Source: Candidatus Cloacimonadales bacterium (lineage in GTDB: Bacteria > Cloacimonadota > Cloacimonadia > Cloacimonadales > JAIOQZ01). Taken from it: a DNA stretch of 64,000 bases. Within the stretch, counting starts at the first letter, position 1. Every line of letters starts with the position of its first letter. The stretch is taken from assembly GCA_963665815.1 (NCBI GenBank), contig OY762463.1, positions 3,360,001 to 3,424,000 on the forward strand, given 5' to 3'. Below are positions 1 to 64,000 of the stretch, piece after piece. A model generated the notes under the pieces. It saw only the letters and a program-made list of their open reading frames with translations. It had not been told where the DNA came from and made no database searches. Made by a program: the position numbers and the translations under genes.

Positions 1-45
1 GTTATTTGGACTCTGTTCATATTTAGATAAGGCAAAATAGTAAAC

Positions 46-81
46 AAAAAACAAGCCCTGAAGTGTTTCAAGGCTTGTTTC
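46..81 (-). terminator. Rho-independent terminator after the Rhs toxin/immunity pair
   Basis: On the minus strand an AAACAAGCC/GGCTTGTTT stem is followed by a T-run, about 100 nt downstream of the 182..691 stop. Confidence 0.65.
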
Positions 82-181
82 AAAAGGTTACGAGATTATA
101 AATCAATTAGATTATTTACATAAGCTATATTAATTAAATAGGATGCTTAAAAAAAACTAAGTATAATACTTAATATTGTAA

Positions 182-691
182 TTATTCCCTTAATATCCAT
201 TTTCTTTTTTCTGCATCATAATAATAACCTATCTTTGTTTTATAGTCATATGCATAGTATTTCTTCATGAAGTAGTTTACTCGAGTGCTATCGACAATAT
301 CTCCAGGACCAAAACAGGCCATCCATCCTGAAGGCAATATAGTATATTTATCAAACGGTTCAATGAAAATAAGTGTATTAATTTTCCTTTTCTTGAGCTC
401 ATATAGAGTTGTTTCAGTAGAAATACCTTCAGGACTAATAAAGGAACTATCACAAGTATGAATGATGCTAACAGTATCTGAAGACACCAAAAATCTGAAC
501 TCAATACCGTCAACATTTGTATAATACCACCTTGAACCATTAAGATAATAATCATCTTTGTAGCGAATGAACAACTTGCAATATATCTTATCTCCAATAT
601 CCAATTCATCCATATCTGGTACAAATTTGAGAAATGTGCAAGAAAAACAAACTAATGCTGATGCAATCAAAATAAACTTTCTCATTTTCAT
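182..691 (-). CDS. Predicted lipoprotein, candidate immunity protein of the upstream Rhs toxin
   Basis: N-terminal signal ending LVCFSC, AGGAG RBS, directly downstream of and co-oriented with the Rhs-CT ORF. Confidence 0.6.
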   Translation of the reverse strand: MKMRKFILIASALVCFSCTFLKFVPDMDELDIGDKIYCKLFIRYKDDYYLNGSRWYYTNVDGIEFRFLVSSDTVSIIHTCDSSFISPEGISTETTLYELKKRKINTLIFIEPFDKYTILPSGWMACFGPGDIVDSTRVNYFMKKYYAYDYKTKIGYYYDAEKRKWILRE

Positions 692-774
692 TTTATAAAT
701 ACTCCTTTCTTAAAGCAAAGTGAGAAATCTCACTTCATCTCGTGCGTAAATCTAAGAGGAAGGAACGTATGAGT

Positions 775-1695
775 TTATAATTCCTGGACTAATGGCAATA
801 TCTCCTCACGTTCTTCATACCATTCATCTACAGGTGGTTTCCACCAAAACTCAATCTCTACTAATGTGCCTTCAAATATATCGTTCATCGCATCAAAAGT
901 CATAGGAGTTGTTACATTAATAAAAGTACCTGCTTGATTATTATATATTATATTTCCATCAGAATCAATGCTTTTCACAACTGCTGAATGTACAACATCT
1001 CCTTTTTTATCTGTGAATACTGTAACATCTCCAACTTGTGGTGTCTTGTATTTTATGTATCCATCATACTTCAAAATTGCCCTAACTTGATCATTATCAA
1101 TCCAGTATTTCTCTTCTATAAAAGTAAAACCATGGCAATCAGTATTGAACTGTGGGTTAATATTAGGTTTCAAATTCTTAAGCACCTGGATTTTATGTCC
1201 CCTTCTTCTCAAAAATCTATCCCACCAGTTTCCGGTATCTGCATATACATACCCAAATTGGAATATAGTAGTTCTATCCCCTGATTTGCCTTCACCTCTT
1301 CCCCAAGAAACGTAAATATATCTTCCATCCGCATCTTTTTGAATACTCCCATCCGGATCAAGGAAGTTCACCGGGTCATTATGGCAATACACATAGGGAC
1401 TAAAGAACTGATCCGCAGGGTCTATGGAGTGCCAACGTCCCAGTTCAGGATCGTAGAACCTGACTCCATAGTGATACCAAAGAGCTCGTAGCCGCAGGCG
1501 AGAGTCTCCACTCCGAAGTCTGTAGAACGTCAGTTCGAAGACCATAGGAGGTACATTATTCTCATCTTCGTGTTCCTTGCCGTTATACATGTATTTATTA
1601 TCTGTGCTGCCGTCATAGGAAAATCCCGGCATTCTCATCCCGAACGGGTAGTAGTGGTCTTCCTGTACTACTAAAGCTGTGTTTCCCTGATACAA
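775..1695 (-). CDS. Orphan Rhs repeat-associated core plus C-terminal toxin (putative Cys-His papain-like fold)
   Basis: HYYPFG, YMYNGKE, WYHYGVRFYDPELGRW and SPYVYCHNDPVNFLDPDG (PxxxxDPxG) motifs. The C-terminal part has DCHGFTF...GDV...VVHSAVV. TTG start preceded by AAGGAGG. Confidence 0.85.
   Translation of the reverse strand: MYQGNTALVVQEDHYYPFGMRMPGFSYDGSTDNKYMYNGKEHEDENNVPPMVFELTFYRLRSGDSRLRLRALWYHYGVRFYDPELGRWHSIDPADQFFSPYVYCHNDPVNFLDPDGSIQKDADGRYIYVSWGRGEGKSGDRTTIFQFGYVYADTGNWWDRFLRRRGHKIQVLKNLKPNINPQFNTDCHGFTFIEEKYWIDNDQVRAILKYDGYIKYKTPQVGDVTVFTDKKGDVVHSAVVKSIDSDGNIIYNNQAGTFINVTTPMTFDAMNDIFEGTLVEIEFWWKPPVDEWYEEREEILPLVQEL
1481..1554. repeat. GC-rich multi-hairpin insertion, in frame inside the Rhs core
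   Basis: About 24 extra codons (VPPMVFELTFYRLRSGDSRLRLRA) between the conserved GKE..E and WYHYG motifs. Nested inverted repeats CTCC/GGAG, GAAC/GTTC, GTCT/AGAC and CTCG/CGAG. Confidence 0.6.
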
Positions 1696-1881
1696 GAAAG
1701 CCTCCTTACTCCATATTATGGCTAAATTGAGCTCATTAGCGGCAAATGGTCAAGTTATTTAAATTTACACACTCAATTCATTTCTCACCCGAAATGAATT
1801 TTCGCCCCGTAGAGTTTTCCTGGAGGGAATAAATCCAGAAACAACTTGATATTCTAACATTAATGAGGAGTGTATTTGCGT

Positions 1882-1930
1882 GACGCTATTGCGTCTTTAA
1901 TGGAAAGAGACACAGCCAGAGCCGTGTCTC
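1882..1930. repeat. Two REP-like hairpins
   Basis: GACGC-TATT-GCGTC (1882-1895) and GAGACACAGC-CAGA-GCCGTGTCTC (1907-1930), just downstream of the FG-GAP gene. Confidence 0.5.
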
Positions 1931-1949
1931 AATATATAAAGAACAAAAT

Positions 1950-3461
1950 CTATTTCATCAGAACGAGTTTTCTGGTTTCCGTATGATTGCCGGTTGTCAT
2001 TTTCACAAAATATACACCGGATGAGACATTATTACCTGAGTCAGTATCTCCATGCCAGATAACGCTTCTGTCGCCGGCATCAATATTGTCATTTACAAGA
2101 GTTTTAACTTTTTGACCTTTTATGTTGTATATGCTGATTTCTACTTGAGAGTTTTCTTTGATAGAATATTCAATTTTCGTTTCAGGATTGAATGGATTCG
2201 GGTAGATGCTTTGAATATTATTATCACAATAGTTAATTGTGCTCTGGTCGTTAGCAACATCGGTATATTCAAATATATAAACCGATCCGGCATATTGCTG
2301 GATACTGCTGTCTCCTCTACATCCTATAATAGCAGTATTGCCCTCTATATCTATTACTTCTCCAAAGAGTCCTTCCAAAGGGTGATCTTCTCCAACGAAT
2401 TTTTGTGCCAGAGTCCATAATGTGTCGGATTTCTGATAGAAATAAACTGAACCTGATCTATATGTAGGATAACTATCTACTTGTGACCCAATCAAAAGCA
2501 TGTCACCGGACAATTTCACGGAAATGCCGAAATTTTCACCTGCTTCACCATCATCAGGATAAATATAAGCCTGTTCCACCCAGTTATCTCCATTTTTTTT
2601 ATAGATGTATGCTGCACCTGAGTCAGTACCATTACTGCTGGCACACATTGCCCCCACAGCAATATAATCTCCATCCATTGACACCGAGAAACCAAATCCG
2701 TCACCTGAGGTTAAGTTTGAACCTACTAATTTCGTCTGCTCAGTCCAGACCCCTGAGTCATATTCGAATATATAGGCTGCTCCTGCATCTACTCCGGTAG
2801 AATTGTTATTATAAGCCCCTATAACCAGGCATTGATCATTACCGGCAAGACGGCAAAATTTATCATCATCTGCTCCGTCTGAAGGATACAATTTTGTTGA
2901 GAAGGTGAATACTGAATCTGCTCTGGAATAAACGTAAACTGATCCGGTCTTGTGATTATTTGTAGAATCCTGCTATGCTCCTACAAAAAGATTATTATCT
3001 GTCAGAAGTATAGATGCTCCGAACTCTCCTTCTTCAACTCCATCACTTGGAATTATTTTCTCAATTTCAGTCCAGGTGCTTCCGGATCTTCTAAATACAT
3101 AAACTGATCCTGACTCAATTCCATTTTCATTATCGTCAAATGCCCCGACTACAAGAAAGTTATCTTTTAATGATAAAGCATATCCAAAAATATTATCATC
3201 TGCACCATCAGAAGCAGTCAATATGGCTTCTTCAACCCATGTATCTCCCACAAGATGTAGTACATAAACAGCCCCTTGACCTTGCAGGTTGGGTTTACCT
3301 ACAGCTGCATAATCTCCGTCAATATCTACAGAATAACCGTAAATTCCCCAGGCTTGTCCATCCGAAGCTGATAGTTTCTGGAACTGTCTCCACTCTTCAG
3401 AGTACAAGTTTATTCCGATTAATAAAAAAAATGATATTACACAAAATAAAATGTTCTTCAT
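1950..3461 (-). pseudogene. Secreted FG-GAP repeat beta-propeller with FlgD-Ig/T9SS-like C-terminal domain, interrupted by one in-frame TAG at 2973-2975
   Basis: ORFs 2973..3461 and 1950..2891 share a frame, and the 27 codons between them continue the repeat (QDSTNNHKTGSVYVYSRADSVFTFSTK). Signal peptide, FGxSV..D...VGA...GAVYVF repeats, YPNPFNP C-terminal domain. Confidence 0.8.
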
Positions 3462-3797
3462 AGTATCTCTCCTTGTTTCATATCCTGATTGATAATTGCA
3501 ACAATTTTTTACGAATGATATTGTAATAACCGTTATAAGGAATTGTCAATATAATTAAATTCAGTGATTCATTTTCTTATTGATAAATTGTATCTTGAGT
3601 AAAATGTCTTTAATGAAAGTAGTTTCCGTATGAAGATATGCGATGTTTCGTGCAATTACATTCAAGAAATCCTTCATAGCTATAAAAGTACAGTTTATGT
3701 TTTCAAGGGTGATATTTTATTATTTAAAATGTAGAACCAATGCAGTTCTACCTATAATTAGTGCTTTTGTAAGTAGTATGCAGATAGATGATTTATC

Positions 3798-4370
3798 TTA
3801 CACGCCCAGCACTTTTTCAACTGCTCTGTAATAAAGAGAATGCTCAATCTTAAGGACTCTCTTTGCAATCTCCTCTGCATTTTCACAATCAGAAACATCT
3901 ACTGATTCCTGTAGAACAATCTGTCCTTCATCATAATACTCATTTACCAGATGTACTGTAGCTCCGGATACTTTTTCCCCCTGTTCAAACACTGCTTTAT
4001 GTACATTGGAACCATACATACCTTTTCCACCGAATTTTGGAAGTAAAGCAGGATGTATATTAAGGATTGGTATACCGCACTCTCTGATAAATTCTCCGGA
4101 GATTTGCTTCATGAAACCAGCGAGAACAATCATATCAAGTTTTTGCTCTTTTATTAAATACAGAAGTTCAAGCTCAAAGGCAGCAAGATTCCGGGCAGAA
4201 ATGAATTTCCACGGAATATCCAGAGATTCGCATTTATCTATTATCGGTGCTTTTCTACTTGTAACGACTACAAAGCTGATATTGATTTCTGATCTGTTTA
4301 TATTGTCGGCAATTGCCTGAAAATTGGAACCCCTGCTTTTACCGGATGTTATAACTGCAATATTCTTCAT
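3798..4370 (-). CDS. purN: Phosphoribosylglycinamide formyltransferase
   Basis: SG..GSNFQA, LAGFM, NIHPALLPKFGG, GATVHLV..YDEG and EH motifs. Confidence 0.95.
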   Translation of the reverse strand: MKNIAVITSGKSRGSNFQAIADNINRSEINISFVVVTSRKAPIIDKCESLDIPWKFISARNLAAFELELLYLIKEQKLDMIVLAGFMKQISGEFIRECGIPILNIHPALLPKFGGKGMYGSNVHKAVFEQGEKVSGATVHLVNEYYDEGQIVLQESVDVSDCENAEEIAKRVLKIEHSLYYRAVEKVLGV

Positions 4371-4420
4371 TTGTCCTCGTAAAAAAGATAGGCTGCTGAT
4401 ATTGTCAGCAACCTGTTATA

Positions 4421-6202
4421 TTATTCATCAATTTTTATATTGAGTTCTTTAAGTTGTTCATCTGCAACTCTGGCAGGAGCTTGACTCATCAGGTCCACTG
4501 CTTTCAGAGTTTTAGGGAAGGCAATTACGTCACGGATAGAATCACTTGCGGAAAGAATCATAACAAGTCTGTCGATTCCCGGTGCAATACCGCCATGAGG
4601 AGGTGTTCCGTACTTAAGAGCATTAAGGAAGAATCCGAATTTTTCCTGAAGCTCTTCTTCTGAGAATCCCAGAACATCAAAAATCTTTCTTTGAACATCA
4701 AGTCTGTGACATCTTATTGAACCTGAAGATAATTCCATTCCGTTACAAACAAGGTCATAGAGTTTACCTTCTATCTTACCCCAGTCCTTTTCATTCTCGA
4801 AATACTTGAGGTGTTCTTCTTTTGGAAGTGTAAACATATGATGAGCTGTTTCCCAGCGACTCTTATCTTCATTATATTCGAAAAGAGGGAAGTCAGTAAT
4901 CCAGACAAACTTGAATTCTTTTTCATTGTAAAGTCCAAGATCTTTGCCAAGCTTTAATCTGACACCATCAAGCACCTTGTAGACTATTTTCAATCTGTCA
5001 GCTGCAAACAGAATAAGATCTCCATCTTTTGCACCTGTTTTAGCAATGATTTTGTCTTTTACATCCTCAGTAATGAATTTGGCTATACCGGATGAGAATT
5101 CACCGTTCGCATATTTACAATAAGCCAGTCCTTTTGCTCCAAGGTGTTTAGCCAGATCAACCAGTTCATCTATTTTCTTTCTGGAGTAACTGCTGCATTC
5201 AGGAGCTGCAATACACTGCACGCTTCCACCAGATTCTAATGCTCCCTGAAAGACTTTGAATTCCAGATCTTTTACTTCTTCACTAATATCTGTGAGTTCA
5301 ACACCGAAACGCATATCCGGTTTATCACTACCGAATCTTCTCATTGCTTCTTTATATGGAAGCTGTTCAAAAGGAATATTAATTTCCAGATTTGCAACTT
5401 CTGAGAACAGGTATTTCATCAGTTTTTCAGATACATCAAAAATATCATCCTGATCAACAAAGCTCATTTCCATGTCAAGTTGAGTAAATTCCGGTTGTCT
5501 GTCAGCTCTGAGATCTTCATCTCTGAAACATCTGGCAATCTGGAAGTATCTGTCAAATCCACCAATCATCAGCAATTGTTTATAAATCTGCGGTGATTGT
5601 GGGAGTGCAAAGAATGTTCCCGGATGAACACGACTTGGAACAAGATAATCTCTTGCACCTTCAGGTGTGCTCTTCATCAGGATTGGTGTTTCTATTTCGT
5701 AGAAATTATTATCTATCAGGAATTTCCTGATCGCAAAGTTAATTTTATGTCTCATCAGTATTTTACTGCTGAGTTTCTCACGTCTGAGATCGAGGTATCT
5801 GTACTCGAGTCTCAGATCTTCATCTGCCAGAACATTCTCATTAATCTGGACAGGTAATGGTTCAGAATCATTTAAAATAAGCAATTTCTCGGAGTTTATT
5901 TCAATTGCTCCAGTTTGCATATTCTTGTTTATGTTGCCTTGTTCACGGTTAGCAACTATACCTTCAACGCAGATAACATATTCATTTCTGAGTTTGTGTG
6001 CTTTTTCCATAAGTGGTGCATTTTCAGGATGGAATACTATCTGAATGATTCCTGTTACATCTCTAAGATCAATAAAAATCAATCCTCCGAGGTCTCTTCG
6101 GCGGTGCACCCAGCCGGTTAATACAACTTTTTCTGAAAGGTTCTTTTCCGAAACATCACAGCACCTGTGTGTTCTCTTGACGTTTCCCAGAAAGTCTAAC
6201 AT
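4421..6202 (-). CDS. aspS: Aspartate-tRNA ligase
   Basis: [49 protein letters not shown] domain, [12 protein letters not shown]. Confidence 0.97.
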
Positions 6203-6230
6203 CTATTCTCCCTTGTTATTGCTCTGTAAT

Positions 6231-8480
6231 CTAACACTTTGACCAACCGCAACTGTGACACTTCAAACATCCTTCTGAATGTTCTACTACACTGCCGCAA
6301 TCAGGACAAGTTGTTCCCATTTTACCGGGTACAGACAGCATTTTTCTATTATCCGTATTAATTCTTATATCTGTAATTTTTTCATCACCCATAATTTTAA
6401 GGAAGTTCTCCAGTGCATAAGCCATACCATCTGCACAGGAAGTAATCATTTTTCCTTTATACCACATTGGCTGAGGACATCTTATGCCTTTAAGCTGACG
6501 AATGATTGATGTCACCTTAATATCTGAACGAAGCCCGAGCGAAGCCAGTCTTGCCACTGATTCCATCTGTGCAGATGCACATCCTCCGACTTTTCCTATC
6601 TGTGTAAATATCTCGCAAGCACCTCTTTCATCTCTGTTTATTGTAATGTAAAGGTGACCACAACCTGTTTCTACTCTCTGAGTAATACCTTGAGTTATCT
6701 CCGGCCTTGAACGTGGAGCAATACTTGGTTTGCCTTCTTCGGTTTCTTTTATTGTTTTACCTACATTCAGAACCTGATTGTCTCTGCTGCCATCTCTATA
6801 GACAGTCAGTCCTTTACAACCAAGCTGATATGCCAGTTCATAGGCTATTCTTATATCATTAACTTCTGCATCTCTGGTAAAGTTGATAGTCTTGGAAACC
6901 GCATTATCTGTGTATGCCTGGAATGCTGCCTGCATTTTAATATGCCATTCAGGGGAAATATCATGTGATGTAACGAATACCTGTTTGATTTCATCAGGGA
7001 TCTCGTCGATATGAGCAACAGAACCTGTTTCTGATACTTTTTCCATGAGTTCCTGAGAGTAGATTCCAGCATCTTTCACAGCTTTTTCGAAATGAGGGTT
7101 TATATATAGAAGTTTCTCTCCGTCCATGACATTTTTTACAAATACGAGTGAGAATTGCGGTTCGATTCCACTGGAAGTATTGGCTATCATACTGATTGTT
7201 CCGGTTGGAGCAATAGTTGTCACTGTCGCATTTCTCATTCCCTTTTTCTTAATCTGCTTGATTAGTTTATCCCAGTTCTTATTACATGTTTTACGATCCA
7301 GTGTACCTGTATCGAAAATACTACCTTTAAAATTCGGGAATGATTCTTTCTGTTCTGCCAGTTCCATGGATCTTACCTTTGCATGATAATCTATGAATTC
7401 CATAATTTCTGCAGCAAGCATAGTTGCTTCTTCTGAGTTATAAGGTATTTTCATTTTAAAAAGCAGATCTGCCCAGCCCATAACACCAAGTCCGATTTTT
7501 CTGTTAGATTTTACGGTTTCATCGATTTCCGGTAATGGGAAGTTAGATTTGTCAATAACATCATCAAGAAAATCAACACAAGTTTCTGTTACTTCTCTGA
7601 GGTTATTCCAATCTATTTTTTCATCATTATAGAAAGCTGAAAGATTGATTGATCCGAGGTTACATGCTTCGTTAGGTAAGAGAGGCTGTTCACCACATGG
7701 ATTTGTACTTTCTATTTCACCGATCTGTGGTGTCGGGTTATGTTTGTTGATTCTATCGAGGAAAATGATTCCCGGCTCACCGTTTTTATGTGCCATTTCA
7801 ACAATCAGTGAGAATATCTCTCTGGCATTGATATTATCCTGGACTTCTCCTGTATGCGGGGAGATTAATTCATAATCTGTATTTTGTGTTACTGCAGTCA
7901 TAAAGTCTTCAGTAAGTCCGACACTGATGTTAAAGTTTGTAAGTTCTTTAAGATCGTGTTTGCATTTGATGAAGTCTCTGATTTGAGGGTGTTGCACATT
8001 GAGGATAGCCATGTTAGCTCCTCGTCTTGTACCACCTTGTTTTACAGCATCGGTTGCAGCATTAAACACTTTCATAAATGATATTGGTCCGCTTGATACA
8101 CCATTGGTTGTTTTTACTCTGGCATTAGCTTCTCTGAGTTTACTGAAACTGAAACCTGTTCCTCCACCGCTTTTATGGATTAGTGCGGCATTTTTTATGG
8201 AAGTAAAAATACTTTCCATACTGTCTTCTACAGGAAGTACAAAACAGGCAGAAAGCTGCTGCAGGTCGTTTCCGGCATTCATAAGTGTAGGTGAGTTAGG
8301 CAGGAATTTACCGGAATCAAGAAGTTGATAATATTTCTCTGCTTTTTCAGAATCATCTCCGGCAATATTTCCGGATACACGAGTTAACAACTTTTCCCAA
8401 TCTTCTACCGGTTCACCTTGTTTGTTCTTTTTAAAATATCTTTTATTCAATACGACTTTCGCATTATCAGTTAAGTGCAT
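6231..8480 (-). CDS. nrdJ: Vitamin B12-dependent (class II) ribonucleotide reductase with C-terminal TSCPD/Zn-finger region
   Basis: PNSPTLMNAG, LSACFV, TNPCGEQPL, IAPTGTIS, VSKTIN, YRDGSR, and a terminal CPDC...CHSCGWSKC. Confidence 0.93.
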   Translation of the reverse strand: MHLTDNAKVVLNKRYFKKNKQGEPVEDWEKLLTRVSGNIAGDDSEKAEKYYQLLDSGKFLPNSPTLMNAGNDLQQLSACFVLPVEDSMESIFTSIKNAALIHKSGGGTGFSFSKLREANARVKTTNGVSSGPISFMKVFNAATDAVKQGGTRRGANMAILNVQHPQIRDFIKCKHDLKELTNFNISVGLTEDFMTAVTQNTDYELISPHTGEVQDNINAREIFSLIVEMAHKNGEPGIIFLDRINKHNPTPQIGEIESTNPCGEQPLLPNEACNLGSINLSAFYNDEKIDWNNLREVTETCVDFLDDVIDKSNFPLPEIDETVKSNRKIGLGVMGWADLLFKMKIPYNSEEATMLAAEIMEFIDYHAKVRSMELAEQKESFPNFKGSIFDTGTLDRKTCNKNWDKLIKQIKKKGMRNATVTTIAPTGTISMIANTSSGIEPQFSLVFVKNVMDGEKLLYINPHFEKAVKDAGIYSQELMEKVSETGSVAHIDEIPDEIKQVFVTSHDISPEWHIKMQAAFQAYTDNAVSKTINFTRDAEVNDIRIAYELAYQLGCKGLTVYRDGSRDNQVLNVGKTIKETEEGKPSIAPRSRPEITQGITQRVETGCGHLYITINRDERGACEIFTQIGKVGGCASAQMESVARLASLGLRSDIKVTSIIRQLKGIRCPQPMWYKGKMITSCADGMAYALENFLKIMGDEKITDIRINTDNRKMLSVPGKMGTTCPDCGSVVEHSEGCLKCHSCGWSKC

Positions 8481-8500
8481 ACTTTATTCCCTTTATATAA

Positions 8501-9946
8501 TTATTTTTCAATCCAGTATTGGTATAATTCCTCAGTAGAAAACATTCTACCGGAATTTTTCAATGAGTACTTTATTATGTCCCAGTAAAGAGATCCCCAT
8601 CCGGGGAAATCAATCCAGTCGAAAGTACGAAAATGCCAGAGCAGTGAAATATGTCCATTATGATTTTCAACTTTTTTTATGAGATTTTTAACTCTTTTTC
8701 TGGCAGTGCTTAAGCCAAGATTCATTGTTATCCTGGAGTAGAGAGAAACATCCATCACAATCAGAGGTATTTCCAGAATATGGAACGGACGATTTTCTTC
8801 CATATTGAAAGGATTAAACGGAAAAGAAATACCTGCTCTAAAGCCTATGGATTCCCAGAAACCAAGCGTAGAATCAAAGCGAATTCCGTTTTCTTCCATT
8901 ATCTTAAAACTGGTCTGGTAATCAAATGCAAGATTATGGAATCTGCATCCCTGAGCATTAAAACCTTTTCTTTTGAGCTCTTCCATGTCTTGTCTGAAGC
9001 ATTCAGCATCAAATGCCGATTCCGGTCTGGCATGAATTCCAACAAATCGCTCTTCCAGTAGTTCAGCAATTTCTCTAACGGTTTCATCGTCATTAAGATA
9101 GCCGTATCGAGGTTCGTCTTTATCCTTGTGTACTAATCCTGACAACAGGTTGACTGTTGAATCATTGTAAAGACGTGACTCATAGTTGAGGATAGATCTA
9201 TTTCGTTTATTCTCCTGCAAAAACATTTTTTTATGGAACAGGTGAAACCAGTATTTATACATGGCAGCAGCAGGATTTTTCAGTAATCTCTGTTTGTTAT
9301 GCTGCAGCACTGATTCAATCTGTTCTTTTGTCCAGAATTTCCAGTAATCCATGTCGTGGGACAGAGAAAGCCCGAATTTATGAAGACTTCCCCATGCATT
9401 GATATTAGTCATAGAGGGTTTTGTAATCTCAATAGATTTTCTGAGAATATTTATGTAGTAATCCACAACAGGTGTTTCTGTAAGGTTATTCTCAAACTGA
9501 AAAGATTTTTTGAAATCAAATCTGTTTTGCCCGTCAAGCTTTTCAAAATATTCCTGATAGCAGGAAAGAAAGTAAAAAGCTGAAGCTACAATATCTTTTC
9601 TTATAAAAGTTGTCTTTGTGGTGATATGAAATATCTCTCCCGGAAGAGAGAATAAAAACGGTATGTATTCATTATGAAAGAACTGCATAGAATAATGCAG
9701 ATGATCAGGGTGCTTTCTTTCAGTGAAAAAAGCCGCAGCATCATCTGAGTGATAGATCTTTACAGAAGCTTCCGTATCGGAATGTCTACCATAGTAAAGA
9801 TCTATCTTGGCAGATGAATATGTATAGTAAATCTTTGGCTGTAAATTAAGAATCTTACAAAATGTCCTGATTACGTATTCTGCTTTTGGAATAAACGCAG
9901 GTTCTACATTAATCAGAACTCTAAGCAGATTTTCATTTCTGTTCAT
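8501..9946 (-). CDS. Polysaccharide deacetylase-like (NodB-fold) protein
   Basis: SHDMD, GIH, RFH, DSTLG, GFRAG..FPF, LEIPLIVMD and LLWH motifs. Confidence 0.7.
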   Translation of the reverse strand: MNRNENLLRVLINVEPAFIPKAEYVIRTFCKILNLQPKIYYTYSSAKIDLYYGRHSDTEASVKIYHSDDAAAFFTERKHPDHLHYSMQFFHNEYIPFLFSLPGEIFHITTKTTFIRKDIVASAFYFLSCYQEYFEKLDGQNRFDFKKSFQFENNLTETPVVDYYINILRKSIEITKPSMTNINAWGSLHKFGLSLSHDMDYWKFWTKEQIESVLQHNKQRLLKNPAAAMYKYWFHLFHKKMFLQENKRNRSILNYESRLYNDSTVNLLSGLVHKDKDEPRYGYLNDDETVREIAELLEERFVGIHARPESAFDAECFRQDMEELKRKGFNAQGCRFHNLAFDYQTSFKIMEENGIRFDSTLGFWESIGFRAGISFPFNPFNMEENRPFHILEIPLIVMDVSLYSRITMNLGLSTARKRVKNLIKKVENHNGHISLLWHFRTFDWIDFPGWGSLYWDIIKYSLKNSGRMFSTEELYQYWIEK

Positions 9947-9965
9947 TAATACTGTCTGTTATTTT

Positions 9966-12290
9966 CTAGTCAGTAAGTACTGTTTCGAAAACATCCTCTA
10001 TAGTTTTTGCATATATAGCTGTCATTCCTTCACGAACATCAGCTTTAACTTCCTCGAATGAATCTCTATTTTCTTCCGGGATAACGACAGTGTTAATTCC
10101 AGCTCGTTTTGCCGCAAGTATTTTTTCTCTAATTCCTCCGACAGGGAGTACTTTTCCTCTTAGAGTTATCTCTCCGGTCATGGCTATATTATGTTGAACT
10201 TTTTTACCTGTTAATAGAGAAAGCAGGCAGGTTGTAAGTGTAACACCGGCTGAAGGTCCGTCTTTAGGGACTGCTCCTGCCGGCAGGTGAATGTGAACAT
10301 CATTCTTTGTGAATATCTCAGGGTTAATTCCGTGTTTTTCCGAGATACTTTTTACAAGACTTACAGCTATTCTGGCAGATTCCTTCATTACTTCTCCAAG
10401 CAGACCTGTAAGAATAAGCTGACCTTTTCCGGGTAGCAGTGTACCTTCGCAGAAAAGAATTTCTCCACCAAAGGAAGTCCAGGCAAGTCCTGTAACAACC
10501 GCTACTTCAGGTTTTCTGTTCGCCAGATCGTGCGAAATTTTTCTTCTTCCCAGATAATCAGATACATTTTTAGATGTAACTGTAATTTTTTCATTGCTGC
10601 CTTCAGCTACTTTTCTAGCTATCTTACGCATTACAGTCCCAATTCGTCTCTGAAGAGTTCTGACTCCGGCTTCTCTTACGTAATACCTGATAATCTCTTC
10701 CAGAGCTGATTTCATAACTCTGACTTCATTGCCTGAAAGCCCATTGTTTTCCATTTCTCTTGGTACCAGGTATTTACGGCCAATCTGTACTTTTTCCTCT
10801 TCAATGTAACTGGAGAAATTAATGATTTCCATCCTGTCCCTGAGAGGTCCCGGAATAGTACCGAGATCATTAGCTGTAGTGATGAACATCACTTCTGAAA
10901 GATCAAAAGGCAGGTTCAGGTAATTATCGACAAAATTATTGTTTTGTTCTGGATCGAGTACTTCCAGTAGTGCTGAAGCAGGATCACCTCTGAAGTCTTT
11001 ACCGATTTTATCAATTTCATCAAGCATGAAGAGTGGATTTGCAGTTCCGGCTCTTTTTATCTCGTTAATGATTTTACCGGGCATTGCCCCGATATATGTA
11101 CGTCTGTGTCCTCTTACTTCCGATTCATCATGGATACCTCCAAGAGAAATCCGGATGAACTTTCTTTTCATTGCCCTGGCTATTGAACGTCCAAGAGATG
11201 TCTTTCCGACTCCCGGAGGTCCTGCAAAGCAGAGGATTGGTCCTTTTAAGCTGCTTTTTAGTTTTTTTACAGCAATAAATTCCATGATCCTTTCTTTTGC
11301 TTTATCAAGTCCATAGTGGTCTTTTGTGAGAATTTGATCAATTTTCTTCAAATCAAGTCTGTCTTCGCTGTATTTATTCCAGGGCAGATTAACTATCCAT
11401 TCCAGATAGTTTCTGATTACGCTGTACTCACTTGAAGACGGAGACATGACTGAAAGTCTTTCAAGTTCTTCTCTTGCAGTTTCTTCAACTTGTTCAGGCA
11501 GATCAGCTTTATTTATAAGGGCTTCCCACTTCTTGTATTCCTGATTTACTTCATCAGATTCACCGAGTTCTTTCTTAATAGCATCTAGTTGTTCTCTGAG
11601 ATAGTACTTTCTCTGGTCCTCATCCATTTCCAGTTGGATATTGGATCTGATTCGATTTTCGATCTTCATCTGTTTGATCATCTCAGAAAGGTATTGGTTC
11701 AAGAGTTCAAATCTTTTCTGAAGATCCAGAGTAGAAAGAATAATCTGTTTCTTTTCAACACTGATGTTAACATTACCTGCTATAATATCTGCGACCCTGC
11801 TGGGTTGTTTTACACTGCGAAGTCCCATGATCAGCTCTTTGGATAGATCATTACTTTCTTCGACGATGTTTTCAAGGAGTTCTATAGCAACTTTTTTAAG
11901 TGCGTCTATTTTGGGTGAATCATCAGAAGTTTCAGGGATAGTCTCAGCTTCAACCATTAAATATGGTTCCTCCTGAATTATTTTTTCCACTTTAAGGCGG
12001 GATATCCCCTGCAAAAGCAAACTTATGGTTCCGTCATTATTTCTGAGCATTCTCAGAATCGAAACAGCTGTACCATATTCATATATATCTTTTGAGTTTT
12101 CAGTATCATTTTCATTGTCTTTTGCCAGAAAAAACCCCAGGAGCTTTTCACTGTTCAGTGCGAAATCTATAACCTTCTTCAGGTTACTGTCAGAAACAAC
12201 TAAGGGCATCATTAAGTAAGGGTACATAACAATGTTATTTACCTGAATTACTGCAAGCTGTCTTGGAATTCTTTTTGTTGGTTCGCTCAT
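9966..12290 (-). CDS. lon: ATP-dependent Lon protease
   Basis: Walker [28 protein letters not shown], catalytic [14 protein letters not shown]. Confidence 0.97.
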
Positions 12291-12318
12291 AATCTTCTCT
12301 CCAGTTTTTCTAAAAGTC

Positions 12319-12475
12319 GAGATCTTTGCAATATTGGAGTAGTTGACTCGATTTTAGAATTCATCAAATTCTGACTCAAATTAAGCTTCTTTAAGAAGTT
12401 TTCCTGATGAATTAAAAAATCTCATCGATACTATTTATCCAAAGCCGTTTATTTTTGCTATTATGCAAAGCTCTC
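12319..12475. mobile_element. 157-bp MITE with 5-bp target-site duplication, upstream of lon
   Basis: Ends GAGATCTTTGCAAT and ATTATGCAAAGCTCTC, flanked by AAGTC on both sides (12314-12318 and 12476-12480). Ends are homologous to 18396-18451. Confidence 0.8.
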
Positions 12476-12586
12476 AAGTCTTACTTTTATAAATAATTTA
12501 CAACAAAAGCATTGTAAGTCAAATCAAATTTGAAATATACACTTTGTGTATGATGATATTTATTATCTAATACAGGTATAACTAAT

Positions 12587-13804
12587 TTATTGGCATCTTA
12601 TTACATCTATAGGGTTTTTAAGTAACGCTTTTCTGGCGGGATACCAGCTTGCTACAACAGAAATCAGAATTACGACTGCTGAAACTATCAGGTAGTCGTT
12701 AACATTGATTATTATTGGCAGACTCCTGATTGGAAATCCCTGAATAGAAACGCTTATCAGTTTGTATTTAATCTGTAGAAGGCTGAATAGCAATGAGGTA
12801 GTAACTCCGATTATCAGACCACTTATAGCAATTACAGCTCCACTTACAACAAACAGATTGCTGACGATTCTATCTGAAAAACCCATAGCTTTCAAGATAC
12901 CTATTTCATAGTTTTTCTCAGTAATCATTTTTATAAAATTACTACTGATGTTGAATGCCACAATGATAAACATAATTGAAATGACAAAAAACATCAGGAA
13001 TTTCTCAATTCTAATAGCTTTATAAATATTGGAATCAAATTCCGTCCAGTTCTCAACAATAAACTCATCACCAAGCTGTTTCTGAATCAATGCAGCTTTT
13101 TTATATGATTTAAAAGGATTCTCTGTAGAAACTGCGATATAATCACATTTTCCTTTATGAGATTTGAGATACTGAACATTTGGAAGTGAAATATAGGCAA
13201 TAACTTTGTTATAATCCGGCATTCCGGTGTCAATCAGGGAGATGACTCGCAGTTTTTTCTGAGCAGGCATTAACCCGAATGGTGTTGGAATTCCAAAATC
13301 CGGTGATGTAACTGTAACATATTCACCGACAGTAACATTCAGATTCATAGACAGATCCATACCGAGAATAACTCCATCTTCAGCAAAACTGTTCTCATTG
13401 ATTTCTCCGACAATGTTCTGATCATGGAGATCAATTACATTTAAATGGGAGTTCAGATCAACACCATAACAAAGCACCGGAGCAAGTCTCCCTTCCGATG
13501 ACATCATACATTCAAGCCTGCTGACGGGAGAGGATTCGGTATCATCCGTGTTTAATCTGTCTGCCAGTTCATGATAATTTTCAATAGGTGAATAGTCTTT
13601 GCTGTGAACCCAAATCTCTGACTTTGTTTTCACAATATGCTCTATCATATAATGCTGCATACCATTAAGAATGGATACAATTACAATTGTTGCTACAACA
13701 CCGATTACGATACCTGCAAGGGCAAGCAGATGATGCGTTGAGAAAAGCATTCGGTTTCTTTTTCTTAAATATTTCAGAGCGAGAAAGTATGTCAGATTAT
13801 TCAT
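12587..13804 (-). CDS. LolC/LolE-like (MacB/FtsX family) ABC transporter permease
   Basis: N-terminal TM, periplasmic domain, EIGILKAMG motif, SWYPARKA...P C-terminus. Confidence 0.85.
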   Translation of the reverse strand: MNNLTYFLALKYLRKRNRMLFSTHHLLALAGIVIGVVATIVIVSILNGMQHYMIEHIVKTKSEIWVHSKDYSPIENYHELADRLNTDDTESSPVSRLECMMSSEGRLAPVLCYGVDLNSHLNVIDLHDQNIVGEINENSFAEDGVILGMDLSMNLNVTVGEYVTVTSPDFGIPTPFGLMPAQKKLRVISLIDTGMPDYNKVIAYISLPNVQYLKSHKGKCDYIAVSTENPFKSYKKAALIQKQLGDEFIVENWTEFDSNIYKAIRIEKFLMFFVISIMFIIVAFNISSNFIKMITEKNYEIGILKAMGFSDRIVSNLFVVSGAVIAISGLIIGVTTSLLFSLLQIKYKLISVSIQGFPIRSLPIIINVNDYLIVSAVVILISVVASWYPARKALLKNPIDVIRCQ

Positions 13805-13859
13805 TTATTATCCATTCAATTTTGAATTATCAATACAGGTTGAAAAGGTGGGAATCAAA

Positions 13860-14774
13860 TTATCCGGAAAGAAGTTTTGCTACAACTTTAATTAACGGGT
13901 ATAAGATTACACAGACCAATATTGATATTGAAACTGTATTAACAGCGAGTTTAGTGTCAAGTTTTTCAAGATCAGAAAATACAATAGCATTGTATCCTGA
14001 TGGTGTTGCTCCGATAAGCAGGGCAAGCTGAGTATTAGTTTCATTGAAACCGAATAACTTTGCAAGAACTAATGCCAGAAAGAATCCCAGAGCAACTTTA
14101 ATGAATATTGCTGTTAACATTAATCTCAATTTGTATATCTTGAAACTGAATTTTGCTCCCAGAATAATGAATGTCAGGGGAATAGTCATTTTTCCGAGTA
14201 TATTAAGAGTTTTGTCTAACTGCTCAGGAATTGTAATTCCGGTTTTATTCAGCAATATGGCAATAACAAGTGCCCAGAATGGTGGAACAGTAAGAATCTT
14301 CAGTATAAGAGATGCAGAGAAAGATTTTCCTGTTCCGAAATATGCTGCAATGGCATAGAACACTGTAAATACTAGAAGGGCGTTTCCCATATCAAACATA
14401 ATCAGAGTAATAACTTTTTCACTTCCCATATCCAGCATTACCAACGGTAACAAAAATCCTATATTAAGGATAGTTGTACTGAGAATGAAGGATCCCTTTG
14501 TTTTCTGGTCAAGCTTAAGCAAATAACTTAAAGCAAAAGATACAGATGTCAGAGTTGAGATGTGAATGATTGAGAATAGGGGAAAAGCAAGATTTGCTGA
14601 ATTGAAAGTATACGTCTTATAATTTGATAGTATCAAGGAGGGGATAATAAAATAGAACAGGAATCGAAGGAGTTTTGTAGATACATTTTCATCCAGAATT
14701 TTCAGTTTACGAGAAAAAACTCCGATACAGAATAAAATAAGTACCGGAGTTATAGTGATAAATGTTTCGATCAT
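13860..14774 (-). CDS. AEC (auxin efflux carrier) family transporter
   Basis: About 10 TM segments, with NIGFLLP, PPFWA, IPL..IILG and ATP motifs. Confidence 0.85.
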   Translation of the reverse strand: MIETFITITPVLILFCIGVFSRKLKILDENVSTKLLRFLFYFIIPSLILSNYKTYTFNSANLAFPLFSIIHISTLTSVSFALSYLLKLDQKTKGSFILSTTILNIGFLLPLVMLDMGSEKVITLIMFDMGNALLVFTVFYAIAAYFGTGKSFSASLILKILTVPPFWALVIAILLNKTGITIPEQLDKTLNILGKMTIPLTFIILGAKFSFKIYKLRLMLTAIFIKVALGFFLALVLAKLFGFNETNTQLALLIGATPSGYNAIVFSDLEKLDTKLAVNTVSISILVCVILYPLIKVVAKLLSG

Positions 14775-16045
14775 TTACTGAATATTTCTTTAAATTTATC
14801 GTATTTAATTGTTCCTGATAAAGAGAATTGAGAAGATCCGGTATCACCGAGGTCAGCGGAAAATGCAGCGTTAAGATCAAACGCATCTGCAGAGTAGGTG
14901 AGACCACCGGTCAGGAATGTAGTATTGTTGGAGATGATTGATCCGAAGTTGTATTCGTTTGACCAGTCAGCAGAGTGATATTGAGTCTGATCGCACATTG
15001 GAAGATTGTAATCTCCTGAGAATACTTCCGGCATACTGATAAGCCCTACTCTGAAAGTAGTTTTGTCTTTAGTTTTTTCAAGACCTGCTTTAAGAATCAT
15101 TCTATCATCGAATTCCGAATTCATTTCGCTTGTTTTTTCGTAATTCATTTCTCCGAGAATTGTGATTTTTTGGGTTTCAATAGCAACACCGGCACCAATT
15201 ATTGCCGGTATTGTTACAGTGTATTTTCCACCGTAACCCATATCGAAATCCTGCTCGGTTCCTGTTTTGTATGTTGCACCAAGTGTAAACATACCTTTTT
15301 TATATAGAAAACCCGGCATGATTGAGAAATATGTTACATTATCTCCATCATGACCATAGTTAAAATGAAGTCTTTCTGTCTGAATGTCTACGATATTTAA
15401 TATACTGTTTAATCCTAAAGTAAGTCCTTCAACCGGCATTGCGTAGTTGGCAGATAATGTGAGATCGAATTTACGAAAAGATGTATCAAAATCGTAAACT
15501 TCTCCAGCATGAGAGACATGAGCAAAGTTGTTCAGATCAAGTGATTGAGGTATTGAAAAACTGAATGCAATATTTCCTGACCTACCAAGTTTTCTACCAT
15601 AGCTGATAATTCCTGATGGATAGGCTGAACCCATTTTAGTATTTCTATTTTCCGTTGTAAGAGCGTATTCTTCAACAATATTACCATCAATGTTTTCTTT
15701 TGAATAATTATAATAATCCGAGTAATCTTCTACTTCCGGTTTGAAACTTATTTCGATGTAAGTGTCTTTACTGTTGACTTTGAAACCTGCAGGGTTAAGA
15801 GTAGCGTTCTCAATTCCTTCGCATACAGGTATTCCAATGTGTCCTCTCCCCATAGCTTTTGTATTAAGCCTGTTGCGTGAGAAACTGTCAAACATTGGCT
15901 GCATGAATTCAGGGGATTCAAACCAGAGAAAATCATCATTGTAATAAGTGTTTTCCACATCTGTGCCTTCAACAGGGATGAATTCCGCTGCTAAGCCGGA
16001 AATTAATAATGACATTAACAGTGCTGAAAAAAGTAATCGTCGCAT
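14771..16045 (-). CDS. Outer-membrane beta-barrel, FadL/PorV-like
   Basis: Signal peptide, AMG..IG...NPAG hatch motif, alternating beta-strand pattern. Confidence 0.6.
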   Translation of the reverse strand: MRRLLFSALLMSLLISGLAAEFIPVEGTDVENTYYNDDFLWFESPEFMQPMFDSFSRNRLNTKAMGRGHIGIPVCEGIENATLNPAGFKVNSKDTYIEISFKPEVEDYSDYYNYSKENIDGNIVEEYALTTENRNTKMGSAYPSGIISYGRKLGRSGNIAFSFSIPQSLDLNNFAHVSHAGEVYDFDTSFRKFDLTLSANYAMPVEGLTLGLNSILNIVDIQTERLHFNYGHDGDNVTYFSIMPGFLYKKGMFTLGATYKTGTEQDFDMGYGGKYTVTIPAIIGAGVAIETQKITILGEMNYEKTSEMNSEFDDRMILKAGLEKTKDKTTFRVGLISMPEVFSGDYNLPMCDQTQYHSADWSNEYNFGSIISNNTTFLTGGLTYSADAFDLNAAFSADLGDTGSSQFSLSGTIKYDKFKEIFSK

Positions 16046-17304
16046 TAAGCCTCCTCTCTGATAATTGTTTGTTTTCTGTCAGGACCTACAGATACAATGC
16101 TCACAGGGGTCCGTAAAAGCTCCTCAATCCTGTGAATATAGTTTTTAGCATTCTGCGGCAGGTCTTTATATCCGGAAATCTGGCATGTCGAAGACTTCCA
16201 CCCTGGCAGTTCTTCGTAAACCGGTTCAATATTCAGGTATTGGATATTGTTATCCGGCATTTTATCTGTCAATTTACCGTCAATTTTATAGTGAGTACAA
16301 ATTTTAATTGTATCAAAGTCATCAAGAACATCAAGCAGAGTCAGAGCAATATCGGAGACTCCGTTTATCATGGCAGTATAACGAGCTGCAACTGCATCAA
16401 ACCAGCCGCATCGTCTCGGACGTCCTGTAGTAGCACCAAACTCATTGCCGGCAGTTCTGATTTTTTCTCCTGTTTCATCGTTGAGCTCTGTTACAAATGG
16501 TCCGTTGCCTACTCTGGTAAAATAGCTTTTATATACTCCAACAACTCGTTCAATTTTAACAGGAGGAAATCCTGTTCCGGTAGCTATAGCACCACTTATT
16601 GTATTTGAAGAAGTTACAAACGGGTAAGTCCCGAAGTTAACATCAAGAAGTGCTCCCTGAGCTCCTTCAAACAAGAGTGTTTTACCTTCTTCGTACATCT
16701 CATTAAGCAAATATGGAACTGATTCTGTATATTGTTTAAGTTTTTGTCCAACAGCAAAGAGTTCTTTAACCTGTTCTTCAAAATCATCAAATGGGAAACC
16801 ATGAGTATGATAGAAATTTTCAAGTCTTTCTCTCAGGACTTTTTCATCAAGGATATGAGAAACACGCAATGCCACTCGTGAAACATTGTCAGCGTATGCC
16901 GGACCTATTCCACGCTTGGTAGTTCCGATTTTTGTAAGCCCCGGTGTATCTTCTCTTTTGTTATCCAAAGCAACATGATGAGGAAGCACCAGTGTGGTTC
17001 TTGGGTCGATTTTGAATCTGCCTTCAAAAGCAATCCCCTGTCTTTCGAGTGCTCCCATCTCTTCCAGAAGCTGGTAAGGGTTGACGACAACACCTGCACC
17101 AAGAACACAGATTTTATCTTTATATAATATTCCTGCCGGAACTAAGTGAAAAACGTATTTTTTATCTTCAAGATGAATTGTGTGACCCGCGTTGTTTCCG
17201 CCCTGGAAACGTATTACCGCATCTGCTTTTTCTGCCAGGAAGTCAGTAATCTTAGCTTTTCCTTCGTCTCCATACAAACAACCCAGAACTGCAAGTGAAC
17301 TCAT
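16045..17304 (-). CDS. purA: Adenylosuccinate synthetase
   Basis: GDEGKAK, GGNNAGHT, GTTKRGIGPAY, EGAQG, EFGATTGRPRRCGW. Confidence 0.97.
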   Translation of the reverse strand: MSSLAVLGCLYGDEGKAKITDFLAEKADAVIRFQGGNNAGHTIHLEDKKYVFHLVPAGILYKDKICVLGAGVVVNPYQLLEEMGALERQGIAFEGRFKIDPRTTLVLPHHVALDNKREDTPGLTKIGTTKRGIGPAYADNVSRVALRVSHILDEKVLRERLENFYHTHGFPFDDFEEQVKELFAVGQKLKQYTESVPYLLNEMYEEGKTLLFEGAQGALLDVNFGTYPFVTSSNTISGAIATGTGFPPVKIERVVGVYKSYFTRVGNGPFVTELNDETGEKIRTAGNEFGATTGRPRRCGWFDAVAARYTAMINGVSDIALTLLDVLDDFDTIKICTHYKIDGKLTDKMPDNNIQYLNIEPVYEELPGWKSSTCQISGYKDLPQNAKNYIHRIEELLRTPVSIVSVGPDRKQTIIREEA

Positions 17305-17409
17305 TATATCTCCTTATTCAATAAGAACTTTATTACGGAGCTTTTTATAGAGTACACAAAAAAATTGTCAAGAAAGCAAAACTGTAATTTATTGCTTTTG
17401 AGGTAAAAA

Positions 17410-18390
17410 ATGGATTTAAAACTACAGAAATTATATAATAATCAAATCTTCAGCAAGTTTAAAGTGAAATTCGGAGGAAGTAATTATTCAGAAGCATCAG
17501 GATTCGAAAGTTTTGTCTATGAGTTTGAAAGAAACAATTTACAGCTTATTCTGAAAGTATCTCATAGCTCAAGAAGAACTCCTGAAGAAATTCAGGGAGA
17601 AATAGATTATCTTAATTACCTGCATGATGAAAATATTCCTGTTGCTCTTGTAGAAAAATCAATGTCAGGTAATTTTGTAGAAGTTGAAGAAGCTGATGAA
17701 GGTTTTTTTACCGGAATATGTTTTCGTAAAGCTGATGGACGACATATCAAAAAAGAAGATAAGACACCGAAGCTGTTTCATAAGATGGGAAAGTTACAGG
17801 CTGCTATGCACAATTCAGCAGAAAAAGCTAACTTGAATGATATTAAGTTTCATCGTCCCGATTGTTTTTCAATGGATAGAAATTTAGTTCGAGACTCTCT
17901 GTCAGAAAATGATAATGAGGTTATCACAATATATGATGATTTGTTGGCGGTATTTGATAGACAGGAGAAGACTTCAAAGAACTATGGTATAATGCACTAT
18001 GACTTTCATCCCGGTAATTTTTTTATAAATGGAGACAAATTGACTCTGTTTGATTTCGATGATAGTGTTTACTTCTGGTTTAATGCTGATATGGCTATTA
18101 CATTATTCTATCAGGTTCCACATCATATAAAAACACAAAAAGAATTTGACAGTGTTAAATTGTTTCTGGATAATTTTCTCAAAGGCTACACAGAGATTCG
18201 CTGTTTTGATTCAAAGTGTATAACGGAATTTAGTAACTACATGAAAATGCGGGAGATAATCCTTTATGCAATTCTTCAGGTTAGTGGTCTTGCAGGGAAA
18301 AATGCCTGGGTGGATGGATTCCTGAATAATAGAAAAAACAAAATAATAAATCATGTGCCATATCTGGATTTTTCCAGAATTGGCTATTAA
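17410..18390 (+). CDS. APH/homoserine-kinase-II-like phosphotransferase
   Basis: ILK, HYDFHPGN (Brenner motif), FDFDD. Confidence 0.85.
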   Translation: MDLKLQKLYNNQIFSKFKVKFGGSNYSEASGFESFVYEFERNNLQLILKVSHSSRRTPEEIQGEIDYLNYLHDENIPVALVEKSMSGNFVEVEEADEGFFTGICFRKADGRHIKKEDKTPKLFHKMGKLQAAMHNSAEKANLNDIKFHRPDCFSMDRNLVRDSLSENDNEVITIYDDLLAVFDRQEKTSKNYGIMHYDFHPGNFFINGDKLTLFDFDDSVYFWFNADMAITLFYQVPHHIKTQKEFDSVKLFLDNFLKGYTEIRCFDSKCITEFSNYMKMREIILYAILQVSGLAGKNAWVDGFLNNRKNKIINHVPYLDFSRIGY

Positions 18391-18395
18391 AAAAG

Positions 18396-18451
18396 GAGAG
18401 CTTTGCATAATAGCAAAATCAAGTCAACTACCTCAATTATGCAAAGGTCTC
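18396..18451. mobile_element. 56-bp internally deleted copy of the same MITE family
   Basis: GAGAGCTTTGCATAAT / ATTATGCAAAGGTCTC inverted ends, flanks AAAAG/GAAAG. A 23-bp exact reverse-complement match to 12453-12475. Confidence 0.8.
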
Positions 18452-18464
18452 GAAAGGATGTTAC

Positions 18465-20114
18465 ATGACCAGGTTAAGCTATCTTATATTACTGCTATTA
18501 CTAACCATAAGTATTTCAGCTGAAGATTTCAATATACAGGTTGATTTTTCTGACAGTACAAGCCATGAGCTGTTCAACTACAAGGGAAGAGTTCCGGCAA
18601 AAGCTGAAGGCAGCGGAGTTATGTTGATGAACGGAGGCTATGCTTCAAATCACAATAATTCTGTAAAAATCAACTCTGTTATCAAGGGAAATCACAAGAA
18701 AGAGACAATTTCTTTCAATTTGTTTATCACTCCCGGGGGAGACGGAGCAGGATTTGCTCTTCTGAACGGGAAACATATCTCAGAAGACAGTCTTTCATAT
18801 ATAGCTGAACACTGGGAAACTCCCAACTTTAAGAAAGCTTTTGGTGTCGGTTTTGATATATACAATCCTCAGACCTCTGCCTGGTTTGATAAATACGGTA
18901 ATTTCTATGGTAGACCTCAGAGAGAAATCTCTCTGCACTGGGATGGTCGGGAAGTATACAAGGTAATGTCACCGATCGAGTTCCGATCTGATCCTATGCA
19001 TGACGAAATCCACAACATGAAGATAGAACTTGATTATGTAACAGGTGGGGCAGAAGCAAGTGTTAGTATTGATGATACTCTGGTTATTGAGAAATTCTTC
19101 ATTGCAGAAATGCTGCCTTATAATAAAGTGCCTGTAATGGGAGTGACAACATCTGATTTTACAACTACAGTATATGTGGATAGCCTCATTTTTTCAGGAG
19201 AAGGAGTGACTGTTGAACAGGAGTTGAAACAATCCTTTGTACTTGTAGATAACATGGAATTTCATTCAAAGAACAGAGAAGAATATAAAGAAGTTAAATT
19301 TCCTAAGGCAGGCCGGAAGACCGGAAGAGTGATTATGACTCTCGATCTTGGTGGACTGGCTGGTGGCCCCAGCGGTTGGGATGTCGGAGCATCTATATAC
19401 CTTTTTGATGCTGATTCTACCAAATACGAGATATGCAGGTTTATTACACCATATCACAGAGGTTACATCTGGAAAGTTGATGTGACTGACTTTTTACCAC
19501 TATTCAAAGGCAAAAAAAATGTCAGAGTTAACGTTAGTACCTGGGAACCAATAACAGAAGACCCGGCAAAACAGAAAGGCTGGAAAGTTCATGCAAAACT
19601 GGATTATTACGAAGGTCCATCTGAGTTCAGACCTGTGAAAGTTGTTAATCTCTGGGCAGGTAATGAAGAATATGGTAATCCTGAAAAACCTCTCTCTGAT
19701 TTCTTTGATACCAGAGAAGTGAAGGTCCCCAGAAAGACAGATAAAGTTAAAATTAGATTTGTTGTAACCGGGCATGGAATGTCTCCAAATTCCAACAATG
19801 CTGCTGAGTTCATGCCGGCTGACAGAACATTCATTGTTAACGGAAAAGAATTCCACAATAGACTATGGAAAACAGATTGCTATCTCAATCCATGTCGTCC
19901 TCAGGGTGGAACATGGAAATTTGACAGAGCCGGATGGGCTCCCGGAGATGTTGTTAAAGCCTGGGAAATAGACATTACGAATTATGTTGGTAAGGATAGA
20001 AAACTGAACTTTCAATATATTCCAATGGAATACATTAATGAAAACAGGAATGACAAAACCTATCCTCCACACCACAGAGTTGAGACGCAGTTGATATACT
20101 ACAAGAAAAGATAA
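18465..20114 (+). CDS. Secreted peptide-N-glycosidase F-like protein with N-terminal lectin-like domain
   Basis: GWD, EICRFITPY, DVTDF, VTGHG, AEF and C..NPCRPQGGTWKFDRAGW.PG motifs. The N-terminal part has a GGDG.GF...GVGFD legume-lectin-like pattern. Confidence 0.8.
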   Translation: MTRLSYLILLLLLTISISAEDFNIQVDFSDSTSHELFNYKGRVPAKAEGSGVMLMNGGYASNHNNSVKINSVIKGNHKKETISFNLFITPGGDGAGFALLNGKHISEDSLSYIAEHWETPNFKKAFGVGFDIYNPQTSAWFDKYGNFYGRPQREISLHWDGREVYKVMSPIEFRSDPMHDEIHNMKIELDYVTGGAEASVSIDDTLVIEKFFIAEMLPYNKVPVMGVTTSDFTTTVYVDSLIFSGEGVTVEQELKQSFVLVDNMEFHSKNREEYKEVKFPKAGRKTGRVIMTLDLGGLAGGPSGWDVGASIYLFDADSTKYEICRFITPYHRGYIWKVDVTDFLPLFKGKKNVRVNVSTWEPITEDPAKQKGWKVHAKLDYYEGPSEFRPVKVVNLWAGNEEYGNPEKPLSDFFDTREVKVPRKTDKVKIRFVVTGHGMSPNSNNAAEFMPADRTFIVNGKEFHNRLWKTDCYLNPCRPQGGTWKFDRAGWAPGDVVKAWEIDITNYVGKDRKLNFQYIPMEYINENRNDKTYPPHHRVETQLIYYKKR

Positions 20115-20151
20115 ATTGTACAGGTATTTAATTGCAAAATGTGAGGAAAAA

Positions 20152-20616
20152 ATGAAAAGGAAAGACAGAGAAATTACTGATAAAACACAGATTGAGGATA
20201 TCCTCAAGAAGGGTAACCTGCTTAACCTTGGACTTATAGATGAGAATTCACCGTATGTTGTTCCCATGAATTACGGATATTCAGATGGAAAGATCTATCT
20301 GCATTGTGCCCGTGAAGGACATAAGATAGATTTGATAAGAAAAAATCCTAATGTTTGTTTTACTGTCAGCATTGATGTGGAAGTTGATCTGGATGTTCAT
20401 TGTCCAACAACATATTATATGAGTGTTGCAGGTTCGGGAGAAGCGATTATTCCAGACAGTGAGGGAGTAAAGGTGGATGCCTTGAAAAGATTTATGAAAC
20501 ACTACAATAGGGCATGCGATGAAGAATTTCTCAGAAAGGCAGTTGAGTATACGGAGATTATCGTTATTGATATAAAATCAATGACAGGCAAAAAGAACTT
20601 AAAGCACCAGAAATGA
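20152..20616 (+). CDS. Pyridoxamine 5'-phosphate oxidase-like (NimA-type) flavin-binding protein
   Basis: MKRKDREI, PYVVPMNY, IYLHCAREGHK, NPNVCF. Start adjusted to the ATG after GAGG. Confidence 0.85.
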   Translation: MKRKDREITDKTQIEDILKKGNLLNLGLIDENSPYVVPMNYGYSDGKIYLHCAREGHKIDLIRKNPNVCFTVSIDVEVDLDVHCPTTYYMSVAGSGEAIIPDSEGVKVDALKRFMKHYNRACDEEFLRKAVEYTEIIVIDIKSMTGKKNLKHQK

Positions 20617-21482
20617 ATTACAGCAGTATCCAAAAATCACTTGATTATATAGAATCTCATCTGGAAACAAATATTGAGTTAGAGAGAGTAGCTGAAAAAG
20701 CTGGCTATTCTCTCTATCATTTTCACAGGATATTTTCCGGTATAGCCGGCTATACTCTCAAGGAATACATAAGAAAGCGAAGACTTACACGTTCTGCCAG
20801 AATGCTTCAATTCACCCAAAAGTCTATTTCTGAGATTAGTCAGTTGTGTGGATTTAGATCTCAGGAGGCTTTTACTCGTGCCTTTTCTAAACATTTTAGC
20901 TGTACTCCGCATAGATTTCGCAAATCTGATTCACCTTTTGATTACACAAATCAGATAAAGGTTGGTGAGACTGAGTCTAACACTTTTGAAATAAAAGTCA
21001 GAACTAAAGAGGTTGCTGATTTCTCAATCTGTGGACTTTCAGCACGTGTTTCTCCAAACAACCCTAAACTGAAAACACTCTGGGCTGATTTATGGAAATA
21101 CGCAGATTCATTTGATATGCAGAACTGCAATGGTTTTTATGCACTCAGTACTTCTACCGAAGTAAAAAGTGATTTGCCGATTTTTGATTATCTGGTTGGA
21201 CTTAAACCTGAGTATATGCGAAGCATTCCGGATGGATTTGTAACAAGAGAGGTCAAAGGTGGAACTTTCCTGATTTTTGAGTACAAAGAAGGGCTTGATA
21301 AACTGGATGACTATTTTTTGTATCTTTTCTCTAATTGGTTACCTGCCAACGGATACAAGGCAAGAGATTTCGATCTGGAGTTCTACAATAAGACTTTCTC
21401 AGCAGAAAATGAGGATTCTGTTATTGCGATAATGGTGTCGGTGGAGAAAATCAACTTTGTTCAGAAAAAATCATCATCATAA
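20613..21482 (+). CDS. AraC-family regulator with GyrI-like effector domain
   Basis: DYIESHL...YSLYHFHRIF...YIRKRRL...GFRSQEAFTRAF, plus C-terminal WLP/E motifs. Confidence 0.9.
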   Translation: MNYSSIQKSLDYIESHLETNIELERVAEKAGYSLYHFHRIFSGIAGYTLKEYIRKRRLTRSARMLQFTQKSISEISQLCGFRSQEAFTRAFSKHFSCTPHRFRKSDSPFDYTNQIKVGETESNTFEIKVRTKEVADFSICGLSARVSPNNPKLKTLWADLWKYADSFDMQNCNGFYALSTSTEVKSDLPIFDYLVGLKPEYMRSIPDGFVTREVKGGTFLIFEYKEGLDKLDDYFLYLFSNWLPANGYKARDFDLEFYNKTFSAENEDSVIAIMVSVEKINFVQKKSSS

Positions 21483-21668
21483 CTATTTTTATTGAAACAA
21501 TTAAAACAAAACTAAGTTTTTAACATAAAGCAGGAAAAGTACAGCATTTTCGGGAATCACAAACCAGAAACAAAGAAATTGAGTGCTGTAATCTGAAGTT
21601 TTATGTGTAGTGCAGAACACAGACTATTCAAAGGATATTTCTGCTTAAACTCAATAATAGGAGTACCT

Positions 21669-22832
21669 ATGCGAAAAATTAGTTTTTTATTATTTTTAGT
21701 AAATATTCTTGTAATCCATGCAGTCAAAATTAAAGAAATTGAGTCTGTAAAGATTATGGATGATGACAATTCTATCGAAACCAGTTCCTGCGTTTATTCT
21801 CCCTTGGAAAAATGCCTTTTTATTGCAACATCAACAAATGATACTATCATCAAAATTGCTCACAACAGTGAACCAAATGTAAATGAAACTGCAAGGAGAT
21901 ATCTCTACTACCCGGAAATCGGAGAATTACACAACGTTGAACTGAAAACAGGATTCTCCAATGGAGCAATCAATATGATTGAGTTTGCACAATGCTCTGA
22001 TGATACGCTCTTTCTCAAAAGCAACAGGCTTGGTAGAGTAAACGCTTATAGAATGAACAAGGGGAAACTTGATTTCAGTTACTCCATTGATATTCAACAT
22101 AAAGCAAGATATTCAGTATTCACTAAACTCGGACAAAATCTTTATCTTTCCGGTTGTTCGGAAATGGGAGAACATGATGCGCTTCTTGGTGAATTCAAAA
22201 TTGTTGCGGATACAGATTTTGAAGAATCAATGAATATAGAACCATGCAGAGCGTTTATATCAGAAGAGAAGTACTCTAGCATGCAAGGTGACAGTCTGTT
22301 GAAAAAACTTAAGAAATACGATAGTTTAAGTGTATTTATCAAAGATGTTTTCCAGACAATGTTCAGTGAGTGCGCTTACCAGAATATATTTGTTCTGGAG
22401 CATAACAATAGAAAATTTGCAGTAAATTCATATGGTATAGATATTCTTGAAATAGACCAGGATACTGTAACATGTATATCTGATATTGACGTCGTAAAGG
22501 AAATGAGAAAGGCTGATAACGATATTATCAACAGCATCAAGATTAATCCGTTCCAGAACAACAAGTATTCTCACGTGAAAAAAGTCTTTAATGATGAGTT
22601 TAAGAATGTCGTTATGCTTTACTATCAACGTTCAGACAGAATAAAAGAAATCAGTAAGGATCCTGCGGACTATCTTATTATAAAATATCTGAAAAAATCA
22701 GGAAAAAGAAGTGAGCGCAAGCTGGCTTTAGATTTCATTCCTGTTCACTACGATCAGAATAAGCGAATATTCCACGGATTGAAGAACATAGAAGGAGAAA
22801 TCTATTACGTAAAATACAAGCTGAAGGTATAG
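21669..22832 (+). CDS. Hypothetical exported protein (possible beta-propeller)
   Basis: Long ORF, AGGAG RBS before the ATG at 21669, signal peptide. Confidence 0.6.
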   Translation: MRKISFLLFLVNILVIHAVKIKEIESVKIMDDDNSIETSSCVYSPLEKCLFIATSTNDTIIKIAHNSEPNVNETARRYLYYPEIGELHNVELKTGFSNGAINMIEFAQCSDDTLFLKSNRLGRVNAYRMNKGKLDFSYSIDIQHKARYSVFTKLGQNLYLSGCSEMGEHDALLGEFKIVADTDFEESMNIEPCRAFISEEKYSSMQGDSLLKKLKKYDSLSVFIKDVFQTMFSECAYQNIFVLEHNNRKFAVNSYGIDILEIDQDTVTCISDIDVVKEMRKADNDIINSIKINPFQNNKYSHVKKVFNDEFKNVVMLYYQRSDRIKEISKDPADYLIIKYLKKSGKRSERKLALDFIPVHYDQNKRIFHGLKNIEGEIYYVKYKLKV

Positions 22833-22833
22833 T

Positions 22834-23406
22834 ATGAACAGAATTATCATATTCTTGTCAGTAATTATTTCGACTGTACTCTGGGCTGATGATCTTGATT
22901 TTGACAAAAAGATTTCCAAAGCCTATGATTATTCCAAGATCAATGATTCGCTGCTGTTTAAATATGACCTGACAGATATTCACGGAAAGCCCGTTGACAG
23001 ATCGAACGTTATATACAATACGGATGAACCGTTACTTGTCTGCATTGCTACCCCATATTCATGCTCTCATGTGAATAAGGGTATGTATAAATTCCTGAAT
23101 GACTGTACAGAGATAGATTCGATGAGAACATGCTTTATTTTCGAAAACCATTATTTAAAAGATACAATCAGGAAGTTCCGAAAAATTGAAGAGTATTTCA
23201 GCAAAGGAACAAGATGTTTTTTTGACACGGAAGGAAGAAATGCAGAATTGCTTAAATTTGATGATACCGGAAACAATTATTGGATTGTTATTCTGAAAAA
23301 CCAGAAGATAATACATGTTGCAGGATTTTCGGAATATGTTACAGATTTTAATTTAGTTGAGGAACTTCAAAAGAAAATAGATGAATTATGGATGGAGGAA
23401 AAATGA
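22834..23406 (+). CDS. Hypothetical exported protein, possible thioredoxin-like fold
   Basis: Signal peptide and LTDIHGKPV...LLVCIATPYSCSH resembling a redoxin N-terminus. Translationally coupled. Confidence 0.5.
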   Translation: MNRIIIFLSVIISTVLWADDLDFDKKISKAYDYSKINDSLLFKYDLTDIHGKPVDRSNVIYNTDEPLLVCIATPYSCSHVNKGMYKFLNDCTEIDSMRTCFIFENHYLKDTIRKFRKIEEYFSKGTRCFFDTEGRNAELLKFDDTGNNYWIVILKNQKIIHVAGFSEYVTDFNLVEELQKKIDELWMEEK

Positions 23407-23999
23407 AAAAAATGCTGATGATTGTTATTTGCTTATTAGTGATAAATATACTTGCTGCAGAGAACTGCAAAGAAATCAACACATGTGGATACAAAATAAT
23501 ACTCGAACCCCCTGCAGAATATGTGGATTATCGTTTTCCAACTGAGGAGAATACTCAGTTTAATATTTGCTATGTGGATTCAGATACTCTCAGATTTGAC
23601 AAAGGAATAATCTGGATAAACAATGATATGGTTGGACTGATAAATCCGGAAGATAGTCTGGAATTAAAAAAAGGTCAGATATATTGTAATGGAGTCCTTC
23701 AAAAACCAGTGAAAAACTATAGATATCATGGATTTTTCGCTGCAGGAGCTACAGAAAATAATGCAAGATTAGGAAAGCACTCATTAACAATTAAGCCTTT
23801 TCAAGATGGTGCTTCTCACTATAGCGCAGTCGTAAACGATATGGATACTCACTATTATCTACTGGATAAATACAAAGTCGAAATCCGCAACAATATGCTT
23901 TTCATTAATTTCAAAAATTATGGTAAGTTAAATAGAATTTCGGATATCCTCATCGACAATGATAAAATATACATCAATGGTGAAGAAGTTACACTGTAG
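23403..23999 (+). CDS. Hypothetical exported protein
   Basis: Signal peptide MKKMLMIVICLL, overlapping the upstream stop. Confidence 0.6.
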   Translation: MKKMLMIVICLLVINILAAENCKEINTCGYKIILEPPAEYVDYRFPTEENTQFNICYVDSDTLRFDKGIIWINNDMVGLINPEDSLELKKGQIYCNGVLQKPVKNYRYHGFFAAGATENNARLGKHSLTIKPFQDGASHYSAVVNDMDTHYYLLDKYKVEIRNNMLFINFKNYGKLNRISDILIDNDKIYINGEEVTL

Positions 24000-24023
24000 C
24001 ACTATAAAACAAAGCTTATTGAG

Positions 24024-24063
24024 ACCTGAATCATTACAATTACTGTAGATTCAGGTTTTTTTT
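24024..24063 (+). terminator. Rho-independent terminator between convergent genes
   Basis: ACCTGAATC/GATTCAGGT stem followed by a T-run. Confidence 0.6.
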
Positions 24064-24065
24064 AT

Positions 24066-26030
24066 CTATTCCGTAATAGCTTTTCTGGCTTTCAATATGA
24101 ACTTTGCTCTGTCCAGCGGACTGATTCCCTGATAAGGTCGTTCTACACCCTCAGACTCAGGGCATTTCTCATATCTATAGAATTCGGTCAGATACTGAGC
24201 TTTTCCACCGGAAAGTGATGCAAGTTCAATCTGGTACTGAAGAGAGCTTGCTACAGGAAGTTTACCTTTTATCTCGGCAATTCCATCAGAAATATCAGGA
24301 GTTTCAAAAGTGCCACGCATCAGGATAATATCGTTCATGACTTTCCCGCAAAGATCTTCTCTTATCTTTATCGTAAACCGATTAACAGGTTCAAGAAAGT
24401 CTGTTCCGCAGTTCTTTAATCCATTCATAATCCCCATTTGAGTTGCAACTATGAAATCACCAGGTCTACTGTGGACTTCATGGTCTTCTTCACCGATAAG
24501 GGTGATTCTCAGATCAGTAACTTCCCAGCCCCGGATTCCCTGTTTTAGAGCTTTACTTATAGTTGCTTCAATCTCGTTCTGGTATTTCCGGGCTATCTTA
24601 TCTACGCTGACTTTTGATTCATAATGAATTCCACTTCCGGTTTTACCCGGTTCAATTTCAAAGGTTACAACTGCCCAGCAAGGTTTAGGCATGGTGTATT
24701 CCTCGTAGCCTATACCTTTTGCAGATGGAGTTTCCTTGTATATAACAGTCGGATCAGTAAGTTTTACTTTTATGTTAAATCGATCAAATATCAGTTGCTC
24801 CAGAATCTGTATATGTATATATCCCATGATATCAATGTTAAATTCACGTTCGTCTTTCAACCATTGGAAATTCAGATTAGGTTCTTCAGAATTGAGTTTA
24901 TGCAGAGCTTCAGCAAGTTCGGAATACTGCTGCATATTTTCAGGGATAACCTGTACCTTCAGAGTTGCCGTGTTTATGGAAACATCTCTGATATCTATCT
25001 TATCACCAATAATATCACCCGTACAGCTTTCGGCAAGTCCTGTTACAACAGCAATATCGCCTGATTTGAGGGATTCTGTAGGGATCAGTCCCTTAGCTGA
25101 AGGTATTTTTATAAGATTCAGCTTTTCAGAAATCTGCATGGATTCGTTTCTGATAATATCCTTAGGTTTAAGCTCACCTGAGAAAAGCCTTATATAGGAA
25201 AGCTTACCAGCTTTATTGTCATATTTGGTATTGAAGATCACTCCAGAAACTTTATCTGATTGAGAGATCTCAGGAGCAGGAAGGAAATCAATTATAGTCG
25301 TCAGCAGATCGTTCATACCTTGCCCCAACTTAGCTGAACACATAACAACAGGACATACAACTCCTGATTTAACTGCTTTGACAAGACTTTCCTTGATCTC
25401 AGGGAATGTGATTTCCAATCCTTCGAGATACTTTTCCATTATTCTGTCATCATGCTCAGATGCAGTATCAATCAAATTCTCTTTATATTCAGAGTGTTTA
25501 TTGTAGTCAACACCATTGAAAGCAGAATCGCTTGAAACTTCGTCAGTTCTTTCATTTCTGATTTTGTTTACAACAAAGAAGCTTGTATTTAATCTTGTTT
25601 CAATATCTTCCAGAACTCTGTTAAGATCAGAATTCATTCTGTCTGTTTTGTTAACTGCAATGATACATGGGAGACTAAGGGTGCGAATTGCTTTCCAGAG
25701 CTTTTCTGTCTGAGCTTCAATTCCTTCAGCAGCAGATACAATCAGAATTATTCCGTCAAGAGCCATCAGTGATCTTTCAACTTCAGATGCAAAATCATTA
25801 TGCCCGGGAGTATCAATAATGTTAATCTTTGTGTTGTTCCACATAAAGGAAACAGTCGAGGCTCTTACGGTTATACCTCTCTGAATCTCTACATTCAAAC
25901 TGTCAGTTGTACTTTGTCCTTTATCAACGCTTCCGGGTGTTTTAAGTTCTCCTGCAAGATAAAGTATCTGCTCTGTAATAGTTGTTTTACCTGCATCAAC
26001 ATGGGCAAGTATTCCAATATTTCTAATCAT
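24066..26030 (-). CDS. TetM/TetO-like EF-G-family translational GTPase
   Basis: NIGILAHVDAGKTT, RGIT, IDTPGH, NKTD, domains II-V. Likely start MIRNIG at 26030. Confidence 0.85.
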   Translation of the reverse strand: MIRNIGILAHVDAGKTTITEQILYLAGELKTPGSVDKGQSTTDSLNVEIQRGITVRASTVSFMWNNTKINIIDTPGHNDFASEVERSLMALDGIILIVSAAEGIEAQTEKLWKAIRTLSLPCIIAVNKTDRMNSDLNRVLEDIETRLNTSFFVVNKIRNERTDEVSSDSAFNGVDYNKHSEYKENLIDTASEHDDRIMEKYLEGLEITFPEIKESLVKAVKSGVVCPVVMCSAKLGQGMNDLLTTIIDFLPAPEISQSDKVSGVIFNTKYDNKAGKLSYIRLFSGELKPKDIIRNESMQISEKLNLIKIPSAKGLIPTESLKSGDIAVVTGLAESCTGDIIGDKIDIRDVSINTATLKVQVIPENMQQYSELAEALHKLNSEEPNLNFQWLKDEREFNIDIMGYIHIQILEQLIFDRFNIKVKLTDPTVIYKETPSAKGIGYEEYTMPKPCWAVVTFEIEPGKTGSGIHYESKVSVDKIARKYQNEIEATISKALKQGIRGWEVTDLRITLIGEEDHEVHSRPGDFIVATQMGIMNGLKNCGTDFLEPVNRFTIKIREDLCGKVMNDIILMRGTFETPDISDGIAEIKGKLPVASSLQYQIELASLSGGKAQYLTEFYRYEKCPESEGVERPYQGISPLDRAKFILKARKAITE

Positions 26031-26192
26031 ATTATTCCGATCCTGTTTATAATATTTCAAAAACATCATGTACTGTCTGGAAGTAAAGCATTTTTCTTGA
26101 AGCAGTTGTTTACTACTGTAATAATTTGAATAAAATGTATTGACCATTCTGACTGATTGATAATTTTGAAAGAAAAACTACGGATTTGTTTA

Positions 26193-27920
26193 ATGAAATA
26201 TCTTGCCTTTATTATTATTGCTTTACTTCTGTTTTCCTGTTCATCTCAAAAAATGAGTGTATCAGAACCGTTATCACATCATGAAGATCTAACACCCATT
26301 GCAGCAGATTCAGTTGAAGTGGTGGACACTGTTGTTGTCGAAATCCCTGAAATAGAAGAAGAATGGCTTCCTCTTGATTCTTTACCTGTTGTTTCTTACA
26401 GAAAACCGGATTTATCAACTTTTGGGAATGACATTATTATAAATGGTAAAATAGTTAAGGATACTGTTTTCTCAGAGAAAATCTGTTTCAATAAATCAGA
26501 AAATTACTCTGCGGTAAAAGGTGTTACAGTTTTCAGGGGAAACAATTACAGAGACAATCCGGTGTATGGAAGTCTTACAATTAAAGAAAAGAAACTGGTT
26601 AAATGCTGGTCTGCTGATGCAGGCAAAATAGATGGCTGGAATGGAGTAGGGTGGACAGGACAACCGGCAATAATACAGTGGGATGACAGTGTAAGAGCAG
26701 CAATGAATCTACCGGATTCGGTCAAATCAGATACAGCTTTCACAGAGGTAATCTGTTCAACCCTTGGTGGGAAGATTAGATTCCTTAATCTGAAAACCGG
26801 TGATTCAACCCGGGCTGATATCAATATTGGATTCAGCATGAAGGGCAGTGTAATGATTGATCCACGCGGTTATCCTTTATTATATCAGGGAATGGGACTG
26901 AATGTAAACGGGAAGAAAAAGAAACCTTTCAATTATTACATCTATAATTTATTGGATCAGAAGAGAATGTATACAATACCCGGATACAACAAGTTTGTTC
27001 ATCGTGGTTGGGGTGCATTCGACTCCTCTGCTCTGGTAAATATAAACACTGATAATCTTATCCTCTGCGGTGAAAATGCTATGATATACAGGATTAAGTT
27101 GAACACAGAATTTTCTGCTTCCAGAAAGAAATTGTCAATAAATCCAGAGCCTGTCATGTACAGATATACACACAGTAAATACGGCAAAATAGGAATAGAA
27201 AGTTCTCCTTCAATATACAGGAATTTCCTGTATTGCACAGATAATAGCGGTTTGCTCCAATGTGTCGACTTGAATCGTATGAAGCCTGTCTGGACAGCCG
27301 AGTTACTCGATGATTCAGATGCATCAATATCTCTGGAACAAACAGGAGACAGTGTTTTTATCTATACAGGTAATGAAGTTGATCACCGAGGGAAAAAAGC
27401 ATATAAGCAGGCTAAGAAAAAGAAGGGTTTCAACAAAAAGAAGTATAAGTACAAAGATTTCTGCAGTTTGTTCAAGTTCAATGCCATGACAGGAGAGAAA
27501 ATATGGGAGAAACGGCTGGAAACGGTATATAACTCTTATGTAAATGGAGGATTGCTTGGATCACCATTAATTGGTAAAAAATCAATTTCGGAGATGGTAT
27601 TTTTTAATGTTGCAAGAATACATGACGGGAAAAACGGAATGCTTATCGCCGTGAATAAAGAAACAGGAGATGAGATATGGAGAATTGAGTTCCCTGTATT
27701 CAGTTGGTCTTCACCGGTTGCAGTTTATCCTGAGAATGGAGGATCATACATTATATGCGGAACAACAGGTGGTTATGTTTATTTGATAGATGCAGAAAAA
27801 GGTGTTGTTGTTAATAAAGTCGATTTGAAAGGTGCAGTTGAAAGCAGTCCTGCAGTCTTCAATGATTATTGTGTTGTCGGAACAAAAGCCGGTAAAATCT
27901 GGTGTTTAAGGATCAAGTAA
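26193..27920 (+). CDS. PQQ-repeat-like beta-propeller lipoprotein
   Basis: Lipobox LFSC, FRGN..R, repeated SSP..., and TG...W blade motifs. Confidence 0.75.
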   Translation: MKYLAFIIIALLLFSCSSQKMSVSEPLSHHEDLTPIAADSVEVVDTVVVEIPEIEEEWLPLDSLPVVSYRKPDLSTFGNDIIINGKIVKDTVFSEKICFNKSENYSAVKGVTVFRGNNYRDNPVYGSLTIKEKKLVKCWSADAGKIDGWNGVGWTGQPAIIQWDDSVRAAMNLPDSVKSDTAFTEVICSTLGGKIRFLNLKTGDSTRADINIGFSMKGSVMIDPRGYPLLYQGMGLNVNGKKKKPFNYYIYNLLDQKRMYTIPGYNKFVHRGWGAFDSSALVNINTDNLILCGENAMIYRIKLNTEFSASRKKLSINPEPVMYRYTHSKYGKIGIESSPSIYRNFLYCTDNSGLLQCVDLNRMKPVWTAELLDDSDASISLEQTGDSVFIYTGNEVDHRGKKAYKQAKKKKGFNKKKYKYKDFCSLFKFNAMTGEKIWEKRLETVYNSYVNGGLLGSPLIGKKSISEMVFFNVARIHDGKNGMLIAVNKETGDEIWRIEFPVFSWSSPVAVYPENGGSYIICGTTGGYVYLIDAEKGVVVNKVDLKGAVESSPAVFNDYCVVGTKAGKIWCLRIK

Positions 27921-27931
27921 GGATTGATGAT

Positions 27932-29026
27932 ATGAAAGATTTTGTACTACAGAGATATCCTTATAATCCCGAGGATCTATTTCAGGCTTGGAATGCAGCA
28001 GATGAATACATTGTTGATTATATAAAAGACAATAATATTGAAAGCAAAAGAGTATTAATTATTGAAGATGAATTTGGAGCTCTTGGCTGTGGTGTAAAAG
28101 CTGAAGTTAAGTATTTTGTTAATGATTCTATACTTTCATTAAGAGGAATAGAAATCAATAGAGAAGTGAATTTTGTTGAAGATAAAGCTGTGTATTTGTC
28201 TCCATTCGATGAATTTCCAAGAGATATTGACCTTGTTCTGATGAAGATACCCAAAGTGAATACTTACTTTGAATTTATTCTTGATAAGCTCAATTGTCTT
28301 GATCTGAATATTCCGATCATTGCCGGGGGCATGGATAAACATCTTAATCAGACTGTTTACAAGATATTCAATAATTATTGCAATAAAGTTACATTATCAA
28401 AAGGTTGGAGAAAATCCAGATTGATTTTTGGAGAAACAGGATCCTGTAGATATAAACGTAAATTTTTCCAGGAATATAATGCAGATGGAATGTTGCTCAG
28501 GAATTTCCCTAACACATTCAGTCAGGCAAGACTTGATCATGGAACTTCGTTACTGATGGAAAAGTTCAAATCGGAGTTGGATAATATTGTAAGAGTGCTT
28601 GATATTGGGTGTGGTAACGGAGTTCTGGGTTTGTTTCTCGGTAAGAAATATAATAAAGCAGAGCTGCTTTTTAATGATATATCATATTCGGCAATAGAAT
28701 CTGCGAAGTATAATGCTGAAGCAAATCAGGCTCTTGATAAATCATCGTTTTACATGTGTTATGCTGCTTCAGAAGTACCTTCAAACTATGTTGATATTGT
28801 AGTATGTAATCCACCTTTCCATGATAACCATAAGGTCAGTGTGCATGCCACAAATGATATGTTCAAAGAAATCAGACGAATTCTGAAATGCGACGGGGAA
28901 CTGCATATAGTATCTAACAGGCATCTGAATTACTATTACTCCCTTAAGAGAATTTTCGGTAATTGTACTACCTACAGTGCAGATAAAAGATTTGTTATAT
29001 GCAGGAGTGAGAAAAATTGCAGATAA
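27932..29026 (+). CDS. rlmG: RlmG-like rRNA guanine N2-methyltransferase
   Basis: LQRYP...QAWNAADEY, DEFGAL, KIPK, FS..RLD.GT, LDIGCGNG, CNPPFH, NRHL.Y. Confidence 0.8.
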   Translation: MKDFVLQRYPYNPEDLFQAWNAADEYIVDYIKDNNIESKRVLIIEDEFGALGCGVKAEVKYFVNDSILSLRGIEINREVNFVEDKAVYLSPFDEFPRDIDLVLMKIPKVNTYFEFILDKLNCLDLNIPIIAGGMDKHLNQTVYKIFNNYCNKVTLSKGWRKSRLIFGETGSCRYKRKFFQEYNADGMLLRNFPNTFSQARLDHGTSLLMEKFKSELDNIVRVLDIGCGNGVLGLFLGKKYNKAELLFNDISYSAIESAKYNAEANQALDKSSFYMCYAASEVPSNYVDIVVCNPPFHDNHKVSVHATNDMFKEIRRILKCDGELHIVSNRHLNYYYSLKRIFGNCTTYSADKRFVICRSEKNCR

Positions 29027-29058
29027 TCAACAGCTCAGTATTGTACAAATATCTTAGA

Positions 29059-31833
29059 TTACTTCATCAAAACCATTTTCACGGTTTTTGAGACACCGGT
29101 AGCAGAAAACTTACAGAAATAAACTCCTGAACTTACTTGTTTGCTTTGAATATCCAGTCCATTCCATTCGATTTTGTGGAAACCTGATTCCAGTCTTTTG
29201 TTAATCAAAGTTTTAACAACCTGCCCTTTAATGTTGTATATTGTAATATTTACATGCGAATCTTCCACAAGGTTAAAAGACAAGTGCGTAGAGGGATTGA
29301 ACGGGTTAGGATAGCAATTTATTGTTTTTATGAATTCTGCCGGAGAACAATCATTTTTATCATCAGCAGAACCGAAGTACTCATTTACTCCGATATCAAT
29401 AACATTTTTCGAATCTCTGTTCCCATCCCAGATTCTTATATTATTATCAATATCATAATAAGGGAAAGAATAATCATTAATAATATCTGTACCCTGATCT
29501 ATACAGGGAGATGTTCTAGATAAATCGAATTTAACATCAGTTTCATCAATGAAATCAGGATTATCCCAGATTACGGCTTCTTTATAAATATTGTTACTTG
29601 CAGTAATATATCCTGAAGCTGTTTTGTTAAGTAGACAGTTAATCAGAGATGTATTACAATTCTGATCAATAATCAATGGAGAAGAGAAAATTTCTGAATA
29701 AATGATAGAATTAACAAAATTAATATCAGATTTTATGGCATAAATTCTCTGGTCGATCAGATTAGAATTAATCACATTCATCTGACTGTTATTCAGTTTT
29801 ATATGATTGTCTGTTGATGTGTTATCTGTAAATATTGCATTATCTAATGTTATTGTTGAATTATCAGTTATCATAACTCCGGAGTAATCTGTTTGAGCTC
29901 CTATCTGTGTATTATTATATATTTTACAGAGTCTCATGGACAGATTAGAATCTTTCACATATACAACTGCTGATAATCGCTCGGTTCTGCCTTCTTCAAG
30001 AGTATAAACCGTGTTATTTCTTATTTCACAGTTTGTCATTTCTACAGAGGCATTTTTCCTGATGAATAGATTATTTTCTCCAATACTGAGAATATTAGAT
30101 ATATGGCAGTAATTAATGGTATTTTCTGAAGAACTTTCTCCTGTAAATCTGATTCCATCCCAGTAATCTTCAGAAGATGTAATTATAACCGGAGCAGTAT
30201 CAGTTCCTTCGATATTAAGAGTTCCGTACACAAACAACTCTGAATGAGGAGCCATAATAACGGTGGTACCAGCTTTAATATTAAGCTCGGCATTTGCTTT
30301 AATTGCCAGGTCACCAGATACATAAACAGTATCCGATTCCCACACTGTATTTTCTGAAATTGTTACTTCCGTAACAACACCATCAACACAATTTCCGGAA
30401 ACTTTGACGGAATCAGATGTGATTCCATTCAGATCAGTACAGATTGAGATATTACCTTTATATTCTCCTTCAGATAAAGGATTAAAATAAACATGAATCT
30501 CTGTGAATGTGTCCGGGGAAACAGCAATATCATTTAATATTGCTCTACGCTGAAATGATCCGTCTCCAAGGGTATAACCCTCTGGGGCGGAAATCTCAGA
30601 TATCAAAAGAGTATGATTTGTATTGTTGAACAATGAGAATGTCATTTCTGATTCACTATTGCTGATCCCCTGTACAGGGAAAGACAGCGAATCCGTGTTA
30701 GTAATAAAAGGAGGAAGGAAATCAGTGTTATTCAGATTCAATTTTGTAAAGATTTTACAATCTTTATCCCAGTTGTATAAGTACGTGTTATTGTCTATAT
30801 CAGTAACTGTATTATCTGCTGATAACTCACTTTTAAACAATTTGAATGAAGTTCTTTCATCGAAAATACTGAATTCTGAATTAGAATACCCTAAAATTTT
30901 GTTTACTCCACCAATATTAATTGTTGTATAATTATTATATGCCGCATCATTCAGCTCGAGGGAAACAGATTTTGTTTCCGGATTTATCAACAAACCTTTA
31001 TTATATCTGGAATGTGTGTTGAGAAGAATAGAGTTATCGAAAGTATACAAATCAGCATAATTCAGTTCTTCATCAGATTCGTAAATTATCGAAGTAGTAT
31101 TAAGAGATGCCGGGTCAACAGTATAAATTCTTGTGTTAATGTATTCAGTTTTACCGGTACTGCTGTTGGTGTTCTTTCTGATATTTAATCCGTAACAATT
31201 TCCGTATTCAGTGAAGAGAAGTTGATTTCCAAACAAGTTTGAATGATTGGAATATTGAAGTGTATTATCATTAAATTCAAGAACAAGTGTTTTACCTTGT
31301 GATACTGTAGTCCCATCTTTCTTTATCACATCAAAGATGTATGGTAAGTAGATCAGATTAGTATCTTCCCGGTAGATAATATTTTTGATACTGTAAAAAG
31401 TGGCATAGTCTTCGGGGGTGTTATCTGAATGAGTGTATGAGCTGACAAGATCAGATGTACTGAGATCATACAGATAAACAGAAAAAGTGTTGTGATGAGT
31501 AAGTTCCCCAACTTTGCACTCATCACGGACAACTGTTAAAAGATATAAGTTTCTTTCATAGCTGAAAACTCTGAACAACTGAACAGATTGATTGAGTTCT
31601 AAAAGAATGTTAGTAGAATCGTCGGTTAGTTCGGCAATGATATTGTTACCGGTATTGCTTATACCGTGCACAATAACAGTACTAGAGTTGTTTCCGGAAA
31701 CATCAAACATTTGAGCAGAACTGATTTCCCTAAAATCAAATAACTCAGTTTGCTCTAAAAGAGTCGAAATATCAATATTTCCCCAAAGACAAACAGCAAA
31801 AAGATACAAAAACAGTATCATACACTTTTTCAT
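29059..31833 (-). CDS. Large secreted protein: Ig-like domain, right-handed beta-helix, FlgD-Ig/T9SS-like C-terminal domain
   Basis: Signal peptide, W.SDTVYV.GDL.I...L.I.AGT, SPCIDQG...DIG..E, YPNPFNP C-terminal domain. Confidence 0.8.
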   Translation of the reverse strand: MKKCMILFLYLFAVCLWGNIDISTLLEQTELFDFREISSAQMFDVSGNNSSTVIVHGISNTGNNIIAELTDDSTNILLELNQSVQLFRVFSYERNLYLLTVVRDECKVGELTHHNTFSVYLYDLSTSDLVSSYTHSDNTPEDYATFYSIKNIIYREDTNLIYLPYIFDVIKKDGTTVSQGKTLVLEFNDNTLQYSNHSNLFGNQLLFTEYGNCYGLNIRKNTNSSTGKTEYINTRIYTVDPASLNTTSIIYESDEELNYADLYTFDNSILLNTHSRYNKGLLINPETKSVSLELNDAAYNNYTTINIGGVNKILGYSNSEFSIFDERTSFKLFKSELSADNTVTDIDNNTYLYNWDKDCKIFTKLNLNNTDFLPPFITNTDSLSFPVQGISNSESEMTFSLFNNTNHTLLISEISAPEGYTLGDGSFQRRAILNDIAVSPDTFTEIHVYFNPLSEGEYKGNISICTDLNGITSDSVKVSGNCVDGVVTEVTISENTVWESDTVYVSGDLAIKANAELNIKAGTTVIMAPHSELFVYGTLNIEGTDTAPVIITSSEDYWDGIRFTGESSSENTINYCHISNILSIGENNLFIRKNASVEMTNCEIRNNTVYTLEEGRTERLSAVVYVKDSNLSMRLCKIYNNTQIGAQTDYSGVMITDNSTITLDNAIFTDNTSTDNHIKLNNSQMNVINSNLIDQRIYAIKSDINFVNSIIYSEIFSSPLIIDQNCNTSLINCLLNKTASGYITASNNIYKEAVIWDNPDFIDETDVKFDLSRTSPCIDQGTDIINDYSFPYYDIDNNIRIWDGNRDSKNVIDIGVNEYFGSADDKNDCSPAEFIKTINCYPNPFNPSTHLSFNLVEDSHVNITIYNIKGQVVKTLINKRLESGFHKIEWNGLDIQSKQVSSGVYFCKFSATGVSKTVKMVLMK

Positions 31834-31963
31834 GATTCCCCCGTGTTTATACCCCTATAAACAGGATCATTATTTTTTTAAGTGAATTAATGCAAATATT
31901 ATTCCATATTTTAAAAATTTCAAACAAAAAGTATTTGAAGTAAGAAAAAAAAGCAACCCTTTT

Positions 31964-32914
31964 TTATTTTTTTTCCTTGAATCCTATAATAAAACATGTT
32001 GAATTATCGCTTAATTCTATTGATATGTCCCCATGCATGGATTCGATTGTTTTCCTGATATCACTTAGATAGATGGAATGTTCACTTGCAGGTTTATTAT
32101 CTCTGAAAAGTGTGAAGTCATGGTCGAAAAAACGTTCCTTCTCTAACTCAGAAAGAATCAATCCTTTAACATCTATTTTTAACTTGTTAAGATTGTTTTC
32201 TTTATTAAAGCTTAGTAATATCGTATTATCCTTGTCAACATGATATACAATTTCTATCAGCTTAAGTAATACAGTAATCAATGTATTGAAATTCAATTTC
32301 ATATAGTTATCATCAGAATCAATACTTTGCATGAGTTTACAATCCGGATATGAGTTACCGATCATCATGATTACTTCATTAAAGAGACTCCCTGTTGAAA
32401 AAACAGAGTATTTTTTGCTTGTTGTCTCTGATTTCTCGTGAATCTCACTGAGGTTTTTTATCAGCTTACGGCTTTCATTTACAATGATCTGAATAAATGT
32501 CCTGTTATCATCAGTCTCATCAGTGTTTTTAAGCATTTTTCTGGCAAAACCGTTTATGGAAGTAAGGGAGGTTGTTGCTTCTACAAGAAAATCATCATAG
32601 TTCCGGTATTTACCTTTTGTAATGACAGGATTAAATACCCAGAAATCCTTTTTCCCGTCTTTAATCTTTTTTAGATTGAATTCTTTTCCATTTGAAAGCA
32701 TTACTCTTGATGCAGAATAAGTTTCATCAAGTACTGTGGGCAGGAATTCAGCATTTATCAGAGAACTGAAGACAGGGAAAAACATGGTCGAATCTATTTC
32801 TGAAGGTAGTATATGTCGGATAACTGAATTAATGTACAGTATCTTTTGCTCTTCTGAACAAATTACTCCGGAAGATACTTCATCAAGCAGAAATCTTAAA
32901 TCAGTTCTTTTCAT
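31964..32914 (-). CDS. Degenerate PAS/HisKA/HATPase-like protein (pseudo-histidine kinase)
   Basis: E.TTSLTSINGFA...IIVNESRKL resembles an H-box helix without the His. L..IRKTIESMHGDISI...TCFII resembles an HATPase tail. Confidence 0.6.
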   Translation of the reverse strand: MKRTDLRFLLDEVSSGVICSEEQKILYINSVIRHILPSEIDSTMFFPVFSSLINAEFLPTVLDETYSASRVMLSNGKEFNLKKIKDGKKDFWVFNPVITKGKYRNYDDFLVEATTSLTSINGFARKMLKNTDETDDNRTFIQIIVNESRKLIKNLSEIHEKSETTSKKYSVFSTGSLFNEVIMMIGNSYPDCKLMQSIDSDDNYMKLNFNTLITVLLKLIEIVYHVDKDNTILLSFNKENNLNKLKIDVKGLILSELEKERFFDHDFTLFRDNKPASEHSIYLSDIRKTIESMHGDISIELSDNSTCFIIGFKEKK

Positions 32915-32917
32915 TTA

Positions 32918-33988
32918 TTACTCCTTACTTAGGAAATCTTTGATAGTATTGATAAAGTACTTATTTTGCTCAGGAGATGCAATAGTAACTCTCAGATGGT
33001 TTCTTAGCAAAGAGTGAGCTCCTATTGCTCTCACAGCAATTTCATTTTCAGATAAGAACTCATGCAGCTCTGCAGATTTATCCCCAATTGTGAACGGTAT
33101 GAAATTAGTATTAGTTTTATGGCACTTCATACTTTCTAAACTACTCAATTCCATATACATTTTATCTCTTTCGGAAATTACCAGTTTGTTATGATCCAGA
33201 AACTCATCCTTATGTTCCAGAATACTGCAGACAAAAGTCTTAGTGAGATTACTCATGTGGAAAAAAGTCATTACCTTGCCGATTTCAGAAATATACTTCT
33301 TGTTAGACAGCATATAACCGAATCTCAATCCGGCTGAGGAAAACGCTTTGGAAAAGGATCGTATCAGAATCAAATTATCGTATATATCAAGCTTGTCGGC
33401 AAATGTTACACCGGAAAACTCGAAATATGTTTCATCTATCAGCACAGGTTTATCTGTTGATTCAATTATTTTAATGATCTTTTCTGTATTTAGCAGATTT
33501 CCGGTTGGATTATTAGGATTGCACAAAATGGCAAGTCTGCATTCCGGTTTGTTTATCTCAGCAATGTACTCATCCACATCAAAATCAAAGTCCTCGTTCA
33601 GATGCTGGAAATTTACGGGCATACCTATGGCAGTCGAGTATGTTTTATAATCAAAGTAGGATGGAGCAAGGGAGTAGGCATAATCTCCTTCACGCCCTCT
33701 AAGAGATGTAAACAGGTAGTACAGCATTTCATCTGCGCCATTACCATATACAAAGTTCTCTGAAGTCAGCCCGAAACCGATATAATCTGTAAGTTTCTGT
33801 TCCAGCTCAGCAGTTATGCCCTGAAAGTATCTGTTCAGGTGGACATTCTCCATTTTATTGAGAAATGTTGCTTTTATCAACTGATACGGATCAAGGCTGC
33901 TTTCATTCAGGCACATCATGTGCTTTTTAAGAGGGACATCTATAATTGCAGGTTTACGTTCTTCAAGATCTTTGCGGAATCTGTACAT
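32918..33988 (-). CDS. hisC: Histidinol-phosphate aminotransferase-like PLP enzyme
   Basis: LNES, GNGADE, CNPNNPTG, DETY.EF, RSFSKAFSSAGLRFGY, LRVTI. Confidence 0.8.
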   Translation of the reverse strand: MYRFRKDLEERKPAIIDVPLKKHMMCLNESSLDPYQLIKATFLNKMENVHLNRYFQGITAELEQKLTDYIGFGLTSENFVYGNGADEMLYYLFTSLRGREGDYAYSLAPSYFDYKTYSTAIGMPVNFQHLNEDFDFDVDEYIAEINKPECRLAILCNPNNPTGNLLNTEKIIKIIESTDKPVLIDETYFEFSGVTFADKLDIYDNLILIRSFSKAFSSAGLRFGYMLSNKKYISEIGKVMTFFHMSNLTKTFVCSILEHKDEFLDHNKLVISERDKMYMELSSLESMKCHKTNTNFIPFTIGDKSAELHEFLSENEIAVRAIGAHSLLRNHLRVTIASPEQNKYFINTIKDFLSKE

Positions 33989-34090
33989 GGTCTAATACCT
34001 TTCTAAAGTTTTTCTTCATTGAGATGATAATAGTTTTTCTGTCAAGAACAGTATTTTTTCACATGACATCTCATATAGCCGTTTGTTAAT

Positions 34091-34530
34091 ATTCCAGAGA
34101 CGATTTCATGCATCCCCCGAAACCAATACAATGTATGTATAACTTATTATAAATAAAAGTATTGAAACAGTAAATCAGTGGAAAATATGAATCAATGTAA
34201 TAGCTTTGACTAAGTATGATTGTTTTGCATTGATGATAGCATTTTCTCTTTTTTACTGTATAATAAATTTAACCGTTAAGAAATCCTGAAGCCTTGGAAG
34301 GATTTTAGGAAAAATTTATGGTTCCAGTTTACTGGAAATACATTTTAAAAAGAGTGCTTTTCGATGAAATTTACAATTTCATCAACTTCTCCATTTTCTT
34401 TTGTTTAGTTTTCTTTGGCACCAAAGAAAATGAAGAGTGCATTTTTCTAAGAAATGTCTGCTAAAAATCCTTCCAATTTTCTTGAAATCAGATTTTCAAG
34501 AAAAAACGGGGGGATTCCAAGAGACGATTT
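34091..34530. repeat. Hairpin-rich intergenic element with direct and inverted terminal repeats
   Basis: Direct repeat ATTCCA(A)GAGACGATTT at 34091 and 34514. Inverted pairs ATCCCCCG/CGGGGGGAT and TTGGAAGGATTTTAG/CTAAAAATCCTTCCAA. At least four internal hairpins. Confidence 0.6.
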
Positions 34531-34587
34531 ACCTTGACAGATACTTATTCAATTATTTATAAATGGATAAATTTTTAAGGAGTGTAT

Positions 34588-35130
34588 ATGAAGAAAGTAA
34601 ACTATTTTATCATGATAGCTCTGTTAGTGCTTATAGCTGGATGTGCATCTTCCAATGGACACACTAAACATTTGCCCTCATTGGATACAGGTAAATTCAT
34701 CCCATCCGAATCTGATGACAGACTAACTCAATATGATTACAGCAGACTTAACGATCATGGCCTTATTGTGTTTACGTATGATTTTACAGGATTATCAGGA
34801 CATAAAAAAGAAGGGATTAGAGTCATTGAAGTTCCTATGAAAGGGAATAAGAATAGTGATGTTTTTAACAAGATATTCAGAGTAGATGGTGTTCAAACTC
34901 TTCACAGATTCAGAGGTGTTTCAACGGAAGTACAAATGATGGCAATCAGGGGAAAAGTAGTTTATGGCGGTTGTCTGAAAATTGATGTGAGTGATATTGA
35001 TAACGTTGATGTCGTGCAAGTATTGGACAAAAGAGATGAACTGAATAAAACACTTTCTGAGAAGAACTGTAAGCTAAATATTGATGAAATTGAAGTTAAG
35101 CTGATGAAAGCCAGAATATTCGCCAGTTGA
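34588..35130 (+). CDS. Hypothetical lipoprotein
   Basis: Lipobox LIAGC, AAGGAG RBS, TTGACA at 34534. Confidence 0.7.
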   Translation: MKKVNYFIMIALLVLIAGCASSNGHTKHLPSLDTGKFIPSESDDRLTQYDYSRLNDHGLIVFTYDFTGLSGHKKEGIRVIEVPMKGNKNSDVFNKIFRVDGVQTLHRFRGVSTEVQMMAIRGKVVYGGCLKIDVSDIDNVDVVQVLDKRDELNKTLSEKNCKLNIDEIEVKLMKARIFAS

Positions 35131-35152
35131 TACCTCTTAGTTTGAATGCATA

Positions 35153-35227
35153 AGATTTTCTGATGTCACTCAAAAATGAAATGAATGGAGAACTGATATT
35201 ACGCAATATTGCAGGTCAGAGAGCTGT
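35153..35227 (+). repeat. Degenerate copy of the 5' coding region of the helicase gene (36384-36458)
   Basis: About 75-bp direct repeat AGATTTTCTGATGTCACTCAAAAA...GCAATATTGCAGGTCAG with few mismatches. Confidence 0.9.
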
Positions 35228-35327
35228 TCTCGAAAATGTCTCCGATTAAGTTGAACTTGATAATTAATTTACTGTTATCTATAATTATTAAAGAAAATAC
35301 TGACTATCAGTAATTTAGGAGACATAT

Positions 35328-36296
35328 ATGACCAAGTTTCATGTTGTGCTTTTCTTGTCTGCTTTTTTGATCACAGTCTTACCAGCAACACTTTCACCGG
35401 AATTTTTGAAAGCAGAAAAAGCAATTGCCGAAGATGACTATGAATTAGCTATTGAATTATATAGTTCAATTATTGAGTCTGATCCGGAGAATGCAGAAGC
35501 ATATTTCCTGAGGGGAGTCGCGAATTTAGAAGAAACAGACGATGATTTAGCTCTGGATGATCTCAATAAAGCTCAAGAACTTGGTTACAAGAATATCTAC
35601 TTGTATTATTATCGAGGTTTATCATACGAAAGTCTGATTGAATATGATAAAGCTATATCTGATCTTACAGTTTTTCTGGATGATTCATCCAGTAAACCAG
35701 ATTCTATTTTGATTAAGGCATATAAATCTCGAGGATGGTGTCGAAATGATTTGAAAGATTATTCCGGCTCTATTGAAGATTGCACAAAAGCAATCGAACT
35801 TAATCCAATGGATGTTAATGCAAACTTCCAGAGAGCAACCGTATTGTTTAAGGACAAGCAGTATGCAAAATCAATAAATGAATTCATACGACTTGCAAAG
35901 TTGTTCCCGAAGAAAAATAAAATTGCCAGAAAACGCATTATTTTCATAAAACTTGAAACCGGTGATTATAGCGGGGTGGTTAGAGACTGTACACAATTGC
36001 TGAATGAAGGATATCGAAAATGTTCATTGTATCAATTACGTGCAGAAGCCTACTTAGGACTTACGGAATATGAGAAAGCCCTTGCTGATATAAAAACAGC
36101 TCTCAATGATTTCGAAAAGCATGAGAAAATTCTTGATTACAGGAAAATTGCACAGATTAAAGCAAGAGCGATACTGGGATTAGGGTATGTTAAAGAAGCT
36201 GAAAGTTATATTAACAAGGCATTACAGCAAGATCCGGATAATACTGAGTTTCTTAAAATCAAACAGGAAATACTTGAAGCTTCAAAGAAAAAGTAG
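35328..36296 (+). CDS. Exported tetratricopeptide-repeat protein
   Basis: Signal peptide and multiple AY..RG.....A..D..KA TPR units. Confidence 0.9.
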   Translation: MTKFHVVLFLSAFLITVLPATLSPEFLKAEKAIAEDDYELAIELYSSIIESDPENAEAYFLRGVANLEETDDDLALDDLNKAQELGYKNIYLYYYRGLSYESLIEYDKAISDLTVFLDDSSSKPDSILIKAYKSRGWCRNDLKDYSGSIEDCTKAIELNPMDVNANFQRATVLFKDKQYAKSINEFIRLAKLFPKKNKIARKRIIFIKLETGDYSGVVRDCTQLLNEGYRKCSLYQLRAEAYLGLTEYEKALADIKTALNDFEKHEKILDYRKIAQIKARAILGLGYVKEAESYINKALQQDPDNTEFLKIKQEILEASKKK

Positions 36297-36360
36297 TTTA
36301 TATACTTTCACATATTTCAATAGAACTTGACATCCGAACATCTCCATTCTTCAATGCTGC

Positions 36361-38877
36361 ATGGATTATAATAATAAACTGTCAGATTTTCTGATGTCAC
36401 TCAAAAACGAAATGAGCGGAGAACTGATATTCCGCAATATTGCAGGTCAGGATGCTGTCTTTGATGCAATCCCCCAACGGGTCGATCTGTCAATCCGGAG
36501 TTTTCTTGCAGCCAATGGTATAAGCAAACTGTTCAAGCACCAGTCAGATGCTCTAAATGCTGTTTTTCGCAGAGAAAACGTAGTTATCACTACAGGTGTG
36601 TCCAGCGGGAAATCGCTCTGTTATCAGGTTCCTGTCGTTCAGTCGATTTTGGATGATCACGAGTCATCTTCACTTTTTCTCTACCCTACAAAAGCATTGT
36701 CTCGTGATCAGCTTAAACAGATGAACAATCTTTTCCCGAATGACAACAACAGGATGTTCAAGGCTTTTGTATATGATGGTGATACTCCGGCTGATAAAAG
36801 AAAGCACATTCGGAATCATGCAAATATCGTAGTGACTAATCCTGACATGCTGCACATGAGTATATTACCACATCATACAACCTGGGAGAAATTCTTTTCC
36901 GGTCTGCGCTATGTCGTCATTGATGAAATCCATACCTACAGAGGTGTTTTCGGGTCTCATTTCATTAATGTTATGAGACGCCTCCACAGAATTATGAAGT
37001 TTTACGGAGCATCACCGCAATATATTATGACATCTGCCACAATTGCCAATGCTCGGGAAACTGCAGAGAAAATATCAGGACAGAAAGTTACTCTGATTGA
37101 TCAGGATTACTCCGCAAAAGGCAGCAGATACTTCATTTATTATAATCCACCCATAGTAAACGAAGAGCTGGGCATTCGTAAAAGCTCCCTGCTCGAAGCT
37201 GAGGAAATAGGCTATAAGCTGATTAGAAATGATCTTCAGTCTATCATATTTGCCCAGACAAGAAAGAGTGTTGAATTGATAGTCAACTATCTGCTTCGTC
37301 ATGAGGATGTCTCAGAAAAAGATGTGCGTGGCTACCGTTCAGGCTATCTGCCGGGATTCCGTCGAGAGATTGAGCAGGAATTACAGCAGGGAAATGCTAA
37401 ATGTGTCGTTGCAACCAATGCTCTTGAGCTGGGAATTGATATCGGATCTCTGGATGTGTCCGTTATAAGCGGTTACCCCGGAACTATAGCCTCTCTATGG
37501 CAGCAGGCAGGCAGAGCAGGCAGATCCGGTAAAGAGTCTGTGAACATATATTTGACAAGTGCCAGTCCGTTGGATCAGTATCTGTATAGTCATCCGGAAT
37601 ACATTTTCGACAGAGAGTCCGAGAAAGCCATAACGAATCCTGATCACCTCCTTATACTGTTCAATCACCTGCAATGTGCTGTGTTTGAACTGCCTTTCAA
37701 GAATGACGAGTATTTCGGAAATCTTTCACCTGAAGAGATAATTGACATGTGGGAAGTACTGAAAGAAGAACGCAAAGTTTTCGAGGACAGAGATAGCTAT
37801 TACTGGACTGCCGGAGGGTATCCTCCTGAACTGATCAGTCTGCGCAATATCGATTCAGGATTGATAAAACTCATCAATGATGCTCCTCAGAGAACAATCA
37901 TAGGATATACTGACCGACACAGTTCATACTGGCTACTTCATCCTAAAGCTATATATATACATGACGGTACATCTTACATCGTGAAAGATCTGAATCTGGA
38001 AGAAAAATACGCTCTGCTTCAGGAAGCGGAAATGGATTATTTTACTCAGGCACAGATGAAAACAGAGTTTGATATAGAATCAACAGATAACGCCAAAGAA
38101 TATAAAGGATTTACAATTGAAAAAGGTGAATTGATTGTTCGCAGCAGAGTTATAGGATTTCAGGCGAAAAAGTGGTACACTCACGAAATTGTGGGACAGG
38201 AAGAACTGGAAATGCCTGAGCATGCTCTGGATACATATGGATGCTGGATAAAACTGTCTGCGGATTTTGTGGAATCCCTGAGACAAAGCGACTCCTGGAG
38301 TAACAACCGGAATAACTATGGGGCTGACTGGAATTTGATAAAGGAAGCAGTCAGACGCAGAGACCATTACAGTTGTCGTAATTGTGGAAAACTTGAGGAC
38401 GGAGCAAACCATGATGTACACCACATAAAACCGTTCCGGTTCTTTGATTCTGCCAGAGAAGCGAATGCTATGGAAAACCTGATTACCCTGTGTAAAAGCT
38501 GTCATCATCAGGCAGAGAGTCAGGTTAGAGTTGTTTCCGGTCTCGATGGAGTCAGACATCTGCTCCAGAATATGAGTCCGCTTAAGCTTATGTGCGATAA
38601 TACAGATATAAGAGTGTTTGCAGAAAGTGCAAGTTCACTTAATGCACAGCTCCCGGCTATTGTCTTTTACGATGCAATTTCGGGAGGGATTGGACTGAGT
38701 GAAGAAGTTTATAAAGAGTTTTTCAGTATTCTGAGAAAGTCACTTGAAGTCCTGAAAAGCTGTCAATGCGACTCTGGTTGTCCATCCTGTATAGGACCTT
38801 CCGCAAGTAAGGACTCTAAGAAATACTCAGCAATAATTATTAGCAAACTGCTGAAGGTACACAATGAAAAAGCTTAA
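36361..38877 (+). CDS. mrfA: MrfA/Hrq1/SftH-type DEAH helicase with DUF1998 and an inserted HNH domain
   Basis: TGVSSGKSL, YPTKAL, TNPDMLH, DEIH, SAT, ATNALELGIDIG, QQAGRAGR, HLQCA...CQCDSGCPSC. HNH insert CRNC...HDVHHI...NLITLCKSCH. Confidence 0.88.
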   Translation: MDYNNKLSDFLMSLKNEMSGELIFRNIAGQDAVFDAIPQRVDLSIRSFLAANGISKLFKHQSDALNAVFRRENVVITTGVSSGKSLCYQVPVVQSILDDHESSSLFLYPTKALSRDQLKQMNNLFPNDNNRMFKAFVYDGDTPADKRKHIRNHANIVVTNPDMLHMSILPHHTTWEKFFSGLRYVVIDEIHTYRGVFGSHFINVMRRLHRIMKFYGASPQYIMTSATIANARETAEKISGQKVTLIDQDYSAKGSRYFIYYNPPIVNEELGIRKSSLLEAEEIGYKLIRNDLQSIIFAQTRKSVELIVNYLLRHEDVSEKDVRGYRSGYLPGFRREIEQELQQGNAKCVVATNALELGIDIGSLDVSVISGYPGTIASLWQQAGRAGRSGKESVNIYLTSASPLDQYLYSHPEYIFDRESEKAITNPDHLLILFNHLQCAVFELPFKNDEYFGNLSPEEIIDMWEVLKEERKVFEDRDSYYWTAGGYPPELISLRNIDSGLIKLINDAPQRTIIGYTDRHSSYWLLHPKAIYIHDGTSYIVKDLNLEEKYALLQEAEMDYFTQAQMKTEFDIESTDNAKEYKGFTIEKGELIVRSRVIGFQAKKWYTHEIVGQEELEMPEHALDTYGCWIKLSADFVESLRQSDSWSNNRNNYGADWNLIKEAVRRRDHYSCRNCGKLEDGANHDVHHIKPFRFFDSAREANAMENLITLCKSCHHQAESQVRVVSGLDGVRHLLQNMSPLKLMCDNTDIRVFAESASSLNAQLPAIVFYDAISGGIGLSEEVYKEFFSILRKSLEVLKSCQCDSGCPSCIGPSASKDSKKYSAIIISKLLKVHNEKA

Positions 38878-40054
38878 AGCAAAACTGAAGTCACTTGGTG
38901 CAGAGTTAAAAAAAGAGGATTCTGCTGTTGAAGAAGTTTTAGAGACTGAATCCGAGTCTTATATTGAAACTCCTTATGGAAAAGTACGCTGCAAAAAGAC
39001 AATTCATGATATGAATCTACAATTTTCGAGTGATATTTCGCAAGGGATAAGAAGTGTAAGTAAATATTGCAGAGTTCCACAAGCACTGGCATCAAATCCA
39101 TTCAATTTTGTGTTCATTGATCTGGAGACAACAGGACTTTCAGGTGGAGCAGGGACTATACCATTTCTGACAGGAGCAGGAGTCCTTAAAAATGGCAAAT
39201 TTGAGCTGTATCAGTATTTTCTTGAGTCACCATCTCAGGAGAAAGCAGGTCTGCATCTTGTAAAAGATATGATAAAAGATAAGTCGATTGTTGTCTCATT
39301 CAATGGAAAGAGCTTTGATATCCCGCTTCTGAAGAGTCGTTTTGTACTCCATTTCAGAGAACATCCATTTGACGAAAAGTATAATCTTGATCTTCTGCAT
39401 ATTTTCCGAAGGCTCTATAAAAACCGGTTCGAGAATTGTTCTCTGCAATACCTTGAATACCGCATACTGAAGCTATTCAGAACCTCATCTGACATAGAAG
39501 GTTATCTCATACCGGAGATGTATACACAGTATCTGCATGACAGAGATGAGGACTTTGTAGAAAGTGTGCTGTATCATAATGAAGTGGATATTACCTCCAT
39601 GGTAAGTCTACTTGATTTTCTGGTGAAATACCTGTCTGAGCCGTGCTGTGAAGATTATGAGGATTTAACCGATCCATTAGCTGTATGCAGATTCTTTGAG
39701 TTCATTGAAGATACTGAATGTGCAGAGAATATGTATTCAAGCTATAAAGAGAATCCGTTATGTACTAATGATGAGAAATTTCAGTGGCACTATTCGATTA
39801 TGCTGAAAAAGTCTAAACGAGTTAATGAGGCTGTGGAAGTCTGGGAAAAACTGACGGAATCCAGCATAGATGCGTGTTGCGAACTGGCAAAGCACTATGA
39901 ACACCGGATGAAGAACTTCGATAAGGCTATTCAGTATACATATTCGGCATTTGATCTGGCATTGAGTCAGGGGAAATCTGTCACAGTCCTGAAGGCAATC
40001 CAGACCAGAATGCAAAGACTTGAGCAAAAATTGAAAAGGGTGAGAAACGGATAA
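38864..40054 (+). CDS. mrfB: MrfB/YprB-type RNase H-like (DEDD) exonuclease with C-terminal TPR
   Basis: IDLETTGLSGGAGT, SFNGKSFD, DLLH..RR, YHNEVD, LAKHYEHR. Overlaps the helicase stop. Confidence 0.85.
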   Translation: MKKLKAKLKSLGAELKKEDSAVEEVLETESESYIETPYGKVRCKKTIHDMNLQFSSDISQGIRSVSKYCRVPQALASNPFNFVFIDLETTGLSGGAGTIPFLTGAGVLKNGKFELYQYFLESPSQEKAGLHLVKDMIKDKSIVVSFNGKSFDIPLLKSRFVLHFREHPFDEKYNLDLLHIFRRLYKNRFENCSLQYLEYRILKLFRTSSDIEGYLIPEMYTQYLHDRDEDFVESVLYHNEVDITSMVSLLDFLVKYLSEPCCEDYEDLTDPLAVCRFFEFIEDTECAENMYSSYKENPLCTNDEKFQWHYSIMLKKSKRVNEAVEVWEKLTESSIDACCELAKHYEHRMKNFDKAIQYTYSAFDLALSQGKSVTVLKAIQTRMQRLEQKLKRVRNG

Positions 40055-40351
40055 AATCCATATTAACCTTTGTAATACGAATAACAGGGATTCCTGTTAC
40101 CTTAGAAGAGATCAGCGAAATCATCCTCGTTTAAGGTTAGTTTAAAATGTACTTATTTTTTATCTCAGAGCACAATGACTGAGCCTATACTAAATCGACA
40201 ATGTTGATATAATCCTGAATAAGAATCAAACATATGTATGCCTTTAAGTGTCAAGAACCAGATCAAATCCATATCTTTTATCAGCAATATTTCCGTAAAT
40301 AAAACTTGCAGTTCAGTTAATATTTTGATCATATTGGTTTATGAGGCAAAA

Positions 40352-41716
40352 ATGAATAGAAATTATAAATATCACGAGGCAACAATAAGTATCTGCCCGG
40401 AGTGCAATAAAAGAGTCCCTGCAAAGATAATTTTCAGAGATAACAAAGTATATCTGAAGAAACACTGCGAGGAACACGGGATAACAGAAGAACTCTTCGA
40501 AGAGGATATTGAGTATTATCTGAATAAAAGGAAGTTCGATAAACCCGGTACTGTCTCAGAGATTCAGACTGAGACAAATAGAGGCTGTCCCTGGGATTGC
40601 GGACTGTGCCCTGAGCACGATCAGCATACCTGCATTGGTTTGGTGGAGATAACAGAAAACTGTGATCTGAATTGTCCGGTTTGTTATGCTAAGAGTGATT
40701 CAGGTAGTTTCATGTCATTGGATAGAATCAGTAAAATGATGGATTTCTTTGTGCAGAGTGAAGGTGGAGAAGCTGAGATTCTGCAGATCAGCGGGGGAGA
40801 ACCTACAACCCATCCGGATATTATCAAAATCATAGAGCTGGCTCGCAAGAAGAATATACGCTATGTGATGCTTAATACAAACGGACTGCGCATTGCTGAT
40901 GATCTTGAGTTTGTCTCAGATCTCAGCAAATTCGAAGGAGGATTTGAAGTGTATCTCCAGTTTGATGGTTTTGATCCTGAAATATACCGAACTTTACGTG
41001 GCAGAGATATTCTGGAACAAAAACTGAAAGCTGTGAAAGTGCTGACTATGTTCAAAATTCCCGTAACGCTTGTGGTAACTGTTCAGAAAGGGTTAAATGA
41101 TCACCAACTTGGTAAAATCATTGAGTTCGGTATGGAAACCGAAGGAGTGCGTGGAGTTAATCTTCAGCCTGTAGCATATTTTGGCAGATTTAACAAAGAG
41201 GCAACATCTGACAGGATTACTCTGTCCGGAGTGATTCACAGTATTGAGAACCAGCTTCCGGATGTATTTCAAAAGGGTGATATAGTGCCGCTTCCCTGCA
41301 ATGTTGAACGGGTAGGTGTGACATATCTCAGCAAAGTAAAAGGTAAGTTTGTACCTGTTACCAGAAACGTGAAGATAGAAGACTATCTACCGCTTATAGA
41401 TAACACCTTTGCATTTGATGCGGACAGAATCATAAAGAAGAGGGAAAAAGAATCTGTGACTTCAATTGAAGGAACCTGCAGTTGTATGAACTTCCTGAAA
41501 GATATGAAGTCAATTATTCCTGTAAGTTTTGCATTCAAGTCAAAGAAAGAAAAGCTCAAGTATATTAATAACAATACATTCCGAATAAGTGTGACCTCTT
41601 TTGTAGATAAATACAATTTTGATCTGAAATCTATGCAGAAAGAATGCGTTCATATATTAACGGAAGATTTAAGAAGAATTCCATTTTCTGCGTATAACAT
41701 GTTTTACAGGGATTAA
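40352..41716 (+). CDS. Radical SAM enzyme of the MJ0619/tetraether synthase (Tes, GDGT-MAS)-like family
   Basis: N-terminal CPEC...CEEH, then GCPWDCGLC.EH.QHTC, radical SAM CDLNCPVC, SGGEPT.HP, NTNG, YLQFDG, ECVH...IPFSAYN. Start placed at the ATG after GAGG. Confidence 0.85.
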   Translation: MNRNYKYHEATISICPECNKRVPAKIIFRDNKVYLKKHCEEHGITEELFEEDIEYYLNKRKFDKPGTVSEIQTETNRGCPWDCGLCPEHDQHTCIGLVEITENCDLNCPVCYAKSDSGSFMSLDRISKMMDFFVQSEGGEAEILQISGGEPTTHPDIIKIIELARKKNIRYVMLNTNGLRIADDLEFVSDLSKFEGGFEVYLQFDGFDPEIYRTLRGRDILEQKLKAVKVLTMFKIPVTLVVTVQKGLNDHQLGKIIEFGMETEGVRGVNLQPVAYFGRFNKEATSDRITLSGVIHSIENQLPDVFQKGDIVPLPCNVERVGVTYLSKVKGKFVPVTRNVKIEDYLPLIDNTFAFDADRIIKKREKESVTSIEGTCSCMNFLKDMKSIIPVSFAFKSKKEKLKYINNNTFRISVTSFVDKYNFDLKSMQKECVHILTEDLRRIPFSAYNMFYRD

Positions 41717-41718
41717 GA

Positions 41719-42300
41719 ATGTTTTTCAGAATAGCAAATTTATCTGTTGGATTGAGCGTTATGGCACTCTCAATATCCATAATCTATAACTTTATGAACA
41801 GCAGAGAACAGAAGGTGAATAAGGAAAAGAAGAGCGTTGTCGAAACAGGATCGATGTCCGCTTTTGCAGTTGCCATGTATTTTATTCTGATGTTCGGCAT
41901 AGGCAGATACAAGATAGAGAACCCTCTGCTTAACGTATCCATTGCTGTGGGCATGCTGTTTGTGCATGCCGGTTGTGTTGCAAATATTGTTGGCAGATTG
42001 AATCTTGGCAAAAACTGGGGTAACCACATAAGGATATATGATGATCATTCTTTTTCCAGAAAGGGAATGTACCGAATTGTCAGGCACCCGTTATATTCAT
42101 CGATAATCCTGATGTTCTTTGGTGCAGGCTTGATCTACTCTAACTATCTGTGTTTTTTAGCTACCACAGTAATTTTTATCCCTGCTATGTACTACAGGGC
42201 TAAACAGGAAGAAAATTTATTGAAAGAGAAGTTTTCTGAATACAGGCTGTATCAGAAAGAAGTTGGAATGCTGTTCCCAAAGGTAAGATTATGGAAATAA
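41719..42300 (+). CDS. Isoprenylcysteine carboxyl methyltransferase (ICMT/PEMT) family membrane protein
   Basis: LGKNW...H....GMYRIVRHPLY and R...EE..L...F..Y..Y...V..LFP motifs. Confidence 0.88.
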   Translation: MFFRIANLSVGLSVMALSISIIYNFMNSREQKVNKEKKSVVETGSMSAFAVAMYFILMFGIGRYKIENPLLNVSIAVGMLFVHAGCVANIVGRLNLGKNWGNHIRIYDDHSFSRKGMYRIVRHPLYSSIILMFFGAGLIYSNYLCFLATTVIFIPAMYYRAKQEENLLKEKFSEYRLYQKEVGMLFPKVRLWK

Positions 42301-42713
42301 ACAAGTATGCTTTAAAATTCTGCAAATTCGGTGTAGCTATAATGCTCTGGTTAGCTTTTATCCTGAAGGTGAAACTGTTAATAAGTGTCGTGTTCGTTAT
42401 TTTTGTGCTTTCAGCTTTGCTGAAGATTAGCAGAGCTCCTATGATTCTGCTGTATAATTACACTGTTGGTTTACTTATAAAATCACCGAAAGTTATAGTC
42501 AATGCTGAGGCAATGAGATTTGTTCATACTCTTGCATCATGTTTCAGCGGGATATGTCTTCTACTTGTCAATTTGAACTTGCGTTTTGCCTGGAGTGTTG
42601 TGTTGATTTTTGCCATCATGAAGACTGTCAGTTCACTGGGATTTTGTCCGGGAGAAAAGATTTACTCCTGTGTAAAAGGTGGTTGCTGCTCTGTAAGGAA
42701 ATCGGATGATTGA
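42291..42713 (+). CDS. DUF4395-like membrane protein
   Basis: Four hydrophobic segments, A.RF, GFCPGEKIY (GFCxGxxxY), Cys-rich tail. Confidence 0.65.
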   Translation: MEINKYALKFCKFGVAIMLWLAFILKVKLLISVVFVIFVLSALLKISRAPMILLYNYTVGLLIKSPKVIVNAEAMRFVHTLASCFSGICLLLVNLNLRFAWSVVLIFAIMKTVSSLGFCPGEKIYSCVKGGCCSVRKSDD

Positions 42714-43479
42714 CAGCCACAACCATCCTGAAAACTGGGGAATAAAACCTTATCTGCTTGAAATCGGTAAATTCAGGCTGGGCTCTTATGAGGTGTTTGT
42801 TTCACTGGGCATAATTGTCGGATTTATTGTATACAAGCATCTTTCTGCACAAGACAAGAAGATGAGCGATAACTCTTTTATTGTGCTGATTGCAGCGTTT
42901 ATTGGAGGAGTACTGGGAGCAAAACTACCCATCTGGATTATGCATTTCCGGGAGATAGTTCAGGCATTACCGGATATAAGACCAATTCTGGCAGGCAGGA
43001 CTATTACCGGAGGATTGGTTGGCGGAACTCTCGCAGTAATTTTTACAAAACGCAAACTGGGGATTAAGGAGAAGAAAGGCAATTTCTTTGCTCCGGCTAT
43101 AGCAATCGGTGTGGCAATAGGGAGAGTGGGCTGTCTTTTACGAGGCTGCTGCTATGGTCATGAGACATGTCTTCCTTGGGGAATTGAGCTTGGTGATGGT
43201 GTTATGCGTCATCCAACCCAGATTTATGAGATTATCTTTATGCTGATAATGTTTGCAGTACTGATGAAGCTTCGTAAGAAAGCAAAACCCGGATTTCTTT
43301 TCTATCTGCTTATGACCTCATATTTCTCATTCAGATTTATTGAGGAATATCTGCGGGAGAGTGTCTACTATTACGGTTTCACATTATTCCAGTATATATC
43401 TGTCGGAGCATTGCTGTTTATTAATGTAAAGTATATTCTTGAAAAGAAGAGGAGAGAGTGTGTCAAAGAAAATGAGTGA
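42706..43479 (+). CDS. Prolipoprotein diacylglyceryl transferase (Lgt) family paralog
   Basis: GGLVGG, GRVGCLLRGCCYG, PWG, RHPTQIYE, YFSFRFIEEYLR. Confidence 0.88.
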   Translation: MIDSHNHPENWGIKPYLLEIGKFRLGSYEVFVSLGIIVGFIVYKHLSAQDKKMSDNSFIVLIAAFIGGVLGAKLPIWIMHFREIVQALPDIRPILAGRTITGGLVGGTLAVIFTKRKLGIKEKKGNFFAPAIAIGVAIGRVGCLLRGCCYGHETCLPWGIELGDGVMRHPTQIYEIIFMLIMFAVLMKLRKKAKPGFLFYLLMTSYFSFRFIEEYLRESVYYYGFTLFQYISVGALLFINVKYILEKKRRECVKENE

Positions 43480-43711
43480 AGGCAAAGAGTTCAAGATTGG
43501 GTCATTCATAGGAATTATGGCACTATTTATCATGATGATGGTTTCAATATCAGGTTTTCTGATATGGTTAATATTATATGATATCGTTCTGATATTTGTC
43601 GGACTTCTGATCTATAAATCCGGAAAGATGAAGATGTTTTTTTCATATTGCCTGTTCGTCATACCGGGATTTATTTTCCACGGATCATGCTTCGGCGGAG
43701 TGAATTTTTAG
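43460..43711 (+). CDS. Small 3-TM protein with C-terminal GSC motif (paralog 1)
   Basis: GAGGAG RBS before the GTG at 43460. Ends ...FIFHGSCFGGVNF. Confidence 0.7.
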   Translation: MSKKMSEGKEFKIGSFIGIMALFIMMMVSISGFLIWLILYDIVLIFVGLLIYKSGKMKMFFSYCLFVIPGFIFHGSCFGGVNF

Positions 43712-43761
43712 TGAATTGATTTTACAATAACTGATTATAAAATGTATAAGGAGAAAATATT

Positions 43762-44046
43762 ATGAACTCAAAAAGAAAACAGTTTTTTAAGGGTCTACTT
43801 ATTGGATTGCTGTTATTGATAACTTTTTTTGTTATATTCATAATGTTTGGTTTTCCAAATGGCTTTGATGATGGTTCCGCTTCCTATCCACTTATAATTA
43901 TTATGGGCTTAGTTTATGCATCATTATGTGTATTCTTCTGGCTTCGAGGAAAAAATCGTGCGCTGTTTTATGGATTTATTTCAGCAGTTGCTGTGTTTGC
44001 TTTGATTTTTGGAGCTTGTACTTTCACCTGGATATACACATTGTAG
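43762..44046 (+). CDS. Small 3-TM protein with C-terminal GAC motif (paralog 2)
   Basis: AAGGAG RBS. Ends ...ALIFGACTFTWIYTL. Confidence 0.8.
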   Translation: MNSKRKQFFKGLLIGLLLLITFFVIFIMFGFPNGFDDGSASYPLIIIMGLVYASLCVFFWLRGKNRALFYGFISAVAVFALIFGACTFTWIYTL

Positions 44047-44070
44047 GATTAAGAACCCAAAGGAGTTTAT

Positions 44071-44394
44071 ATGGATAAACAACAGGATTTTTCTTTTAAA
44101 GAAAACAAAACCGACAGAAAATTCAAAGATGTCATTATTGGTGCATTAATCGGAGTTGTGCTGATTGCATTAATATTTATCATTGCAATACCGCAAACAT
44201 ACTCATCAGTAGTATCAAATGTTTTTTTTGCATACACAATTTATGCTTTAGCAATATTAGTAGTTCTGGGTATTGTTTATATTAGTATTAGAAAGAAGCA
44301 GTATTTTTTGCTTTTAGGTTTGATACTAAGTCCATTACTAGCTCTGATTCTGGTAGGTGCATGTTTTGTTGCTGTCATGGGTAGTGCGGGATAA
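44071..44394 (+). CDS. Small 3-TM protein with C-terminal GAC motif (paralog 3)
   Basis: AAGGAG RBS. Ends ...LILVGACFVAVMGSAG. Confidence 0.8.
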   Translation: MDKQQDFSFKENKTDRKFKDVIIGALIGVVLIALIFIIAIPQTYSSVVSNVFFAYTIYALAILVVLGIVYISIRKKQYFLLLGLILSPLLALILVGACFVAVMGSAG

Positions 44395-44434
44395 ATAGTG
44401 TTGAATATTGTAATCTCAGTTGTAGTATGATACA

Positions 44435-45913
44435 CTAAACAAGATTATCAGTATCTTCTTTTAATTTCCTTCTGTTGACCTCCGGGTAAAGCTTGGCTGC
44501 ACATTCCGGGCAGATACCATGTGAAAACTGAACATCAGGCAGTCTTTCAGTGATGTAATCTGCAGGTTTCATCCATGGTTTGCCATCTTTGCTTTTGTCT
44601 TTGATAGAGTGGCAGCTTGCACACATTGTTATGAGGTTTCCTAATGCGTGACTTTGCTGTATGTTTGTTCTCATTATTTCCAGAAATTCCTTCTGTCTTG
44701 TTATATCCCGAATAATACAAAAATATGCTTTGAGACCATTAAAGTCCCCAACGTTTTCACTGATATGAGTAATAATTATACTGCCGTCTTTTTTTCTTAA
44801 CTCTACTTCATATTGATAGTTTAAATTGCCTGATCTTTCATTCTCCTCAATAATCTTTCGCACCTTTTCTTTTTCCTTTTCAGGAAGGAATTTCTTTCCG
44901 TCAATTTTTAACAAATTATCTACTGAATATCCCAATAATATAGCTGATGCATCATTTGCAAATATAAATTTCCCGTTCTGTCTGATAACTATAGCTTCAT
45001 TGGATCTTTCCATCATCCATCTATATTTCTTTTCCTGTTCAAAAGTCCTTTTCATATACATGAATTTGTCTCTTTTGTAAATAGTTGAAACAATGAACAG
45101 GATCAACAGGATTAACAGCGATATTGTTATGATCTGCTCTTTCAGAAAAATTTGATAATCAGAGAACATATTTTTCTCGGAAGAAGAGAATTTCAGATAT
45201 ATTTTTGAATGTTCTGATTTTATTAAATACGATACCAGACCGTTATTAAGGGACAAAAAGCTGCCTATATTATTATGTTTATTTAAATCAGATAATTTAA
45301 GTATTTCAAGTTGAACTGTTGGTTCTGATATTTCTTTAAGTACTTTTTCATTATTGTAATAAATGACATCATGTCCGAGAAGTTCTCCATTTTTCTTTAT
45401 TGGACTGATTACATACATAATAGAAAGCTTATCAGTATTGAAATAGTACAATGTCGTAGATGTACAACAGGTATCAACTTTTGCCGGATGTAACATGTAT
45501 ATGTCTTTGTCACCTGTTTCTACAAGAACGTTGTTTTTAATCTCTCGCCGGGCATAAACAAAGCATTCCAGGGCTTCAACTCCTTCTCTATATTTAGGGA
45601 ATGTATAATCTCTAAGTTGTTCAAAACTGAGTTCACCAAGGTAAAAATCAGCTATTTTATTCCTGATCATGGATCTGCTGCTCATACTCCTGGATCCCTG
45701 GATATACTGAGATACTGTATTGTCGAAAATAACAGCTTTTGTTTTCAGCTTTGAAATATACTCTTTTATTATCTGTTCCCTGATAACCTCTTGAGATGGT
45801 TTAAAAAGAAACAGGTAGTAAGTCATGAAAATCATACCGGATAAAATAATGATAATCAAAGCTATAATGTATTTATTGGGTCTCAAATCGTAGAAATCTG
45901 AAAAAAAACTCAT
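44435..45913 (-). CDS. Membrane sensor: TM, extracytoplasmic domain, TM, PAS, then a CxxC...SHGICxxC domain
   Basis: Two TM segments, PAS (..RKKDGS..IRDIT), terminal MCASCHSIK...W...FSHGICPEC. Confidence 0.8.
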   Translation of the reverse strand: MSFFSDFYDLRPNKYIIALIIIILSGMIFMTYYLFLFKPSQEVIREQIIKEYISKLKTKAVIFDNTVSQYIQGSRSMSSRSMIRNKIADFYLGELSFEQLRDYTFPKYREGVEALECFVYARREIKNNVLVETGDKDIYMLHPAKVDTCCTSTTLYYFNTDKLSIMYVISPIKKNGELLGHDVIYYNNEKVLKEISEPTVQLEILKLSDLNKHNNIGSFLSLNNGLVSYLIKSEHSKIYLKFSSSEKNMFSDYQIFLKEQIITISLLILLILFIVSTIYKRDKFMYMKRTFEQEKKYRWMMERSNEAIVIRQNGKFIFANDASAILLGYSVDNLLKIDGKKFLPEKEKEKVRKIIEENERSGNLNYQYEVELRKKDGSIIITHISENVGDFNGLKAYFCIIRDITRQKEFLEIMRTNIQQSHALGNLITMCASCHSIKDKSKDGKPWMKPADYITERLPDVQFSHGICPECAAKLYPEVNRRKLKEDTDNLV

Positions 45914-46097
45914 GGCTGATCCTGCAATATTTTTAGAAAAACTAAGTAAATTGTCAGTTAATACAATGATTTTATGCTATTTGAGGAAAAAACGTTGAGT
46001 TTGAAAAATGATTATATCAGTTGTTTTTAAAAACATGTTGTCAGATATTGCAGGATAATCTATTTCTACATATTACATTATGTAATGAGGAGATTTA

Positions 46098-46568
46098 ATG
46101 AAATATCTGTGCTCTTTAATAGCTGTTGAAAATATCGAACGCTCAAGAAAGTTCTATGAAAGTATTATGGGAATGAAGGTTGAAGAAGATTATGGAGAGA
46201 ATGTTGTTTTTGAGGATAGTTTTTCCATTCATGACAGAAAGCACTTCCGTGAGTTGATCAACGGTAAAGAAATCCTGCACAAATCAAACAGTTTTGAGCT
46301 ATACTTTGAGGAAAATAAAGTAAACGACCTTTTCAATAAGCTGAAAGACAATCATGTTGAGTTTATTCATGAGCCGAGAGAACAGCCCTGGAGACAACTT
46401 GTCATGAGATTTTACGATCCGGATGGTCATATAATAGAAGTGGGGGAGTCATTGGAATATCTGGCTGTACGGCTTCACAAGGAAGGATTGGATATAGATG
46501 AGATTTGTCGAATCACATATTTCGACAGCGCAAAAGTAGCAGCATTAATAAGAGAAAATAACACCTGA
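46098..46568 (+). CDS. VOC/glyoxalase family protein
   Basis: V.NIERSRKFY, ELYFE, EQPWRQ..RFYDPDGHIIEVGE. Confidence 0.9.
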   Translation: MKYLCSLIAVENIERSRKFYESIMGMKVEEDYGENVVFEDSFSIHDRKHFRELINGKEILHKSNSFELYFEENKVNDLFNKLKDNHVEFIHEPREQPWRQLVMRFYDPDGHIIEVGESLEYLAVRLHKEGLDIDEICRITYFDSAKVAALIRENNT

Positions 46569-46649
46569 TACAGATAATTCAATTTCCTGCTTGACGAAAA
46601 CAATCCTCAGATTATTATATATGGTTAATTTGGATTTAAAGGAGTTGTT

Positions 46650-47798
46650 GTGAATTATCCACAATATGAGAATAACAGTATCATTAATCTTGTGAGTTCT
46701 CTGGTAAAGTCAATGGGCGGAAGCCTGCACACAGGTGAACTGAAACATTTTGATGTTGAAACCCTGAGGAAGAAGAAGAATATTGTATTCATTATTCTGG
46801 ATGGAATGGGATACAATCAGCTTAAAGCTCTTGAAAAAGCTGAGTTTCTGAATAGCAATATAAAGCAAAGAATCACTTCTGTTTTCCCGACAACTACTGC
46901 AGCAGCAATTACAAGTTTTGTCAGTGGTATTGCACCTCTGGAACATGCCGTAACCGGCTGGTACATGTACATGAGAGAACTTGGAGCAGCTTCTCTTGCC
47001 TTACCATTCAGTCCAAGATATGTGTTCGAAGAATACAATATTCCGGGAGATGTAGTATACAATTTCAACAGTGTTTTCCCACAGATTGAAAGAACTTCTT
47101 ATTATATCAGTCCCGAAAAAATTATTAATTCGGTATTTTCATCAATTGCCTGTGCTGATTCTGTGAAGATGGGATATAATGATCTGGATGAGTTTTTCGA
47201 TAATATTCATAAAGCGGTTGATATATCTGATGAGGATAAATTTGTTTATGCTTACTGGTCATATTATGATAAACTATGCCACCAGACAGGAACCGAATCA
47301 GAAGAATCTACTTCTCATCTGCTTGATCTCAACAATAGAATAGAAAATCTGGTTAATAGTTTTGAAGGTAAAGATTACCAGATAATTGTTACTGCTGATC
47401 ATGGGCATATTAATGTTGAGCAGAAAAAAAAGATTTTTCTTTCTGACCATCCTGAGCTGCATAAGTGCCTTATCCTGCCTTTGTGCGGGGAACCAAGAGC
47501 TCCTTACTTCTATGTGAAATCTGATTGTGTTGAAAAATTCAAAAGCTATGTTGATGAAAATTTTAGTGATCGAATTGATTTGATATCCAGAAAATCTGCA
47601 ATAGAATCAGGTATTTTCGGAATTGCCGAAAGGAATCCTAAATTTGATGACAGGGTTGGCGACTATATAGGATTATTCAAGGATAATTCAATTTTATGTG
47701 ATGCTGTTTATGGTGAGCAGATACCTGACTTTATAGGCTATCATGGGGGATTATCCGAAAATGAAATGTTTGTTCCGTTAATCACAATAAAAAATTAA
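46650..47798 (+). CDS. Alkaline phosphatase superfamily (nucleotide pyrophosphatase/phosphodiesterase) protein
   Basis: ILDGMG, SVFPTTT, YDKLCH, TADHGH, GYHGGLS..EM.VP. Confidence 0.88.
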   Translation: MNYPQYENNSIINLVSSLVKSMGGSLHTGELKHFDVETLRKKKNIVFIILDGMGYNQLKALEKAEFLNSNIKQRITSVFPTTTAAAITSFVSGIAPLEHAVTGWYMYMRELGAASLALPFSPRYVFEEYNIPGDVVYNFNSVFPQIERTSYYISPEKIINSVFSSIACADSVKMGYNDLDEFFDNIHKAVDISDEDKFVYAYWSYYDKLCHQTGTESEESTSHLLDLNNRIENLVNSFEGKDYQIIVTADHGHINVEQKKKIFLSDHPELHKCLILPLCGEPRAPYFYVKSDCVEKFKSYVDENFSDRIDLISRKSAIESGIFGIAERNPKFDDRVGDYIGLFKDNSILCDAVYGEQIPDFIGYHGGLSENEMFVPLITIKN

Positions 47799-47957
47799 GA
47801 TGTTTCATTAAAGAAATTTATTGTTATACTGATGTCTTCTGATCTTCAGAGAGTGAACATATTTTCGAGTTTACATTAGCAATCTGAGACTTATATTTTC
47901 TAATATATTTAGATAAATGATATGTCATTTTAAGAAAACTTAATTCTGGAGATTATC

Positions 47958-49163
47958 TTGAAAATTCTGATCATTCTTTTATTTTTTTCGTTTTCTCCAA
48001 TGATGAACGGCCAACCAATTATTCTTAATACTGAACTTGCTGCACCATATCAGGTAATGGAAGGAGAAACACTATCTGGTAAATCCATAAAGACTGTAAA
48101 TTGCGTTTTATCTAAGCTTGATTATGAATTTGAGATGCAGGTTGTGACGTGGAAAAGAGCAATGATGAATGTTAAGTCTAATAGATCGAATGGTTTATTC
48201 GCATCAATGAATACTCCTGATTTAGATGATATTGCGGATATTTCTGCTCCAATAATCCTTGAAAAATGGTATTTTTTTACACTGAAAAAAGGGGAGCGTG
48301 TTGATGTTGGTGACAAGATGAGATCACGTGTTGGGACTATTTTTGGGAGTAATCAGTATACATGGCTGGAAGAAAACGGTTATACTAACATTCAGGGTGT
48401 AGAAACTTTTGCCCAATTGTTTAAATTAATGGAAATTGAAAGAATCGATGCTGTGCTCGCTGATTCTAAGACATTCTACAACGAAATGAAAGAAGCCGAA
48501 TACCCAGATGAATATGTTTATAATTTCTGTAAATATACACCACTTGGTGTTTACTTCTCAAAGGTTTTTCTCAATAAGAATCCTGAATTCCTCATGAAAT
48601 TTAACGAAACAATTGCCGTTTGTTCTCCGGAAGTCAGCGAACTAACAAATGAAGAAAAAGAAAAACTGAAACAGCTTATCAGGGATGTTATTTCTGTCTG
48701 GAAAGAAAACCAAGTGATTAAATCCGGGACAAAAGCAGGAAATCTAAAGCATAAGAATATAAGCTTGAGCAATGTCAGTGAACTGGAAAGTATCTGGAGA
48801 AGTGAAATACAAAATGGGGAAAGACCATTGATAGACTCTATTCTGAATAATGATTTGTCTGAATATCTTCGGGAAATTCAAGAAAAATCTGAGGGTCTTT
48901 TCACCGAGATTTTTGTGATGGATAACAAAGGACTTGTTGTTGGAATGTGCACTGTGACGTCTGATTACTGGCAGGGTGATGAAGAAAAGTTCACACGTGC
49001 CAGAGCAAAAGATTTATTCATTGATGACATTGATTATGACAGCTCAGTACAGAAGTTTCAGTCCCAGATCAATATAGCTCTGAAAGATGATAATTCTAAT
49101 GAAACTATTGGAGTTATCACAGTTGGGGTTGATCTGGAAAAAGCTCTTCGAGCGGTAGAGTAA
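47958..49163 (+). CDS. Family-3 substrate-binding domain fused to a PDC/Cache-like domain
   Basis: Signal peptide, APY...WKRA...RIDA pattern of family-3 SBPs, C-terminal EIFVMDNKG...TSDYWQGDEEK...GVITVG. Confidence 0.7.
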   Translation: MKILIILLFFSFSPMMNGQPIILNTELAAPYQVMEGETLSGKSIKTVNCVLSKLDYEFEMQVVTWKRAMMNVKSNRSNGLFASMNTPDLDDIADISAPIILEKWYFFTLKKGERVDVGDKMRSRVGTIFGSNQYTWLEENGYTNIQGVETFAQLFKLMEIERIDAVLADSKTFYNEMKEAEYPDEYVYNFCKYTPLGVYFSKVFLNKNPEFLMKFNETIAVCSPEVSELTNEEKEKLKQLIRDVISVWKENQVIKSGTKAGNLKHKNISLSNVSELESIWRSEIQNGERPLIDSILNNDLSEYLREIQEKSEGLFTEIFVMDNKGLVVGMCTVTSDYWQGDEEKFTRARAKDLFIDDIDYDSSVQKFQSQINIALKDDNSNETIGVITVGVDLEKALRAVE

Positions 49164-49172
49164 TAGATAGTG

Positions 49173-50396
49173 CTATTCAGATGCATCGGTTTTATTCAAT
49201 GGGACAAAGTTCTTTTTTTGTATTTCAACTCTCTTAGTGATTTTCTCAGAATCCAGATTATATATAATAAATGAATTACCATCGTAAGAAAGCCCTAAAA
49301 GATCTTTGTCATTGTTAAAGACAATGAATGAATCGAAAATTTGTTTGTTAAAGCTTCTGAATTTTCTGCCGTCAATAGAATCTGCTATGTATGTGCCTTT
49401 TCCAGTCTCGCAATTAGCCTGCCAGATACCTGTAAAATCATTCATTGATTTAACAAGAATCGCATCTCTGTTTTTCAGAATCGCAATTCTCTGATACCAT
49501 GGCCTCCACTTTTTCTTTTTTGGGTTTTCCCAATCTATATTGACTTGAGTAATTTTGCCGGTCTCAAGATTTAGATACAGATACCCTCCATATGGTTCTC
49601 TACGCTCAATATTCAGGTTATTGAAACGGTCAAGGATGGGGATTTTTGCCTTATCGTAAGTATGAAAGAAAATGTTGGGAATGGTGGGTTCGTATTTCTC
49701 TTCCGACTCAAACCACTCAATAGGTTTAAGAATCAAACTTGATTTGTCCTGTGAGATTCCAAGGATTTTCACACCATCGAAATATACATTGGAAATTTTA
49801 CGGATTTCTCCCGATAAAAGATCTCTCTCGTATATGTCAAGATAAGGATATCTGTAGTTTTTCAGATCAAGCGTGTCCTTGTTAACGGATGAATCTACAA
49901 AAAAGATTTTTCTGTCATCAAGAGAAAAAAAGTGATCTTCGAGCTCAAAATGATAATCACCAGATAAGTCTATGAATTTCTTCGATTCTATATCATATAA
50001 ATCTATTTTTTTAAAAAAACTACCTGTACAAGTTTTGAATGCCAGAAACTTTTCATTATTTGATAAAACAGGATCATATTGCAGCATTTCAGTATTAACC
50101 AGCTCATAAAACAATGTGTCATTTAGATTTATACTACAGATAGACAAGTCCTCATTATTCATCAAAGTAAAGTAGATAGTGCCATCAGAAGAAATATCGA
50201 ACCATTCAGGGAATGCTTTAAAATTACCTGATTTACTTCTCCAACCGAACGAGCCGGCATGGACAATCTTGTGATACAGGTAGCATCCTGAAATATTTAG
50301 AAGTATAAGCAGTAGAATCATTAAGATAACTGATTTGATAAACATTGCTTTGCTATTTTTTAATAAAGTAAAAATTTCCCCCATAAAAAACCTCAT
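49173..50396 (-). CDS. TolB-like beta-propeller lipoprotein (hypothetical)
   Basis: Hydrophobic N-terminus ending ISGC, repeated S.DG..I.F blades. Confidence 0.55.
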   Translation of the reverse strand: MRFFMGEIFTLLKNSKAMFIKSVILMILLLILLNISGCYLYHKIVHAGSFGWRSKSGNFKAFPEWFDISSDGTIYFTLMNNEDLSICSINLNDTLFYELVNTEMLQYDPVLSNNEKFLAFKTCTGSFFKKIDLYDIESKKFIDLSGDYHFELEDHFFSLDDRKIFFVDSSVNKDTLDLKNYRYPYLDIYERDLLSGEIRKISNVYFDGVKILGISQDKSSLILKPIEWFESEEKYEPTIPNIFFHTYDKAKIPILDRFNNLNIERREPYGGYLYLNLETGKITQVNIDWENPKKKKWRPWYQRIAILKNRDAILVKSMNDFTGIWQANCETGKGTYIADSIDGRKFRSFNKQIFDSFIVFNNDKDLLGLSYDGNSFIIYNLDSEKITKRVEIQKKNFVPLNKTDASE

Positions 50397-50441
50397 CTAT
50401 TTATTGAATAAATACTAGTATAAAGGGAAATTTATGTCAAT

Positions 50442-50470
50442 AAAAAAGCCCGAAGCATAACTCCGGGCTC
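50442..50470 (-). terminator. Rho-independent terminator
   Basis: Minus strand GAGCCCGGAG-TTATG-CTTCGGGCTTTTTT. Confidence 0.8.
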
Positions 50471-50488
50471 ATAAAAAAAATATATTGT

Positions 50489-50956
50489 TTAGCAAAGTTT
50501 AAGAACTTCGCTGAGTTTTCTGATTTCTTCCTGATGAATATCTATAAGGTTAACAAGGATTTCTTTGAGAGATTCTGTGTTGCCGTTCTGGAAAGATACA
50601 ACTGCATGCTTCTTGTAGCCAAGTTCGTTTTCCTTGTCTTGATCTATCAGTCCGATATACTCGTAGTACTTTTCAGAATCAGGGAGTTTGATTATTTTAG
50701 CCATAATTGGGGCAGCATCTTCTTCATCTTCAACAAAAAGCTTATTGTTTATTGGCATACGAACAACATCTTTTGTCCATTTTCCACCGTCCCAGTATCC
50801 GGTATAACATTCACAGTCCATCAATCCGTCTTTATATACATCTACTGAAAGACCGAAATTATTGGGAAATCTGTAAATATATCTGATCTTCTTGACCATT
50901 TCAGTTTCTTTAACAAGATATTGCTGGTATTCTTTTAATGGCATTATATTCCTCAT
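50489..50956 (-). CDS. Hypothetical protein
   Basis: Open frame followed by a terminator. Y.FPNNFGLSV motif. Confidence 0.7.
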   Translation of the reverse strand: MRNIMPLKEYQQYLVKETEMVKKIRYIYRFPNNFGLSVDVYKDGLMDCECYTGYWDGGKWTKDVVRMPINNKLFVEDEEDAAPIMAKIIKLPDSEKYYEYIGLIDQDKENELGYKKHAVVSFQNGNTESLKEILVNLIDIHQEEIRKLSEVLKLC

Positions 50957-51084
50957 TACGTTTCTTTATTGAACAATTATAATAGAAACATCTTTTTTGT
51001 CAATGGACTTTATTGTTTAGGGGTGTAAATTTTAAGATTTTTAACTTGATAAAAAAATGTCGATTTGAAAAACTTCGATTTCTA

Positions 51085-52515
51085 TCAATAATCGTGCTTA
51101 ACATGCATCCACTTTCCTTTGAAATAAAGATACATCCCCAGAAAAGCTGTTACAATATTTGAAATCAACATCGCATACCACAATGAATTGTACGGTTCTG
51201 ATCCTAAAGTCATACTGTTTAAAAATCCCGGTACTGCAAAGTTATATTTTTCAAGAATTTCTGTAGCTTTACCAGATATTATATAGGTCAATGGTATGCG
51301 GAGAATCCATAATCTTGTTATGTTAATGATCATTACAGGCAGCGTGTATCCGGAACCGTTAAACACTCCCCATAGCACAAAAACTACACCAAAAACTACT
51401 GAAGCAGGTGACACAATCTTGAACATTGTATGCCCAATTGCAACTACTTCAGGGTCGTTGATGAAGAACTGAGTCAGGTATGTCCCGGAAGTAAAGAGGA
51501 TTATCCCTCCCAGACCCAGAAATCCCAGAACTGCCATCAAGGCAACATGGAAGCTGTGTTTAGCTCTGGTTACGTTTTCTGCTCCAAGATTCTGTCCTAC
51601 AATTGTAGCCAGTGCATTACTTATGCCCATTGCAGGCATCATGAAGAAACCTATCATTCTATTACAGATGGAATAAGCACTCATTACGACTGTTCCGAAG
51701 GTATTGACGAATCCCTGCAGGAGTATGAACCCGAAGCTGGTAATAGATTGTGAAATTGATGCAGGAATAGCTATTTTCAGGATTGTCAGCATTAACTTGA
51801 ATCTTGGTTTTAAATCTGAAACATGAGGAATCAGTATCCTGTTTCTGCTGTATAGGAACCATAAAGCAAGGATTGAAGCAGAAACTCTGGCAATAAGTGT
51901 TGCATATCCGGCTCCGTAAATTTCCATTCTTGGGAAGAATCCCAGTCCGAAGATCAGTAATGGATCCAGAACAAAGTTAATTGATATTGAAATAAGCTGT
52001 ATTATCATAGGTGACCAGGTGTCACCAACTCCATGAGCTCCACTTTGATAGCTCAGAAAAACAAACATGAAAATCATACCGTTCAGGATAATCAGGATGT
52101 ATTTACTTGCATCTGCAAAGATTTCTTCAGGAGTATCAAGGAACTTCAGTATCGGGTCAAGACATGTATATCCTATAATTGCAAATGTTAGCATACATAG
52201 AATTGTGATGATGAAAAACTGACCGGCAACGAGTTTAACTTTCTGAAGGTTGTTTTCACCGACTGCTCTTGATATCAAAGCTGTACCTGCAATTGTGAAG
52301 CCTACTGCAAAAGAAGAAATGAAGAATACGAGTGGGAAAGCCAGACCTGTTACTGCAACAGCTTCTTTGGCTTTATCTCCGAGTTTTCCCAGCCAGAAAG
52401 TATCTGTAAGGTTATAAAAAACCTGAACAAAATTAGAAAGCATTATCGGTAACGAGAGTTTTATCAGATTACCAAAAATGCTTCCTTCTGTAAGGTTTTT
52501 CGTTTTCTGTTTCAT
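51085..52515 (-). CDS. MATE family efflux transporter
   Basis: LTEGSI...P, YNLTDTFW, GDTWSP, N..LDP..IFG, GQNLGA. Confidence 0.93.
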   Translation of the reverse strand: MKQKTKNLTEGSIFGNLIKLSLPIMLSNFVQVFYNLTDTFWLGKLGDKAKEAVAVTGLAFPLVFFISSFAVGFTIAGTALISRAVGENNLQKVKLVAGQFFIITILCMLTFAIIGYTCLDPILKFLDTPEEIFADASKYILIILNGMIFMFVFLSYQSGAHGVGDTWSPMIIQLISISINFVLDPLLIFGLGFFPRMEIYGAGYATLIARVSASILALWFLYSRNRILIPHVSDLKPRFKLMLTILKIAIPASISQSITSFGFILLQGFVNTFGTVVMSAYSICNRMIGFFMMPAMGISNALATIVGQNLGAENVTRAKHSFHVALMAVLGFLGLGGIILFTSGTYLTQFFINDPEVVAIGHTMFKIVSPASVVFGVVFVLWGVFNGSGYTLPVMIINITRLWILRIPLTYIISGKATEILEKYNFAVPGFLNSMTLGSEPYNSLWYAMLISNIVTAFLGMYLYFKGKWMHVKHDY

Positions 52516-53345
52516 TAATAATGATATACCGATGAGATATCTACAGCCTGAATACCTTTTTCACTGTCGACAATCTTGAATTCAAAAATCTGTTCCCTGT
52601 TTGGAAGGTGTTTGAGATCAATTTCTTCCGGGAATTGAGAGTGGTGGACAAAAGCTGTGATGTAAGGTGAACCTTCATCTCGGGAGTCAGTTATCCAGGT
52701 ACCACCTGAAACGTGTTTCATAACTCGCATGAAACCAAATCCTTTGTCGTGGTAGTATGCATAACATATTCCTCTGACTCTGCTGTTCAGTTCGCCCCAT
52801 TTGATGTGTGCTTCCTCGTTTTTCTGGATAGGAAGCAGATCCGGAACTGAGTATCCTGAAAAGAACACGTCAGTTTCGTTTCTCAGTTCATGCGACACGT
52901 TCTCGAAAGCAAGAGCTTCTACTCGGCAGCCTTTACTCTGCAATGCTCTTACTACCTGAACAAAGTCACCGTCTCCTGTTACCATCAGGACATAATCCAG
53001 ACGTTCCGACTGCATCAGTGCATCAACAGCCATGTCAAGGTCAGCATTAGCTTTAGCGTAAAGTTGACCTTTTTCGTCTACAAACCATTTCACTTGTTTA
53101 ATAACTACTTTATATCCGTAATCTCTGAGTACCGCATGGAAGTTCTGAGCTTTCTTTTTGTATTCACTATTATGTATTGCTTCTTCAGCATTATATGCTA
53201 CATAGGCATTAAGTCGGATTGCAGTTCCGCGGTTGCGGCAGGCAAATTCTCTGAGGACATCATATTGTATTCCATATCCACCGTTAAGTGCAATGTTTGA
53301 TACATCAACATAAACTCCAACTCTTAAGTTTCCGCCTTTATTCAT
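52515..53345 (-). CDS. NYN (LabA/DUF88 PIN-like) domain protein with C-terminal cold-shock-like OB fold
   Basis: VYVDVSN, K.NADLDMAVD, TGDGDF. Tail RG.C...DKGFGF...FVHHS. Confidence 0.85.
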   Translation of the reverse strand: MNKGGNLRVGVYVDVSNIALNGGYGIQYDVLREFACRNRGTAIRLNAYVAYNAEEAIHNSEYKKKAQNFHAVLRDYGYKVVIKQVKWFVDEKGQLYAKANADLDMAVDALMQSERLDYVLMVTGDGDFVQVVRALQSKGCRVEALAFENVSHELRNETDVFFSGYSVPDLLPIQKNEEAHIKWGELNSRVRGICYAYYHDKGFGFMRVMKHVSGGTWITDSRDEGSPYITAFVHHSQFPEEIDLKHLPNREQIFEFKIVDSEKGIQAVDISSVYHY

Positions 53346-53369
53346 TGTTTCTCCTTTGCAATTTCAATT

Positions 53370-55169
53370 CTAAGTTCTTTCAGATTTAAGTACAGCAAGG
53401 AAGGCTTCCTGAGGAACATTAACCGATCCAACTTCCTTCATTCTTTTTTTACCTTCTTTTTGTTTTTCAAGAAGTTTTTTCTTTCTGGTGATGTCACCAC
53501 CATAGCATTTTGCAGTTACATTTTTTCTCATTGCTGAAATAGTAGATCTGGCAATGATTTTACTGCCTATTGATGCCTGAAGTGCAATTTTAAATAAGTG
53601 TCTCGGGATTACTTCTCTCAGGGTCTCAGTTACACTTTTACCCCAATTGTAAGCTTTTTCCTCATGACACATGAATGACATGGCATCAACTTTTTCATTG
53701 TTTATTAAAATATCAACTTTGACAATATCTGATTTCCTGTTTTCGCGGAAAGAATAATCTAAGGAAGCATAGCCGCGGCTAACTGATTTGAGTTTATCAT
53801 AGAAATCAAAAATTATTTCAATTAACGGCATTTCATAATGCAGAGCAACTCTCTTTTCATCGATGTACTGCATATCTTTCTGAATACCGCGACGTTCCAG
53901 AGTAATCTTCATTATATTACCGACATATTCAGTAGGAACAATAATCTCCACATCCATAATCGGTTCCAAGATATAATCAATACTCACAGGATCAGGGAAG
54001 TCAACAGGATTATACACAATAATTTCTTCTCCATTGTTGAGCTTGATGACAAACTTAACACTTGGAGTTGTAGTAATAATAGGAATGTTATACTCCCGCA
54101 TCAACCTTTCTTTAACAATTTCCAGATGCAGCATACCGAGGAATCCGCAACGGAATCCATAGCCAAGGGCAAGTGAGTTTTCTTTCTCATAAACCAGAGA
54201 AGCATCATTAAGCTCCAGTTTTGCCATAGCATCAACCAGATTCTCGTAGTCATCTCCGTTAATTGGAAAAATACCGGAATAAACCATTGGTTTCGGTTCT
54301 TGAAATCCCGGAAGTGCTTTTTCACAACCGTTTTTCTTCAGAGTAACCGTGTCACCTACCATTGCATCTCCAACGTTTTTGATACCACCAATAATGTAAC
54401 CGACTTCACCGGAGGAAAGCTGATCGCCAGGTTCAAGTACAATTCCAAGATGACCGATCTCTTCGATCTGGAATGATTTACCGTTAGACATGAACTTAAT
54501 TTGATCTCCCTTTTTCAGAGTTCCATCGTACATTCTGATAAGAACAACAACACCTCTGTATACGTCATAATAAGAGTCGAAAATCAAAGCCTGAGGAGGA
54601 AGATTCTCGTCTCCTTCAGGGGATGGTATATTTTCTATAACTCCAACAAGCAGTTCTTCAATACCGATGTTCTGTTTTGCACTGATTTTGTAGACTTCTT
54701 CGGAATCAATTCCGATAGTTTCTTCAATCTCGTGGAGAACGCCTTCTATGTCTGCATTGGGTATATCTATCTTATTGAGAACAGGGACAATTTCCAGATT
54801 GTTTTCCATAGCAAGATACATGTTGCTCATTGTCTGAGCTTCAATACCTTGAGAAGCATCAACGAGAAGCAGCGCACCTTCGCAGGAAGCAAGACTTCTT
54901 GAGACTTCATAGGAAAAGTCAACGTGTCCTGGAGTATCTATCAGGTTAAGAATATATTCTTCACCATTATGTGTGTACGGCATTCGGATAGCGTGGGATT
55001 TAATTGTAATTCCTCTTTCACGTTCCAGATCCATATCGTCGAGTATCTGATCAACTCCTGAGTTAACATCAATAACTTTTGTCGTTTCAAGCAGTCTGTC
55101 AGCCAGTGTCGATTTACCATGATCAATATGAGCTATTATACAAAAGTTTCTAATATTAGTTTTCTTCAT
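53370..55169 (-). CDS. lepA: Elongation factor 4
   Basis: IRNFCIIAHIDHGKSTLADR, GFRCGFLG.LH, KCYGGDITRKKKLLEKQK. Confidence 0.98.
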   Translation of the reverse strand: MKKTNIRNFCIIAHIDHGKSTLADRLLETTKVIDVNSGVDQILDDMDLERERGITIKSHAIRMPYTHNGEEYILNLIDTPGHVDFSYEVSRSLASCEGALLLVDASQGIEAQTMSNMYLAMENNLEIVPVLNKIDIPNADIEGVLHEIEETIGIDSEEVYKISAKQNIGIEELLVGVIENIPSPEGDENLPPQALIFDSYYDVYRGVVVLIRMYDGTLKKGDQIKFMSNGKSFQIEEIGHLGIVLEPGDQLSSGEVGYIIGGIKNVGDAMVGDTVTLKKNGCEKALPGFQEPKPMVYSGIFPINGDDYENLVDAMAKLELNDASLVYEKENSLALGYGFRCGFLGMLHLEIVKERLMREYNIPIITTTPSVKFVIKLNNGEEIIVYNPVDFPDPVSIDYILEPIMDVEIIVPTEYVGNIMKITLERRGIQKDMQYIDEKRVALHYEMPLIEIIFDFYDKLKSVSRGYASLDYSFRENRKSDIVKVDILINNEKVDAMSFMCHEEKAYNWGKSVTETLREVIPRHLFKIALQASIGSKIIARSTISAMRKNVTAKCYGGDITRKKKLLEKQKEGKKRMKEVGSVNVPQEAFLAVLKSERT

Positions 55170-55397
55170 TGAGAAACCTCCAATGATACAAGAGATTTAG
55201 CTCGGTTTTTATGTCAATCGTTTTCGGGAAATAATCCTCTAAATGCTTGTAAAAGATGAAAAAGTAGCAATTAAGTGATTGGAGGATTACATAACTCTTA
55301 TATAAGATGTGATATTTTCTTGACACAAAGTTTTTCAAAATCACTATTTAATATAATTTGTGTTTAAAATAGAATTCGGAATTTGGTGGTTATTTTA

Positions 55398-56816
55398 ATG
55401 AAAATTGATTACTATAGCGAAAGAAATGAGTCGTTTGATAATGATGATTACAGGGAAAAGATATTTGATCAAGTTTTAAAAAAACTAGAATTTGATAATA
55501 TGACCGAGGAAGCAAACATTATAGAATCTTCTAAAATATACATTGATGATTTTGGTGGTATTGATGGAGAGCAATTTTATAATCTGGTATTTTATATAGA
55601 CTTAAATTCTTATCTAAACATTTTTGATGTAGAAATGTCTGAGAAAAGAATACTGCTAGCCTTCAAGTATGTTACAAGGCATTTAACATATGAGACTGTT
55701 AATAATGTATTAATAAGACAAGAAGTAATTGTTGCGAAGAATTCTATCCCTTTGAAAGCATATAATGATTTACCTGGTCTACCACCATCAATAAACTTAA
55801 ATAAACCTAAGATTTTGAAGCACTTAATAGAAACTCATAAAGTATTAGCAGAATTGAAAGGCTTTTCTGAGAAGCTGCCTAATAAAAGTATCATTTTAAA
55901 TTCAATTGTACTACAAGAAGCTAAAGACAGTTCTGAAGTTGAAAATATTGTTACAACTCATGACGACTTGTTCAAAGCCATTGCATTTAAATACAAAAAT
56001 ATTGACCCACAAACTAAGGAAGTTGTGAATTATAAAAGAGCATTGTTTACAGGCTTGGATTTAGTAAATAGGAAACAAATGATTAGCTCAAATGTAATAA
56101 AGAAAATACAGGAGATTATTGTTGGGAATACTGGTGGTTTTAGATCTCAAATTGGAACTCAGATTAAGAATATGAGTACTAATGAAGTTGTTTATACACC
56201 GCCTGATACGAATAGAATTAATGATTTGATGGCTGAACTTACAGAATTTATGAACAGTCATTCAGGAGACTTGGATCCCCTAATCAAATTAGCTTTCATT
56301 CATTATCAGTTCGAGGCAATTCACCCTTTCTCTGATGGAAATGGAAGAACTGGTAGGATTATTAATGTGTTGTACTTGATTCTTACTAATTTACTTGAAG
56401 ATCCATTCTTGTACTTAAGCAGTTATATTATTCAAAATAAAGATGACTACTATAAGCTACTACGAGGAGTAACAGAAGAAGATAAGTGGGAAGATTGGGT
56501 AATGTATATGTTGTCAGCTGTTAGAGAAACTGCAAGTAAAACACTGTCTACCAGTAAGAGAATTATAGACTTATTTGATACAACATCAAACAAAATAAAG
56601 ATTGGCTATCCTAAAGTATACTCTAAGGAATTTATTGAGTTGCTCTTTTCAAATGTTTACACAAGAATCTCAGATGTAGAAGGATTAGGCTTTTCAAGAA
56701 ATACAGCTTCTAAGTATTTGAATATTTTGGTCGGTGATATTCTTTACAGGGAGGTAATTGGTAAGTCTGCATTGTTTATTAACAAGGATTTATTGAACTT
56801 ATTAAGAGATGGATAG
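55398..56816 (+). CDS. Fic-domain protein with N-terminal inhibitory helix and extra N-terminal domain
   Basis: HPFSDGNGRTGR catalytic motif, AKDSSEVEN (S/TxxxE[G/N]) helix, C-terminal HTH-like SRNTASKYL. Confidence 0.9.
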   Translation: MKIDYYSERNESFDNDDYREKIFDQVLKKLEFDNMTEEANIIESSKIYIDDFGGIDGEQFYNLVFYIDLNSYLNIFDVEMSEKRILLAFKYVTRHLTYETVNNVLIRQEVIVAKNSIPLKAYNDLPGLPPSINLNKPKILKHLIETHKVLAELKGFSEKLPNKSIILNSIVLQEAKDSSEVENIVTTHDDLFKAIAFKYKNIDPQTKEVVNYKRALFTGLDLVNRKQMISSNVIKKIQEIIVGNTGGFRSQIGTQIKNMSTNEVVYTPPDTNRINDLMAELTEFMNSHSGDLDPLIKLAFIHYQFEAIHPFSDGNGRTGRIINVLYLILTNLLEDPFLYLSSYIIQNKDDYYKLLRGVTEEDKWEDWVMYMLSAVRETASKTLSTSKRIIDLFDTTSNKIKIGYPKVYSKEFIELLFSNVYTRISDVEGLGFSRNTASKYLNILVGDILYREVIGKSALFINKDLLNLLRDG

Positions 56817-56820
56817 TCTA

Positions 56821-56909
56821 ATGCACACATTTTGTGCATATTGAGATTTAATGCGCAAATTTTCGAATTTATTGTGCATATTGGTTGTAAATGCACAATT
56901 GTTGTGCAT
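56821..56909. repeat. Three ATGC[A/G]CA...TGTGCAT inverted-repeat units
   Basis: Units at 56821-56839, 56851-56879 and 56891-56909. Confidence 0.8.
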
Positions 56910-57168
56910 AAATACAATGAGCTATATTAATGTTTATCTTACTAAACATCAATTTCTTCTTCTAATGATGTATCGAATTTTTTATGGCAATAGTTTTCGG
57001 GAAATAATAGAAAGGCAGGCTTTTATAACGATTAACTTGACGTACATGGAAAAAATTTATTGTGTTGGTTTTCATGCATAAGCATTAGTGTTATTCTTGG
57101 GTGGATTTAATAGGTTGTAATATTGATTCTATTCACATTTTTTAACTAAGTTATCTAATAGAGGAATA

Positions 57169-57537
57169 ATGAAAGTATTGATTTGGGTTGTAAGGATCAT
57201 TACATTATTATCAATTATCTTATTAGCTGCCATGTTTCTTATGGATAAGCAAAGATTTGATATGGTGGTACAGAACAGATATGTCTGGCGAATCTACTTG
57301 TATTTATGTGGTTCTGTGCATGAAATTAAATTAATGAAGTCATACAGGAATTTTCTACAAAGTTCCCTTGATTTACTGCCTGTTATATTAATTTGCGGAT
57401 TATCCGTATTTGTTAAAGATATCTACTTTGTGGAATTGCTGATACTCCCACTGTTCGGCTTTGTCGTTTCTACTCTGCTTCTTAAACTGAGCAGAAGAAA
57501 TGTACTGAATGATGAAGATGCATCAGAAACTAATTAG
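57169..57537 (+). CDS. Hypothetical membrane protein
   Basis: GAGG RBS and three hydrophobic segments. Confidence 0.6.
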   Translation: MKVLIWVVRIITLLSIILLAAMFLMDKQRFDMVVQNRYVWRIYLYLCGSVHEIKLMKSYRNFLQSSLDLLPVILICGLSVFVKDIYFVELLILPLFGFVVSTLLLKLSRRNVLNDEDASETN

Positions 57538-57652
57538 TTAAACAATTGAGATATTGCAGGGCTACTGTTCATATGCGGAATCCCTGTTTTCTTTATGTCA
57601 TTATTAGAGAATGCATCTTAGGGTAATTTCGTTGCAGGTATGTGGGGAATAG

Positions 57653-57746
57653 TGACTATTGAAATAGTCATAATATACTTAAAAGTGACCAGTAGGGTAG
57701 TCGAAAACATATTAAACTTGACAATTAGGATAGTCATAAATATTTT
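57653..57746 (+). promoter_or_regulatory. Three 18-bp palindromic operators at 33-bp period overlapping a sigma70 promoter
   Basis: TGACTATTGAAATAGTCA (57653), TGACCAGTAGGGTAGTCG (57686), TGACAATTAGGATAGTCA (57719). TTGACA at 57718, 17-nt spacer, then TATTTT. Confidence 0.7.
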
Positions 57747-57762
57747 ATTGTCGGGAGTTAAT

Positions 57763-58977
57763 ATGGAAATATTGAATGAATTATTCACAATCCAGAATAG
57801 GATATCAGCGTTGATACCAAGGAAATTTAGAAGGTATATAGATATTGACTGGAGTAAGAGGCTGGTGGTTATTACCGGAGCTAGGGGTACTGGAAAGACT
57901 ACACTCGTATTGCAGCACTATCTGGATAGTTTTAAGTCACCGGCAGATTGCCTGTACTTCTCAGTGGATAATCCACTTGTAGTCAAGAGTGGAATTTATG
58001 AGATTGCCAAAGCATATTTTTCATTATATGGGGATACAATCATAATTGATGAAGTTCATAAACAAAAGGACTGGTCTTTTGATGTAAAAGCTATTTATGA
58101 CTCATTTCCTGATAAGAGGATTATCATTCTCGGAAGCTCCAGACTGAATATTCTCAGTGAGAAGGGAGACTTATCCAGAAGAGCATTAATATATAATCTC
58201 AGAGGGTTATCATTCAGGGAATACATTGAGCTTAAATATAATATAAAACTACAATCATTTTCTCTTGAGGAAATACTTACAGATCATGTTGCAATAGCAT
58301 CTGCTATAACTCGGGAAGTTCCGAAGATTAAAAAGTACTTTTTTGAGTATAAGCAATATGGGTTCTACCCCTTTTTCAATGAGTACTCAAAGGATGAATA
58401 CCAACAGGTTTTACATAATGTTCTGGATAAGATTGTGTATGAAGATGTACCGAGTCTGAAGGATGTGAAAGGTTCTTCCAGTTTTGTATTTAAGAAACTG
58501 ATCGCCTATTTGGCAATGTCAAGAATCCCAACGGTTAAGGTGTCAAGCATCTGCAATGAGCTTGATATAAATAAGGAAACTTTGTATGTCTATCTGGATT
58601 TACTGGACAGAGCAGAGGTTATAAATATAATAAGAAGAGAAAAAGCATCATTGAGGTCGCTGCGGTTTTCGAAAATTATGTTGGCGAATCCCAATCTTTA
58701 CTATGCAGTAAGCCATGAAATGTGGTATCACAGTAGTGAATTAGGGAATATACGAGAATCATTCTTTGTTTCTCAGATTGGACTACCTGTTTCTGCTTCG
58801 ACATTCGTAGATTACAGTATTGGTTCCGGTACTGGTAAAATAGAAGTTGAAATAGGTGGAAAGAATAAGAATCGAAAACAGATAAAGGATTTAAAAAGTG
58901 CATATGTCTTCAAGGATGATACCGAAATTGGTTATGAAAATATAGTTCCTCTGTATCTGGCAGGTTTCTTATATTGA
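57763..58977 (+). CDS. AAA_14-type ATPase with DUF4143-like C-terminus
   Basis: GARGTGKTT, IDEVHK, LGSS, DLSRR, GLSFREY, N.RESFF...VEIGGK. Start at the ATG after GGGAG. Confidence 0.88.
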   Translation: MEILNELFTIQNRISALIPRKFRRYIDIDWSKRLVVITGARGTGKTTLVLQHYLDSFKSPADCLYFSVDNPLVVKSGIYEIAKAYFSLYGDTIIIDEVHKQKDWSFDVKAIYDSFPDKRIIILGSSRLNILSEKGDLSRRALIYNLRGLSFREYIELKYNIKLQSFSLEEILTDHVAIASAITREVPKIKKYFFEYKQYGFYPFFNEYSKDEYQQVLHNVLDKIVYEDVPSLKDVKGSSSFVFKKLIAYLAMSRIPTVKVSSICNELDINKETLYVYLDLLDRAEVINIIRREKASLRSLRFSKIMLANPNLYYAVSHEMWYHSSELGNIRESFFVSQIGLPVSASTFVDYSIGSGTGKIEVEIGGKNKNRKQIKDLKSAYVFKDDTEIGYENIVPLYLAGFLY

Positions 58978-59189
58978 TCAAATTTCCTACATAAGAGAAG
59001 GGATTTCCATGATAATCTAACTATTAATTGAGGATATTGTAAATGCATCTATATCTCATTGCAGTACAGGGTATTGAATGTATATTAATGAATGCCGTCT
59101 TTTAAAAAATTATTCTCTTGACTAAATTTCAGGGCATGGAAAATTGAAATAGTATATCGTGACAAAATCTAATTTAAATACGCAGGATT

Positions 59190-59654
59190 ATGAGAAAATA
59201 CAAAGAAATAATAATAAATTTAATAGCATGCGTTCTGCTAATAGGTGGAATAGCAAACTTGATTCACTTTCTTTTGGACAGTGATAGCTTGAATGTTATA
59301 CATTTTAACGACCCTGAGGACTACTTCAGAATGTTTGGTCGTATATTGGGTAATATTGGTATTTACTTTGTAAAGCCATTTTTCGGGATTGGGATATTCT
59401 CAGTGTACTTCGTGCTTTGCAGCTGGTGGATATTTAAAAGATATTTCTGGGCAGGTGTTACCGGTACAATTGCTGCATCTATTTACATACTTAGAGATAC
59501 AATGATTTTTATTAATGATATGGAGTCAACAATCGTAACTTCTCAAAGTCTGGTTGTTTTCTTTTCAAAGCTTGTTATTGCCGGGATGTGTATTGGCTTA
59601 TTGAACTCCCGTGAAATTTGTGACAGTTTTAAGCGTCAGGCAGGGGATTACTAA
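59190..59654 (+). CDS. Hypothetical membrane protein
   Basis: Four hydrophobic segments, AGGA RBS. Confidence 0.65.
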   Translation: MRKYKEIIINLIACVLLIGGIANLIHFLLDSDSLNVIHFNDPEDYFRMFGRILGNIGIYFVKPFFGIGIFSVYFVLCSWWIFKRYFWAGVTGTIAASIYILRDTMIFINDMESTIVTSQSLVVFFSKLVIAGMCIGLLNSREICDSFKRQAGDY

Positions 59655-59947
59655 TTCTCAAGCCTTTTTCATGCTGATAAAAGTATTTTATCTTGAAGAT
59701 AACATTGTGTTAGAATTTTCATTGTAATTTTTAACGTAAATTCTTAGTGTAATTTTATGGATTTAGATAGAAATCTATATATCGCAGACTAATAAGTAAT
59801 GGTCTTTGTATCATATGTATGTTAGAGGTTATGATATTACAAACCCATGTAAAGTTGTATTTCTCTTAAGAAAAATATCTATTGACAATTTTTCATCTAT
59901 ATTTGCATTAAAATTAGAACAATAATCCATTAAAAAAGGAGAAAGTA

Positions 59948-60151
59948 ATGGCTCGAGTTACTATTGATCCAAACTATTGTAAAGGATGTGGCCTCTGTAT
60001 AGAAGCTTGTCCGAAGAAAATCCTTCAATTCTCAGAAAACATTAATGCTAAGGGTTATCACTATTCAGAATGTAAAGATCAGGACAAATGTATTGCCTGT
60101 AAATTCTGTTACACAGTATGCCCTGATGTCGCAATCACAATCGAAAAATAA
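59948..60151 (+). CDS. 2x[4Fe-4S] ferredoxin (delta) subunit of 2-oxoacid:ferredoxin oxidoreductase
   Basis: CKGCGLCIEACP and CIACKFCYTVCP. Confidence 0.92.
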   Translation: MARVTIDPNYCKGCGLCIEACPKKILQFSENINAKGYHYSECKDQDKCIACKFCYTVCPDVAITIEK

Positions 60152-60162
60152 TGGAGGGAAAT

Positions 60163-61239
60163 ATGAAAGTCTTAATGAAAGGTAATGAAGCTGTAGCAGA
60201 AGCAGCAATCCGCTCAGGATGTCGTTTATATTTTGCTTATCCTATTACACCACAGAGTGAATTGATAGAATACATGTCCAGGATGATGCCAAAAGTTAAT
60301 GGTACATTCCTTCAGGCAGAATCTGAAGTAGCAGCGATTAACATGGTTTACGGTGCATCAGGATGTGGAAAACGTGTTATGACATCATCTTCATCTCCTG
60401 GTATCTCACTCAAGTCCGAAGGTATCTCATATATTGCAGGTGCTAATCTGCCAGCAGTTATTGTAAACGTTCAGCGTGGCGGACCAGGTCTTGGTGATAT
60501 TCAGCCGGCTCAGGGAGATTATTTCCAGGCTACTAAAGGTGGTGGACACGGCGATTTCAGAATGATCGTTCTTGCTCCTGCCTCTGTTCAGGAATTTGCT
60601 GACATGGCTGCGCAGGCATTTGATCTTGCAGATAAATATCGCAATCCTGTAATGATACTCTCAGATGGTCTTCTTGGTCAGATGATGGAACCTGTTGAGT
60701 TCAAACCTGCTAAAACTGATGAAGAAATTGAAGCATTAAATAACCAGCATCTTGACTGGTGTATGTATCCAAATGAAGATGGACCAAATCATCATCATCA
60801 TGAGGTTAACTCACTTGAAATAGATCCGTTAGTGCTTGAACAACATGTTCTTAAACTTGATAAAAAGTATAAAGAAATTACAAAGAACGAACAACTTTGG
60901 GAAGAATATAATCTTGCTGAAGATAATGAAGTTCTCTGCGTAGCATTTGGAACAGCTTCCAGAATCGTAAAATCCGCAATTGATGATCTTAAAGAAGAAG
61001 GCAAGAATGTTGGACTTATTCGTCCTATTACATGCTGGCCATATCCTTACGATGCAATCAAGAAAGCTTTACACAAAAACATCAAAAAGGTTGTTGTTTT
61101 CGAACTTAACCTTGGTCAAATGGTTGAAGATGTGAAACTTGCTGTAAATGGTAAGATTCCTGTTGAGTTTATGGGTAAAGTCGGCGGTATCGTATTTACT
61201 CCGGAAGAAGTAAAAACTAAAATCGAAGAGTACTTATAG
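60163..61239 (+). CDS. vorB: 2-oxoacid:ferredoxin oxidoreductase alpha subunit (VorB-like)
   Basis: GNEA.AE, YPITPQSE, QAESE, TSSSSPGISLK, QRGGPGLG.IQPAQ.DY. Confidence 0.88.
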   Translation: MKVLMKGNEAVAEAAIRSGCRLYFAYPITPQSELIEYMSRMMPKVNGTFLQAESEVAAINMVYGASGCGKRVMTSSSSPGISLKSEGISYIAGANLPAVIVNVQRGGPGLGDIQPAQGDYFQATKGGGHGDFRMIVLAPASVQEFADMAAQAFDLADKYRNPVMILSDGLLGQMMEPVEFKPAKTDEEIEALNNQHLDWCMYPNEDGPNHHHHEVNSLEIDPLVLEQHVLKLDKKYKEITKNEQLWEEYNLAEDNEVLCVAFGTASRIVKSAIDDLKEEGKNVGLIRPITCWPYPYDAIKKALHKNIKKVVVFELNLGQMVEDVKLAVNGKIPVEFMGKVGGIVFTPEEVKTKIEEYL

Positions 61240-61247
61240 GAGGAATA

Positions 61248-62000
61248 ATGGAAGTTATTGCAACAAGACCAAAATCGTTAACAGATTTACAATTTACATA
61301 TTGCCCGGGATGTACTCACGGGATCGCACATAGATTAATCGCAGAATGTATGGATGAACTTGGAATGCAGAATAACATGATGGGTGTTGCTCCTGTCGGA
61401 TGTTCTGTGTTTGCTTATAAATTCTTTGATTGCGATATGGCGGAAGCTGCTCACGGTAGAGCTCCTGCTGTCGCAACAGGTATGAAAAGAGCAAGACCTG
61501 ATATGCATGTATTCACTTATCAGGGAGATGGTGACCTTGCAGCTATCGGTACTGCAGAAATCGTTCACGCAGCAAACAGAGGTGAAAACATTTCTGTATT
61601 TTTCGTTAACAATGCTATATACGGAATGACAGGTGGACAAATGGCTCCAACAACACTTTCGGGCATGAAAACATCTACATCACCTTATGGTAGAGATACA
61701 GACGATATCGGACACCCTGTACTTGTTAGTGAACTGATTAATTCTTTAACAGCTCCTTACTTCATTGAACGAGTATCACTTCTTTCAGCTCCTGATATAA
61801 TGAAAGCTAAAAAAGCTGTGAAGAAAGCTCTTCAGTATAATAAAGAAGGCAGAGGATTTACACTTGTAGAGTTCATCTCAACTTGTCCTACTAACTGGGG
61901 AACAGATGCTGTTGAAGCAATTAAATGGGCAAAAGAAAACATGTTACCTGTATTCAAACTTGGTAACTACAGAGATAAAGGCGTAGAAGGGGGAGAATAA
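61248..62000 (+). CDS. 2-oxoacid:ferredoxin oxidoreductase beta (TPP-binding) subunit
   Basis: YCPGC.HG, HGRAPA, YQGDGDLA, NNAIYGMTGGQ, CPTNW. Confidence 0.92.
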   Translation: MEVIATRPKSLTDLQFTYCPGCTHGIAHRLIAECMDELGMQNNMMGVAPVGCSVFAYKFFDCDMAEAAHGRAPAVATGMKRARPDMHVFTYQGDGDLAAIGTAEIVHAANRGENISVFFVNNAIYGMTGGQMAPTTLSGMKTSTSPYGRDTDDIGHPVLVSELINSLTAPYFIERVSLLSAPDIMKAKKAVKKALQYNKEGRGFTLVEFISTCPTNWGTDAVEAIKWAKENMLPVFKLGNYRDKGVEGGE

Positions 62001-62542
62001 TGAAAACTGAAATGATATGCTCAGGTTTTGGTGGACAAGGTGCTCTCACAATAGGTAAATTCCTGGCGAAAGCCGGAATGCAGGAAGGAAAAAACGTTTC
62101 ATGGCTTCCATCTTACGGACCTGAAATGCGCGGTGGTACAGCTAACGTTGCTACAGTTATCTCAGATAAACCGGTAGCTTCTCCGCTCGTATCTTTCCCG
62201 GATATCCTTATTGCTCTTAATCAACCATCTCTGGACAAATTCGGTCCGGACGTAAAAGCCGGTGGATTAATTATTGCAAACTCTGATATGTGCCCTAACA
62301 AACTTGATAGAGATGACGTTGACGTTGTATATGCTCCAATGTCTACTTTCGCTATTGAAGCAGGATCACTTAAAGTGCTCAATGTTGTTTCAATCGGTGT
62401 ACTTCTTGGTAAAAAAGAACTGGTGAATATTCAGACAATTAAGGATGATCTCACATCATTCCTTAAAGCAAAGAAACCTGAACTTCTTGATGCTAACCTT
62501 AAAGCTCTTGATTCAGGATATGAATTTGCAAAGAATAACTAA
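62000..62542 (+). CDS. 2-oxoacid:ferredoxin oxidoreductase gamma subunit
   Basis: GFGGQG, PSYGPEMRGGTA. Confidence 0.92.
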   Translation: MKTEMICSGFGGQGALTIGKFLAKAGMQEGKNVSWLPSYGPEMRGGTANVATVISDKPVASPLVSFPDILIALNQPSLDKFGPDVKAGGLIIANSDMCPNKLDRDDVDVVYAPMSTFAIEAGSLKVLNVVSIGVLLGKKELVNIQTIKDDLTSFLKAKKPELLDANLKALDSGYEFAKNN

Positions 62543-62565
62543 TCAGTATGATTAAATAAACTTAC

Positions 62566-62596
62566 GAGCTGCTTGTTATCAGGCAGCTCTTTTTTG
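62566..62596 (+). terminator. Terminator of the vor operon
   Basis: GAGCTGCTTG/CAGGCAGCTC stem followed by a T-run. Confidence 0.8.
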
Positions 62597-62599
62597 TGT

Positions 62600-62631
62600 A
62601 AAAAAAAAAGGCTGTGGAGTATCCACAGCCT
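62600..62631 (-). terminator. Terminator of rnhB
   Basis: AGGCTGTGGA/TCCACAGCCT stem with a T-run on the minus strand. Confidence 0.8.
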
Positions 62632-62658
62632 GAAAGTGTATACAATAACTCAGGAATA

Positions 62659-63270
62659 TTATTCAAAATCTATTCTAACTTCCTGACAAGGTTTATATGA
62701 TTTACGGTGATGTTCTGTTAACCCGTACTTTGCAATTGCCCTAAGGTGTTCAGGAGTAGGATATCCTTTATTCTGGGCAAAATTGTACTGAGGATGCTTT
62801 TCATGAAGTTTGATCATGATTCTGTCTCTGGTTACTTTTGCCAGAACAGATGCAGCGGCGATAGAGGCATAAGTACTGTCTCCGCGTACAATAGCTCGTG
62901 GAGTGATCAGCATATCGTCCGGGATTCTGTTTCCGTCTATAAGCACTACATCCGGTTTAGTCCCCAGATTTTCCACAGCTTTTTTCATTCCGTTCAGAGT
63001 AGCCTGAAGGATGTTAACTTCATCAATAACTTCCGGTGGAACTGCCAGGATTTCCCAAGCAATAGCTTCTTCTTTTATTGTATCGTACAGGATGTTTCTT
63101 TTAGCTTCAGTGAGCTTTTTTGAGTCATCGAGTTCGTGGATAAATGCGTTTTCTCCAAGGATAACAGCGGCAACTACAAGCGGCCCTGCGAGAGGACCTC
63201 GCCCTGCTTCGTCAACACCGGCAACGTAATGATATGTACGATACAGTTCTGCTTCGTTTTGAAATATCAT
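62659..63270 (-). CDS. rnhB: Ribonuclease HII
   Basis: AGVDEAGRGPLAGP, DDSKKL, IDGN, SIAAASVLAKVTRD, NKGYPT. True start MIFQNE after AAGGAG. Confidence 0.95.
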   Translation of the reverse strand: MIFQNEAELYRTYHYVAGVDEAGRGPLAGPLVVAAVILGENAFIHELDDSKKLTEAKRNILYDTIKEEAIAWEILAVPPEVIDEVNILQATLNGMKKAVENLGTKPDVVLIDGNRIPDDMLITPRAIVRGDSTYASIAAASVLAKVTRDRIMIKLHEKHPQYNFAQNKGYPTPEHLRAIAKYGLTEHHRKSYKPCQEVRIDFE

Positions 63271-63541
63271 TGATACTCCTTTATAGTCTTTTATATGTAA
63301 TTTAATGTAATAAAACCTCTGATACAACCAGAGATTCGATAAATTTGTTAAAAATCGTGTGAATCTAAGGCTGCAACAATATAAAAGAAACCTATAAGAG
63401 ATAAATGTCAAGAAGTTTAAGCATATTCGAATATTTTTTTGATATTTTCCCATTTTCGCTTTCTTTTGGCAAGTTGAATTTGTGCACAGTCCTTGATAAA
63501 TCCTTGACACAAAAACGGGTTTTTCGAGTATATGAAACAGT

Positions 63542-63618
63542 GCCCCCGTAGCTCAGCTGGATAGAGCAGTTCCCTCCTAAGGAAAAGGTCGTGCGTTCGA
63601 ATCGCGCCGGGGGTGCCA
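63542..63618 (+). tRNA. tRNA-Arg (anticodon CCT)
   Basis: GCCCCCG acceptor, GCTC/GAGC D-arm, loop CT-CCT-AA, GTTCGAATC T-loop, encoded CCA, upstream TTGACA at 63504. Confidence 0.95.
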
Positions 63619-63674
63619 TTTAACTACTATCAAAATATTCTGTAGTTTATAACCCATGAAGGCCTTTTCCTTTC

Positions 63675-63718
63675 AAAGGTCGTGTGTTTCCCGATCCATC
63701 GGGACGCCGGGGGGGCCA
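63675..63718 (+). repeat. Degenerate duplicate of the tRNA-Arg 3' half with an inserted palindrome
   Basis: AAAGGTCGTG.GTT...CGCCGGGGG.GCCA matches the tRNA 3' half. The T-loop region is replaced by TCCCGAT-CC-ATCGGGA. Confidence 0.75.
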
Positions 63719-64000
63719 TACAAAACTATTACTAATTCTATACATTATAGCATTTCACTATCATTTTATTTTTGTTCAGTGATGAAGAACTTCCATGTTT
63801 TAAGATAACCTTAGTATGTAGTATTTTTGTTGCTATTCACTTATATTATATCATGTATTAATTAAAAAAATCTTACTTAAGTATCGAGAAAAACTCTTTT
63901 GCTGAAAAAAAAATTGACAAAGAAACTCCTAACTGCTTTTTTTAAAGTTACATAGAGATTATTTAGTTAATCAAACACTGATTTTAAATATTAGAGGGAG

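Follow-up and report, generated by a model that had tools for sequence, protein, structure and literature searches.

Radical SAM enzymes that act on lipid tails and transferases that lipidate proteins have each been described. For GDGT-MAS (Tes; MJ0619, PDB 7TOL/7TOM), PMC9433317 gives three metal motifs, reports E. coli phospholipids bound in the enzyme's pocket, and places Cys438, Met439 and Tyr459 at or near the cluster bearing a lipid-sulfur intermediate, with Met439 and Tyr459 completely conserved in 1000 archaeal homologues. Bacterial homologues of Tes have been proposed as candidates for membrane-spanning lipid synthesis (PMC8941075; PMC11868695), and the bacterial membrane-spanning lipid synthase Mss is described as only remotely related to Tes (PMC13159169). 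A further curated family, TrsS (NF045646), is attributed to Haft and Tolstoy 2025, as cited in PMC13188914. [quoted passage not shown] The canonical lipobox itself is [LVI][ASTVI][GAS]C following an N-terminal signal peptide (PMC12462473).

A seven-gene locus and its radical SAM enzyme

The window, a 64,000-nt stretch of DNA, contains seven genes, all on the + strand, within 40352..44394. The ORF listing agrees with the initial annotation both in their positions and in their junctions, which are in order a 2-nt gap, overlaps of 10, 8 and 20 nt, and gaps of 50 and 24 nt. The 20-nt overlap, between the Lgt-family gene and the first small gene, is counted from a GTG start at 43460, to which a TTG at 43439 is an alternative. 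Pfam and NCBIfam matches likewise agree with the earlier assignment of the first four products to the Tes-like radical SAM, ICMT, DUF4395 and Lgt families.

The first gene (40352..41716, +) encodes a Tes/GDGT-MAS-like radical SAM enzyme of 454 aa that matches Pfam Radical_SAM (3.7e-22) and Zn_ribbon_HMPTM (6e-18) and is homologous over its full length to PDB 7TOL (E 1.1e-69). Its longest form would span 40238-41716, the start at 40352 being backed by 454-aa homologues, and the frame is open, without TGA or in-frame stop (the selenocysteine form of TrsS is optional). It scores 361.4 bits against the NCBIfam model for TrsS and 314.6 bits against that for Tes (NF045702), below the respective cut-offs of 490 and 450, the latter a curated equivalog cut-off that three of the 14 control genomes reach, each of them from an archaeon known to have Tes. 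All three metal motifs described for GDGT-MAS are present and invariant across 24 aligned sequences: the rubredoxin-like CX2CX20CX2H (C15, C18, C39, H42), the N-terminal auxiliary CX3CX2C with His (C79, C83, C86, H89/H92) and the radical SAM CX3CX2C (C104, C108, C111). At the positions aligned with Cys438, Met439 and Tyr459 of GDGT-MAS the enzyme instead has V, T and I (the 7TOL chain index is native numbering + 20, derived from C9/C12); the pairwise alignment is of high confidence in the block that holds the T and I, and the clade consensus is the same. Since the missing residues belong at or near the cluster of the lipid-sulfur intermediate, the chemistry of this enzyme may depart from the Tes type.

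In a rival reading the enzyme would act on a small protein encoded in the same cluster, for example by bonding a lipid carbon to the sulfur of its Cys or to some other residue, while the Lgt-like protein provides or retains the lipid. The GDGT-MAS intermediate, in which a sulfide of the cluster is bonded to carbon (PMC9433317), and the remodeled C-terminal cluster region of this clade would both suit such a reaction, but no SPASM or peptide-maturase NCBIfam model comes near its cut-off with this enzyme (best 62.5 bits against 400), and the Cys in question is predicted to lie on the opposite side of the membrane from a cytoplasmic Fe-S enzyme, so that we regard this possibility as quite improbable.

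A divergent Lgt and small Cys-tailed proteins

The fourth gene (42706..43479, +) encodes a divergent Lgt-family transferase of 257 aa, the second copy in the genome. It matches Pfam LGT (PF01790) at 2.4e-33 and 115.9 bits (cut-off 24.9), while the housekeeping Lgt at G000:C1:1211692-1212453 reaches 247.7 bits; this separate and higher-scoring match bears out the earlier view of the operon copy as a paralog rather than the genome's sole housekeeping Lgt. The paralog stays below the cut-offs of TIGR00544 (88.5 bits, cut-off 118.9) and NF000778 (113.6 bits, cut-off 334). Three lspA-adjacent Lgts, taken for comparison, score 187-239 bits. Its AlphaFold2 model (pLDDT 79.1) indicates the seven-helix Lgt fold, matching only E. 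coli Lgt 5AZB among PDB structures at E<=0.001 (E 8.5e-07, TM 0.73/0.67).

The paralog in the window keeps equivalents of R143, G154, E202, R239, E243 and R246. Among 86 Lgt copies linked to the radical SAM gene, R143, G154 and R239 are present in all, E243 is E or D in 85, and R246 is K or R in all. H103, by contrast with its essential status in E. coli, is replaced in 86/86 by V, M, L, T, I or A (T in the window). The signature residues N146 and E151 are C and C in the window's paralog. All 11 unlinked Lgts with full flanks (11/11) show this change too, and three more Lgts, from loci free of the radical SAM gene, are lspA-adjacent with Peptidase_A8 directly upstream, so that the change does not mark a new function. 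'GCCYG', put forward earlier as a mark of this type of Lgt, has to be given up, the lspA-adjacent Lgts sharing the motif. With H103 lost and E151, a donor-selecting site, altered, this Lgt may no longer lipidate proteins, or both of its substrates could have changed.

Downstream lie three small membrane proteins of 83 aa (protein 1; 43460..43711, +), 94 aa (protein 2; 43762..44046, +) and 107 aa (protein 3; 44071..44394, +), whose starts each follow an AGGAG-type ribosome-binding site by 6-9 nt. Each has a hydrophobic final helix, then G-[SA]-C and 6-9 residues: G-S-C plus 6 in protein 1, G-A-C plus 9 in protein 2 and L-V-G-A-C plus 9 in protein 3. None matches a Pfam family above cut-off. A profile of the family, to which protein 1 matches at 3e-19 as one of its training members, retrieves 621 clusters that form one unnamed family with a layout of three hydrophobic segments, RR, about 20 residues, then F-G-[AGS]-C. 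Among the best 150 matches, 146 have three hydrophobic segments and 148 have G-x-C within the last 22 residues, with RR lying 20-21 residues before it. Within these 148, position -2 is G in 146, position -1 is A, G or S in 128 and position -3 is F in 84, and 5-19 residues (median 9) follow the Cys. Information content is highest from R(-21) to C(0) and drops past the Cys. The Cys-tailed ORFs noted initially are thus a real and widespread family, with an invariant Cys where a lipobox Cys would sit.

Mean K+R counts of 4.6 at the N-terminus, 0.5 in loop 1, 3.4 in loop 2 and 0.3 in the tail form a charge bias from which the Cys is predicted to be at the outer face of the membrane, the side where Lgt works. 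Measured against the lipobox rule, the signal is in the last helix rather than at the N-terminus, and position -1 fits in 128/148 while the Gly at -2 breaks the rule; with Phe frequent at -3 and I, V or T often found at -1 in Bacteroidota copies, the motif is, judged by its sequence, not a canonical lipobox. In the window's own genome the three cluster genes are the only family members and no wider C-terminal signal of this kind was found, which makes them dedicated partners. A genome of the same genus has a counterpart of protein 1 that is 38% identical, two copies of protein 2 at 82-83% identity, and enzymes at 89-96%; its tandem small-protein copies number four intact and one tail-less, against three in the window.

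Such tandem copies and fast turnover would also be expected if the cluster made a ribosomal lipopeptide, in which signal peptidase II would cut before the S-lipidated Cys to set free 6-20 residues as a lipidated peptide, with the conserved three-helix part serving as leader. The conserved 'leader', the variable post-Cys part and the prevalence of A, G or S at -1 fit this idea. Against it, the tails are short, hydrophobic and compositionally simple, the Bacteroidota residues at -1 are ill-suited, and the related loci examined show no transporter, protease or immunity gene as a constant part of the module, a rhomboid gene adjoining it at a single variant locus only. On balance we think lipopeptide production unlikely.

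A conserved trio with accessory genes

At least 598 related genome stretches were retrieved, and linkage was counted in the 80 best, 60 of which have full flanks. An Lgt-family gene adjoins the Tes-like radical SAM gene in 71 of the 80 loci (59/60 with full flanks), and a Cys-tailed small membrane ORF does so in at least 60 (50/60 with full flanks). In the other 10 full-flank loci the tail rule finds no such ORF, but at least three of them (L047, L078, L084) carry look-alike tails that the rule misses. Across the 80 loci, 76/521 of the small ORFs that share the strand of the core genes and lie no more than 1.5 kb from them are Cys-tailed, against 38/2906 elsewhere; the arrangement is far beyond chance. 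The trio is kept across radical SAM identities of 36-96% and three gene orders: the cassette seen in the window, Lgt-upstream pairs (Bacteroidota, Paenibacillus, Ktedonobacteria), and small-small-rSAM-Lgt-ICMT in one genome (G016). Many bacteria and small archaea carry it, and five archaeal MAGs with the cassette have no above-cut-off Tes. Linkage across genomes, on which the initial annotation had staked its proposal, therefore holds across phyla, and the conserved core is the trio of Lgt paralog, radical SAM enzyme and small protein.

The two remaining genes are accessories, confined to one clade and one distant variant. The second gene (41719..42300, +; 193 aa) encodes an ICMT/PEMT-family membrane methyltransferase, found in 15/60 full-flank loci, that matches PF04140 (1.1e-10, 42.2 bits, cut-off 24), PEMT PF04191 (3e-10) and LmtA (6.8e-08), reaches 79.8 bits against the NF040696 equivalog (cut-off 160), and has archaeal ICMT 4A2N as its nearest structure (E 5.1e-15). 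The third (42291..42713, +; 140 aa), found in 14/60, encodes a four-helix DUF4395 membrane protein (PF14340, 6.6e-12, 46.3 bits, above the cut-off of 24.5) whose Cys-rich C-terminal tail contributes to a set of residues that are invariant (C119, C127, C132, C133) or nearly so (C11, H79); its AlphaFold2 model (pLDDT 88.7) matches no PDB fold at E<=0.001. Given the limited distribution of ICMT, methyl capping of the product, once suggested as part of the pathway, cannot be a general step.

An ICMT-family gene with an archaeal ICMT as nearest structure, recurring in a distant variant, does recall CAAX processing, in which the Cys would be lipidated, the tail removed and the new C-terminal carboxyl methylated. 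A CAAX box proper, with Cys four residues from a cytosolic C-terminus, does not agree with the median of 9 residues and the predicted outside location of the tail. SAM-dependent ICMT active sites face the cytoplasm, opposite the predicted tail; the residues past the Cys number 5-19 and never 3; no protease is conserved and ICMT is patchy. The proposed bacterial CAAX analogue thus fails on spacing and predicted topology, and we give a CAAX-like route hardly any weight.

The ICMT family also includes lipid methyltransferases, as the PEMT and LmtA matches recall, and this bears on the default literature reading of bacterial Tes homologues, by which the radical SAM and Lgt-like enzymes would make or rearrange a membrane lipid, such as a tail-coupled or membrane-spanning glycerolipid, with the small proteins structural or regulatory rather than acceptors. 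The loss of H103 from the proposed peptide-binding motif in every linked Lgt is consistent with this. Such a role leaves unexplained why 148/150 small proteins hold an invariant G-x-C at the outer end of a helix, a fixed 20-21 residues past RR, and diabolic-acid producers are reported to be without Tes homologues (PMC13159169). Carriers of the trio, moreover, include Flavobacteriia, Chitinophagia and Paenibacillus. To our knowledge no membrane-spanning lipids have been reported from these groups, and we allow purely lipid synthesis a modest chance.

A candidate mechanism and its described relatives

We hold with about even confidence that the locus is a self-contained, horizontally spread membrane module in which the Lgt paralog lipidates the Cys of the small proteins and the radical SAM enzyme handles the lipid tails. 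Its conserved core parts are a divergent Lgt-family transferase, a Tes/GDGT-MAS-like radical SAM enzyme and one to four small membrane proteins, the last helix of which resembles a lipoprotein signal peptide in its build: two Arg and about 20 hydrophobic residues lead up to F/V-G-[A/G/S]-C, which a short hydrophobic tail follows. In the chemical steps that we infer, the paralog, whose active site would be on the outside of the cytoplasmic membrane, would transfer a diacylglyceryl-type lipid from phospholipid to the invariant Cys thiol, and the radical SAM enzyme, working from the cytoplasm, would act on the hydrocarbon tails of lipids in a Tes-like manner, either producing a special lipid donor or remodeling the attached lipid by C-C coupling of its tails. 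In the window's clade the ICMT/PEMT methyltransferase and the Cys-rich DUF4395 protein would help at the cytoplasmic face, the former probably by methylating lipid head groups and the latter probably by offering the radical SAM enzyme a metal or redox docking site. That the enzyme is cytoplasmic and the Cys predicted outside counts against the model, which could run its steps in more than one order and may call for lipid flipping. Of the lipidation pathway first suggested, the conserved trio, the divergent Lgt copy and the Cys-tailed family stand, and capping, the CAAX analogy and the GCCYG mark do not.

In the literature searched, whose scope did not extend to the TrsS-defining paper (Haft and Tolstoy 2025), no description of the trio module was found, in line with the initial annotation, to which no described pathway of this combination was known. 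TrsS is the best-scoring curated family for the window's enzyme and the other clades examined (326.7-381.7 bits), but all of these fall below 490, and overlap with the TrsS-defining description is possible. NCBIfam partner models gave no match to the Lgt paralog, ICMT, DUF4395 or small proteins. With Tes/GDGT-MAS the window's enzyme has in common the radical SAM motif, the N-terminal auxiliary cluster motif and the rubredoxin-like ribbon at the N-terminus. It differs in scoring below the Tes cut-off, in having V/T/I at key residues and in the tight linkage of its gene to those for an Lgt paralog and the Cys-tailed proteins. Mss is likewise a radical SAM enzyme for which lipid-tail coupling is proposed or shown, but the available text of PMC13159169 and PMC13459092 makes no mention of Lgt or small-protein linkage. 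The ICMT/CAAX system resembles the module in that an ICMT-family methyltransferase is encoded beside Cys-tailed proteins, and differs in spacing, topology and the module's patchy ICMT presence. With Lgt-LspA-Lnt the module shares the Lgt fold and lipid-binding and catalytic residues, as well as an acceptor with a basic stretch, hydrophobic span, small residues and an invariant Cys at the predicted outer face. It differs in placing the signal in the last helix of a polytopic protein of 60-170 aa rather than in an N-terminal signal peptide, in its 5-19 post-Cys residues, -2 Gly and replaced H103, and in having a dedicated paralog beside the housekeeping Lgt. Seen against these systems, the trio found in many bacteria and small archaea looks like a candidate undescribed protein-lipidation system.

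The operon and its recurrence across genomes

The initial annotation described seven co-oriented genes at 40352-44394, and all seven open reading frames (ORFs) were found, with junctions matching its figures exactly. The radical SAM gene (40352-41716, +), whose longest frame begins at 40238 and whose start at 40352 is backed by homologues of 454 residues, is followed in the ORF map by an ICMT-family gene (41719-42300, +), a DUF4395 gene (42291-42713, +), an Lgt-family gene (42706-43479, +) and three small hydrophobic ORFs (43460-43711, 43762-44046 and 44071-44394, all +), each with an AGGAG-type ribosome-binding site before it. The radical SAM protein matches Radical_SAM (3.7e-22) and Zn_ribbon_HMPTM (6e-18) in Pfam, and stays below the NCBIfam cut-offs of TrsS, a related curated radical SAM family (361.4 bits, cut-off 490), and of tetraether synthase, Tes (314.6 bits, cut-off 450). 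For the methyltransferase, Pfam gives ICMT (1.1e-10) and PEMT (3e-10), and the NCBIfam ICMT equivalog scores 79.8 bits against a cut-off of 160; the DUF4395 protein matches in Pfam (6.6e-12) and not in NCBIfam; and the Lgt-family protein matches Pfam LGT (2.4e-33), with every NCBIfam Lgt equivalog below cut-off. The three small ORFs have no Pfam or NCBIfam match above cut-off. No Rfam family was detected over 39500-45000 at E<=0.1, and promoter and terminator predictions in the region were not above shuffles (13 vs 16.0±3.7 and 2 vs 2.6±1.5, respectively).

The flanking genes are unrelated, with an MrfA-type helicase and an RNase_H_2 exonuclease upstream and a PAS protein downstream on the opposite strand. 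At 36361-40054 (+), an 838-residue DEAD/Helicase_C protein carries an HNH domain inserted ahead of the MrfA Zn-binding domain, and the gene for the 396-residue RNase_H_2-type exonuclease comes next with a 14-nt overlap; together they resemble an MrfAB-like repair pair that carries one additional nuclease domain. The PAS-domain membrane protein (44435-45913, -), convergent with the operon and bearing paired cysteines at its C-terminus, showed no tie to the module in other loci.

Relatives of the radical SAM protein number in the thousands (6140 at E<=0.001 among 8000 scored), the best 120 being 54-96% identical, and their sources are labelled, among others, Woesearchaeota, Nanoarchaeota, Falkowbacteria, Moraniibacteriota, Ignavibacteria, Chlorobiales, Clostridia and Mangrovibacterium. 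A scan with two clade-typical peptide patterns, run on a single genome for each species, yielded at least 600 stretches, at least 598 of them confirmed, and in the best 80 of these components were counted by tblastn and ORF maps, with a subset of 60 'full-flank' loci retaining at least 1.5 kb upstream and at least 3.5 kb downstream. The linkage across genomes on which the earlier proposal of an undescribed lipidation system hinged is present in these best 80 of at least 598: an Lgt-family gene lies beside the radical SAM gene in 71 of 80 loci (59 of 60 with full flanks), a small same-strand Cys-tailed ORF lies within 1.5 kb of it in 60 of 80 (50 of 60), and both are present in 59 of 80 (50 of 60). 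ICMT and DUF4395 accompany the radical SAM gene in 15 and 14, respectively, of the 60 full-flank loci drawn from the same 80. At loci among these best 80 of at least 598, the tail rule is satisfied by 76 of 521 nearby small ORFs, as against 38 of 2906 elsewhere. Loci without a component are mostly cut by contig ends, and some apparent absences are misses of the tail rule (L047, L078 and L084 carry look-alike tails). Record labels of loci with the trio of Lgt paralog, radical SAM enzyme and small Cys-tailed protein include the cultivable, non-pathogenic Chitinophaga, Maribacter, Pedobacter, Paenibacillus glycanilyticus and Ktedonosporobacter rubrisoli.

Three architectures recur. The cassette, radical SAM-ICMT-DUF4395-Lgt-small, occupies loci with radical SAM identity of at least 49% (ICMT in 17 of 18), and in a FastTree phylogeny of 78 radical SAM sequences (3 of 81 left out as fragments shorter than 400 residues) the ICMT-bearing cassettes group together in a single clade (support 0.992), whose sole non-ICMT member is a truncated locus. 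A pair architecture, Lgt-radical SAM-small or Lgt-small-radical SAM, belongs to a clade of ~41% identity whose carriers are labelled Bacteroidota, Paenibacillus/Fictibacillus and Ktedonobacteria. The third, small-small-radical SAM-Lgt-ICMT, is that of G016, a distant variant genome with 36% radical SAM identity. Individual loci carry further genes. In a Pacearchaeota metagenome-assembled genome (MAG), six extra small hydrophobic ORFs of 79-158 residues separate the radical SAM gene from the ICMT gene (L017, 9382-11579); KKYG or RKYG closes four of them and comparable K-rich tails the other two, and all six lack a G-x-C tail and a family match. Two Ktedonobacteria loci (L030, 9568-10488; L031, 9525-10421) have an ArsP-type, weakly SaoE-like permease downstream of the radical SAM gene.

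The module is patchily distributed: a homologue is present in 3 of 41 relatives and, across the phylum, in 3 of 232 genomes, namely the genome of the window, one of the same genus, and G016. In the same phylogeny the window enzyme is sister to three archaeal MAG sequences, and this relationship, together with the patchy distribution, suggests horizontal spread of the module. The small genes turn over quickly, since the four enzymes of the same-genus genome are 89-96% identical to those of the window and its counterpart of the first small protein only 38%. The second small gene is duplicated there, and the locus (L176, G001:C13, 2817-4483, -) holds four intact Cys-tailed genes and one 104-residue copy without the Cys tail. 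In G016 (L177, C165, 2753-7255) a rhomboid protease gene lies directly upstream of two Cys-tailed ORFs of 64-68 residues; as it is found beside this one variant locus only, we rejected the protease as a conserved partner.

The small Cys-tailed proteins

The small proteins align as one family. When 1.84 billion representatives were searched with a profile made from 14 of them, 621 clusters matched at E<=0.001, of which 106 also pass E<=1e-10. The top 150 of these clusters are 90-177 residues long without fusions, and 148 of the 150 have [GAS]-x-C within the last 22 residues. Counting from Cys as position 0 in these 148 best matches, position -2 is G in 146, position -1 is mostly A (74), G (34), S (20) or T (9), and position -3 is frequently F (84) or V (27); the Cys is followed by 5-19 residues (median 9). 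Cys-anchored information content is highest along R(-21) R(-20) Y I x I G ... P(-7) L L x F G A C(0) and falls downstream of the Cys, the G and C columns being inflated because matches were picked by profile and the anchor by motif. Three hydrophobic segments are found in 146 of the best 150, with mean K+R counts of 4.64 at the N-terminus, 0.47 in loop 1, 3.42 in loop 2 and 0.29 in the tail; by the positive-inside rule this distribution predicts a cytoplasmic N-terminus and loop 2, with the Cys where the last helix reaches the outer face.

A cassette-derived profile also recovers small ORFs where they are expected in loci outside its training (L013, L028, L030, L031, L035, L044-L046, L051 and others). 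Pfam, NCBIfam and the ESM Atlas hold no name for the family, the Atlas giving only unnamed 'hypothetical protein' clusters. In the genome of the window a profile search places the family in the three cluster genes only. A general C-terminal sorting signal was considered for this genome and rejected: 79 of 18,774 ORFs fit a loose tail rule, only one of them longer than 140 residues, and the fits are chance-like except for the three cluster genes.

The Lgt paralog and the accessory genes

The genome of the window (3.96 Mb, one contig) has two LGT matches, one of 247.7 bits at C1:1211692-1212453 and the window copy at 115.9 bits, so the initial annotation's reading of the latter as a second Lgt, rather than the sole housekeeping enzyme, holds. 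An AF2 model of the window protein (pLDDT 79.1) has E. coli Lgt (5AZB, TM 0.73) as its sole PDB match at E<=0.001. A predicted complex with the third small protein scored 0.01 and carries no weight either way.

In E. coli Lgt the active site is on the periplasmic side; R143 and R239, with E243 and R246, are described as essential to phosphatidylglycerol binding and catalysis, E151 as part of a donor-selecting site, and H103 of the HGGL motif as essential and the proposed binder of the lipobox peptide (PMC4728403). In 86 radical SAM-linked Lgts the equivalents of R143, G154, E202 and R239 are invariant, that of E243 is E or D in 85 and that of R246 is K or R in all 86, while the H103 equivalent is His in none, being V, M, L, T, I or A instead. 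The N146 equivalent is C in 82 of the 86; the radical SAM-linked Lgt of the two Ktedonobacteria loci L030 and L031 retains Asn here.

The 'GCCYG' motif was considered as a sign of new Lgt function. A metagenome scan seeded with it found 80 Lgts, 29 with a radical SAM gene on the same stretch; where both flanks extended for at least 3 kb (25 Lgts), 10 were linked and 15 unlinked. Three of three unlinked N146C/E151C Lgts tested (L109, L153, L157) lie directly after lspA and reach 187-239 bits on the LGT model. Because these unlinked, lspA-adjacent Lgts carry the motif we rejected that reading, and since their scores are those of ordinary Lgts, it follows that some housekeeping Lgts depart from the PROSITE-type Lgt signature. 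From these comparisons 'GCCYG' marks a broad Lgt subgroup, inside which the radical SAM-linked Lgts are a divergent branch (103.6-116 bits). Lgt-family genes also occur on contigs of MAGs recorded as Woesearchaeota, Nanoarchaeota, Pacearchaeota and Methanosarcinales (L011, L012, L013, L017, L023, L026); according to a recent paper, archaea lack any identified Lgt homologue (PMC12462473).

The ICMT-family protein is nearest to the archaeal ICMT structure 4A2N (E 5.1e-15), with weak matches also to lipid and thiol methyltransferase models; CAAX-like processing is one rival account of the module. In G016 the ICMT protein reaches 356 residues and ends in a CPC...CPC...CVC tail, and an ICMT-DUF4395 fusion there is unsupported (hhalign probability of 0.5% with a DUF4395 profile). 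In the DUF4395 protein C119, C127, C132 and C133 are invariant, and C11 and H79 nearly so; its confident four-helix model (pLDDT 88.7) drew 234 weak rows from the PDB, none of them reaching E<=0.001, and charge distribution places the Cys-rich tail probably in the cytoplasm.

A candidate lipidation pathway and its relation to GDGT-MAS and TrsS

We infer all of the chemistry of the module. In the simplest reading the Lgt paralog would be the enzyme and the small proteins its substrate, given a signal-peptide-like last helix, a Cys at the outer face, and a dedicated Lgt that keeps the lipid-handling residues with the proposed peptide-binding His changed. The radical SAM enzyme, which is cytoplasmic, most likely acts on lipid tails, either making the donor lipid or remodelling the adduct; direct action of this enzyme on the protein, a pathway confined to lipids and a released lipopeptide are the other rivals. 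Carried to its full extent, the enzyme-substrate reading would be a new class of protein lipidation, in which a dedicated Lgt S-lipidates ribosomally made small membrane proteins at a C-terminal signal-peptide-like helix and a Tes-like radical SAM enzyme couples the tails by C-C bonds into a macrocyclic or membrane-spanning protein-bound lipid; we hold this extended version tentatively, as the less probable outcome.

If true, hundreds of bacterial species would possess the lipidation system, as would candidate-phyla bacteria and DPANN archaea, the first Lgt-family enzymes would be placed in archaeal genomes, and the decades-old lipoprotein pathway would gain a second, dedicated branch. Bacterial and DPANN Tes homologues are described as widely taken to be candidate makers of branched tetraethers, lipids on which palaeoclimate proxies rest, with their function not demonstrated (PMC8941075, PMC13159169, PMC11868695). 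That a large, cross-phylum clade of Tes homologues is locked to an Lgt paralog and Cys-tailed mini-proteins points to protein-linked lipid chemistry and supplies this clade with a directly testable substrate; a large part of the 'bacterial Tes homologues' that serve at present as branched-tetraether markers would then be reassigned. A full-text literature search returned no description in which a Tes-like radical SAM enzyme is joined to Lgt or to a lipobox, and DUF4395 in unrelated contexts only; the TrsS-defining work of Haft and Tolstoy (2025), outside this search, may cover a related neighbourhood. That no NCBIfam partner model matches the Lgt paralog, ICMT, DUF4395 or small proteins argues that the module was not curated alongside TrsS.

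The window gene is the one Tes-like radical SAM gene of its genome (361.5 bits; next match 38.9), and no TrsS above cut-off was found in the 232 genomes of the phylum. Five cassette-bearing archaeal MAGs have no further Tes-family match, and none above cut-off, and the Tes model passes in three control archaea. In a MAG labelled Methanosarcinales the cassette radical SAM gene is matched by the Tes model across one TGA (L178, G232:C1:35703-37079); this is probably read-through of a stop, since the ORF call ends at the usual C-terminus, a selenocysteine extension being the possible alternative.

The archaeal tetraether synthase GDGT-MAS (7TOL) is described as having a rubredoxin-like site (C9X2C12X20C33X2H36), an N-terminal cluster on C73, C77, C80 and a His, a radical SAM cluster, and a C-terminal cluster with a labile Met439, with a lipid-sulfur intermediate borne by a cluster sulfur and a pocket that accepted E. 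coli phospholipids (PMC9433317). The window enzyme is alignable with it end to end (E 1.1e-69), and the rubredoxin-like, N-terminal cluster and radical SAM motifs are common to its clade and invariant in a 24-sequence alignment. The cluster that bears the lipid-sulfur intermediate is reportedly the C-terminal one. Met439 and Tyr459 are described as completely conserved in 1000 archaeal GDGT-MAS homologues (PMC9433317). In the pairwise alignment, with which the clade consensus agrees, the positions of Cys438, Met439 and Tyr459 are instead V, T and I in the window enzyme. The enzyme, though related to Tes and TrsS, thus belongs to neither curated family, and its third cluster site is remodelled.

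Follow-up and report, generated by a model that had tools for sequence, protein, structure and literature searches.

The locus described here raises the question of what three small membrane proteins, each ending a few residues after a cysteine, do beside an enzyme of the Lgt family. In the window, which is the whole 64,000-nucleotide stretch of DNA analysed, the three open reading frames (ORF1 to ORF3) are all on the same strand, lie directly 3' of an Lgt paralog and form one operon with a radical SAM (rSAM) gene. All genes of this cassette are on the + strand. The rSAM enzyme (40349..41716) is of the Tes/TrsS/HMPTM kind and has an N-terminal zinc ribbon (PF04055, 79.7 bits; PF23545, 64.6 bits). 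Its start is placed at MNRNYKYHE from homolog comparison, and the longest ORF begins at 40238. It is followed by a membrane methyltransferase of the ICMT/PEMT family (41719..42300; PF04140, 42.2 bits; PF04191, 40.9 bits), which scores 79.8 bits against NF040696 (cut-off 160). Next come a DUF4395 membrane protein (42291..42713; PF14340, 46.3 bits), whose basic C-terminal tail is rich in Cys (C..C..GGCC), and then the Lgt-family paralog with its altered active site (42706..43479). In base composition, the cassette (GC 0.33-0.42) does not stand out from its flanks. Neither promoter-like sites (14, with 15.5 expected) nor terminator-like sites (2, with 2.8 expected) are more frequent than in shuffled sequence.

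The small proteins each have three helices. ORF1 (43460..43711) starts with GTG at 43460 or with an alternative ATG at 43472 that overlaps the Lgt stop. Its basic loop is KSGKMK, and it ends in FHGSC and the six residues FGGVNF. ORF2 (43762..44046) is preceded by AAGGAG 8 nt 5' of its ATG, has the loop RGKNR and ends in IFGAC and eight residues, TFTWIYTL. ORF3 (44071..44394) has AAAGGAG upstream, the loop RKKQ and the ending LVGAC with nine residues after it, FVAVMGSAG. The arrangement given in the preliminary description, a basic loop, a hydrophobic helix and then G-[A/S]-C with 6-9 residues after it, is present in all three ORFs. It is also rare in the surrounding DNA. A six-frame motif scan of the window finds G-[GAS]-C followed by 5-13 residues at the end of 4 of the 215 ORFs of at least 50 aa. 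These four are ORF1, ORF2, ORF3 and the DUF4395 gene of the same operon, the tail of which has G-G-C near its end as well. Among the four, a basic stretch 12-26 residues before the motif occurs in ORF1 to ORF3 only.

The same description treated the three proteins as tandem paralogs. The tandem, three-helix layout holds; the paralogy is the weak point, being clear for ORF3, probable for ORF2 and plausible for the divergent ORF1. Pairwise BLASTP comparisons among the three are not significant (E = 29, 0.83 and 0.099). Membership was assessed with three HMMs trained without the ORFs of the window. ORF3 is the top match (E = 7.9e-13, and also 1.2e-5), and ORF2 is second in all three models (E = 0.0067, 0.0054 and 4.9e-7). 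ORF1 has E = 0.0056 with the cyanobacterial model and 0.21 with the combined model. In hhalign comparisons with the ORF3 subfamily, the ORF2 group reaches 92% probability over 32 columns (E = 6e-7) and the ORF1 group 84% over 18 columns; ORF1 reaches only 12% with the cyanobacterial profile. The gene in the ORF1 slot of the sister genome ends LLLFGACFWRF, and this ending supports family membership for the slot. ORF1 to ORF3 thus appear to be copies of an unnamed family of three-helix membrane proteins of about 100 residues, one certainly, one probably and one plausibly.

The family is large. Among 8000 candidates scored, 233 are homologs at E <= 0.01. Representative clusters number 1372 when the threshold is E <= 0.001 and 348 when it is E <= 1e-10. 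None of the 120 homologs listed carries a Pfam domain. A Foldseek search of the PDB with the ORF3 model returns no match at E <= 0.001, and the ESM Atlas returns only unnamed "hypothetical protein" clusters (0.91). Two candidate assignments fall below their cut-offs: ORF2 as TIGR04086 (18.9 bits, cut-off 30) and ORF3 as ABC2_membrane_5 (16 bits, cut-off 25). In the Cloacimonadales genome of the window, the family is present at this locus only. Cultured carriers include Crinalium epipsammum PCC 9333 and Calothrix sp. NIES-2100, so experiments are feasible.

When the neighbourhoods of the HMM matches are searched, the family is found in many genomes and an Lgt-like neighbour recurs. Seven loci (the window, L003-L006, L079 and L081) make up the window subtype of the cassette. 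All seven keep the order rSAM, methyltransferase, DUF4395, Lgt, small protein, and the methyltransferase and DUF4395 genes are conserved throughout. In L004, L005, L006, L079 and L081, the rSAM gene and an ORF3 homolog hold the same operon positions. Of the 63 cyanobacterial loci, 58 contain an rSAM gene. In 52 of them an Lgt-like gene is found no more than 8 kb away; five of the 11 loci with no Lgt-like gene end at a contig edge, so that 58 loci are evaluable for this neighbour. The cyanobacterial small gene is located directly 3' of the rSAM gene, not of the Lgt-like gene. No ICMT/PEMT-family methyltransferase is found in the 63 cyanobacterial loci (tblastn, E <= 1e-5), and DUF4395 is absent from them. 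The Hormoscilla locus has an LCM-family methyltransferase (PF04072) instead. Any other real neighbour family occurs in at most 20 of the 63. The association with an Lgt paralog, which the preliminary description had made its test, is therefore conserved in both groups of loci, and homologs are not mostly found without an Lgt neighbour. The family is tied even more tightly to the Tes/TrsS-like rSAM gene than to the Lgt-like gene. Together these genes form a widespread module of which the small family is the third constant part. No published description of the module was found in the literature covered, which does not include Haft & Tolstoy 2025.

Constancy of this kind bears on whether the small proteins are passengers, that is, membrane proteins that accompany the cassette, perhaps for immunity or stabilisation, and whose Cys has no direct chemical role. 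The non-significant pairwise similarity among ORF1 to ORF3 and the weak membership of ORF1 would suit passengers. A near-invariant Cys and synteny that extend over Cyanobacteria, Omnitrophota, Patescibacteria, Cloacimonadota and an archaeal contig would not, and we consider this explanation very unlikely.

The copies themselves vary. There are three per enzyme set in the window and five in a same-genus genome, and the cyanobacterial loci have one, two or three copies in 41, 16 and 5 cases. The ORF1 slot is 33% identical to that of the sister genome; the Lgt paralog is 96% identical. As a check on coding, ORF2 and ORF3 were compared with the same-genus genome; dN/dS is 0.25-0.27 for ORF2, 0.14 for ORF3 and 0.07 for the Lgt paralog. 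The varying copy number and the fast-diverging ORF1 slot resemble the behaviour expected of substrates.

The Cys is the sole invariant column in an alignment of 52 sequences. It is kept in 119 of the 120 homologs listed, in about 129 of 139 representatives and in 86 of 88 locus ORFs when these are read by eye (72 of 88 by strict regex). About 6% of representatives and 2 of the 88 locus ORFs are without it, and a copy upstream of the operon in L006 also has no Cys. Conservation in homologs had been expected of this residue, and its near-invariance agrees with this. In the family alignment, K or R accounts for 40-90% of the loop 2 columns, and acidic residues are almost absent there. Helix 3 has a 21-column hydrophobic stretch with the Cys as its sixteenth column, so that about 15 hydrophobic columns precede it. 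The positive-inside rule predicts loop 2 on the inside and the Cys at the level of the outer leaflet within helix 3. The prediction agrees with the outward-facing Cys that had been expected; a cytoplasmic Cys is not predicted. In the AlphaFold2 model of ORF3 (mean pLDDT 74), the helices span residues 16-39, 47-74 and 78-106. Cys98 is inside the third helix, and the tail after it is modelled as a continuation of that helix with the highest pLDDT in the model (85-87). Tails after the Cys are 6-13 residues long in the locus ORFs; in the unfiltered representatives they are 0-20, most of them 5-13.

This layout is like that of a lipoprotein signal: some 15 hydrophobic, helical residues come after a basic stretch and lead to a small residue and the Cys, with a predicted course from inside to outside. 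There are also differences. A type II signal peptide is N-terminal, whereas here the segment is the third helix, at the C-terminus of a polytopic protein. A lipoprotein has a mature domain after the Cys, and here only 6-13 hydrophobic residues follow. Position -1 is G, A or S in 92 of 127 representatives, and F, Y, P, T, V and L also occur. F is found at -1 throughout one cyanobacterial paralog clade, and Y in L046 and L079. In the available text of PMC12462473, the lipobox consensus is [L/V/I] at -3, [A/S/T/V/I] at -2, [G/A/S] at -1 and C at +1. The corresponding residues are V-G-A-C in ORF3, F-G-A-C in ORF2 and H-G-S-C in ORF1. Position -1 fits this consensus in all three ORFs, position -2 (Gly) in none and position -3 in ORF3 only, so that the strict consensus fits none of them.

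These features bear on the proposal of the preliminary description that the small proteins are precursors, S-lipidated and then cut before the Cys by a signal peptidase II-type enzyme to release CFGGVNF, CTFTWIYTL and CFVAVMGSAG. Such a pathway would account for a conserved part before the Cys with a tail variable in sequence and length, for several copies with differing tails per locus and for the frequent small residue at -1. One housekeeping Lsp gene is also present in each of the five genomes checked. The cassette itself has no peptidase or exporter gene: none is found in the window operon or in any neighbour family shared by 6 or more of the 63 cyanobacterial loci. The hydrophobic tail is modelled within helix 3 rather than as a separate segment, whole clades have F or Y at -1, and the -3/-2 positions depart from the strict lipobox. 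Multi-copy RiPP precursor arrays, which consist of a conserved leader and a variable core, are similar in having tandem copies beside modifying enzymes that include radical SAM proteins, in having a conserved part and then a variable tail, and in a copy number that shifts between close relatives. They differ in that the "leader" here would be a three-helix membrane domain of 70-90 residues, for which we know of no precedent, and in that the rSAM enzyme is of the lipid-acting Tes kind and not a SPASM peptide maturase. Cleavage and lipopeptide release are thus without support from the locus, and we judge them improbable.

A different use of a C-terminal Cys is known from eukaryotic CaaX processing, which consists of prenylation, cleavage by Rce1 or Ste24 and methylation by ICMT. 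By analogy, the Cys would be lipidated, the later residues trimmed, and the new C-terminal carboxyl methylated by the ICMT-family enzyme. The two systems have in common a Cys close to the C-terminus, a putative thiol-lipidating enzyme and an ICMT-family membrane methyltransferase; the last is constant in the window subtype, and the LCM-family methyltransferase at the Hormoscilla locus would fit the same scheme. However, the lipidating enzyme here is unrelated to prenyltransferases, 6-13 residues follow the Cys instead of three, and no CaaX-type protease is found among 11 window proteins or at the Hormoscilla locus. The C-terminus is also predicted to be extracytoplasmic, and SAM-dependent methylation would be expected at the cytoplasmic face. 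Apart from the single LCM case, none of the 63 cyanobacterial loci has such a methyltransferase. A CaaX-like route is accordingly given very little weight.

The enzyme that would act on the Cys is clearly related to Lgt, the phosphatidylglycerol:prolipoprotein diacylglyceryl transferase that lipidates the lipobox Cys of type II signal peptides, but is not a typical one. The paralog scores 115.9 bits on PF01790, above the gathering score of 24.9, and is below both equivalog cut-offs (TIGR00544, 88.5 with a cut-off of 118.9; NF000778, 113.6 with a cut-off of 334). It matches the E. coli Lgt structure 5azb with E = 7.8e-12, which places it in the same fold family as the Lgt of PDB 5AZB/5AZC. A housekeeping Lgt with 247.7 bits on PF01790 is encoded elsewhere in the genome. 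A canonical Lgt is likewise present in each of the five genomes checked, so the paralog is an addition. In E. coli numbering, the paralog and canonical Lgt have in common R143, G154, Y235, R239 and the RHPxQxYE motif. Y206 and R210 of the paralog (the Y235 and R239 positions) are invariant, and the E243 position is E214 or Asp. Other parts of the site differ from canonical Lgt, which has the H103-GGL motif and the signature G142-RLGNFINGELW-G154 with R143, N146 and E151. The sequence at the H103 position is T-GGL in the window paralog and V-G[GA]L in the cyanobacterial paralogs, compared with H-GGA in the housekeeping Lgt of the same genome. The E151 position is Cys in the window paralog and Leu in the cyanobacterial paralogs. 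At the N146 position, every one of 37 paralogs compared has Cys. The head domain is short. According to the available part of PMC4728403, H103A/N/Q/R/Y and E151A/Q are inactive in E. coli Lgt, and N146 is part of its catalytic H-bond network. Since H103 and E151 are both replaced, canonical diacylglyceryl transfer is not assured. That the paralog performs Lgt chemistry is an assumption of the preliminary description, and the enzyme may not lipidate a thiol at all.

The rSAM enzyme is the sole gene of its kind in the genome, and the core motif CDLNCPVC, of the CxxxCxxC form, is seen in its translation. Tes is the archaeal tetraether lipid synthase, which joins lipid tails, and TrsS is its sibling. 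TrsS is reportedly a name given by Haft & Tolstoy in 2025 (mSystems 10:e0141724). The window enzyme scores 361.4 bits against NF045646 (TrsS; cut-off 490) and 314.5 bits against NF045702 (Tes/GDGT-MAS; cut-off 450), the latter covering only profile positions 2-313 of 486, the first two thirds. Its Hormoscilla and Omnitrophica homologs are likewise under both cut-offs. With Tes and TrsS it has in common the N-terminal zinc ribbon (PF23545), a second motif with clustered Cys residues that follows this ribbon, and the radical SAM core. It differs from them in its genomic partners, which are an Lgt-like enzyme and Cys miniproteins and not lipid-synthesis genes. The idea published for bacterial Tes homologs is brGDGT synthesis, and the available text of PMC8941075 presents it without gene neighbours. 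The coupling of the two enzymes, by which the paralog also differs from canonical Lgt, is sometimes physical: 5 of 8 longer Lgt-like matches are fusions of the form Lgt-like::Zn-ribbon::rSAM. This tightest partner of the small family had been left out of consideration in the preliminary description.

Our preferred reading, held tentatively and at a little short of an even chance, is that the small proteins are dedicated, uncleaved acceptors of a lipid that the rSAM enzyme modifies. The chemistry is a proposal, set against the observed family, conserved Cys, synteny, fusions and altered active site. The charge distribution suggests N-in/C-out insertion, which would put the invariant Cys where helix 3 crosses the outer leaflet, the position at which a lipobox Cys arrives after a type II signal peptide. 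Homology and synteny suggest that the Lgt-like enzyme would alkylate the Cys thiol with a glycerolipid. Since H103 and the head-group-binding E151 are both replaced, ordinary phosphatidylglycerol is probably not the donor. By analogy with Tes chemistry, the rSAM enzyme would modify the hydrocarbon tails of the glycerolipid, working at the cytoplasmic face either ahead of the transfer or after it. Two more proteins of the window subtype, the ICMT/PEMT-like enzyme and the DUF4395 protein, may add a further step at the cytoplasmic face. The small protein would stay whole, and the product would be a covalently lipid-tagged miniprotein with no released peptide.

The alternative with the most bearing on the enzymes is that the small proteins are stoichiometric membrane subunits or adaptors of an Lgt-like/rSAM lipid-modifying complex, not its substrates, and that the product is a free modified membrane lipid. 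The miniprotein Cys would then act together with the N146-position Cys of the Lgt-like enzyme; the two could make up a thiol/disulfide pair, serve as a covalent relay or bind a metal. In 38 cyanobacterial sequences, conservation of helices 2 and 3 is very high, with the motifs QLLYVIP and KGVIIGAVITALLNGGC and with Q, Y, P, K, G, V, I, A, G and C invariant. This conservation is beyond what a passive acceptor needs; it therefore fits a subunit and counts against the acceptor reading. The replaced H103 and E151, the Cys-less copies and the cyanobacterial gene order, in which the small gene follows the rSAM gene, likewise speak against an acceptor. Also consistent with a subunit are the Cys at a position of the catalytic network described in PMC4728403, present in every paralog compared, the existence of Cys-less family members, and the hypothesis, in the available text of PMC8941075, that bacterial Tes homologs make membrane-spanning lipids. 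A copy number of 1 to 5 per enzyme set is unusual for a fixed subunit, as is a slot that diverges quickly between near-identical genomes. No longer or fused form of the small protein occurs among the 8000 candidates, so that it is never joined to either enzyme, although this counts only weakly. Overall, we regard the subunit explanation as unlikely but as one to be taken seriously.

A more specific version of the acceptor reading is rather doubtful. In it, the Lgt-like enzyme would attach a glycerolipid to the outer-leaflet Cys of the miniprotein by a thioether, and the rSAM enzyme would then join a tail of this bound lipid to an inner-leaflet lipid, giving a membrane-spanning lipid covalently tied to a protein. 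In the window subtype, the ICMT/PEMT-like enzyme would cap the cytoplasmic head group of the inner-leaflet lipid. If this were true, many "bacterial Tes homologs" would act on protein-bound lipid instead of making free brGDGTs.

If the Cys is lipidated, a large set of these homologs would gain a concrete, testable role; the sole suggestion published, in the text of PMC8941075 that was available, is brGDGT synthesis. There would also be an Lgt-family enzyme on an archaeal contig, in contrast to the statement in the available part of PMC12462473 that no archaeal Lgt homologs are known. Protein lipidation of the Lgt type would then have a second route, one with its own private acceptors. The lipid would go onto a membrane helix at the C-terminus and not onto a signal peptide at the N-terminus, and the reaction would be linked to radical chemistry that acts on the tails of lipids.

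Seven genes on the + strand of the window, between 40349 and 44394, form one tight operon. The first (40349-41716) encodes a radical SAM enzyme that carries a zinc ribbon at its N-terminus, the second (41719-42300) a membrane methyltransferase of the ICMT/PEMT family, the third (42291-42713) a DUF4395 membrane protein whose tail is rich in Cys, and the fourth (42706-43479) a paralog of Lgt. The remaining three are small: ORF1 (from 43460 or 43472 to 43711), ORF2 (43762-44046) and ORF3 (44071-44394). ORF1 starts within the Lgt gene or at its end, and a strong Shine-Dalgarno sequence precedes ORF2 and ORF3. The features listed in the preliminary description are all present in the translations, namely basic loops (KSGKMK, RGKNR and RKKQ, respectively) and a G-[S/A]-C near each C-terminus (FHGSC plus 6 residues, IFGAC plus 8 and LVGAC plus 9). 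Six-frame translation of the window gives 215 ORFs of 50 aa or more; a basic stretch, a spacer of 12-26 residues and a terminal G-[GAS]-C followed by 5-13 residues occur together in these three alone.

The basic tail of the DUF4395 protein contains a conserved motif, C-P-x4-Y-x-C-x3-GGCC-x-basic, and is a possible site of acylation or of a bound metal. The Cys-rich tail is common to five other loci of the same cassette subtype (L004, L005, L006, L079 and L081). The convergent gene beyond the operon (44435-45913, - strand) encodes a membrane protein with a PAS domain and, at its C-terminus, a four-Cys motif (CASCHS...CPEC); the corresponding region of L003, a sister genome of the same genus, contains two shorter ORFs (L003:8342-8581 and 8763-9122). 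A glyoxalase/bleomycin-resistance-fold gene (46098-46568) and the alkaline-phosphatase/PglZ superfamily gene that follows it (46650-47798; PF01663, 70 bits; PF08665, 36 bits) are both kept in the sister genome.

ORF2 and ORF3 are under purifying selection. Relative to the sister genome, in which the Lgt paralog is 96% identical, dN/dS is 0.25-0.27 for ORF2, 0.14 for ORF3 and 0.07 for Lgt. The three ORFs had been described as paralogs, and this holds to different degrees. Pairwise BLASTP gives no significant match between them. In three HMMs trained solely on homologs from other organisms and scored on all 215 window ORFs, ORF3 is the top match (E = 7.9e-13) and ORF2 ranks second in each (best E = 4.9e-7). 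ORF1 ranks third in one model only (E = 0.0056; 0.21 in the combined model). Profile-profile comparison with the ORF3 subfamily gives 92% for ORF2 and 84% for ORF1; ORF1 against the cyanobacterial profile gives 12%. Behind Lgt in the sister genome lie five small ORFs (L003:6767-8301) rather than three. Lgt is 96% identical between the two genomes, but the gene in the ORF1 slot, which ends in LLLFGACFWRF, shares just 33% identity with ORF1. ORF2 is present twice, and one copy (L003:7357-7671) has a different, Cys-less C-terminus. From these sequence comparisons, ORF3 is therefore a certain, ORF2 a probable and ORF1 a plausible member of one family. The array is subject to expansion, contraction and quick divergence.

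Searched with a profile, 5.8 billion proteins yield 233 matches at E <= 0.01 among 8000 scored candidates; none of the 120 of these that were listed contains a Pfam domain. HMMER, run exhaustively over 1.84 billion representatives, yields 1372 matches at E <= 0.001, 348 of them at E <= 1e-10. The family profile is dominated by cyanobacterial sequences. Conservation of the Cys, proposed earlier as a check, is borne out: it is kept in 119 of the 120 listed homologs and in 86 of 88 ORFs from cyanobacterial loci (72 by a strict regular expression; in the other 14 the residue ahead of the Cys is F, C, S, V or G). Of a further 139 representatives, about 129 keep it, eight carry a different residue there and two are truncated or odd. 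No other column is invariant in an alignment of 52 sequences. The AlphaFold2 model of ORF3 (mean pLDDT 74) has three helices, with Cys98 inside the last (78-106), which is the part of highest confidence. Neither Foldseek nor the ESM Atlas returns anything named. Upstream of the operon in L006, a Magasanikiibacteria locus, a family-like small protein (L006:3106-3552) shares the N-terminus and basic loop and ends, without the Cys, in ...FFLAGLIIQAIIFLFTGQTYL.

With the Lgt paralog as query, related loci are found in an Omnitrophica MAG, a Magasanikiibacteria MAG, a contig labelled Nanoarchaeota and a Hormoscilla MAG; a second scan adds a Saccharibacteria MAG and another Omnitrophota MAG. Many of the loci in the analysis are MAG-derived. 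The gene order radical SAM, methyltransferase, DUF4395, Lgt-like, small protein occurs in all seven loci of the window's subtype. A further 63 cyanobacterial loci were gathered with the small protein as query, and their neighbours were scored by tblastn (E <= 1e-5). The radical SAM gene is present in 58, usually ending about 50 bases ahead of the small gene, and an Lgt-like gene in 52; five of the 11 loci without the latter have under 1.3 kb of upstream DNA. At the same threshold no ICMT-like or DUF4395 gene is detected in any of the 63, and clustering of all ORFs finds no other real protein family in more than 20. The small gene is present once in 41 loci, twice in 16 and three times in five. 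The proposed tie to the Lgt paralog thus stands, and the constant core therefore consists of the Lgt-like enzyme, a Tes/TrsS-like radical SAM enzyme and the Cys miniprotein. Among eight longer Lgt-like proteins, five (P0260-P0263, P0265) are natural fusions of Lgt-like, zinc-ribbon and radical SAM parts; four of the five share a conserved HWN-x-QCCG motif where the parts join.

In the window's genome, the small-protein family and this type of radical SAM enzyme are confined to this locus. A close copy of the Lgt paralog is present in just one of 60 relatives from the same order, the same-genus genome; four others match it at 29-31% identity, the level seen between the paralog and a housekeeping Lgt. 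The cassette looks horizontally mobile. The Nanoarchaeota-labelled contig carries it (L004:6001-6768) near genes that appear, from translations read by eye, Nop5/Nop56- and fibrillarin-like (L004:7143-8527), and the same MAG has canonical Lgt and Lsp on other contigs; this is either an archaeon with Lgt-family genes or a mixed bin. A membrane protein of 126 aa that contains C-x-CC and matches no Pfam or NCBIfam model is encoded immediately upstream of the Lgt-like gene in the Hormoscilla locus (L007:5538-5918) and in 12 of the 63 loci from Cyanobacteria. The Hormoscilla locus also has a PF04072 leucine carboxyl methyltransferase-family gene (L007:6726-7556) between the Lgt-like and radical SAM genes, where the window's subtype has the ICMT-family gene; no other of the 63 loci has it.

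The Lgt paralog is an addition, not a replacement: in each of the five genomes that were checked, a single paralog with a low score (94-133 bits) accompanies a single Lgt with a high score (214-272 bits) and a single Lsp. Aligned with E. coli Lgt, the paralog retains R143, G154, Y235, R239, an acid at 243 and RHPxQxYE; its periplasmic head domain is much shorter. H103 is replaced by Thr or Val and E151 by Cys or Leu. In E. coli, H103A/N/Q/R/Y, E151A/Q and R143A/E/K mutants are inactive, and E151 is the residue that binds phosphatidylglycerol by its glycerol head group (PMC4728403). The donor or the mechanism of the paralog may therefore differ. The N146 position is Cys in 37 of 37 paralogs. 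This matching invariant Cys would fit a miniprotein that is a non-substrate subunit, as would the very strongly conserved helices 2 and 3 of the cyanobacterial proteins and the occurrence of members that lack the Cys; this main alternative has perhaps one chance in four.

The radical SAM enzyme reaches the curated cut-off of neither the TrsS model (361 against 490) nor the Tes model (314 against 450, over the N-terminal two thirds only). For 456 bacterial homologs, the 2022 Tes paper suggests a role in brGDGT synthesis; a term search of it finds no mention of gene neighbours (PMC8941075). TrsS is listed, citing Haft & Tolstoy 2025, in a 2026 review. In a 2026 review of lipid-modifying radical SAM enzymes, 'lipoprotein' and 'diacylglyceryl' have 0 occurrences. 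DUF4395 comes up in two papers. We found no published work joining an Lgt paralog with radical SAM, a term absent from the two papers on archaeal lipoproteins that the search retrieved, and no literature combining Lgt with Tes; Haft & Tolstoy 2025 may bear on novelty.

In the family alignment, the loop ahead of helix 3 is 40-90% K/R per column and almost free of acidic residues, and the Cys is position 16 of a 21-column hydrophobic stretch. By the positive-inside rule, this charge bias suggests that helix 3 runs in-to-out and places the Cys in the outer leaflet. A CaaX-like route is very improbable, since the tail length conflicts, the protease is missing and the C-terminus is predicted outside. 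Release of small lipopeptides by cleavage before the Cys, as the preliminary description envisaged, is unsupported and unlikely: the cassette has no peptidase or exporter gene, some clades have F or Y at -1, a strict lipobox is not matched at -3/-2 and, in the model, helix 3 takes in the tail. Canonical Lgt recognizes a basic loop, a helix, a small residue and a Cys, in-to-out; the miniproteins have the same layout and are predicted to share the orientation. Synteny, varying copy number and fast divergence fit dedicated acceptors. With that layout, they therefore favour, at a little under even confidence, a lipid-accepting miniprotein. It would remain uncleaved, the Lgt-like enzyme would place a lipid on its Cys, and the radical SAM enzyme would act on the tails of the bound lipid.
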